Shown here: positions 1 through 32,000 of the stretch, piece after piece
Layout of the letters: each line of letters opens with the position of its first letter
Numbering within the stretch: position 1 is the stretch's first letter
Assembly: GCF_001306055.1 (NCBI RefSeq)
Contig: NZ_LGHJ01000006.1
Coordinates: 30,001-62,000, forward strand
Source of the DNA: Bellilinea caldifistulae
GTDB taxonomy: Bacteria; Chloroflexota; Anaerolineae; Anaerolineales; Anaerolineaceae
Reading direction: 5' to 3'
DNA length: 32,000 nucleotides
Position numbers and translations under genes: made by a program
The notes under the pieces: model-generated
Seen by the model: the letters and a program-made list of their open reading frames with translations, nothing else
What the model was told of the DNA's origin: nothing
The model's database searches: none

Positions 1-535
1 TGCTGACCACCATCTTCTCGGCAATTTCCTGATTGCTGAGGCCCTGAGCAATGTAGGCGAGCACTTCTTTTTCCCGTTCGGTGAGCGGGTCTGGCTCAGC
101 CGGTAGGCGCGGTTGGGTCATCTCGCTGAGCAATTTGCGCGCCACAGCCGGGTGCAGGGAAGATTCGCCGCGATGAACCTGCCGGATGGCGCGCAGCAGG
201 TCATCCGGATCGGAATCTTTGAGCAGGTAACCGGCTGCGCCGGCTTGCAATGCGGCAAATACCTTATCATCCGTGGAAAAGCTGGTCAGCACCAGCAGAC
301 GGGCGTTCCCGTCCATTTCCAATATCCGGCGGATGGCCTCGATGCCGTCCATCTGCGGCATGACCAGATCCATCAGCACCACATCCGGGCGCAAAGCGGC
401 GTACTGGCGCACGGCCTGCTCGCCATCGGAGCATTCGCCCACCACCTGCATCCCTTTTTCGCTTTCCAGCATGGCGCGAATGCCTTTGCGCACCACCGGA
501 TGATCATCCACCAGCAGTACCCGAATCGTCTCCAT
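1..535 (-). CDS. Two-component response regulator, NarL/LuxR family (REC + LuxR-type HTH); C-terminus cut by the window edge
   Basis: Absent from the ORF track because it has no stop in the window. Reverse-strand translation from ATG (535-533) reads METIRVLLVDDHPVVRKGIRAMLES...PDVVLMDLVMPQMDGIEAIRRI...LTEREKEVLAYIAQGLSNQEIAEKMVVS. GGAGG lies 6 nt upstream. The start overlaps the kinase 3' end by 32 nt. Confidence 0.9.
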   Translation of the reverse strand, partial: METIRVLLVDDHPVVRKGIRAMLESEKGMQVVGECSDGEQAVRQYAALRPDVVLMDLVMPQMDGIEAIRRILEMDGNARLLVLTSFSTDDKVFAALQAGAAGYLLKDSDPDDLLRAIRQVHRGESSLHPAVARKLLSEMTQPRLPAEPDPLTEREKEVLAYIAQGLSNQEIAEKMVVS

Positions 536-2177
536 AAGGAACCTCCACCAAAATGACCGTTCCTGCGCCGGGGGCGCTTTCAATGCTCAAACGGGCGTTG
601 ATTTGAGCGGCGCGTTCTTGCATGATTTTCAACCCCATGCCGCTGCTCTGACCACTGCCGGGCACAAACCCGGCTCCGTTATCCGCAATTCGCAGGCGGA
701 TCAGGCCGGGCTGCTCTTCCAGTCGCACGCTGACCTGTCCGGCGCGGGCGTGTTTTAGGCTGTTGTTGAGGGCTTCCTGAGCGATGCGGTACAGGTTTTC
801 TTCCAGGCGGCGCGGCAGAGGGGTGTTCAAATTGCTCTGCCATTCGACCTGTGTGCCGGCGCGTTCCTCCACCGATTTCAAGCGGTGAAACAACGCACCG
901 CTCAAACCAGCCTGTTCCAGCATCGGGGGGCGCAGTTCAAAGATCAGCAGGCGCAGCTCGGTCAGCGCGCTGCGCAGGGTTATGCCGATTTCATCCAGAT
1001 GAGACTGGACCGCCTCCAGATTGCCGCTTTTGATCTGCCTTTCGGCGGCGCGGGTGTACAGCGAGGCGGCATAGAGCGCCTGACTGATCGAATCGTGCAG
1101 GTCGCGCGCCAGCCGGGCGCGTTCTTCGGCGACGGCGGTTTGCTGAATGCGCCGGTACAGGCGGGCATGCTGGATGGCAATGGCAGCCTGGGCCGCAAAC
1201 GAGCGGGCAATCTGCAAGTCGGCTGCGCTCAGGTAACGGCGTTTGTGGTACAGTTCCAGCACGCCGATGGCCTGTCCATCCTCACCCGCCAGCGGCAAAG
1301 CCAGCAGGGCCAGATCGTCAGCGATGAGCGGGGGGTTGGGTGGCAGGTTGACCAGCAGCGGATCGCGGCGGGTGAGCATTTGAACCGGTTGCCAGTCGTC
1401 TTCACCCAGCAGGGGCGGGTTGCCGCTCTGGTGAACCACCGTCAGCCCGGCGGGCGGTTCATGCAGGCGCAGCACACACCCCGAAGCCGAAGTCAACTGC
1501 ATGGCGCCATGGGTGACCAGCGCCAGCACTTCTTTCAATTCGATTTGCTGTAAAATGGCCGCCCCAATTTCCTGCAGGCGGATGGCCTGAAAGACTTGCT
1601 GGGAGGCCAGTTCGTACAGGCGGGCATTATCCAACGCCAGCGCCAGCGAACGCCCCAGCGCTCGAATCAGGCGCAGGCGTTGTTCCGGCAGGTGGATACT
1701 GCTCTGTTCCCAGCCAAGCAGCAGGAATCCCAGCGGCTGAGAGCGATTATGGAGGGTTAGCCCCAGATAGGACCGGCCTTCCAGGTGGTCAAGGATGGAA
1801 GCGCGCAGAGAATGGCGGGCGGTTTCCTCGTTGACCCAGAGTGGATCGAAGCGGCGGTGAAGAGCCTCTGCCAGCAGGTCAGTTGTGGTATCCGGCGAGG
1901 TGGACCAGAAAGCGGCCTTTTCTGGGCGCGAGAAGCGCCCGAGTGCGTACAGCGGGTCGTAGAGGGTGGAATCGCCCTGACGGGCGTAGACCAGCACCTG
2001 CTCAGCAGAGGAAAGCTCCAGCAGCAGCCGGCAGGTTTCTTCCACCGCGGGACGCAGGTCAAGGCCTTTCAGGTCGGGTAATTCGCCGGGCGAGGCAGTC
2101 TTCATCCATGCAATTGTAACCTGAGTTGCCGGGCGGGGTTGGATTTTAGCGGACGGCTTTCTCAACAACCCGGGCAA
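504..2177 (-). CDS. Cytoplasmic sensor histidine kinase with tandem GAF-like domains, HisKA_3 and HATPase_c
   Basis: 557-aa ORF. Motifs seen: H-box RLARDLHDSISQALYAA, N-box QEALNNSLKHA, G1 DNGAGF, G2 GMGLKIMQERA. No hydrophobic TM segment. An alternative start is ATG at 2105 (MKTASPGE). Confidence 0.9.
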   Translation of the reverse strand: MPGLLRKPSAKIQPRPATQVTIAWMKTASPGELPDLKGLDLRPAVEETCRLLLELSSAEQVLVYARQGDSTLYDPLYALGRFSRPEKAAFWSTSPDTTTDLLAEALHRRFDPLWVNEETARHSLRASILDHLEGRSYLGLTLHNRSQPLGFLLLGWEQSSIHLPEQRLRLIRALGRSLALALDNARLYELASQQVFQAIRLQEIGAAILQQIELKEVLALVTHGAMQLTSASGCVLRLHEPPAGLTVVHQSGNPPLLGEDDWQPVQMLTRRDPLLVNLPPNPPLIADDLALLALPLAGEDGQAIGVLELYHKRRYLSAADLQIARSFAAQAAIAIQHARLYRRIQQTAVAEERARLARDLHDSISQALYAASLYTRAAERQIKSGNLEAVQSHLDEIGITLRSALTELRLLIFELRPPMLEQAGLSGALFHRLKSVEERAGTQVEWQSNLNTPLPRRLEENLYRIAQEALNNSLKHARAGQVSVRLEEQPGLIRLRIADNGAGFVPGSGQSSGMGLKIMQERAAQINARLSIESAPGAGTVILVEVPYGDDSGTAGG

Positions 2178-2394
2178 AGCCGCCCGCCGGTGTCAGGTGT
2201 CTCAGGAAGGCAGGAAAGGCGTATCTTTATGGCGGAGGGAGCTGATCAAATTGCCAGCCTGTTTCCGGTAGCCAACGCACCGGCGGGTTGTCTTTTTGAT
2301 AGGAATTTACAACCTCAACGCTTGAGGGGTGATTCAATCTCCAAATCCAACGTCGAAAGACATGGAAATTTTGGTTTTCGAAGAATGTGCATAG

Positions 2395-2428
2395 AATTAA
2401 CTGTACTTTTGGTTGCTTACAGTTAATT
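2395..2428. promoter_or_regulatory. Perfect 11-bp inverted repeat AATTAACTGTA-N12-TACAGTTAATT in an AT-rich island between rpoD and the kinase operon
   Basis: Arms at 2395-2405 and 2418-2428 are exact reverse complements. The repeat lies about 220-290 bp upstream of the kinase start and about 70 bp downstream of the rpoD stop. Confidence 0.35.
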
Positions 2429-2496
2429 TTATACAAAATTTCTAAAAATAGCGCATTCTACCCGAAATCTCTTTCGGGAAAAACGGCTGATTAATT

Positions 2497-3684
2497 TCAA
2501 AGCAAATACTCTTTCAACTGCCTCGACCGGCGCGGGTGGCGCAGGCGGCGCAGGGCTTTGCCCTCGATCTGGCGAATGCGCTCACGGGTCAGCCCAAACT
2601 TTTGTCCCACTTCTTCCAGCGTGTACTGGTGGCCGTTTTCCAACCCGTAGCGCAGGCGCAGGATGCGCGCTTCACGCGGTGGCAGGGTTTCCAGCACGGC
2701 CTCGATCTTCTCGCGCAGCATGTTGGTATAGGCCGTCTGAATCGGGGAGGGGGTCACCTGATCCTCGACGAACATGCCCAATTCCGATTCTTCATCATCA
2801 TCGTTGATCGGGCTTTCGAGGGAGACCGGTAACCACGAAACCCGCATCATCCACTCCACTTTATCGGTGGAAACCCCCAGTTCTTCGGCCAGTTCTTCGT
2901 TGTTCGGGGCGCGCCCCAGTTTTTGTTCCATTTCGTGCGTGCGGCGATATAACTGGCGGATGCGGTCCACCATGTGAACCGGCACGCGGATGGTGCGCCC
3001 CTGATCGGCGATCGAACGACTGATGGTCTGGCGAATCCACCATGTGGCGTAAGTGGAAAAACGAAAGCCGCGCTTGTACTCAAATTTTTCGACGGCTTTC
3101 ATCAAGCCGAGGTTGCCCTCTTGAATCAGATCCAGGAACGGAACGCCGCGCCCCATGTAGCGTTTGGCGATGCTGACTACCAGACGGGTGTTGGCTTTAA
3201 TGAGGTGTTCGCGTGCCTGCAGTCCGTCGTTAATCAGCGCTTCCAGCTGGCGGCGGCGGGTGGTGTTACCGCGGGCGGGCAGTTTTTCCAGTTCGCGCTT
3301 TGCCTGGCGTCCCCGCTCGATCCGTTTGGCCAGTTCGACTTCCTCGTCCCCGCTCAAAAGCGGCACGCGCGACATTTCCTTCAGGTAGAGCCCAATGGTA
3401 TCGTCGCTGGAAAAGGATTCGCCGGAAAGATAGTTGCTGTAGTCGCTTTCCCCCTCCAGGGGGGTATCATCATCGGTTTGCGAAAGTTCGGCATCGGGCT
3501 CGTAAAACTCGACCCCCCGGCGGCGCAGTGCGCTGACGATGGTGTAGTAGCGTTCCACGTCCTGACCCACATCTGGATAGACTTCGATTAAATCCTCGGT
3601 GGTCAGGTAGCCCTGGATGTCGGCTTTTTCCAGCAACAAACGAATTTTTTCAGTACTCTTTTTACGTCGGCTCGGATTACTCAC
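2497..3684 (-). CDS. rpoD: Primary RNA polymerase sigma factor (sigma-70 / SigA)
   Basis: 395 aa. GTG start preceded by AGGAGG (complement of 3690-3695). Region 2 is LIQEGNLGLMKAVEKFEYKRGFRFSTYATWWIRQ. Region 4.2 is YTLEEVGQKFGLTRERIRQIEGKALRRLRHP. Confidence 0.95.
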   Translation of the reverse strand: MSNPSRRKKSTEKIRLLLEKADIQGYLTTEDLIEVYPDVGQDVERYYTIVSALRRRGVEFYEPDAELSQTDDDTPLEGESDYSNYLSGESFSSDDTIGLYLKEMSRVPLLSGDEEVELAKRIERGRQAKRELEKLPARGNTTRRRQLEALINDGLQAREHLIKANTRLVVSIAKRYMGRGVPFLDLIQEGNLGLMKAVEKFEYKRGFRFSTYATWWIRQTISRSIADQGRTIRVPVHMVDRIRQLYRRTHEMEQKLGRAPNNEELAEELGVSTDKVEWMMRVSWLPVSLESPINDDDEESELGMFVEDQVTPSPIQTAYTNMLREKIEAVLETLPPREARILRLRYGLENGHQYTLEEVGQKFGLTRERIRQIEGKALRRLRHPRRSRQLKEYLL

Positions 3685-3698
3685 GATGTCCTCCTGAC

Positions 3699-3736
3699 TT
3701 CATAACCCCGCTGATGAAGGTGTCCACGTTGGACAC
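3699..3736 (-). promoter_or_regulatory. Two adjacent hairpins in the rpoD 5' leader, directly upstream of its Shine-Dalgarno
   Basis: CTTCAT(3699-3704)-N10-ATGAAG forms a 6-bp stem. GTGTCCA(3720-3726)-CGT-TGGACAC(3730-3736) forms a 7-bp stem. Both sit just upstream of the AGGAGG of rpoD. Confidence 0.3.
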
Positions 3737-3788
3737 AGTTTTCCCCCTGCGTCGTGAGGAAGTTCACGCGCAGCCTGCCTGCTGTCCG

Positions 3789-3827
3789 CGGACGGGCTGC
3801 CGCCAGCAGCCGTCCGGGCAGTTTTTT
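3789..3827 (+). terminator. Terminator-like GC-rich hairpin followed by T6 on the + strand; there is no + strand gene upstream
   Basis: CGGACGGGCTGC (3789-3800) pairs with GCAGCCGTCCG (3806-3816), giving 11 bp with one bulged G and a 5-nt loop. GGCAG then TTTTTT (3822-3827) follows. On the minus strand the A-run precedes the stem, so this is not a canonical terminator for yceD. Confidence 0.3.
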
Positions 3828-3906
3828 CCCAATCTGGTAAACAAAGTTGAGTACGAAAGGTAAACCTCACAAAGTGTTGCAAATCCATCCCTTGCCTGAA
3901 CGCCGG

Positions 3907-4386
3907 TTATTCGAGCAAGACCTGTACATGATGTTCGCAAATCGTTTCGTTCAGGTTGACGCCGCATACCGGGCAAAGTCCTTTGCAGTCGGGGCGGCAA
4001 ATCGGTTTGATGGGCAGTTCCAGCAGAAGATAGTCACGGGTGAGCGGTGCAAGGTTGATGTACCCATCATCAGGAACGACCAGTTCGGTTTCCACATTGC
4101 GGCGGAAACGGAACGTGAATAACTCGGTATAATGGGTGTGGAGCGGTTGAGCAAACTCTTCAAGACAGCGCACGCATTCCTGAATCAGAAAACCGGTAAA
4201 ATCCGCTTCCACCAGCAGCCCTTGCGGGGTACGGCTGATGTGGGCAGTGCCGTTGAACTGGGTGACCTCAAAATCGGCAGATAAAGAAACGATCGGGAAG
4301 TCGAATGTAAAATCTCGGTTTGTCCCGATTGGCTGATTGAATAAAAAGCCAATATTAATCCGCAGAGGATAACGTGGATGGGTCAC
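3907..4386 (-). CDS. DUF177 / YceD-family protein
   Basis: 159 aa with a GTG start. The C-terminal Cys cluster CRPDCKGLCPVCGVNLNETICEH is typical of the DUF177/YceD family. Confidence 0.85.
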   Translation of the reverse strand: MTHPRYPLRINIGFLFNQPIGTNRDFTFDFPIVSLSADFEVTQFNGTAHISRTPQGLLVEADFTGFLIQECVRCLEEFAQPLHTHYTELFTFRFRRNVETELVVPDDGYINLAPLTRDYLLLELPIKPICRPDCKGLCPVCGVNLNETICEHHVQVLLE

Positions 4387-4422
4387 AGGTCAATAATCGC
4401 AGGTATAATACCGGGTTGCTTC

Positions 4423-4431
4423 ATTATAACA
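4423..4431 (-). promoter_or_regulatory. Extended -10 promoter element TGTTATAAT for yceD
   Basis: The reverse complement of 4423-4431 (ATTATAACA) is TGTTATAAT. It lies about 37 nt upstream of the GTG start at 4386. Confidence 0.45.
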
Positions 4432-4490
4432 TATCCTACCGGACTAGTCAAGTTATTAAGATTAATTTAATAAAAATCCAAGTAATTACC

Positions 4491-5102
4491 ATGAAACTAT
4501 TGATTGCAACCAACAACCCCGGCAAGATGCGCGAAATTCAGGCGATATTGAGCGGCCTGCCGCTGGAACTGGTCACTCCGGCGGCGGTGGGACTGGTGCT
4601 CGAAGTGGAAGAAAGCGGCGCGTCCTATGCCGAAAATGCGGCCCTCAAGGCGCGCGCCTTTGCCGCAGCCAGCGGCCTGGTCAGTCTGGCGGATGATTCC
4701 GGGCTGGAGGTAGAGGCGCTGAACAACGAGCCGGGCATCCGCTCGGCACGCTTTGCCCCGCAACCCGCTGCAACCGATGCCGACCGGCGCGCCTATCTGC
4801 TGGAGCGCTTGCGTGGCATTCCTCACCCTCCCGGCGATCCCGGCTGGCGGGCGCATTTCCACTGCACGGTGGCGATTGCCACTCCCGCCGGGCAGGTTAA
4901 CTTTGCCGAGGGGCGCTGTGATGGCTTCATCATTGGCGAAGAACGCGGCACGAATGGCTTTGGGTATGACCCATTGTTTTTCATGCCGGAGTGGAATGCT
5001 ACCATGGCCGAATTGAGCGAAGAAACCAAGAATCAAATCAGTCACCGGGCGCGCGCCTTGCGCAACGCTCTGCCCATCCTCCAAAAACTGCTGAGGGAGT
5101 GA
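4491..5102 (+). CDS. rdgB: Non-canonical purine NTP pyrophosphatase (RdgB/HAM1 family, dITP/XTP)
   Basis: Translation from ATG 4491 reads MKLLIATNNPGKMREIQ...LADDSGLEV...GFGYDPLFF...SHRARAL. The ORF-track start at 4374 adds an implausible AT-rich N-terminal extension. Confidence 0.92.
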   Translation: MKLLIATNNPGKMREIQAILSGLPLELVTPAAVGLVLEVEESGASYAENAALKARAFAAASGLVSLADDSGLEVEALNNEPGIRSARFAPQPAATDADRRAYLLERLRGIPHPPGDPGWRAHFHCTVAIATPAGQVNFAEGRCDGFIIGEERGTNGFGYDPLFFMPEWNATMAELSEETKNQISHRARALRNALPILQKLLRE

Positions 5103-5110
5103 AATCAACC

Positions 5111-5235
5111 GGCGGTTCGCAATGACATGTCCTTCTTAAGATCACTCCGAACGTAGTGACACTCACCAGTGCAGGAGGTCTCCCGCCATGCTGCCGCCAC
5201 GGCTCTGCGGGAGATTGCCACGCCGCCTGACGGCA
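5111..5235 (+). repeat. Structured intergenic repeat, copy A (complete unit)
   Basis: Aligns almost end to end with 17577-17705. Example: CGCAATGAcATGtCCTTcTTAAgaTCACTCCGAACGTAgTGACACT...CAGTGCAGG...GTCTCCC...GGCTCTGcGGGAGATTGCCACGC. The ends GGCGG-TTC-GCAAT and ATTGC-CAC-GCCGCC are complementary. Confidence 0.8.
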
Positions 5236-5328
5236 AGATAAACGTTATCCCCAAACCCCCGTTACATTAACGAATCCAACACCCCGCCAAGTTTTAAGTA
5301 AACCTCAGCCGTGCAGCCCAAACGGACA

Positions 5329-5337
5329 TGCTATAAT
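5329..5337 (+). promoter_or_regulatory. Extended -10 promoter element TGCTATAAT upstream of dnaE
   Basis: TGCTATAAT at 5329-5337. GAAGGAG Shine-Dalgarno lies before the ATG at 5379. There is no good -35, consistent with an extended -10 promoter. Confidence 0.5.
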
Positions 5338-5378
5338 TTTCTCGCACCAGACCCACCCCTGTTCACGAAGGAGCGTGC

Positions 5379-8300
5379 ATGTCTTTCGTCCATCTTCATG
5401 TTCATACGCAGTACTCGCTGCTGGACGGCTTCTCGCATATCAAGAAGCTGGTTGAGCGCGTCAAGCAGATGAACATGCCGGCTGTGGCGATCACGGATCA
5501 CGGCACGATGTACGGGGTGATTGAGTTCTTCAACGCCGCCAAAGCCGCCGGTGTCAAACCGATCATCGGCATGGAAGCCTACCTCGCCCCGCGCGGGATG
5601 CGCGACCGCGACCCCAAACTGGATAAATCCCCCACTCACCTGTTGCTGCTGGCCGAAAACGAAACCGGTTACCGCAATCTGCTCAAAATTGCCAGCGCAG
5701 CCCAGCTGGAGGGCTTTTACTACGCTCCGCGAATTGACCACGAGTTTTTAGCCGCCCATGCCGAGGGGCTGATTGCCACCTCCGGCTGCATGGCAGCCGA
5801 GATACCCCAGTTGATTCTGGAAAAAGGCATTGAAGCCGCCCGCAAACAGGTGGACTGGTATTACGAGGTCTTTGGCAAGGATCGTTTCTTTTTTGAGTTA
5901 CAGCGCCATCAAATCCCCGAGCTGGAAGACATCAACCGCGCCCTGAAAGAGCTTGCCCCGCGCTACCCGGCGCGATTTGTGGCTACCAACGATGTCCATT
6001 ACATTGAACCGGAGGACGCCCGCTATCAGGACATTCTGCTGGCCATCCAGACCGGTTCGCTGATCACCGATAAAAACCGCTTCCGCATGACCGATGACAC
6101 CTACTACCTGCGTACACCTCAGGAAATGGCAGAAATTTTCAAGGAAGTGCCGGAAGCCCTGCACAACACCCTGCTGATTGCCGAACGGGTGAATGTGGAT
6201 CTTTCCAGCAAGGGCTATCACCTGCCGGTGTTCGAGGTGCCGCCCGGCTGTACAGCAGAAACTTACCTGCGCAGCCTGTGCGAAGAAGGTCTGCAGCGTC
6301 GTTATCATCACTCTCCGCTCTATGACAAGGCCCGCGAGCGGCTCGAATATGAACTGAGGGTCATTCATGAGATGGGCTTTGACGCCTACTTCCTGATTGT
6401 GTGGGATTTGTGCCGCCATGCCCGCGAAAAGGGTATCTGGTACAATGCGCGCGGGTCGGCAGCCGGTTCGATCGTCGCTTATACTCTGGAAATCACCAAT
6501 GTCGAACCACTGGCGCACGGTTTGATTTTTGAGCGATTTCTCAACCCCGGGCGCATTTCTATGCCGGATATTGACCTCGACTTTCAGGACGATCAACGCC
6601 CGCAGATGCTGGAATACTGCGCCCGCAAGTACGGGGATGACCGCGTGGCGCAAATCATCACCTTTGGCACGCTGGGGGCGCGGGCTGCGGTGCGCGATGT
6701 CGGACGGGTAATGGATATTCCCCTCACGGAAGTCGACCGGGTCAGCAAGTTGATTCCCAATGTGCCCGGAAAGCCGGTCACCATCCGCGAGGCATTGGAA
6801 CAGGTTCCCGAGCTGAAAGCCCTCTACGACAGCACGCCCTACCTGAAAGAACTGATTGACACCGCTGCCCACATGGAGGGCTCTATTCGCAACGCCGGCA
6901 CCCACGCCGCCGGTGTGATCATCACCGACAAGCCGATCATCGAGTACATCCCGCTGCACCGCCCAACCAGCGGCTCGGAAGAGTCACCCATCAAGACCGT
7001 CACCCAGTTTGAAATGTCCGTTGTCGAGTCGCTGGGGCTGCTCAAGGTGGACTTTTTGGGGCTGGCGACCCTGACGATCATGCAGCGTGCCTGTGACCTG
7101 ATCGAAAAGCGCCACGGGGTCAAGTACACCCTGGAAAACATTCCGATGGACGACCCCTACACCTTCGAGTTTCTCAGCCAGGGACACACCGCGGGTGTCT
7201 TTCAACTGGAAGGCACGGGCATGACCCGTTACCTGACCCAGATGAAGCCACGCAATGTGGATAATGTGATCGCCATGGTGGCGCTTTACCGTCCTGGCCC
7301 GCTGGAATTCATCCCGCGCTACATTGCCCGCATGCATGGGGAGGAAGAAGTCACCTACCGCCATCCAGCCATGAAGCCGATCTTCGAGGATACCTACGGC
7401 ATCCCCATTTATCAGGAACAGATCATGCGGGCTGCGGTGGAACTGGCGGGTTACACCCTGTCCGAATCGGATGACCTGCGCAAGGCGATTGCCAAAAAAC
7501 AGAAAGATAAACTGGAAAAGCACCGCGAAAAGTTTATCAAAGGCGCAACCCAGCGCGGCATCCCGCAGGAAACCGCCGCCCAGATTTTCGAGGATTGGGA
7601 AGAGTTTGCGCGTTATGGGTTCAATAAAAGCCATGCCGCCGATTACGGCATCATCGCCGTTCAAACCGCCTTCCTGAAGGCTCACTACCCGGTCGAGTAC
7701 ATGACCGCCCTGCTTTCGGCTTCCAAGAACGATACCGCCAAAGTGGCCTTTTATGTGGCGGACTGCCGCAACATGGGCATTGATGTCCTGCCACCGGACA
7801 TCAACGCTTCCGGTTACGATTTCACTATTGAAGATCGGCCCGGGCAGAAACCGGCCATCCGCTTTGGGTTGGGGGCGGTCAAGAATGTTGGGCAGGCACC
7901 CGTGGATTTGATTCTGGAGGCCCGCCGCGAGGGACCCTTCCGAGACCTGAATGATTTTGCCCGCCGCGCCGATTTACAAAAAGTGGGCAAGCGCGCCCTC
8001 GAATGTCTGGTGCGGGTGGGCGCGCTGGATGTCTTTGGCCCGCGCATGGCGTTGCTGGAAGCGCTTGACCAGATCATCTCGGTCAGCGCCAGCCACTTCC
8101 GTGCCCTGCACATGGGGCAGATGTCCTTCTTTGGCAGCATTGCCGGTGTGGAAGAAGAGATCATCCTGCCGCAGAGCAGCGCCCTCGACCGCCGCGAACA
8201 GCTGGAGTGGGAGCGTGAACTGATCGGCCTGTATGTTTCGGACCACCCGCTCACGCCCTATTTACCCACCCTGCAGCGTAAGGTCATCTGCTTCAGCGCG

Positions 8301-9272
8301 CAGCTGAGTGAACTGCCCAACAAAGAGCGGGTGGTGGTAGCCGGTATGGTAACCCGTTTCCGCAATCACCAGACCAAGAAGGGCGACTGGATGGGCTTCT
8401 TCACGCTGGAGGACATTCAGGGAACGGTGGATGTGACCGCCTTTCCGCGCGTGTGGGAGCAGTGCGCATCGCTGGTCACACCCGACCGGGTGCTGCTGGT
8501 AGAAGGCCGGCTGGAAAACGAAAATGGTGAGCCGAAGATTCTGGCCGACCGCGTCAGCGAGGTGTTCATTGAATACGAGGAAAACGGCCAGGAAATTGAC
8601 CCGTACCTGTGTTACCTGCCGGATGAAGAAAACGGTCTGCCTGCCGCTTCCATGGGCGAGATTCCCCAGGATGCTACACCTCCCCAAGAAACAACCCCCT
8701 CGCACGTTTCCGAACCACGCCCATCCTACCCGGTTGGGGAGGCAGACGGGGATATACCGCCACCCCCGCCCGATTTTGAGGACGAGTTTTTGTTCAATTC
8801 CCTGCCGGCGGTAAAGGCGAGCAGTAAAGACCAACCGTCTGCCCCGCCTGCTCCGGCTGCGAAGAAGCCAGCCAGCCCTGCAAAACCGGCAGGGGATGGC
8901 GTTGCTGCACCGTCCCAGCCGGCCAATACTGAACCGCCTTTGCCGATGAATGGCGGGCTGCGCTATCTGGTGCCACCGCTCCCGCCGGAGGGCATTCCCT
9001 CCGAAGAAAGCGGCGAAATCCGCATGGTCAAGGTCATCTTACGTTCCAGCGGCGATCGTGAGCGGGATGTGCAACGCTTGAAGCGGGTTTATGGGATTTT
9101 ACGGGCTGCCCCGGGGCGCGACCGCTTCGCCTTTTATGTGTTCGAGGGCAGAAACCGCGTTCTGCTGGAATTTCCCAACGATACCACCGGTATCACCCCT
9201 CACCTGCTCAAAGAATTGACCGAGACGGTTGGCGAGGGGAACGTGATGGTAGAAACCATCCCGATTCAGTAG
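5379..9272 (+). CDS. dnaE: DNA polymerase III alpha subunit with a non-canonical C-terminal extension
   Basis: 1297 aa. N-terminal PHP domain (FVHLHVHTQYSLLDG), polymerase core, HhH and OB-fold regions are recognisable. They are followed by a Pro/acidic-rich linker and a small terminal domain. Confidence 0.97.
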   Translation: MSFVHLHVHTQYSLLDGFSHIKKLVERVKQMNMPAVAITDHGTMYGVIEFFNAAKAAGVKPIIGMEAYLAPRGMRDRDPKLDKSPTHLLLLAENETGYRNLLKIASAAQLEGFYYAPRIDHEFLAAHAEGLIATSGCMAAEIPQLILEKGIEAARKQVDWYYEVFGKDRFFFELQRHQIPELEDINRALKELAPRYPARFVATNDVHYIEPEDARYQDILLAIQTGSLITDKNRFRMTDDTYYLRTPQEMAEIFKEVPEALHNTLLIAERVNVDLSSKGYHLPVFEVPPGCTAETYLRSLCEEGLQRRYHHSPLYDKARERLEYELRVIHEMGFDAYFLIVWDLCRHAREKGIWYNARGSAAGSIVAYTLEITNVEPLAHGLIFERFLNPGRISMPDIDLDFQDDQRPQMLEYCARKYGDDRVAQIITFGTLGARAAVRDVGRVMDIPLTEVDRVSKLIPNVPGKPVTIREALEQVPELKALYDSTPYLKELIDTAAHMEGSIRNAGTHAAGVIITDKPIIEYIPLHRPTSGSEESPIKTVTQFEMSVVESLGLLKVDFLGLATLTIMQRACDLIEKRHGVKYTLENIPMDDPYTFEFLSQGHTAGVFQLEGTGMTRYLTQMKPRNVDNVIAMVALYRPGPLEFIPRYIARMHGEEEVTYRHPAMKPIFEDTYGIPIYQEQIMRAAVELAGYTLSESDDLRKAIAKKQKDKLEKHREKFIKGATQRGIPQETAAQIFEDWEEFARYGFNKSHAADYGIIAVQTAFLKAHYPVEYMTALLSASKNDTAKVAFYVADCRNMGIDVLPPDINASGYDFTIEDRPGQKPAIRFGLGAVKNVGQAPVDLILEARREGPFRDLNDFARRADLQKVGKRALECLVRVGALDVFGPRMALLEALDQIISVSASHFRALHMGQMSFFGSIAGVEEEIILPQSSALDRREQLEWERELIGLYVSDHPLTPYLPTLQRKVICFSAQLSELPNKERVVVAGMVTRFRNHQTKKGDWMGFFTLEDIQGTVDVTAFPRVWEQCASLVTPDRVLLVEGRLENENGEPKILADRVSEVFIEYEENGQEIDPYLCYLPDEENGLPAASMGEIPQDATPPQETTPSHVSEPRPSYPVGEADGDIPPPPPDFEDEFLFNSLPAVKASSKDQPSAPPAPAAKKPASPAKPAGDGVAAPSQPANTEPPLPMNGGLRYLVPPLPPEGIPSEESGEIRMVKVILRSSGDRERDVQRLKRVYGILRAAPGRDRFAFYVFEGRNRVLLEFPNDTTGITPHLLKELTETVGEGNVMVETIPIQ

Positions 9273-9276
9273 GATT

Positions 9277-10578
9277 TCAGGCTTTGGCGTCGGAGAGGCG
9301 TGTTTCGGCTGAAACCTGCGGCTCGCTGGCAAGTACAACCCGGCGTGCCTGATCGCGCACGCGATTGATGCTGGAGAAAAATTCGCGCATGAGGGTCACC
9401 AGCAGGTAGCGCCCGCGCGGGGTGAGGGTGATTTCATCGGCGTTATTGGTTTGAAAAGCGCCCACTTTTTCAAAGGCGATCATTTCGACCGGCAGGCAGC
9501 GCTCCACCGGCGCGCCAAAGTCAGCCTGCCACTGTTTTTTATCCAGCCGCAGGCCAAACAGTTCCATCATGAAGCGGTAGCGCATCTGATCCAGCCGGCT
9601 GAAACGGCGTTTTCCGGCAATCGGCGCAGTACCGCTGGAAACCCACTGCTGGTAAAAATTGAGCGAAAAGGTGTTGACATACAGCGAGCCGTTCAGGTAA
9701 CTGAACGACCCCGACCCGACCCCCACATACTCCTCGCTTTTGACAATGTATTCATCAATCAGATTGCGTCCCTTGCGCGAGAACGTCCACGCGGTGGACA
9801 GGTCAAAATGGGGGGAAAGCCGGTTGACAATCAACTCGTAGAGGGCCGCTTCGCGGTCAAAGGTGACGTCACCAATGGTCTTTTTCAATTGTTGACGGAC
9901 GGAGGGGGAGGTCATCAGCGGGTAGTAGGTGAGTTGATTGGCTTTCGATTCGAGCGCCATCTGAATGTCCCGCTCGATGACGGCCTCGTCCTGACCGGGA
10001 AAGTTGAAGATCAGGTCAATGTTGAGCGAATCAAACGCCCCGGCTACCTGCTGAATGCGGCGTAAAATCTGTTCGCCGCTGCCAAAACGCTCCAGCCGGT
10101 TGACCTTGCGCAGCAGGTTGTCATCGAAAGATTGCACTCCCACCGAAAGGCGCTGCACACGGCTGCTGAGCGCCTGTACCAGTTCATCGTCCAGATCATT
10201 GGGATTGGTCTCGCAGGAAACTTCGCGGATGCCGAACAAATCGCGCGCCATGTCAATGATCTGAATCAGTTCATCCATCAGGATGGTGGGCGTACCGCCG
10301 CCGATGTACAGGGTGTCAAAGGTATAACCGCGTTTGGCAGTCAGGCGCAGTTCTTCGCGCAAGGCGCTGAAGTACTGACGGGCTTTGCGTTCGTTGAACG
10401 GAAAACGGTTGAAGGAACAGTACGGGCAAAGAATTTCGCAGAATGGCACATGCGCGTAGAGCATGTAGGACTTGCCCGGTTGGGGTTGCGGCAGACGGGT
10501 GATGTGCGCCGGTTTGAGGTTCAGGAGCACCTGGGAGGCGAGTCGGAATGTGGTGGAAAACAGGCTGTGTGGTATCAT
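9277..10578 (-). CDS. Radical SAM protein of the HemN/HemW (coproporphyrinogen-III oxidase-like) family
   Basis: 433 aa. CxxxCxxC cluster in YAHVPFCEILCPYCSF, followed by YIGGGTP. The overall length and layout are HemN-like. Confidence 0.85.
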   Translation of the reverse strand: MIPHSLFSTTFRLASQVLLNLKPAHITRLPQPQPGKSYMLYAHVPFCEILCPYCSFNRFPFNERKARQYFSALREELRLTAKRGYTFDTLYIGGGTPTILMDELIQIIDMARDLFGIREVSCETNPNDLDDELVQALSSRVQRLSVGVQSFDDNLLRKVNRLERFGSGEQILRRIQQVAGAFDSLNIDLIFNFPGQDEAVIERDIQMALESKANQLTYYPLMTSPSVRQQLKKTIGDVTFDREAALYELIVNRLSPHFDLSTAWTFSRKGRNLIDEYIVKSEEYVGVGSGSFSYLNGSLYVNTFSLNFYQQWVSSGTAPIAGKRRFSRLDQMRYRFMMELFGLRLDKKQWQADFGAPVERCLPVEMIAFEKVGAFQTNNADEITLTPRGRYLLVTLMREFFSSINRVRDQARRVVLASEPQVSAETRLSDAKA

Positions 10579-10710
10579 GGCGGCCTTTGTTTTGCAAAGA
10601 TTTTTCTATTATAGCCCATTGAGATTATGATGGAAACACCCCCGAAGGGGAATGTATCATCTATCCTTTTCTTGGATGTAACTTGTCATACAAATTTGGA
10701 CAGGCTTTCT

Positions 10711-11262
10711 TCAGCCGGTGATCAGGTGCTGACGGAGGAATTCCAGCACGCGCGTTTCGCGCGCTGTCCATTTAGGGATGTTCGAAAATCGGTTGTTCAA
10801 GACCGCCCGGTTGGCGCGCAGGGCATCCTCAATATCCACCCAAACCGGCTGAAAGCCCAGCCGCTGTTCGTAGTCATCCAGGTCCAGCGGTTTATACTGA
10901 TCGGAAATCCGGCACAGGTAGTAATACGAGGTCATGCAGAAAAGTTGATAACCGTTTTCGTAGGGCAAATCGTATTCGATGACCCGGCCGAGAAAGGTGT
11001 CAATGTCGGTGATGGTTGCTCCGCATTCCTCCTCAACTTCGCGTCGGAGGGTTTCAGTCAGGGATTCGCCGTCCTTGCGCCCACCGCCGGGGAACTTGTA
11101 ATCGGTGTTGACCCTCGAATAAATCATCAACAAACGACGCCCGTCCCGAATCACCCCGCGCACGGCTTCGCGTAGAATGGCATGTCCCTTGCGGGGAGCA
11201 TCGGGGTGGCGGAGAATTTCAAACAACATTGGCGGGAGGGGCGCGCCGGACGGGGGTGTCAC
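10711..11262 (-). CDS. NUDIX hydrolase
   Basis: 183 aa with Nudix box GGGRKDGESLTETLRREVEEECGA. The GTG start overlaps the upstream gene stop (GTGA). An alternative start is ATG at 11229. Confidence 0.85.
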   Translation of the reverse strand: MTPPSGAPLPPMLFEILRHPDAPRKGHAILREAVRGVIRDGRRLLMIYSRVNTDYKFPGGGRKDGESLTETLRREVEEECGATITDIDTFLGRVIEYDLPYENGYQLFCMTSYYYLCRISDQYKPLDLDDYEQRLGFQPVWVDIEDALRANRAVLNNRFSNIPKWTARETRVLEFLRQHLITG

Positions 11263-11978
11263 TGTTCGACCAGAATCAGGGCGAAACCGTCGTAACCCTT
11301 GCTGCCTACGGTTTGCAAGGCGGCGGTGCTCACACGCGGTTCACCGGCGACCCGTTCCAGAAAGCGGCGCATTCCCTCCACGTTGGCATCTCCGCTGTGC
11401 GACTCGATGATCCGCCCTTTGCGGATGATGTTATCGGCCACAATCAGCGTGCCGGGGCGGGAGAGTTTGAGCGACCACTCGAAATAAGCCGGGTAGTTGG
11501 GTTTATCGGCGTCAATGAAAATGAGGTCAAAGGGTGGCTGGTTTTCCTCTGCCAGGCGGGCGAGCGAATCGAGCGCCTTGCCGAGGTGAATTTCCACCCG
11601 TTCGGAAACGCCCGCTCCGGCCAGGTTCTCGCGGGCGACGGCAGCGTGTTTGGGGTCAAGTTCGAGGGTGATCAGCACGCCGTCCGGCGGCAGCGCCCGC
11701 GCCAGCCAGATGGTGCTGTATCCGCCGAGGGTACCGATTTCGAGGATGCGCCGGGCGCCAATGGATTTTGCCAGCAGATGGAGCAGTTTGCCCTGTAACG
11801 GGGAAACCTGAATGGCGGGCAAACCGGCCGTTTGACTGACGCGCAATGCCTGATCGAGAGCCGGGTCGGCGGGGAGCAGCAGGCTGGTCAGGTACGCGTC
11901 TACGGCCGTCCATTGGTCGGCCGGGGTTGCCGGGGGGCTGGAAGGGGAAGAAAAAAGGGACTTGATTCGACGCAACAT
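11259..11978 (-). CDS. Class I SAM-dependent O-methyltransferase (family 3, caffeoyl-CoA OMT-like)
   Basis: 239 aa. Motifs: ILEIGTLGGYSTIWLARAL (SAM motif I) and DLIFIDADKPNYPAYFEWSLKLSRPGTLIVADN. Confidence 0.88.
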   Translation of the reverse strand: MLRRIKSLFSSPSSPPATPADQWTAVDAYLTSLLLPADPALDQALRVSQTAGLPAIQVSPLQGKLLHLLAKSIGARRILEIGTLGGYSTIWLARALPPDGVLITLELDPKHAAVARENLAGAGVSERVEIHLGKALDSLARLAEENQPPFDLIFIDADKPNYPAYFEWSLKLSRPGTLIVADNIIRKGRIIESHSGDANVEGMRRFLERVAGEPRVSTAALQTVGSKGYDGFALILVEQ

Positions 11979-12011
11979 GGCACCATCCTTTGGGGCATAA
12001 AACCGATAAGG

Positions 12012-12422
12012 TTATGATTTATCCAGTATTCTAACATACACCAGTTCCGGGTCGCCCTCGTCGAGGTAGTGAATAACACCCGCCAACCGGTAGCCGCGCC
12101 CGGCCAGCAGGGATTGCATGGGCAGGTTGGAGAGGTTGGTGGAGGTGAACAATTTGGGTGTGGTGCAGTTCTGTTCCAGAAAGGCCATCAACGCATTGGC
12201 CACCCCTTTGCGCCGGTAGGCAGGCAGCACGAAAAGAAGCGATACAAATCCCTGCCGGTAGAAGGAATAATCGAAAATGGCAAAACCGGCCATTTCACCT
12301 TCCCAAAGACCCACAAAACAGTCACGGTTCGCTACGGCTTCCTGCAGAGTCTGACCGTGTGCCGGGAAACATCGGCACAGGTCGGCCAAGTCGCTTTCAA
12401 AGGCGGGCCGGAGGGTGATCAT
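12012..12422 (-). CDS. GNAT-family N-acetyltransferase
   Basis: 136 aa. Acetyl-CoA binding motif A in LFVLPAYRRKGVANALMAFL. The start overlaps the 3' end of the CPBP gene by 26 nt. Confidence 0.85.
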   Translation of the reverse strand: MITLRPAFESDLADLCRCFPAHGQTLQEAVANRDCFVGLWEGEMAGFAIFDYSFYRQGFVSLLFVLPAYRRKGVANALMAFLEQNCTTPKLFTSTNLSNLPMQSLLAGRGYRLAGVIHYLDEGDPELVYVRILDKS

Positions 12423-13425
12423 CGGTAACTTTTCGTGAAGGTGGGGAATAAACCGCCAGCTCGTCCTTGAATTCTACCTTGCCCCGCGTGGCTTTGACCC
12501 AAAGCAGAATTAGCCCCGCCCCCGCCAGCATCGCCAACAGGCCGATCAGGCCGGCCTCCGGGCCGAAACTGCCACCCGTCCACAGGTCAGGGCCGGCCTG
12601 ATCAACAACCAGAAAACTGACCGCGCTACCCACGCCGCTCACCGGCAGGTCAAATACCACCCCTTGAAAGAAATTCCAGGTGATGTGCAAACCGATCGAA
12701 AGCGCCAGTTCACCAGTCAGGACAAGGGGCAAACCCAGCAGAAAACCGGCCAGGATCAGATTAAGGGTGCTGACCAGCGAGGCATGCGGGTTGCCGAGGT
12801 GCAGCAAGCCGAAAATGGAAGAGGAAAGGATGTAAGCCAGCCACAGCGCCGTGCGTGCTCCCCCCTTCGGCAGGTGAAAACCCTCCGCCAGATTGCGCAG
12901 CCAGTAGCCGCGCGAGAGACACTCTTCCTGAATGCCCACAGAGACATAGTGAAAAATGTAGAAAACCACGCCCGCGGTGAAGGACGGAAAACTCGACTGG
13001 CGGTAACCGGTGACCCTCACCCAGCCGAGCGAGTATTCTGCAAGGAAGATGCCCGCCATCAGCAACGCGCCGAGAAGCAGACCGAAGCCGAGGTCGGCCC
13101 ACCACTGCCGGTTGAGGTGGAAGCCGTAGGCCCGGAAGGGCCGCCGGTCGAGCAAGCGCGCCGCCACCCACAGGCTGAACAATAATAGTAGCCAGTTTAG
13201 GGTGGAATCGGCGCTCAACCAGGCGGCTTGAACGGCACTGCCGAGAACGGGCGACAGTTGAAAGAACCATTTTTGCAGCGGGCTAACCACTAAACTGGCC
13301 AGCAACATCAGGCCGGCGAACAACCCCAGTTGCAGAATCAGCCGCCAACCGGTGCGCAGGCGGCGCTGGGTTTCGTTCCAGAAAGGCCACTTTAAGTGTG
13401 AAATAAAACCGGTTTGGGAACTCAT
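12397..13425 (-). CDS. CPBP-family intramembrane glutamic endopeptidase (CAAX protease/Abi-like)
   Basis: 342 aa, polytopic. Motif 1 is EECLSRGY, motif 2 is FGLLHLGN, motif 3 is HITWNF. GGGAGA Shine-Dalgarno upstream of the ATG. Confidence 0.85.
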   Translation of the reverse strand: MSSQTGFISHLKWPFWNETQRRLRTGWRLILQLGLFAGLMLLASLVVSPLQKWFFQLSPVLGSAVQAAWLSADSTLNWLLLLFSLWVAARLLDRRPFRAYGFHLNRQWWADLGFGLLLGALLMAGIFLAEYSLGWVRVTGYRQSSFPSFTAGVVFYIFHYVSVGIQEECLSRGYWLRNLAEGFHLPKGGARTALWLAYILSSSIFGLLHLGNPHASLVSTLNLILAGFLLGLPLVLTGELALSIGLHITWNFFQGVVFDLPVSGVGSAVSFLVVDQAGPDLWTGGSFGPEAGLIGLLAMLAGAGLILLWVKATRGKVEFKDELAVYSPPSRKVTDDHPPARL

Positions 13426-13468
13426 TTAAATCTCCCAAAAGCAAGTTGAAGAGGGATGCCGGCCGATG

Positions 13469-13813
13469 TTATTTTTGGGGAGCGGTTGGCGGGCCGGCTG
13501 GTTTTTGGAGCGCGCGCCAGCACAGGAACAGGACCGGTAGAGCCACCAGCAGGTAGGCTGCACTGGTAAAACGGCTCAACCTGACAATTACCCATTCATC
13601 GCTGGCGGCTGACCATTCCGGCAGAGCGCCCGGATTGCCGCCGATTTGCAGGATGACCTGCGGGCTGACGTAATCGTGGTAAATGTCCGTCAGCGCAAGG
13701 AACTCCAGCAGGTTCAAAACCAGCAGGAACACCCCGGCCAGCAGGGTGACCAGAAGAAGGATTTGCAGTCTTTTGATACAGCCTCCGCTAAGGGTGAGAG
13801 AGGGAAGGATCAA
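13469..13813 (-). CDS. Small hypothetical membrane protein (two predicted TM helices)
   Basis: 114-aa ORF with a TTG start and no internal Met. Hydrophobic stretches: LQILLLVTLLAGVFLLVLNLLEFLAL and AAYLLVALPVLFLCW. It fits between the flanking co-directional genes. The start codon is uncertain. Confidence 0.4.
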   Translation of the reverse strand: MILPSLTLSGGCIKRLQILLLVTLLAGVFLLVLNLLEFLALTDIYHDYVSPQVILQIGGNPGALPEWSAASDEWVIVRLSRFTSAAYLLVALPVLFLCWRALQKPAGPPTAPQK

Positions 13814-13837
13814 TTCGTGTGCACCCGTAAGTTTATT

Positions 13838-14314
13838 TTAACCGGAAATCAGGCTTCTGGCCCATGCTGCGGCGCGTTCCAGTTCGCCCTCTTTCAGCGG
13901 GCCTTCCGTGCCGTTGACGAAGAAGCCTTCCGGCGGGGCAATCAGCCTGGCGCCGCTTCGTTCCAATTTTTTGGCGATGGCCGGGGCAGCGTAACCGCCT
14001 TTGTTGACAATGAAACGCAGCAGTCCGGATTGGATGGTTTCTACCGGAATGCGGGTGTCGAAAGCAGCCACCTTTTTCCCGTCCAGTGAACCGCGGCCGA
14101 AAAGATCGAGAAATCTGGCCGTGTCTTCCGAGGGGCGAAAACCGCGGGTGGGCGATCCGACGATCAACAACTCGGCTGCGGTGGTCATTTCGGCGGTTGC
14201 ATCCCCTGCTCGGACGGTTTCAACCTTATGAGTCTTGTCGAGTGCCTCTCCAATTTGCCGGGCAATCTGTTCGGTATTGCCGAAAAACGAGTCGTAAACA
14301 ATCAAGATTTGCAT
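13838..14314 (-). CDS. Flavodoxin-family protein
   Basis: 158 aa. N-terminal FMN phosphate-binding loop MQILIVYDSFFGNTEQIA. Short-chain flavodoxin size. Confidence 0.88.
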   Translation of the reverse strand: MQILIVYDSFFGNTEQIARQIGEALDKTHKVETVRAGDATAEMTTAAELLIVGSPTRGFRPSEDTARFLDLFGRGSLDGKKVAAFDTRIPVETIQSGLLRFIVNKGGYAAPAIAKKLERSGARLIAPPEGFFVNGTEGPLKEGELERAAAWARSLISG

Positions 14315-14446
14315 GAGTATTCTCCCTGAGTATCAACTGCCCATATTACATACGCAGAAAGCTTGATGAAGTTGCAAGAATTCTTGATCCGTAAAAAGAT
14401 GCTGATAGGAATGAAAGGGAATTATCGCCTTTTTTAGAAAAACCCC

Positions 14447-14475
14447 TTGACAGACGGTCTTAAAGCGGATATATT
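14447..14475 (+). promoter_or_regulatory. Sigma-70-type promoter TTGACA-17-TATATT for marR
   Basis: TTGACA at 14447-14452, a 17-nt spacer, and TATATT at 14470-14475. It lies about 37 nt upstream of ATG 14512. Confidence 0.55.
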
Positions 14476-14511
14476 AAGTCTAAATTATTCAACATCAAAC
14501 GATTGGAAGCC

Positions 14512-14961
14512 ATGCCAACTCATTACCAGGGTGACCCGCAAATCGCCAGCGCACTGGATGTGTGGGTCAAACTGACCCGCGCAGTAGATTCGATTGCCAG
14601 CCGGCTGAGCGCACGCGGTACTACCGGCAGCCTTACCATTACCCAGTTTGGTGTGCTTGAAGTCCTTTATCACCTGGGGCCGATGCCGCAATGCGAACTG
14701 GCTGGCAAACTGCTCAAAAGCAGCGGTAACATCACCCTTGTGGTGGATAATCTGGAAAAGCGCGGGCTGGTGCGGCGTGTTGCGGATGAACACGACCGGC
14801 GCATCAGCCGGGTGGAACTGACCCCCGCCGGCCTTGCGTTGATCGAGGAGATCTTCCCCAAACACGCTCAGGCGGTTGCCGAGGAGTTTTCGGTGCTGAC
14901 GCCGCAGGAACAACATCAACTGGGCGACCTGCTGCGCAAACTGGGCAAACGGGGAGGTTGA
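14512..14961 (+). CDS. MarR-family transcriptional regulator
   Basis: Winged-helix region LTITQFGVLEVLYHLGPMPQCELAGKLLKSSGNITLVVDNLEKRGLVRRVADEHDRR. The ATG at 14512 is preferred over the ORF-track TTG at 14503. Confidence 0.9.
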   Translation: MPTHYQGDPQIASALDVWVKLTRAVDSIASRLSARGTTGSLTITQFGVLEVLYHLGPMPQCELAGKLLKSSGNITLVVDNLEKRGLVRRVADEHDRRISRVELTPAGLALIEEIFPKHAQAVAEEFSVLTPQEQHQLGDLLRKLGKRGG

Positions 14962-14981
14962 CAACTCTTTTTTTTTGTCAA

Positions 14982-15017
14982 AATACTTCAATATTGAAAT
15001 ACATTCATTGAAGTATT
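14982..15017. promoter_or_regulatory. Candidate MarR operator: nested inverted repeats built on TTCAAT/ATTGAA half-sites upstream of yceI
   Basis: AATACTTCAAT (14982-14992) and ATTGAAGTATT (15007-15017) are exact reverse complements. A 12-bp perfect palindrome TTCAATATTGAA lies at 14987-14998. The site sits between the marR stop and the yceI Shine-Dalgarno. Confidence 0.45.
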
Positions 15018-15055
15018 ATCAAATCAAACAATTTTTTACATAAGGAGGTTTGGAG

Positions 15056-15604
15056 ATGTCCTGGAAAATTGATTCTGCTCATTCTGAAATTAACTTTTCG
15101 GTGCGGCATTTGATGGTCTCGAATGTGCGCGGGCGGTTCGAGCGCTTCAGCGGCGTGGTGAATTTTGACGAGGAAAATCCGCAAAATTCATCGGTTGAAG
15201 TGCAAATCGAGGCCGCCAGCATCAACACCCGCGAGCCGCAGCGCGATGCTCACCTGCGTTCCCCCGACTTCTTGAACGCCGATCAATTCCCTTACCTGAT
15301 GTTCAAGAGCAAGCGCATCGAGGTGCTGGATGACTCGCACGGTCGCATCATCGGCGATCTGACCATCCGGGATGTGACCCGCGAGGTGGTGCTGGATGTG
15401 GTTTATAACGGCAAAGTCAAGAGCCCGTTTGGCTTCACCACAGCCGGTTTTAGCGCCAGCACTAAAATCAACCGCAAGGACTGGGGGCTGGTCTGGAACG
15501 TAGCGCTGGAAACCGGCGGCGTGCTGGTCGGCGAGGAAATCAACATTCAAATTGAGGTAGAACTGATCCACGAGCAAGAAACCGAGCAGGCCGCTGCGGG
15601 GTAG
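15056..15604 (+). CDS. YceI-family (polyisoprenoid-binding-like) protein
   Basis: Starts MSWKIDSAHSEINFSVRHLMVSNVRGRF, with AAGGAGG 7 nt upstream of ATG 15056. The ORF-track TTG at 15050 is too close to the Shine-Dalgarno. Confidence 0.9.
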   Translation: MSWKIDSAHSEINFSVRHLMVSNVRGRFERFSGVVNFDEENPQNSSVEVQIEAASINTREPQRDAHLRSPDFLNADQFPYLMFKSKRIEVLDDSHGRIIGDLTIRDVTREVVLDVVYNGKVKSPFGFTTAGFSASTKINRKDWGLVWNVALETGGVLVGEEINIQIEVELIHEQETEQAAAG

Positions 15605-15634
15605 TTAAGCGGAAAACACGAATATGACAGTTCA

Positions 15635-15673
15635 GCAGACCGGCGCAGGAATGACGCCGGTCTGCTTTTGTTG
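15635..15673 (+). terminator. Rho-independent terminator downstream of yceI
   Basis: GCAGACCGGCG (15635-15645) pairs perfectly with CGCCGGTCTGC (15655-15665) across a 9-nt loop. TTTTGTTG follows. Confidence 0.75.
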
Positions 15674-15727
15674 TGTGACCTCAGGTCGGGATAAGGAATT
15701 TCAACGATTTTGAGGAGCCGTTGCTGG

Positions 15728-15813
15728 CCGTGCGGCAATCTCCCCCAGAGCCGTTGGGGAGGCGGGTGAATGAGATGTGACATTTCGTCCCGGCACAAAT
15801 GATCATTCTGCCG
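15728..15813 (-). repeat. Structured intergenic repeat, copy D (inverted, divergent)
   Basis: GGCAATCTCCCCCAGAGCCGTTGGGGAGGCGGG (15734-15766) is the reverse complement of the most conserved module of copies A and B (CCCGCCTCCCCAAYGGCTCTGGGGGAGATTGCC). The remainder shows weaker similarity (AATGATCATT versus AATGACATG). Confidence 0.65.
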
Positions 15814-15848
15814 AAGAATGTATCTTGAAGTGACATTCGTTTAAGTTA

Positions 15849-15877
15849 TTGTTAATTTTGATATTAGGTAGTAAAAT
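15849..15877 (+). promoter_or_regulatory. Sigma-70-type promoter TTGTTA-17-TAAAAT in an AT-rich island
   Basis: TTGTTA at 15849-15854, a 17-nt spacer, and TAAAAT at 15872-15877. It lies about 33 nt upstream of ATG 15910. Confidence 0.4.
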
Positions 15878-15909
15878 GAATTTAGAATAATAAAAGAAGG
15901 GACAATCGA

Positions 15910-16110
15910 ATGGACGAACTAGTGAAATTGGTGGTGCAAAAGACCGGTATTCCCGAACCCGCAGCCAGACAGGCGGTTGAAGTGGTGTTGGGTTTCTTAA
16001 AGGAGAAACTGCCCGCACCGATTGCCGATCAGATTGACGCGGTCGTTTCCGGTTCAGGTAAGCTGGATGATGTGACCAAAGGCCTGAAGAATTTTCTGAA
16101 AAACTCATAA
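15910..16110 (+). CDS. Small hypothetical helical protein (66 aa)
   Basis: MDELVKLVVQKTGIPEPAARQAVEVVLGFLKEKLPAPIADQIDAVVSGSGKL. AGAAGGGA Shine-Dalgarno lies about 7 nt upstream. It is followed 21 nt later by the DUF4332 gene. Confidence 0.6.
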   Translation: MDELVKLVVQKTGIPEPAARQAVEVVLGFLKEKLPAPIADQIDAVVSGSGKLDDVTKGLKNFLKNS

Positions 16111-16131
16111 AATCGTACAAGGGAGGCTGTG

Positions 16132-16536
16132 ATGACTGCACTGGCAAAAATCGAAGGGATTGGTGAAAAATACGCCGCAAAATTGCAGGAGGCCGGCGTG
16201 ACGACACTGGAAGGTCTGCTGGAAAAGGGCAAAACGCCGCAAGGCCGCAAAGCGCTGGCCGAGGCGACCGGCATCAGCGAAAAATTAATCCTGGAATGGG
16301 TCAATCTGGCGGATTTGTTCCGCATTAAGGGGATTGGCGAGGAGTATTCCGATCTGTTGGAAGAAGCCGGCGTTGATACGGTGGTTGAACTGGCTCAGCG
16401 CAACCCCGAGAATTTGCTGGCAAAGATGACCGAGATCAATGAGCAGAAAAAACTGGTGCGCCGCCTGCCGGTGCTTTCACAGGTGCAGGACTGGGTGGAG
16501 CAAGCCAAGAAACTGCCGCGCGTGGTCGAGTACTGA
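16132..16536 (+). CDS. DUF4332 domain protein (tandem helix-hairpin-helix-like repeats)
   Basis: An internal duplication is visible: IEGIGEKYAAKLQEAGVTTLEGLL and IKGIGEEYSDLLEEAGVDTVVELA. GGGAGG lies 5 nt upstream of ATG 16132. The ORF-track GTG at 16129 is an alternative start. Confidence 0.8.
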   Translation: MTALAKIEGIGEKYAAKLQEAGVTTLEGLLEKGKTPQGRKALAEATGISEKLILEWVNLADLFRIKGIGEEYSDLLEEAGVDTVVELAQRNPENLLAKMTEINEQKKLVRRLPVLSQVQDWVEQAKKLPRVVEY

Positions 16537-16610
16537 ACCGCGTTTCTTACATACGGATTAAATCCCCGCATCACCGCCGGCCGCTGACCGGTGGCAGGAG
16601 TTTGTTTACC

Positions 16611-17528
16611 TCACAAAGGGGGAAGAACGCCAGTCTCCCTCAAAAATGAATCCACCGTCTCCTCGTAGGCAGAGCGGTTGTTCCAGTAACTTTCGGCATG
16701 ACCGGCGTTGGGGGCAAGGTAGAGGCGGCGCCAGCCGTGCCGTTTGGCATCGTACAGCCATTGGCTGTGTTGCGGGGGAATGTAGTCATCCTGCTGACCG
16801 TGGATGAACAGCACCGGCATGTTCAGCCGGGGTACCTCCCGCAGTGGCGATACCTGACCGAACCAGAAACCGGCCTGCAGGCGGGCGATCAGGCTGGCGA
16901 GCGGTAGAAAGGGGAATGCCGGCAGGCCCACATCCCGCCGCAGGCGCAGGCGGAGCAGGGCATTCAGGTCGGCAAATGAACAATCGGCGATGACAAAAGC
17001 CGGACGCGAGTCCACGGCCGCGTGTTGCAGGCAGACCGCCGCGCCGAGCGACTCGCCCATCGTTCCCACCCGTCCGCCGGGCGGTAATTGCGCCAGCGCC
17101 CAATCCAGAACGGCGCGCAGGTCATGCCGTTCGTAAAAACCAAAGGTACAGTTGCTGCCGCCGCTCAAACCATGGTAGCGCTGGTCGTAGATCAGTACGT
17201 TGAACCCCCGCCGGCGGAACATGGGGACATACTTGATGCACCCCAACCGCGTGTAGGTGATGCCATGAACCAGCACCACGGTTCGTTCTGCTCCGCGCAG
17301 CGGCAGGTAGGTGGCGCTCAACCGGTAGCCGAACGGGGAGGGGATGGTGACTTCCTGCTTTTCCCACGACCAGTATTCGGCCTCGTTCAGTTTGCCGTTC
17401 TCGACTTCAATTTGATAGGTTTTCAGGTAAGGGAAGCAGCGCGGGCGGATGGCGCGCTGGGTCAGCACTGCCGCAACCGCCAGCAGGAAGAGGATCAGAA
17501 TCACCAGCAGCAGGAGAACAAGCGGCAT
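16611..17528 (-). CDS. Alpha/beta-fold hydrolase with an N-terminal membrane anchor
   Basis: 305 aa. N-terminal hydrophobic helix PLVLLLLVILILFLLAVAAVL. HG oxyanion motif VVLVHGI. Nucleophile elbow GESLGAA. Downstream Asp and His (GHAESY). Confidence 0.85.
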   Translation of the reverse strand: MPLVLLLLVILILFLLAVAAVLTQRAIRPRCFPYLKTYQIEVENGKLNEAEYWSWEKQEVTIPSPFGYRLSATYLPLRGAERTVVLVHGITYTRLGCIKYVPMFRRRGFNVLIYDQRYHGLSGGSNCTFGFYERHDLRAVLDWALAQLPPGGRVGTMGESLGAAVCLQHAAVDSRPAFVIADCSFADLNALLRLRLRRDVGLPAFPFLPLASLIARLQAGFWFGQVSPLREVPRLNMPVLFIHGQQDDYIPPQHSQWLYDAKRHGWRRLYLAPNAGHAESYWNNRSAYEETVDSFLRETGVLPPL

Positions 17529-17534
17529 GGCTTG

Positions 17535-17543
17535 ATTTTATCA
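17535..17543 (-). promoter_or_regulatory. Extended -10 element TGATAAAAT placed for a leaderless hydrolase mRNA
   Basis: The reverse complement of 17535-17543 (ATTTTATCA) is TGATAAAAT. The hexamer ends 6 nt before the ATG at 17528, and there is no Shine-Dalgarno. Confidence 0.45.
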
Positions 17544-17576
17544 CGGGGTCAGGAGGTACAGAGGAGAAAGAAAACA

Positions 17577-17705
17577 GCCACGCCGCCTGACGGCGGCTCG
17601 CAATGAAATGCCCTTTTTAACGTCACTCCGAACGTATTGACACTTTGCAGTGCAGGGGAGTCTCCCACCCCGCCTCCCCAATGGCTCTGGGGGAGATTGC
17701 CACGC
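17577..17705 (+). repeat. Structured intergenic repeat, copy B (junction hairpin plus complete unit)
   Basis: GCCACGCCGCCTGACGGCGGCTCGCAATGAAATGCCC...GTCACTCCGAACGTATTGACACT...CAGTGCAGGGGAGTCTCCCACCCCGCCTCCCCAATGGCTCTGGGGGAGATTGCCACGC. Highly similar to 5111-5235. Confidence 0.8.
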
Positions 17706-17721
17706 TCGTATTCGTTTCTGG

Positions 17722-18849
17722 CTAACCCAGGTGCATCGGCATGATCACATGCACAAAATCATCATCGCCAATGGGCTTGATGGTGGCGGGGGTGTTGTTC
17801 TGATTGGTTTCCAGCGCAACCGACGGGGTCTTGATCACATCCAGCACTTCCCGCAGAAACTTGACATTGAAGGCAATCAACAGCGGGCTGCCCTCGATGT
17901 TGGCGTCCACCTGAATCTGGCTGGCGCCGGTTTCTTCGGACTGAGCGGAAACTTCCACCACCCCCGGCGAATCACTGCCCGGCAGAATGTTCAGGCGCAC
18001 CACATTGTTGCCCTCACGGGCAATGATTTCGGCCTGTTTGCAGGCTTTGAGGAACGCCGGCGTGGAAAGCACGGTGTGGGTCTTGTAAGAACGCGGAATG
18101 ATGGCGCGGTAATCCGGGAAGTTGCCGTCAATCAATTGAGAAACCAGTTCGGCATCTTTGACGTGGAAGATGACCTGTCCGCGTCCCGGCGGCACGTTCA
18201 TGGTGAGCATCTGTTCGCCATCGGTGGCGATGCGCGCCAGTTCGGTCAGGGCGCGCGCCGGGATGATCACCGAAATTTCCTGCCGCACCGGGTTGCTGAG
18301 CAGTCCCTTGCGCACCGAAATGCGGAAGCCGTCCGTGGCTGCCATGGTGATTTGATCTTCTTTGATGTTGAGCAACACGCCTTGAAGAACCGGGCGGGCT
18401 TCGTCGGTGGACGCCGCAAATACCACCTGTTGAATCATTTCCTTAAAATCGTTGACATTCAGGCTGACCCCTTCGGACAGGTCCGGCACGGGAATGGGCG
18501 GAAATTCCTGTGCATCAATCCCTTTGATATCGGTGTTGCTGCTGCCACTGCGCACGTTGAGCGTCTGCGTGCGCGGGTCAAGGGTCAGGTCAATCCGCTC
18601 GCCGGTGAGGGTGTTGACCAGATCCTGAAACGTGCGGGCGGGTACGGTGATCGCACCGGCATCTTCGATGGTGGCCGGTATCCAGCAGGTGATTCCCAGT
18701 TCCAGATTGGTAGCCGAAAGCCGCAGCCGGCCATCGTCGCTGGCAATCAGTATGTTAGCCAGCACTGGCAGGGTACTGCGCGGGGAAACTGCCTTGGAAA
18801 CAATGGCCAAACCGTGTGCCAGATGCTGCTGCTGGACGGATGCTTTCAT
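17722..18849 (-). CDS. dnaN: DNA polymerase III beta subunit (sliding clamp)
   Basis: 375 aa. Starts MKASVQQQHLAHGLAIVSKAVSPRSTLPVLANILIASDDGRLRLSATNLELGI and ends FVHVIMPMHLG. AGGAGGG Shine-Dalgarno upstream. Confidence 0.95.
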   Translation of the reverse strand: MKASVQQQHLAHGLAIVSKAVSPRSTLPVLANILIASDDGRLRLSATNLELGITCWIPATIEDAGAITVPARTFQDLVNTLTGERIDLTLDPRTQTLNVRSGSSNTDIKGIDAQEFPPIPVPDLSEGVSLNVNDFKEMIQQVVFAASTDEARPVLQGVLLNIKEDQITMAATDGFRISVRKGLLSNPVRQEISVIIPARALTELARIATDGEQMLTMNVPPGRGQVIFHVKDAELVSQLIDGNFPDYRAIIPRSYKTHTVLSTPAFLKACKQAEIIAREGNNVVRLNILPGSDSPGVVEVSAQSEETGASQIQVDANIEGSPLLIAFNVKFLREVLDVIKTPSVALETNQNNTPATIKPIGDDDFVHVIMPMHLG

Positions 18850-18880
18850 GGGACGCCCTCCTGAGGATTAGGATAGTGAA

Positions 18881-18889
18881 ATTATATCA
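18881..18889 (-). promoter_or_regulatory. Extended -10 promoter element TGATATAAT for dnaN
   Basis: The reverse complement of 18881-18889 (ATTATATCA) is TGATATAAT. It lies about 32 nt upstream of the dnaN ATG. Confidence 0.5.
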
Positions 18890-18968
18890 GAATCCCGCTC
18901 AGTTCGTTAATCACAACGGCAGGCCAGATCCAGAGATTTTTTATTAAAAGAGGGCGCGCCAAACCGCC

Positions 18969-20303
18969 TCACTCGTACTTTAAGGCATTGACCGGCACGA
19001 GCGTGGCGGCTTGCAGAGAGGGGTACAATCCCGAAAGCAAGCCGACCAGAGTGGAAAACACCAGCGCAAAGACCGGCAGCCAGACCGGTGTTGCGGCAGC
19101 AATTCCCGGCCCAAGCCCGCCATAAGGGTTGGACTGCCCGGCCAGGAAGGTGGTTGCCAGAAAATTGATGGCATAACTGCCGCCCCATCCCAGAATCACC
19201 CCGCCAATTCCGCCGATCAGGCCAATGCCGGCTGCTTCGCCCAAAAAGATGCTCAGTACATCGCGGTTGGTTGCGCCGATGGCCTTCATCAAGCCGATCT
19301 CACGGGTGCGTTCCAGAATCGCCATGGTCATCGTGTTGGCAATGCCGATGGCTGCCACCAGCAAGGAGATGGCGCCGATCCCGCCGAAGACCAGCTGCAG
19401 GACAACAAAGAAGCTGTTGATGCCTTCCACGAACGATTGGGGCGTGGATGCCTGATAACCGAGGGCGTTGATCTGGTCGGCGATGTCTACCACCTGCGAG
19501 GGATCTTCCGCTCGTACCAGCAACTGGTTATAGCCCTCTTTGTTGAAATTAACCCTTTTGCCGCGCACCCATTCTTCCCACTTCATCAACTCATCAAAGC
19601 GCACGAACATGGCATTGTCCTGCTCAGCCCGGGCTTCTTCCAGCACCCCGGCAATCCGCAAGGTGACGGTGCGGGTAATGGCCTGTCCGTCTTCCGTCCA
19701 TTTGGTAATTTCCAGTTTTACCTGCTGACCAACGATGTCCTGTGGGGTGGGCGGCGGAGGCGGTTCCTGACCGGGACGCAGACGCGGGTCGTAAAAGTTC
19801 TTCAACACCCACGAACCGACCACCGCCGTGCCGCGTTCCAATTGGGTGGTGCCGACCTGGGCTTTGTACTCATAGGCTGAAAGATCGTCCACATCTACCC
19901 CTTGAATCCACGGCCAGGTTTCCATCTTCCCGTATTTCAGCAGAGCCCCGCCGCTCAAATTTTGCCGGATGCTGACCAGCGCCACACCCGGCATGGCGCG
20001 AATTTCTTCCACCGTCTTGGGGGTGAGGATTTTGACTCCGGGCGGCATACCCGTGACCGGGTCAACCGCCACCGGCCCCGGCCCGACATTGACCTCGCTC
20101 CAGCCGGGGTAAACATCAATCCGTTTCAGATCGCTGATGCCCCACAACTGACTGGTGGCGCTGCGCTGTAAACCGATGGCCAGCGAAACCAGCAGGATGA
20201 CCGAGGCAGTGCCGATCACCACCCCGATGGCGGTCAGAGCAACCCGGCCCTTGCGCCGGCCCAGATTATCGAAAATTAACCTGACCAGATCCAGAAAACG
20301 CAT
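18969..20303 (-). CDS. ABC transporter permease, FtsX/MacB type
   Basis: N-terminal TM helix, a large extracytoplasmic domain, then a C-terminal FtsX-like three-TM bundle (LLVAAIGIANTMTMAILERTREIGLMKAIGAT). The ATG at 20303 (MRFLDL) sits 7 nt after GGAGG and is preferred over the ORF-track GTG at 20309. Confidence 0.88.
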   Translation of the reverse strand: MRFLDLVRLIFDNLGRRKGRVALTAIGVVIGTASVILLVSLAIGLQRSATSQLWGISDLKRIDVYPGWSEVNVGPGPVAVDPVTGMPPGVKILTPKTVEEIRAMPGVALVSIRQNLSGGALLKYGKMETWPWIQGVDVDDLSAYEYKAQVGTTQLERGTAVVGSWVLKNFYDPRLRPGQEPPPPPTPQDIVGQQVKLEITKWTEDGQAITRTVTLRIAGVLEEARAEQDNAMFVRFDELMKWEEWVRGKRVNFNKEGYNQLLVRAEDPSQVVDIADQINALGYQASTPQSFVEGINSFFVVLQLVFGGIGAISLLVAAIGIANTMTMAILERTREIGLMKAIGATNRDVLSIFLGEAAGIGLIGGIGGVILGWGGSYAINFLATTFLAGQSNPYGGLGPGIAAATPVWLPVFALVFSTLVGLLSGLYPSLQAATLVPVNALKYE

Positions 20304-20356
20304 GCTCACACCTCCAATTCATTCAAACCGCTAAAACAGCGCCCAATTGCTCAACC

Positions 20357-22117
20357 TCATCCTTTGGGGCGCGGCAGGGGTTCAACCGGCACCGGAATTG
20401 GCTCACCCGGCGGGATTCCTTCTCCGGGCATGGGTTCGCCCGGCATCGGGAAAGAGGGCACCGGAGTCGGTTCGGCGCTGTCCAGTCCGATCAGCCCGCG
20501 CAGGAAGCGCAGCACCTTCTGCCAGAATGTTTCTTCGGCGGGGGGCGGCGGTTCGGGCGGGAAGCCGTCGGTCGGAAATTCCGGCGTTGGCATTTCCATC
20601 ACTTCTACCGTCAGGGTTTGAGTGATGGTGCGCGGCTGGTTGAAGTCGTCGGTGTAGTTGATGCTGATTTCAATGTCCAGCGGGCCGGGCTGGAAGGGCA
20701 TGATGTTGGCGTCCAGGGTGAAGTAGCCGCCCGGTTCCAGCGAGCCCACCAGCGTCACATTGTTGGTAATGTCGGCATTGGGGCTGGTGACGCGCATATT
20801 CCCCAGCACGGCGGTCTTGCGTCCCAGATTGGTCACCTGCAGGGGCAGCATGGACATTTGATTGGTGTAGAAAATGCCCGGGTCGCGGTAAAAGCCGACT
20901 TCCACCTGCGGTAACTGGTAGATCAACAGGGTGATGACCTGATCGTTGACCTGCCGCATGCCTTTTTCGTCATCGTAGATGAACGAAAGTTTGAAGGGGT
21001 AAGCCCCCGGGTTGGCGGTCACATTGACGATCAATTTTTGGGTTGCGCTGATCGTTTCGCCAACCGGCACATCTCCCAAAAAGATCAGGTTGGATGCCCC
21101 CAGCGGCGCAAAGGTCGAAAGTTCGCTGGTGCCCGGCACCGGGGTGCCTTGATCGTTGACCCCCGCCCCGCCGCCCAGCACCATCGTAACCGAGCGGGCA
21201 TTGGCCGTTCCCAAATTGCGAATATCCAGCTTCAATTCGAAGATGGCGCCGGGCTGAAGCGGATCTACATCGGTTTGATAGGCGGTTACCACCAGCTGCG
21301 GCCGGCTGATCAGCGTGGGGGTTGCTGTCGGACGGGCCGGCCCGCCGGACGAGGGTTTCTTCAAGTTGATGGTAATCGTCAAAGCCTCGGTGAAGGATTC
21401 GCTGCCATCCAGGTTGGTGTAGGTCAGGTTGACAGTGAGTGTGGCTACACTCTGGCCGCTCAGTGCCGGGTTGGCAATCAACGGCTGGAAGACGTTGACT
21501 TTTTCGGCGGGATCCACCTCGTTCAAGGCGCGTACACCGCCGGTATCCACCGGCAGAAAGTCGCTACCGGTGAAGGTGATCAGTACATTGCGGGCAAAGT
21601 CCTGCCCGCGGTTGACCAGCGTCAGGCGCAGTTCAAATTCCTGGCCGGGGGTGATCTCCGAATCACCGCTCACGCCGTAGGAATCCAGCACCAGCAGCGG
21701 GCGGCCGGCGGCGGTTGGCTGGGGACGGCGGGCGGTGGTGGTTAACCCGATTCTCCCCACCTCGTTACTTCCATCCAGAAAGCGCACTGTGGTCACGTCC
21801 ATGTTGCCATCACTGGCGCTGGCGGGTATGGCCACCGAAACAATCGCGGTGGTGCTTTCGGCGGGGTCGAGGGAGGCGTCGGTGAGGTTGACCGAGGCTG
21901 GCCAGCCGTTGAGCGAATCGGGATCCGCCGCCGTCAGGTTCAACGGGCTGCTGCCGGTGTTGGTCAGGGTGAGCGTGTAAACCACCACCGCACCGGGCAT
22001 GCCGCTTTTGGCGGAATTGTCGGCGGTGACCGTCAAAACCGGCGTTTGAGCGGCGGCCGGCAGGGTCATGCCAATGAGCAAGATCAAGAGACAGAGGATG
22101 AATGGAATCTTCTTCAT
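20357..22117 (-). CDS. Secreted multi-domain protein with repeated CARDB/NEW3-like Ig-fold domains (COG1470-like)
   Basis: Signal peptide MKKIPFILCLLILLIGMTLPAAAQ. At least four repeats fit the pattern 'PG..F.L.L.L.N.G...A.NV'. The tail is Pro-rich with an amphipathic FWQKVLRFLRGLIGL segment. An ATGA overlap couples it to the upstream ATPase gene. Confidence 0.8.
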   Translation of the reverse strand: MKKIPFILCLLILLIGMTLPAAAQTPVLTVTADNSAKSGMPGAVVVYTLTLTNTGSSPLNLTAADPDSLNGWPASVNLTDASLDPAESTTAIVSVAIPASASDGNMDVTTVRFLDGSNEVGRIGLTTTARRPQPTAAGRPLLVLDSYGVSGDSEITPGQEFELRLTLVNRGQDFARNVLITFTGSDFLPVDTGGVRALNEVDPAEKVNVFQPLIANPALSGQSVATLTVNLTYTNLDGSESFTEALTITINLKKPSSGGPARPTATPTLISRPQLVVTAYQTDVDPLQPGAIFELKLDIRNLGTANARSVTMVLGGGAGVNDQGTPVPGTSELSTFAPLGASNLIFLGDVPVGETISATQKLIVNVTANPGAYPFKLSFIYDDEKGMRQVNDQVITLLIYQLPQVEVGFYRDPGIFYTNQMSMLPLQVTNLGRKTAVLGNMRVTSPNADITNNVTLVGSLEPGGYFTLDANIMPFQPGPLDIEISINYTDDFNQPRTITQTLTVEVMEMPTPEFPTDGFPPEPPPPAEETFWQKVLRFLRGLIGLDSAEPTPVPSFPMPGEPMPGEGIPPGEPIPVPVEPLPRPKG

Positions 22118-22866
22118 TTTGTCGGTTCGCTTTCTTCGGGTGCGGTTTGAAATGCAAAGGAGGCAGCGGCTTGAAATTCGGCTTCGCTGACCACCTTGCC
22201 ATCCAGCAAATAGACCGAGTGGGTGGCAAAGGTGTGAATGCGCGGGTCGTGGGTAACCACAATCACCGTTTTGCCGCTGCGGTGCAGCTCGGAAAGCAGC
22301 TGCATGATTCCGAATCCGCTGGCAGTATCGAGATTGCCGGTCGGCTCGTCGGCGAGGATGATATCCGGCGAGTTGGCCAGGGCGCGGGCGATGGCCACCC
22401 GCTGCTGCTGCCCGCCGGAAAGCTCGGTGGGTTTGTGGTGAACGCGGTTCTCCAGCCCAACCTGACGCAGCAGTTCCAGGGCGCGCTTGCGGCGCTTGCT
22501 GGTTGGCACACCCGCAAAACGCAGCGGGAAGGCCACATTTTCCAGTGCGTTCATCGTCTGGACGAGGTTAAACGATTGAAAGATAAAGCCGATTTTCTTG
22601 CGGCGGTAGACCGCCAGTTCGTTTTCGTCCATTTTGTCGAGGGCAACCCCATCCATGATGATTTGCCCGGAGGTGGGACGGTCCAGCCCGCCCAGCAGGT
22701 AGAGCAGGGTGCTCTTGCCCGACCCGGACGGTCCCATGATCACCGTAAAGGTGTTGCGGGGAATATCCAGACTGACCCCCGCAAGGGCGTGCACTTTCTG
22801 CTTTCCCATCAGGTAGGTTTTGCGCAGATCGCGGATTTGGATGTAGGCGCTGTTGGCTTGCGTCAT
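22114..22866 (-). CDS. ABC transporter ATP-binding protein (MacB/LolD-like)
   Basis: Walker A GPSGSGKST, Q-loop, signature LSGGQQQRVAIARAL, Walker B ILADEPTGNLD, H-loop VTHD. Confidence 0.95.
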   Translation of the reverse strand: MTQANSAYIQIRDLRKTYLMGKQKVHALAGVSLDIPRNTFTVIMGPSGSGKSTLLYLLGGLDRPTSGQIIMDGVALDKMDENELAVYRRKKIGFIFQSFNLVQTMNALENVAFPLRFAGVPTSKRRKRALELLRQVGLENRVHHKPTELSGGQQQRVAIARALANSPDIILADEPTGNLDTASGFGIMQLLSELHRSGKTVIVVTHDPRIHTFATHSVYLLDGKVVSEAEFQAAASFAFQTAPEESEPTK

Positions 22867-22884
22867 GACAACCCAATGAAATGA

Positions 22885-23676
22885 TTAGAAGAACATGCGA
22901 GTCGGGTTCAACCCGCTCAATCGGCTGGCGATGTAACCGGGCAGGGCCTGCAATGCCAGCAGTAAAATTACCGAAAGGATGACAGCCGCCCAGGTTTTGC
23001 CCTTGCCCAGTCCGGTCAGGGGCGCCGCGCCGATCAGCAGCAGGACGATCATCCACAGGGTGTACAGATCCACATGAGCCAGCATGGGACGCAGAAAGGC
23101 AGCAAAGCCCACCGCTTCGGGCGGCAAAAAGCCGGAAAGACCGGGTGCCTGAATCACCTGTTGGGTGGTCAGCATGTAGACCGCCTGCACGATAAAGCGC
23201 AGGGCAAACGGCATGCTCGCCCACGCGGCGAGGTTGAGCGCGGCGGTGTTGCTGCCGCGGCTGCCGACCATGGTCAGCGCCAGATGCAGGATGCTGCCCA
23301 GCAAAAACCAGCCGATCCAGATGCCGGCCAGTGCGCCCAACGCCGGCAGGCCGTAGATCACCATGGGACTGGCGCGGTTCTGCTGGCTTTGAAAGTACTG
23401 TTCCTGCTGTTCGGGCGGCCAGTATTGAAAATCGGGCGGCAGTTCGCCGCTCGGCTGGGCGGCGGCGGCGCGGGCCGGTCCGCCGGCCAGCGAAACGATC
23501 AATGCCAGCACGCTCAACACCAGCAAGGGTGCCAGCCAGACGCCCTTTTCCTCACGGCTGATGGCCTGCATGGTGCGGCCGGGACGGAAAAAGACCGGCA
23601 GCAGCCATTCAAAATGCAGCCGACGCGGGCGGGGTTCTTCGATGATCTCACTATCGTTCATTTCGGTTTCTGCCAT
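22885..23676 (-). CDS. Polytopic membrane protein, YIP1-like
   Basis: 263 aa. Acidic cytoplasmic N-terminus followed by about five hydrophobic helices. GAGGT Shine-Dalgarno upstream. The family assignment rests on topology and recalled context, not on a search. Confidence 0.6.
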   Translation of the reverse strand: MAETEMNDSEIIEEPRPRRLHFEWLLPVFFRPGRTMQAISREEKGVWLAPLLVLSVLALIVSLAGGPARAAAAQPSGELPPDFQYWPPEQQEQYFQSQQNRASPMVIYGLPALGALAGIWIGWFLLGSILHLALTMVGSRGSNTAALNLAAWASMPFALRFIVQAVYMLTTQQVIQAPGLSGFLPPEAVGFAAFLRPMLAHVDLYTLWMIVLLLIGAAPLTGLGKGKTWAAVILSVILLLALQALPGYIASRLSGLNPTRMFF

Positions 23677-23821
23677 GGGTTACCTCGATTCGGAAAAATT
23701 GCATCACCATACGAAACCCGATTGCTCAGGCTTATTATAAGACCGATGAGGCTGGAAAAAAGTTCCCGATTCTGTTGTTGAATCTAACATAAATGGGGTG
23801 GTCAGGACAAGGTGGTACCCC

Positions 23822-26215
23822 TCACCGAATCGGCTTGGGGCGGGCATCGCGCGGTGACTGCACCACCACCTGACTGAGGTCAAATTTGCCCAGAATGGCG
23901 CGCACCTGCGCCGGGTCAAAACGCTCGCTCTTGACGAAAATCCACACCGGCGGGTGGTCATAAACACTGAAAGCCTCTTCTGCAGCAAAGAAGTTGAAGT
24001 TGAACAGCGGCAAGCGCGGCGGCGCTCCCCACCTCACCTGACCGCCGACATCCGAAATATACAGGTTGCCGATGCGCCACGGGGCTTGAAAATCGGCCGC
24101 CAGATCGAAGCCCAGCCGCCCATCGAACAGCGCCCGGTAATACTCGATGGTCATCGGGTAGGTGAGTTGCAAGCGGGCAACACTCCAAATGCCACGCTGG
24201 CTGGGCAGGATGATGTAGTCCACCTCCGCCAGACGCTCGTAGAACATCTGGCGTTTGTTTTCATCATCGTACCAGCGCACTTCCATCGTCACACCGCGGT
24301 AAAAATCGCCGAACGGGTCGTAGGTGGCACGCGGCACGGGCAGCCCCTCGTCCCACGACTCGTTGGCCAGCGTCAGGCGGTAGATTTTGATGGGCTCAGG
24401 GGAATCATTGCGCAGGGTGAGGGTATACACCTGCCCGGCTTGCAGTTCGCCTCCCGGCAGGCCGGCCTGCACGCTTTTGCCGCGCGCCTGCCCCCCCGCC
24501 GGCGGTACCGCAAGACCGGTCTCGGCCAACAGGTCAAGGCTGCTGCCCTCGCGGTAGAGGGCCAGACTCAACCGCGCCGGCTGATCGGCGGGGTTGTACA
24601 GGCGCGGCAGGGTCACCCCGCGCAGTGTCCCGCTCTCGCGGGCGGTAAAGGTCAGGGTAAACGACTCGCCGGGCGGAATGCTCAGCCCGTCCGGCACGGA
24701 AACCGGCTGAAAACGGCTGCCCTGCGGGGTTCCCAGTTCCAGATGCACCGGTGCGGGGATGTTTTGAAAGATCCACTCGGTGGCTTGCAGGCGGGTGTGC
24801 GGCTGGCGGTAAACCGCGCTGACGAAAGCATCCGCCCAGATCAGCGTCCCGCCCAGCACCAGCCCGAAGAAAGCGGCTGCCGCTATGCGCCGCAGGGGCA
24901 GGCCGGTTTGGGCGCGCCTGCCGGCCGTCTGCCAGACCGTCCACAGCAGGAAAGCCGCCAGCAAAGCCAGGAAGGGGTAAATCGGCAAAAAATAGCGGAT
25001 GGACTTGACCCAGCGGGTGCCCATAAAAAGGAAATAACCGCCCACCCACACCAGTGGGATGAGATGGGCGCGGTAGAGCAACCCTTTGCGCAGCACCTGC
25101 CAGGCCGCCAGCCCAAAACCCAGCCACGCCGTCAGACCAAAGGGCAGCCCCATGCCCCACACCACCATGTTCATCAGCGGGAAGAGAATCGCCGGCCGGG
25201 CAGCCCATTGTTCGCCGGGCGGGCCGCCGCCGATTCCGCTGGATTCCATCTGGGCAACCTGCATGCTGTCCACCCAGTCGGGATTGAGGTGCAGGGTGAA
25301 AAACGTGGTGTCGCCCTGCGGGGCGCGGAAGGACATCGGCTGGGTGATGCGGAAAGCCAGCAGCGCGGTGAAGGCGGAAAGCACCAGCAGCAGGGCTGTG
25401 CCACCGAAAATGCGGCTTAAGTCGCTCTTGAAGCGCAGTTTGAGATCGGCAATCGCCAGAAATGCCGCCACTGCCACCATGCCGGTCAACGGCAGCAGGT
25501 TAACCTTGCAAGCCAGCGCCATGCCAGCGGCTGCCCCAAACAACCCAAACCAGCCAAACGCCGACGGAACAAGGCGGTAGCCGCTTTCGGGCTTTTGGCG
25601 GGCCAGCGGCGGCTGCCCGGCAATCCGCACCGCGGCGTAGAGCGCCAGCATGGTGAAGAAAGTGCCGAAATTGTCCACCGTCATAAAGTGGGATTGCTGA
25701 ATCTGCATCACCGCCAGCGCCGAAAGCGCCGCGCCGATCAGGGCGATGCGGTGATTGTAAAGCCGCCGCCCGATCAGGTAGAGCAGACCAACCGCCAGCG
25801 CGTCCGCCAATGCCGAAAGCCGCCGCCCCAGCAGGCGCAGCTCGCTGTAACCGGTGTTGCCGGTTGCTTCCGCTGCGGCGCGAATCAGGATCATTGGCAG
25901 CTGTCCCCAGCGCATCCGGTTATCCGGGCCGTTTTGCAGCAGGCTGCCATCCGGGTTGTATTTGTTGTAGGGGCTGATCGGCGAGATGCGCGTGTTGAAA
26001 TATTCGCTCAGGCTGGTGGGCATGCGTAGCACGCTCAGCGTGTTGGTCAGGCCGTACTCGTCCGGGTGCAGTTGGGCATCCTGATTCCAGTTAACCCACG
26101 CAAAGCGGTAAACCAGACCCACCGCAATCAGCACAATCAGCAGCACATCCAACCCTTTGGAAAGGAAGCTCTCGCGACTGCGGGAAGAAGAGGACAGAGC
26201 GGGGTTTAACATCAT
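23822..26215 (-). CDS. GT-C fold glycosyltransferase, family 39 / ArnT-PMT-like, with a large C-terminal extracytoplasmic domain
   Basis: 797 aa. There are at least 10 TM helices in the first ~500 aa. A DE-containing first loop (LHPDEYGL) is typical of PMT/ArnT-type enzymes. The last ~300 aa are soluble. Confidence 0.75.
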   Translation of the reverse strand: MMLNPALSSSSRSRESFLSKGLDVLLIVLIAVGLVYRFAWVNWNQDAQLHPDEYGLTNTLSVLRMPTSLSEYFNTRISPISPYNKYNPDGSLLQNGPDNRMRWGQLPMILIRAAAEATGNTGYSELRLLGRRLSALADALAVGLLYLIGRRLYNHRIALIGAALSALAVMQIQQSHFMTVDNFGTFFTMLALYAAVRIAGQPPLARQKPESGYRLVPSAFGWFGLFGAAAGMALACKVNLLPLTGMVAVAAFLAIADLKLRFKSDLSRIFGGTALLLVLSAFTALLAFRITQPMSFRAPQGDTTFFTLHLNPDWVDSMQVAQMESSGIGGGPPGEQWAARPAILFPLMNMVVWGMGLPFGLTAWLGFGLAAWQVLRKGLLYRAHLIPLVWVGGYFLFMGTRWVKSIRYFLPIYPFLALLAAFLLWTVWQTAGRRAQTGLPLRRIAAAAFFGLVLGGTLIWADAFVSAVYRQPHTRLQATEWIFQNIPAPVHLELGTPQGSRFQPVSVPDGLSIPPGESFTLTFTARESGTLRGVTLPRLYNPADQPARLSLALYREGSSLDLLAETGLAVPPAGGQARGKSVQAGLPGGELQAGQVYTLTLRNDSPEPIKIYRLTLANESWDEGLPVPRATYDPFGDFYRGVTMEVRWYDDENKRQMFYERLAEVDYIILPSQRGIWSVARLQLTYPMTIEYYRALFDGRLGFDLAADFQAPWRIGNLYISDVGGQVRWGAPPRLPLFNFNFFAAEEAFSVYDHPPVWIFVKSERFDPAQVRAILGKFDLSQVVVQSPRDARPKPIR

Positions 26216-26241
26216 GGAAAACTGGGGTTAATTATACATCG

Positions 26242-26270
26242 TTGCAGGGCATCGGCGGGCGTGGTAGAAT
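26242..26270 (+). promoter_or_regulatory. Promoter TTGCAG-17-(TGG)TAGAAT for pdxST
   Basis: TTGCAG at 26242-47, a 17-nt spacer, and the extended -10 TGGTAGAAT at 26262-26270. AGGAGG at 26297-26302 lies before ATG 26307. A divergent TATAAT (complement of 26231-26236) lies 15 nt upstream of the GT39-like ATG. Confidence 0.5.
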
Positions 26271-26306
26271 CTCGATAGAAAACCGTAAGGATTAACAGGA
26301 GGTCGA

Positions 26307-27194
26307 ATGGATCAGGAAAAGGGCACGTTCAAGGTCAAAAAAGGCCTTGCCCAGATGCTGAAAGGCGGTGTGATTATGGATGTGGTCACACCGGAGCACG
26401 CGCGCATTGCCGAAGACGCCGGCGCGGTGGCCGTCATGGCGCTGGAGCGGGTTCCGGCGGACATTCGTGCGCAAGGGGGGGTTGCCCGAATGAGCGATCC
26501 GGAACTGATCCTCAAGATCATGGATGCCGTCACCATTCCGGTGATGGCCAAGGTGCGCATCGGTCATTTCGTCGAGGCGCAAATTTTGGAAGCGCTCGGC
26601 GTGGATTACATTGACGAGTCCGAGGTGCTGACCCCGGCCGATGAGGAGCATCACATCTACAAGCACAATTTCACCGTGCCGTTCGTGTGCGGGGCACGCA
26701 ACCTCGGTGAAGCGCTCCGCCGCATTGGTGAAGGAGCCGCCATGATCCGCACCAAAGGCGAAGCCGGCACCGGGGATGTGGTTGAGGCCGTTCGCCATGC
26801 CCGGGCGGTGATGGGCGAAATCCGCCGCCTGCAAAACCTGCCGGATGAGGAAGTGATGGCGTTTGCCAAACAAATCGGCGCGCCTTATGAGCTGGTGCTG
26901 GAAACCCGCCAGCTGGGCCGCCTGCCGGTGGTCAACTTTGCGGCCGGCGGGATTGCCACCCCGGCCGATGCCGCCCTGATGATGCAACTGGGCATGGACG
27001 GGGTGTTCGTCGGCTCCGGGATTTTCAAATCGGGCGATCCGGCCCGCCGGGCGGCGGCGATTGTCAAGGCCGTCACCCACTACAACGAACCGAAGATTCT
27101 GGCCGAAATCAGCCGTAATCTGGGAGAACCAATGGTCGGGCGGCAAATTTCCGCCATCCCCGAACATGAACTGATCGCCGGGCGCGGTTGGTAA
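26307..27194 (+). CDS. pdxS: Pyridoxal 5'-phosphate synthase, lyase subunit
   Basis: 295 aa. [53 protein letters not shown] is a highly characteristic PdxS/SNZ sequence. Confidence 0.97.
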
Positions 27195-27219
27195 GGCTTT
27201 TTTCTTCACAACGGTGGCT

Positions 27220-27798
27220 ATGAAGATCGGAGTACTGGCTTTACAGGGTGCTTTTATCGAGCATCAAACCGTACTGGAAAAACTGGGTGTGGAAAGCGTG
27301 CAGGTGCGTCTGCCCGAACACCTCGACGGCCTCGACGGTCTGATCATCCCCGGCGGGGAATCCACCACCATCAGCAAACTGGCGATTGCCTTTGGGCTGA
27401 TGCAGCCGCTGCGTGAATTTGCCGGGGAGCACGCCGTTTGGGGTACCTGCGCGGGGGCAATCTTCCTTTCCCGCGAAGTCGGCCGTGATCAACCCGTGCT
27501 GGGGTTGATGGACATCACCGTGCGGCGCAACGCGTTTGGGCGGCAGGTCGATTCCTTTGAAACCCTGCTGGATGTACCGGCGCTGGCCAGGGTGGATGCG
27601 ATTAACCCGCCCTTCCCGGCGGTGTTCATCCGCGCGCCGTTGATCGAGAAGGCCAACGGCAGCGCCGAGGTGCTGGCGGCATTGCCGGACGGCGGGATTG
27701 TTGCCGTGCAGCAGGGGCGCTGGCTGGCAACCTCCTTCCACCCCGAATTGAGCGATGATGACCGCTTTCACCGCTATTTTTTGGAGTTGGCAAGATAG
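27220..27798 (+). CDS. pdxT: Pyridoxal 5'-phosphate synthase, glutaminase subunit
   Basis: Starts MKIGVLALQGAFIEH. Catalytic Cys in WGTCAGAI and the His-Glu dyad in SFHPEL. The ORF-track GTG at 27214 is an alternative start. Confidence 0.95.
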   Translation: MKIGVLALQGAFIEHQTVLEKLGVESVQVRLPEHLDGLDGLIIPGGESTTISKLAIAFGLMQPLREFAGEHAVWGTCAGAIFLSREVGRDQPVLGLMDITVRRNAFGRQVDSFETLLDVPALARVDAINPPFPAVFIRAPLIEKANGSAEVLAALPDGGIVAVQQGRWLATSFHPELSDDDRFHRYFLELAR

Positions 27799-27827
27799 AG
27801 ATTCGACTGTTTGCCTGGCATGACCTG

Positions 27828-28763
27828 TTGAACCTGTTCCGCTACCGCGATCAGGCGCAATGTCTGGATACGACTCTGGCGCTGACGCGCGGCAGCCCGG
27901 TTGGCGCGTGGGCGGTGCTCGATCATCTGCGGCTGGATAAGGGCAGCACCACCTGCGTGTTGAGTGCTACCGGTGGCAGTCCAGCGCTGATTGGGCAGGT
28001 GCGTTATGAAAGCAGCCACACCGCCCGGCTTTCCTTCGTTCTCCCCGCTCAGGCTGCCCTGCCGGAACGGCTGACCGCCTTGCTGGAAGGTCTCGTCCAT
28101 CAGGCCGGGGCGCACGGCAGTCAGGTTGTGCTGGCCGAGGTTGAAGAACACAGCCCGTTGTTCGAGGCATTGCGCCGGGCCGGGTTTAGCGTGTTCACCT
28201 GGCAGCGCATCTGGCGAGTCCTTTCCCTGCCGCCCGGTGAAAGCAATGCCAGTTGGGAATTTGCCAGCGAGCTGGATCATCTGGCGGTGCGCAATCTGGT
28301 GCAAACCCTCATCCCGCCGCTGGTTCAAAGCGCCGAAGCCTTTCCGCACTCGCTGAGTGAGTCATGGGTGCTTTTTCAACAGCAGGAAATCCTCGGCTAC
28401 GCTGCCCCGGTTTTCGGCCCGCGCGGGATTGTCGTTCAGCCAATCCTCCACCCCGCGGTGGAAGATGTGGCGGCGGCTTTGCGCGGTTTGATTACCGCCA
28501 TGCCGTTTGTGCTCGGCCGCCCGGTATATGTGGTGGTGCGCGCCTATCAATCCTACCTCGAAAACGGGCTGGAAAAACTGGGCGCGGAAAGCGGCGAACG
28601 GCAGGCCGTGCTGGTCAAGCACCTGACCAGTTTACAGCGCAAGGCCATCTTTGTCACCCGCAACGGCAGCCTGGAAAAGCACCAGCCGGCATTGGTTGAA
28701 CAAATCGGTGGTGAAACTTCCCTGCCGCTGGTACAATATGACTTAAGAGAAAGATTGAATTAG
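27828..28763 (+). CDS. Conserved hypothetical protein, possibly a tandem GNAT-like fold
   Basis: 311-aa ORF with coding-like composition. It sits 8 nt before the next gene. Two halves each end in weak GNAT-like segments ([24 protein letters not shown] and [20 protein letters not shown]). The TTG start is uncertain. Confidence 0.6.
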
Positions 28764-28771
28764 TTGTTGAT

Positions 28772-30406
28772 ATGACGCAAAGAAGAATAACCGACGATTT
28801 ACATGCATTACTGGATGTCCTGCCGCCTCACATCCGTCAGGCGGTTGTCAAGGCAAACGACAGCGATAACCTGCTGGAAATTGTGATGGATTTGGGCCGC
28901 GTGCCGCTGGCGCGGTTTGTGCAGGGCGAGGTGGTTCTCGATCAAAACGAAATCACCCGCGAGGACATTGACCACGTGGTCAACAAAATTGGCGAATTTG
29001 ACGCCGATAACCGCGCTGGTTTGGAGCGCACTCTGCACCGCATTTCAGCCATCCGCAACCGGCATGGCCACATTGTGGGCCTGACCTGCCGGGTTGGACG
29101 GGCGGTTTACGGCACGATTGACATCATTCAGGATTTGCTCGAATCGGGTAAGTCCATTTTGCTGCTCGGCCGTCCCGGCATTGGTAAAACCACCATGCTG
29201 CGCGAATCGGCGCGTATTCTGGCGGAAAAACACCGCGTAATCATCGTGGATACCTCCAACGAGATTGGCGGGGATGGCGATGTGCCGCACCCGGCGGTTG
29301 GACGCGCTCGCCGCATGCAGGTGGCCCAGCCTTCCTTGCAGCATGAGGTGATGATCGAGGCGGTCGAAAACCACAATCCCGAAGTGATCATCATTGACGA
29401 GATTGGGCGCGAGCTGGAAGCGCTGGCTGCCCGCACGATTGCCGAACGCGGTGTGCAGCTGGTGGCAACGGCTCATGGCCGTACCCTTGAAAACCTGCTG
29501 CTCAACCCGACCCTGTCCGACCTGATCGGCGGGATCGAATCGGTGACGCTTTCGGATGAAGAAGCCCGCCGGCGCGGTACTCAGAAAACCGTGCTGGAGC
29601 GCCGCTCGCCGCCTACTTTCGATGTGCTGATCGAGATTCAGGAACGCGACCGCATGCACGTTCATAAGGATGTGGCTGCAGCGGTGGATTCGCTGGTGCG
29701 CGGCTACCCGCTGCCTCCCGAAATCCGCTACCGCGATGAAAACGGTGAAATTCACATCGAAACGCCACCTGTGCAGGCTGCCCCGCGTCCGTTGCCGCAA
29801 ACCAGCCGGCGTGCCTACGCCAACGGCAGCGATACCCAGCCTTTTAACCGCAAAAGCGGGCGTTCAACCCCGCCTGCCGGCCAGATGGTGAACGAAGAAA
29901 TGCTGCTGCCTTCCGAGATGAACGCCCAGCCTTCGGCTCCGCTGCAGACCATCCGCATTTACCCCTACGGCGTGGCCCGCAATCGGCTGGCGCAGGCTGC
30001 CAAACGGCTGGGTGTGCCGGCGCTGGTGGTGCAGAATCTGGACGAAGCAGACGTGTTGATGACCCTGCGTACCTACTACCGCTCGCGTCAGCAGCCGGTG
30101 GTCGAGGCGGAAGAACGGCGAATGCCAATATATGTGCTGCGCGCCAATACCATCAACCAGATGGAACAGTCGCTGGGGGAACTGTATAACCTGAGCATGG
30201 ATAGCAACTCTGCCGAGTGGGAAATCATTGCTGCCCAAACACAGGTGGCCATCCAAAATGTGCTGAACGGTCAACGGTTTGTGGATTTGCCCCCCGCACC
30301 GGCCAGCATCCGGCGGATGCAGCATGAGATGGCGCGCGCCCAGCAGCTGGTCTCACATTCCTACGGCAAAGAACCACACCGCCGCGTGCGCATCTTCCGC
30401 GATTGA
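28772..30406 (+). CDS. Ycf45/SpoIIIAA-like AAA ATPase with a C-terminal R3H nucleic-acid-binding domain
   Basis: 544 aa. Walker [13 protein letters not shown], Walker B VIIIDEIG, then ATAHG. A Pro-rich linker leads to the C-terminal segment [17 protein letters not shown], which resembles an R3H motif. Confidence 0.85.
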
Positions 30407-30420
30407 GGCGGGTAGAAAAC

Positions 30421-30545
30421 CGCCCCTCCCGCAAGGCCCCCACCTGCACTGCGCTCGACATGACGTGAACAAGGCCATGTCATTGTGGGCCGCCGTCAGG
30501 CGGCGTGGCAATCCTCCACTACGCCGATGGGGAGGCAGGGCGGGG
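30421..30545 (-). repeat. Structured intergenic repeat, copy C (inverted and circularly permuted)
   Basis: The reverse complement reads CCTCCCCATCGGCGTAGTGGAGGATTGCCACGCCGCCTGACGGCGGCCCACAATGACATGGCC...CAGTGCAGG. This is the 3' module, then the junction hairpin, then the 5' module of the family. Confidence 0.7.
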
Positions 30546-30578
30546 AAACAATTTTCTCTACCCTAAAATCCCCGAATT

Positions 30579-30609
30579 TTGAACGCTCATCCCGCCAAGG
30601 TGCTATAAT
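30579..30609 (+). promoter_or_regulatory. Promoter TTGAAC-19-(TGC)TATAAT for the lactate permease gene
   Basis: Extended -10 TGCTATAAT at 30601-30609, only 14 nt before ATG 30624. No Shine-Dalgarno, which implies a leader of only about 8 nt. Confidence 0.5.
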
Positions 30610-30623
30610 CGGCTGCGTTACCC

Positions 30624-32000
30624 ATGGAACTGAACCTGTTCACCTGGACCCTGGCGCTGCTGCCGGTGCTGGTCGTCTTGATTCTGATGCTGGGCTTCAA
30701 GTGGGGTGGCAGTCGTGCTGGTGCAGCCGGCTGGGTTACCGCCGTACTGGTTGCCTGGATCTTCTTTGCCGCCGGCCCGCGTTTGATTGCCTACACCCAG
30801 GCCAAAGCAGTCCTGCTCAGTCTGGATGTGTTGTACATCATCTGGACGGCGCTGCTGCTCTACCACACCGCCGATGAAGCCGGCGCTGTGCGGATGATTG
30901 GCGTCAGTCTGCCGCGCCTGACCGCCGACCGCACCATGCAAGGACTGTTGATCGGCTGGCTGTTCGCCTCGTTTTTACAGGGTATGGGCGGTTTCGGTGT
31001 GCCGGTGGCCGTGGCGGCACCGCTGCTGGTTGGACTGGGTTTCAACCCGGTTCAGGCGGTGGTGATGGCGTGTATCGGCCACGGCTGGGCGGTCAATTAC
31101 GGCTCGCTGGCAACCTCCTTCCAAACCCTGATGGCGGTTACCGGCCTGCCCGGCGAACTGCTGGCGCCCGATTCGGCCTGGCTGCTGGGACTTTCGGCGT
31201 ATGCCTGCGGGGCGATTGTGGCACTGGTGGCTGGCGGCTGGCGCGGCCTGCTGCGCAGCCTGCCGGCGGTGATCGTCCTGGGGAGTGTGATGGCGCTCAG
31301 CCAGTACGGACTGGCGGTCAACGGGCTGTGGAATCTGGGCGCTACCGGCAGCGCCATGCTGGGACTGCTGGTCGGAATGGGTTTATGCCGCCTGCCCCTC
31401 TACCGCGGCAACCCGCAATCCACGCCGGCAGCCGATTTCGCTCACCTGAACGGCGGGGACGGGAAACCCCGTTCGCTGAAAATTTCGCTCTCGGCTTACG
31501 CCATTCTGGTGGTGCTGACTTTTGCGATCAACCTCATCCAGCCGCTCAACGCCTTCCTCGACCAGATTCAACTGAACCTCAACTTTCCGGAATTGCGCAC
31601 TGGCCTGGGATGGGTCACTCCCGCCGGGCCGGGACGCTCCATCAGCCTGTTTGGACATACCGGCTCCATTCTCCTGTATGCCTCGCTGATTTCCTACTTC
31701 ATCTACCGGCGGGCGGGTTATTACCGGCCGGGTGCAGCCGCCAGAATTGGCGAAAAGACCGTGAAGGGAGCGGTCAATTCCAGCTTGGGTATTCTGGCAA
31801 TGGTGGGCATGGCGGTGATCATGTCACATGCTGGCATGACCAACCTGCTGGCGCTGGGCATGAGCCGCAGTTTTGGCGCTGCCGCCTACCCGCTGATTGC
31901 GCCGTTCATTGGGGGGTTGGGAGCCTTCATCACCGGCAGCAACAACAATTCCAATGTGTTGTTTGCCGTGCTGCAAATGCGCACTGCCGAACTCCTCGCA
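30624..32000 (+). CDS. L-lactate/glycolate permease (LctP family); C-terminus cut by the window edge
   Basis: Absent from the ORF track because it has no stop in the window. Translation reads MELNLFTWTLALLPVLVVLILMLGFKWGG...LLIGWLFASFLQGMGGFGVPVAVAAPLLVGLGFNP...GAFITGSNNNSNVLF, matching conserved LctP blocks. Confidence 0.9.
   Translation, partial: MELNLFTWTLALLPVLVVLILMLGFKWGGSRAGAAGWVTAVLVAWIFFAAGPRLIAYTQAKAVLLSLDVLYIIWTALLLYHTADEAGAVRMIGVSLPRLTADRTMQGLLIGWLFASFLQGMGGFGVPVAVAAPLLVGLGFNPVQAVVMACIGHGWAVNYGSLATSFQTLMAVTGLPGELLAPDSAWLLGLSAYACGAIVALVAGGWRGLLRSLPAVIVLGSVMALSQYGLAVNGLWNLGATGSAMLGLLVGMGLCRLPLYRGNPQSTPAADFAHLNGGDGKPRSLKISLSAYAILVVLTFAINLIQPLNAFLDQIQLNLNFPELRTGLGWVTPAGPGRSISLFGHTGSILLYASLISYFIYRRAGYYRPGAAARIGEKTVKGAVNSSLGILAMVGMAVIMSHAGMTNLLALGMSRSFGAAAYPLIAPFIGGLGAFITGSNNNSNVLFAVLQMRTAELLA

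Follow-up and report, generated by a model that had tools for sequence, protein, structure and literature searches.

Intergenic repeats of Bellilinea caldifistulae as probable fragments of REP/BIME-like clusters of a short palindrome

Background

The BIMEs of E. coli are mosaics of Y and Z REPs that are connected by S and L linkers. To our knowledge, REP-type repeats are well studied in Proteobacteria and barely in Chloroflexota.

Two REP superfamilies are distinguished by the tags GTAG and CGTC (Di Nocera, De Gregorio and Rocco 2013, BMC Genomics 14:522, PMC3733652); the organisation of BIMEs is also summarised there and elsewhere (PMC3733652, PMC11893778). The CGTC-tagged REPs, which include dRS3 of Neisseria and RPE-4/6 of Rickettsia, consist of an unpaired CGTC or TGTC (or CCTC) head, a stem of 8-9 bp starting with A-T, a loop of 4-5 nt and a CCA tail. 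They mostly form head-to-head dimers, have no dedicated transposase and were reported from five phyla, Chloroflexi not being among them (PMC3733652).

A second related system are the NTS repeats of Neisseria and the more general SRM. The nuclease SsnA, a GIY-YIG protein of 94 aa, binds and cuts the NTS CGTCATTCCCGCGMAVGCGGGAATCYRG only as single-stranded DNA and only on one strand (Chenal et al. 2025, Nat Commun 16:2388, PMC11893778). Its cleavage is governed by the three bases 5' of the palindrome (GTC), the key position for binding is the C that directly follows on the 3' side, and repeats of this kind often lie on both sides of ssn genes (PMC11893778).

Here we analysed a stretch of 32,000 nt from Bellilinea caldifistulae, a member of the Anaerolineaceae (Chloroflexota, Anaerolineae) (in the following: the window). 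An earlier note on this DNA, made from the letters alone, had proposed four copies of a structured intergenic repeat, here named A to D, composed of the three modules M1, M2 and J. Based on our analysis these copies are very probably parts of mosaic clusters of the REP/BIME kind, in which the repeated sequence is a short palindrome that is presumably constrained at the level of DNA.

Results and discussion

Location and gene context of the four copies

Positions in the window correspond to record DF967971.1 (GCA_001050215.2) after addition of 366990. The copies and their parts are listed in Table 1. The copies A, C and D were confirmed as related sequences at about the places given before. A and C could be aligned over 115 nt with 82% identity (E = 1e-23), and D matched C in inverted orientation over 63 nt (81%) and A in inverted orientation as well. 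Copy B is related to the others to a lesser extent: 33 nt were complementary to C at 97%, followed only by a degenerate continuation; just the junction and a degenerate J unit are shared. A profile HMM of the composite unit did not detect copy B.

According to the public gene calls all four copies are intergenic and follow gene 3' ends, as had been proposed, each lying 8 to ~122 nt past a stop codon. They are located upstream of the next promoter; these promoters are conserved and of the TGCTATAAT type. Relative to the flanking genes and to transcription both orientations occur among the copies. In ~180 kb of Bellilinea-related DNA we counted ~7 clusters. Four copies in the window are thus unexceptional, and what had been regarded as a very high density is ordinary for REP families.

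Table 1. Copies A to D in the window, their gene context and their component REPs and spacers
Copy	Feature	Position	Strand	Remarks
A	whole copy	5110..5234		rdgB (stop 5102) upstream, dnaE (start 5379) downstream; genes on +
A	5' half of J-type REP	5110..5126	-	head-first on - strand GTCATTGCGAACCGCCG; kept as GCCATTGCCAGCCGCCGC in L173
A	head-to-head spacer ATGTCCTTCTTAAG, A/T-rich	5127..5140	.	aligns with spacers of C, D, L080 and L090
A	M1-type REP	5141..5184	+	degenerate head ATC, ACTCC...GGAGGT, inner CACT...AGTG insert, tail CTCCC
A	tail-to-tail spacer	5185..5208	.	loop of the M2 hairpin of the earlier note; conserved across copies
A	J-type REP: tail, 3' arm and loop	5209..5234	-	- strand GCCGTCAGGCGGCGTGGCAATCTCCC; without 5' arm and head
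B	whole copy, decayed and partial	~15714..15813		yceI with its own terminator upstream, 66-aa gene downstream; genes on +
B	degenerate J-type REP	15714..15744	+	end GCAATCTCCC; sequence
B	tail-to-tail spacer	15745..15767	.	with adjacent J tail GGCAATCTCCC (15734-15766, 33 nt) 97% complementary to C
B	putative remnant of M1-type REP, decayed (GTCAC...ATCTC), with internal deletion	15768..15813	-	from comparison with copy C sequence
C	whole copy	17577..17705		dnaN upstream, alpha/beta hydrolase gene downstream; genes on -
C	J-type REP without tail	17577..17607	-	- strand reads TTCATTGCGAGCCGCCGTCAGGCGGCGTGGC
C	head-to-head spacer ATGCCCTTTTTAA	17608..17620	.	array alignment
C	M1-type REP CGTC-ACTCC-GAAC...-GGAGT-CTCCC	17621..17666	+	compensated outer stem
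C	tail-to-tail spacer	17667..17690	.	array alignment
C	further J-type REP, truncated: tail and start of 3' arm	17691..17705	-	GGGAGATTGCCACGC; sequence
D	whole copy	30420..30548		544-aa R3H/AAA gene (stop 30406) upstream, lctP downstream; genes on +
D	M1-type REP, then partly deleted second junction	30420..30465	-	- strand CGTCATGTCGAGCGCAGTGCAGG...; sequence
D	head-to-head spacer	30466..30477	.	array alignment
D	J-type REP TGTC-ATTGT-GGG-CCGCC-GTCA-GGCGG-CGTG-GCAAT-CCTCC	30478..30517	+	only complete one in the window
D	tail-to-tail spacer and remnant tail of a lost M1-type REP	30518..30548	.	sequence

Structure of the basic unit and of the arrays

The repeated entity is most likely a short DNA palindrome and not a structured RNA of 120 nt. 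The basic unit is ~40 nt in size. Read with the head first, it consists of an unpaired YGTC head, the first arm of a 5-bp outer stem (ATTGC/GCAAT or compensated variants), GAG(C), an inner part formed by a variable hairpin or a GAGCGAAGCGA-type core, the matching outer arm and the tail CTCC(C). Between the inner hairpin and the GCAAT arm the alignment of units contained CG(T/A)(G/A). The head was CGTC or TGTC in most units; within the window TGTC was found in D and CGTC in the M1 unit of C, the remaining heads being degenerate. Among the units of the viral set GTC was preceded by T in 108 of 142 cases and by C in 24.

The J module represents the basic unit in one orientation and M1 a second type of unit on the opposite strand, often expanded or decayed. 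An intact short form of M1 (CGTCATTCCGAGCGAAGCGAGGAATCTCCC) was present in metagenome contig L090, which identifies M1 as an inverted REP. Most copies of M1 carried an insertion of 20-45 nt (CACT...AGTGCAGG) ahead of the 3' arm. M2 is a tail-to-tail junction composed of AATCTCCC, a spacer and GGGAGATT. Its stem is a built-in complementarity, since the tails of two inverted REPs face each other.

In arrays, units of the J and M1 type alternate in opposite orientations. A scan with the J hairpin revealed strictly alternating tandem arrays in the metagenome contigs L080 and L090, and further arrays were found in L170 and L172. Head-to-head pairs were present in every array. The conserved head-to-head spacer is A/T-rich and 12-15 nt (~14) long, and the tail-to-tail spacer, also conserved, measures ~23 nt. 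The period was mostly ~106-125 nt, with 177 nt in L080 and 185 nt in L170.

When the periods of L080 and L090 were aligned with the window copies, each copy covered about one period in a different phase. The different phases of an alternating array are the reason why the modules look permuted among the copies. The earlier view of a unit with three modules and with terminal inverted repeats as its closure does not hold, and phases of an array of alternating ~40-nt palindromes take its place. Likewise, the J hairpin ATTGC...GCAAT in the form in which it had been written was intact in none of the window copies: C is devoid of the 5' ATTGC, D carries ACAAT, and in A the parts are separated. The intact hairpin occurred only in relatives.

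The M2 stems read CTCCCC/GGGGAG in B and C and CCTCC/GGAGG in D; the earlier note was right for B and had interchanged C and D. The compensatory changes that it saw in these stems largely reflect the facing tails, but hairpins elsewhere in the units are indeed maintained by compensatory change.

A circular intermediate integrating by microhomology was also considered, as it would explain permuted copies of roughly unit length. We set it aside because D is longer than one period and because the phases have a simpler explanation in arrays whose ends are arbitrary.

Covariation and folding

Pairing is under selection in both stems. For the outer stem, units of Bellilinea-related loci were picked by head, GAG and tail only, without use of complementarity. 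A perfect 5-bp stem was present in 17 of these 27 units. On average 3.85 of the 5 positions paired, compared with 2.91 after the arms had been exchanged at random between copies; the highest mean in 2000 such permutations was 3.52. Seven perfect pairings occurred in Bellilinea: ATTGC/GCAAT, ATTCC/GGAAT, ACTCC/GGAGT, ACCCC/GGGGT, ACCGC/GCGGT, ATCGC/GCGAT and ATGTC/GACAT. The third of these belongs to the M1 unit of window copy C, which pairs at 5/5 positions and shows an exchange of T-A by C-G relative to ATTCC/GGAAT.

For the inner stem, we used 271 instances of the fixed frame GTCATTGCGAG...GCAATC, which came mostly from phage contigs and enclosed 157 distinct inner sequences. Inner sequences of at least 13 nt folded more favourably than shuffled versions of themselves, with a mean z of -1.9. 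In 14 units of equal length both sides had changed in 5 of 7 inner pairs, and the covariation score was 0.413 in comparison with 0.097 after shuffling (0/500 as high) and at most 0.124 with slid partners. Little inner pairing and weak folds were found in units of the L012/L172 type and in short GAGCGAAGCGA-type units.

Only a single one of 156 paired cells in the inner stem was G-U. The near-absence of such pairs agrees better with a constraint that acts on DNA, or on both strands, than with one that acts on only one strand of RNA. The permutations of the outer stem and the shuffles of the inner stem both speak for pairing. The idea of the earlier note of a dispersed family whose hairpins are maintained by compensatory change holds, and single-stranded DNA, which was offered there as one option, is a sensible choice.

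At the level of whole copies the support for folding was modest, with RNA folds exceeding shuffles at z = -1.1 to -2.6. When folded as DNA, the J unit of D, which is the only complete one in the window, formed both the outer and the inner stem, with -9.5 kcal/mol and z = -2.2. For copy A a closing helix of ATTGC with GCAAT had been assumed; the predicted long-range helix instead pairs CGGC with GCCG, in a fold of z = -1.1.

These data also bear on the alternative, proposed in part by the earlier note, of a structured RNA that acts in cis from 3' untranslated regions, be it a stabiliser, a terminator or a regulator, and in which selection would act on the RNA fold. The position of every copy between a stop codon and the next promoter, the covarying stems and the modest advantage of the whole-copy folds would all suit such an RNA. 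In addition, the J-type REP of copy C forms a GC hairpin followed by a T-rich run on the dnaN-sense strand, with terminator-like matches at 17595-17572 of the - strand. However, such a terminator-like tail was found in only one of the four copies, and the copies lie in both orientations with regard to transcription. Modules that are permuted or truncated, gains and losses among close relatives, and the scarcity of G-U pairs speak against an RNA, and so does the strong conservation of the unpaired head and tail across phyla and phages; a match in Rfam is lacking as well. We consider this explanation quite unlikely and retain a palindrome that is constrained as DNA.

Turnover between relatives

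The clusters differed even between closely related sequences. In L173, whose dnaN is 94% identical, the spacer between rdgB and dnaE lacks 108-111 nt of copy A. The left half-REP of A (5110-5126) is kept there; the break falls exactly at the head of this unit, and the adjoining head-to-head spacer forms the left edge of the missing segment. Copy A is consequently no complete unit, contrary to the previous description, as its left 17 nt persist without the remainder. In L148, a closer strain, slippage had removed 11 nt from the tail-to-tail spacer of A.

Copy D and lctP are both absent from L177, which carries an ortholog of the 544-aa gene with 96% identity. The difference comprises 1.9 kb and begins directly after the stop-proximal hairpin. 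In L172 (dnaN 97% identical) dnaN is followed by another, larger array with ACCGC/GCGGT stems, and the downstream gene differs. In strains with 98% DNA identity the copies B and C were retained in place, and in relatives with 82-88% identity the synteny at dnaN was lost. The gains and losses among close relatives indicate that the clusters are labile and coincide with breakpoints of indels and synteny.

Presence and absence of 108-111 nt in the rdgB-dnaE spacer, together with a size of ~125 nt and the inverted-repeat-like ends of copy A, resembles a classical MITE, that is, a deletion derivative of an IS with terminal inverted repeats which is inserted by a DDE transposase and creates target-site duplications. 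Following the proposal to look for such duplications and for empty sites, we saw no duplication at the presence/absence site of copy A and no element bounded by terminal inverted repeats with such duplications. The "empty" site in L173 keeps half a REP. Moreover, the copies are circular permutations with no common ends and form tandem arrays, and a parent IS did not turn up. Phage and plasmid records gave no match in blastn. A MITE is therefore highly unlikely, and the presence/absence pattern agrees better with parts of palindrome clusters being gained and lost.

Wider distribution

The frame is carried by Bellilinea-related loci, by the metagenome arrays and by at least 120 viral stretches. 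With the M2 core, a scan of 185,579 species genomes yielded only two real other loci, both in Bellilinea MAGs; the window's own genome was not returned, and most matches were due to chance in coding DNA encoding ALREIA. The metagenome scan with the J hairpin gave ~10 true loci among the matches listed, next to many chance matches. Canonical relatives were encountered by chance in unrelated loci, namely CGTCATTCCCGCGAAAGCGGGAATC in L065 and CGTCATTGCGAGCGAAGCGAAGCAATCC in L074.

In IMG/VR at least 120 stretches of viral contigs contained the frame, where we estimate that only a few would be expected by chance. The genes adjoining the viral units encode portal, terminase and capsid or major head proteins. 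Frequently, one phage carried several units with differing inner stems in successive intergenic gaps.

The Rfam scan, Chloroflexi-1 included, matched no family. No hit in the window reached the gathering score, and A, B and C were free of any overlap at E up to 10; Hairpin-meta1 overlapped D at chance level (E = 0.74, 18.7 bits in comparison with a gathering score of 40). A description of the element was absent from the literature searched. Sequence strings returned primer coincidences only, with the exception of the Ssn paper, which was found via a Neisseria-type string. The statement that the element cannot be assigned to a named family is correct with regard to Rfam, but the element resembles both the CGTC-tagged REPs (PMC3733652) and the NTS/SRM repeats (PMC11893778), neither of them being a clean match. 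Most likely this type of palindrome is undescribed and represents a new structural variant of REP/BIME close to the CGTC/NTS repeats.

Candidate partner proteins

We also looked for genes that recur with the units, considering ORFs at a distance of up to 400 nt as well as those enclosed by inverted pairs of units. The recurrent genes were phage structural genes only, and a recurring transposase gene was not found beside units in 2 Mb of loci.

These results are relevant to a REPIN-type element, mobilised by a RAYT (Y1, IS200/IS605-like) that is encoded elsewhere, with inverted REP pairs being cut and pasted as a long hairpin. REP-BIME-RAYT systems are established (PMC3733652). The inverted doublets with short spacers, in which the partners are nearly complementary (CTCGCAATGAC and GTCATTCCGAG), would be suitable substrates, and the turnover of clusters among relatives would be in agreement as well. 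On the other hand, the head is YGTC and not the GTAG typical of RAYT-associated REPs, and tyrosine transposases flanked by CGTC-type REPs were not found by Di Nocera et al. (PMC3733652). With no Y1 domain in the gene calls around the window or beside arrays and no recurrent transposase gene in the 2 Mb of loci, we regard a RAYT as unlikely.

For relatives of Ssn a GIY-YIG query was used, which proved valid by 78-82% identity to thousands of 95-aa proteins. Neither a GIY-YIG/Ssn-like gene, searched for by regex and tblastn, nor a gene for another candidate enzyme was found in 1.1 Mb of genomic and metagenomic loci and 1.05 Mb of viral loci with REPs. The published association of gene and repeat was reproduced in three places, where inverted CGTC units lie on both sides of an Ssn-like gene: L174, which is a MAG of the Dehalococcoidales, the integrative element L175/L176 and the viral contig L299. 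A protein-pattern search for Ssn relatives in viral contigs gave two loci, and these had canonical SRM flanks and not the Bellilinea frame.

Proposed mechanism

Taken together, we favour REP/BIME-like clusters which act at the DNA level and in which a hairpin of single-stranded DNA is read by a strand-specific protein, perhaps of the Ssn type; on balance this overall reading is likely. While DNA is replicated, repaired or taken up, the unit would extrude as a hairpin of one strand, and its invariant head, GAG and tail could then be recognised by a protein with specificity for sequence and strand. Among possible partners a small, Ssn-type GIY-YIG nuclease that acts on single strands, or a functional analogue, would be the likeliest kind. 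The determinants mapped in Neisseria (GTC 5', C 3') coincide with invariant positions here, where GTC, the outer stem and the C after GCAAT are invariant. That the partner is an Ssn-type nuclease in the strict sense is possible, yet rather doubtful.

Cuts next to heads, combined with recombination between units, may build and break arrays and might thereby cause deletions, gene-sized indels and hot spots of rearrangement. When transcribed, the hairpins lie in 3' untranslated regions and may have a secondary role in the stabilisation or termination of transcripts; for dnaN, copy C points to such a role.

More speculatively still, the frame YGTC-ATTGC-GAG-(hypervariable hairpin)-CGWR-GCAAT-CTCC could be a recognition site of an ssDNA enzyme, be it an Ssn-like GIY-YIG nuclease or another protein, outside the SRM definition and common to Chloroflexota, other bacteria and phages. 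The protein would then read the invariant frame, and the hypervariable inner stem might serve as a specificity or address code. Cleavage at the head side might drive the growth of arrays, cause deletions and allow accessory genes, lctP for instance, to be captured, and the sites, of which a phage might carry dozens, might be targets or decoys. We put this forward as a tentative and somewhat improbable extension.

The frame would be missed by both published censuses, that of the CGTC REPs and that of the SRM, yet environmental bacteria and the genomes of phages commonly contain it. Should a site-specific nuclease for ssDNA have this frame as its target, more Ssn-type enzyme/site pairs would exist than the range known so far, which is of interest for ssDNA tools, and the rearrangement breakpoints around dnaN and lctP in Bellilinea would be explained. 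Annotators would in that case have a means of marking small ORFs that arise spuriously from the repeats. If the frame is selfish DNA and nothing more, the finding is an ordinary one.

Comparison with known repeat systems

The Bellilinea element agrees with the CGTC superfamily in head, orientation and organisation and departs from it in stem architecture and tail. An unpaired (C/T)GTC head directly precedes a palindrome starting with A-T, the unpaired tail is short and C-rich, and the loop of J has 4 nt (GTCA). As in the CGTC REPs, the element is found intergenic between co-directional genes, in inverted dimers or clusters and with no adjoining transposase. However, its stem is bipartite, with 5 bp, a GAG/CGWR internal loop and a hypervariable stem of 5-8 bp in place of a continuous stem of 8-9 bp, and its tail is CTCC(C/T) instead of CCA. 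The CCA tail was found only in the canonical units of L065, L074, L174, L175 and L299. Further differences are the alternation of head-to-head and tail-to-tail junctions with conserved spacers at a period of ~120 nt, and a host phylum, Chloroflexota, outside the five reported.

Like the BIMEs of E. coli and the REPINs of Pseudomonas, the element comprises two REP types that alternate in orientation and are amplified in tandem; its linkers are distinct at head-head and tail-tail junctions, and it is placed after stop codons. It differs from them by an unrelated sequence, a GTC in place of the GTAG head, the insertions of 20-45 nt inside the stem of one REP type, and the fact that no RAYT was identified.

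The third system, NTS/SRM, was compared by means of the published SRM motif, HGTCWYN(0-2)YYVSBRHN(0-5)WNVSBRGN(0-2)RNCYNB (Chenal 2025). None of the 271 units of the Bellilinea-type frame matched, and neither the window nor the arrays of Bellilinea gave a match, so that by this motif the frame falls outside the SRM. The same regex did recover the REPs beside the Ssn-like genes in L174, L175 and L299, and also those in L065. The REPs that flank Ssn-like genes belong to a subtype other than the Bellilinea frame, with a continuous stem of 8-10 bp and a CCA tail. Nevertheless, the element shares with NTS/SRM the occurrence as hairpin repeats between genes, with hundreds in the NTS/SRM case, and an order of head, palindrome and C (CGTC-ATTCC...GGAAT-C in the NTS, YGTC-ATTGC...GCAAT-C in Bellilinea). 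The positions critical for SsnA, GTC upstream and C downstream, are the invariant positions of the Bellilinea frame.

Gene order around copies C and D

The region downstream of dnaN, where repeat copy C lies in the window, differed in composition between the relatives of Bellilinea. In relative GCA_034411135.1 (L169) a CRISPR array with at least 12 copies of the repeat ATACGAATCAATAAATGCCCGTTAGGGCATTAAGAC was located immediately 3' of dnaN and occupied the place held by copy C. In two close relatives (L172 and L173) the gene content 3' of dnaN varied as well. Both carried a pair of genes of 110 and 302 aa, and L172 had two further genes, one for a primase-like zinc-ribbon protein and one for an AAA_25 protein. 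The surroundings of dnaN are a recurrent rearrangement point.

Relative L177, at 96% identity, lacked both copy D and lctP, which encodes a lactate permease; there the acyltransferase gene directly adjoined the 544-aa gene. This difference is a strain-specific indel of 1.9 kb with the repeat as its boundary.

Features next to copies A, B and D

An identical extended -10-like motif, TGCTATAAT, was present at two places, approximately 95 nt downstream of copy A before dnaE and approximately 53 nt downstream of copy D before lctP. Upstream of dnaE it was kept in L173. The dnaE product of the window comprised 1297 aa; the longer orthologs of two relatives (1732-1740 aa) were interrupted by an intein that included a LAGLIDADG domain. 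The sequence 3' of yceI formed a clear intrinsic terminator, in which TTTTGTTG came after GCAGACCGGCG...CGCCGGTCTGC. Since copy B is situated beyond this terminator, it is probably outside the yceI transcript.

Coordinates of the analyzed features
Feature	Locus	Position
TGCTATAAT motif	Window	5329-5337, 30601-30609
dnaE	Window	5379-9272
dnaE, with intein	L170	1-3647
dnaE, with intein	L173	1-3445
yceI terminator	Window	15630-15672
lctP	Window	30624-32000 (to ~32195 in L167)
CRISPR array	L169	11380-12200
Region 3' of dnaN	L172	11634-16630
Region 3' of dnaN	L173	11251-12488
Phage-contig units (example)	L244	144-1066
Phage-contig units (example)	L208	6429-8724
Phage-contig units (example)	L187	7661-8415
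GCCACGCCGCCTGACGGCGGC-hairpin family	L054	2011-2193
GCCACGCCGCCTGACGGCGGC-hairpin family	L087	45-227
GCCACGCCGCCTGACGGCGGC-hairpin family	L079	4527
GCCACGCCGCCTGACGGCGGC-hairpin family	L127	
GCCACGCCGCCTGACGGCGGC-hairpin family	L119	

Related units and nuclease genes elsewhere

Among the IMG/VR matches listed (L179-L298), phage contigs encoding portal, terminase and capsid proteins carried many units with the frame of the present repeat family, GTCATTGCGAG...GCAATCTCC, in consecutive intergenic gaps, and the inner hairpin differed from unit to unit.

Among the listed matches to the GIY-YIG query (P0121-P0240), the 95-aa Ssn-like members spanned many phyla, e.g. Dehalococcoidales, Omnitrophota, Nitrospirae and Zixibacteria. 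They were mostly located on very short contigs of 0.5-3 kb, as expected because multi-copy, repeat-flanked genes break assemblies.

A separate repeat family had exactly the GCCACGCCGCCTGACGGCGGC hairpin in common with the present one, with two copies spaced 165 nt apart in L054 and likewise in L087, but its frame was a different one (CGCCATTT...GGCCGCATTGGTGACGTCATTGACG).
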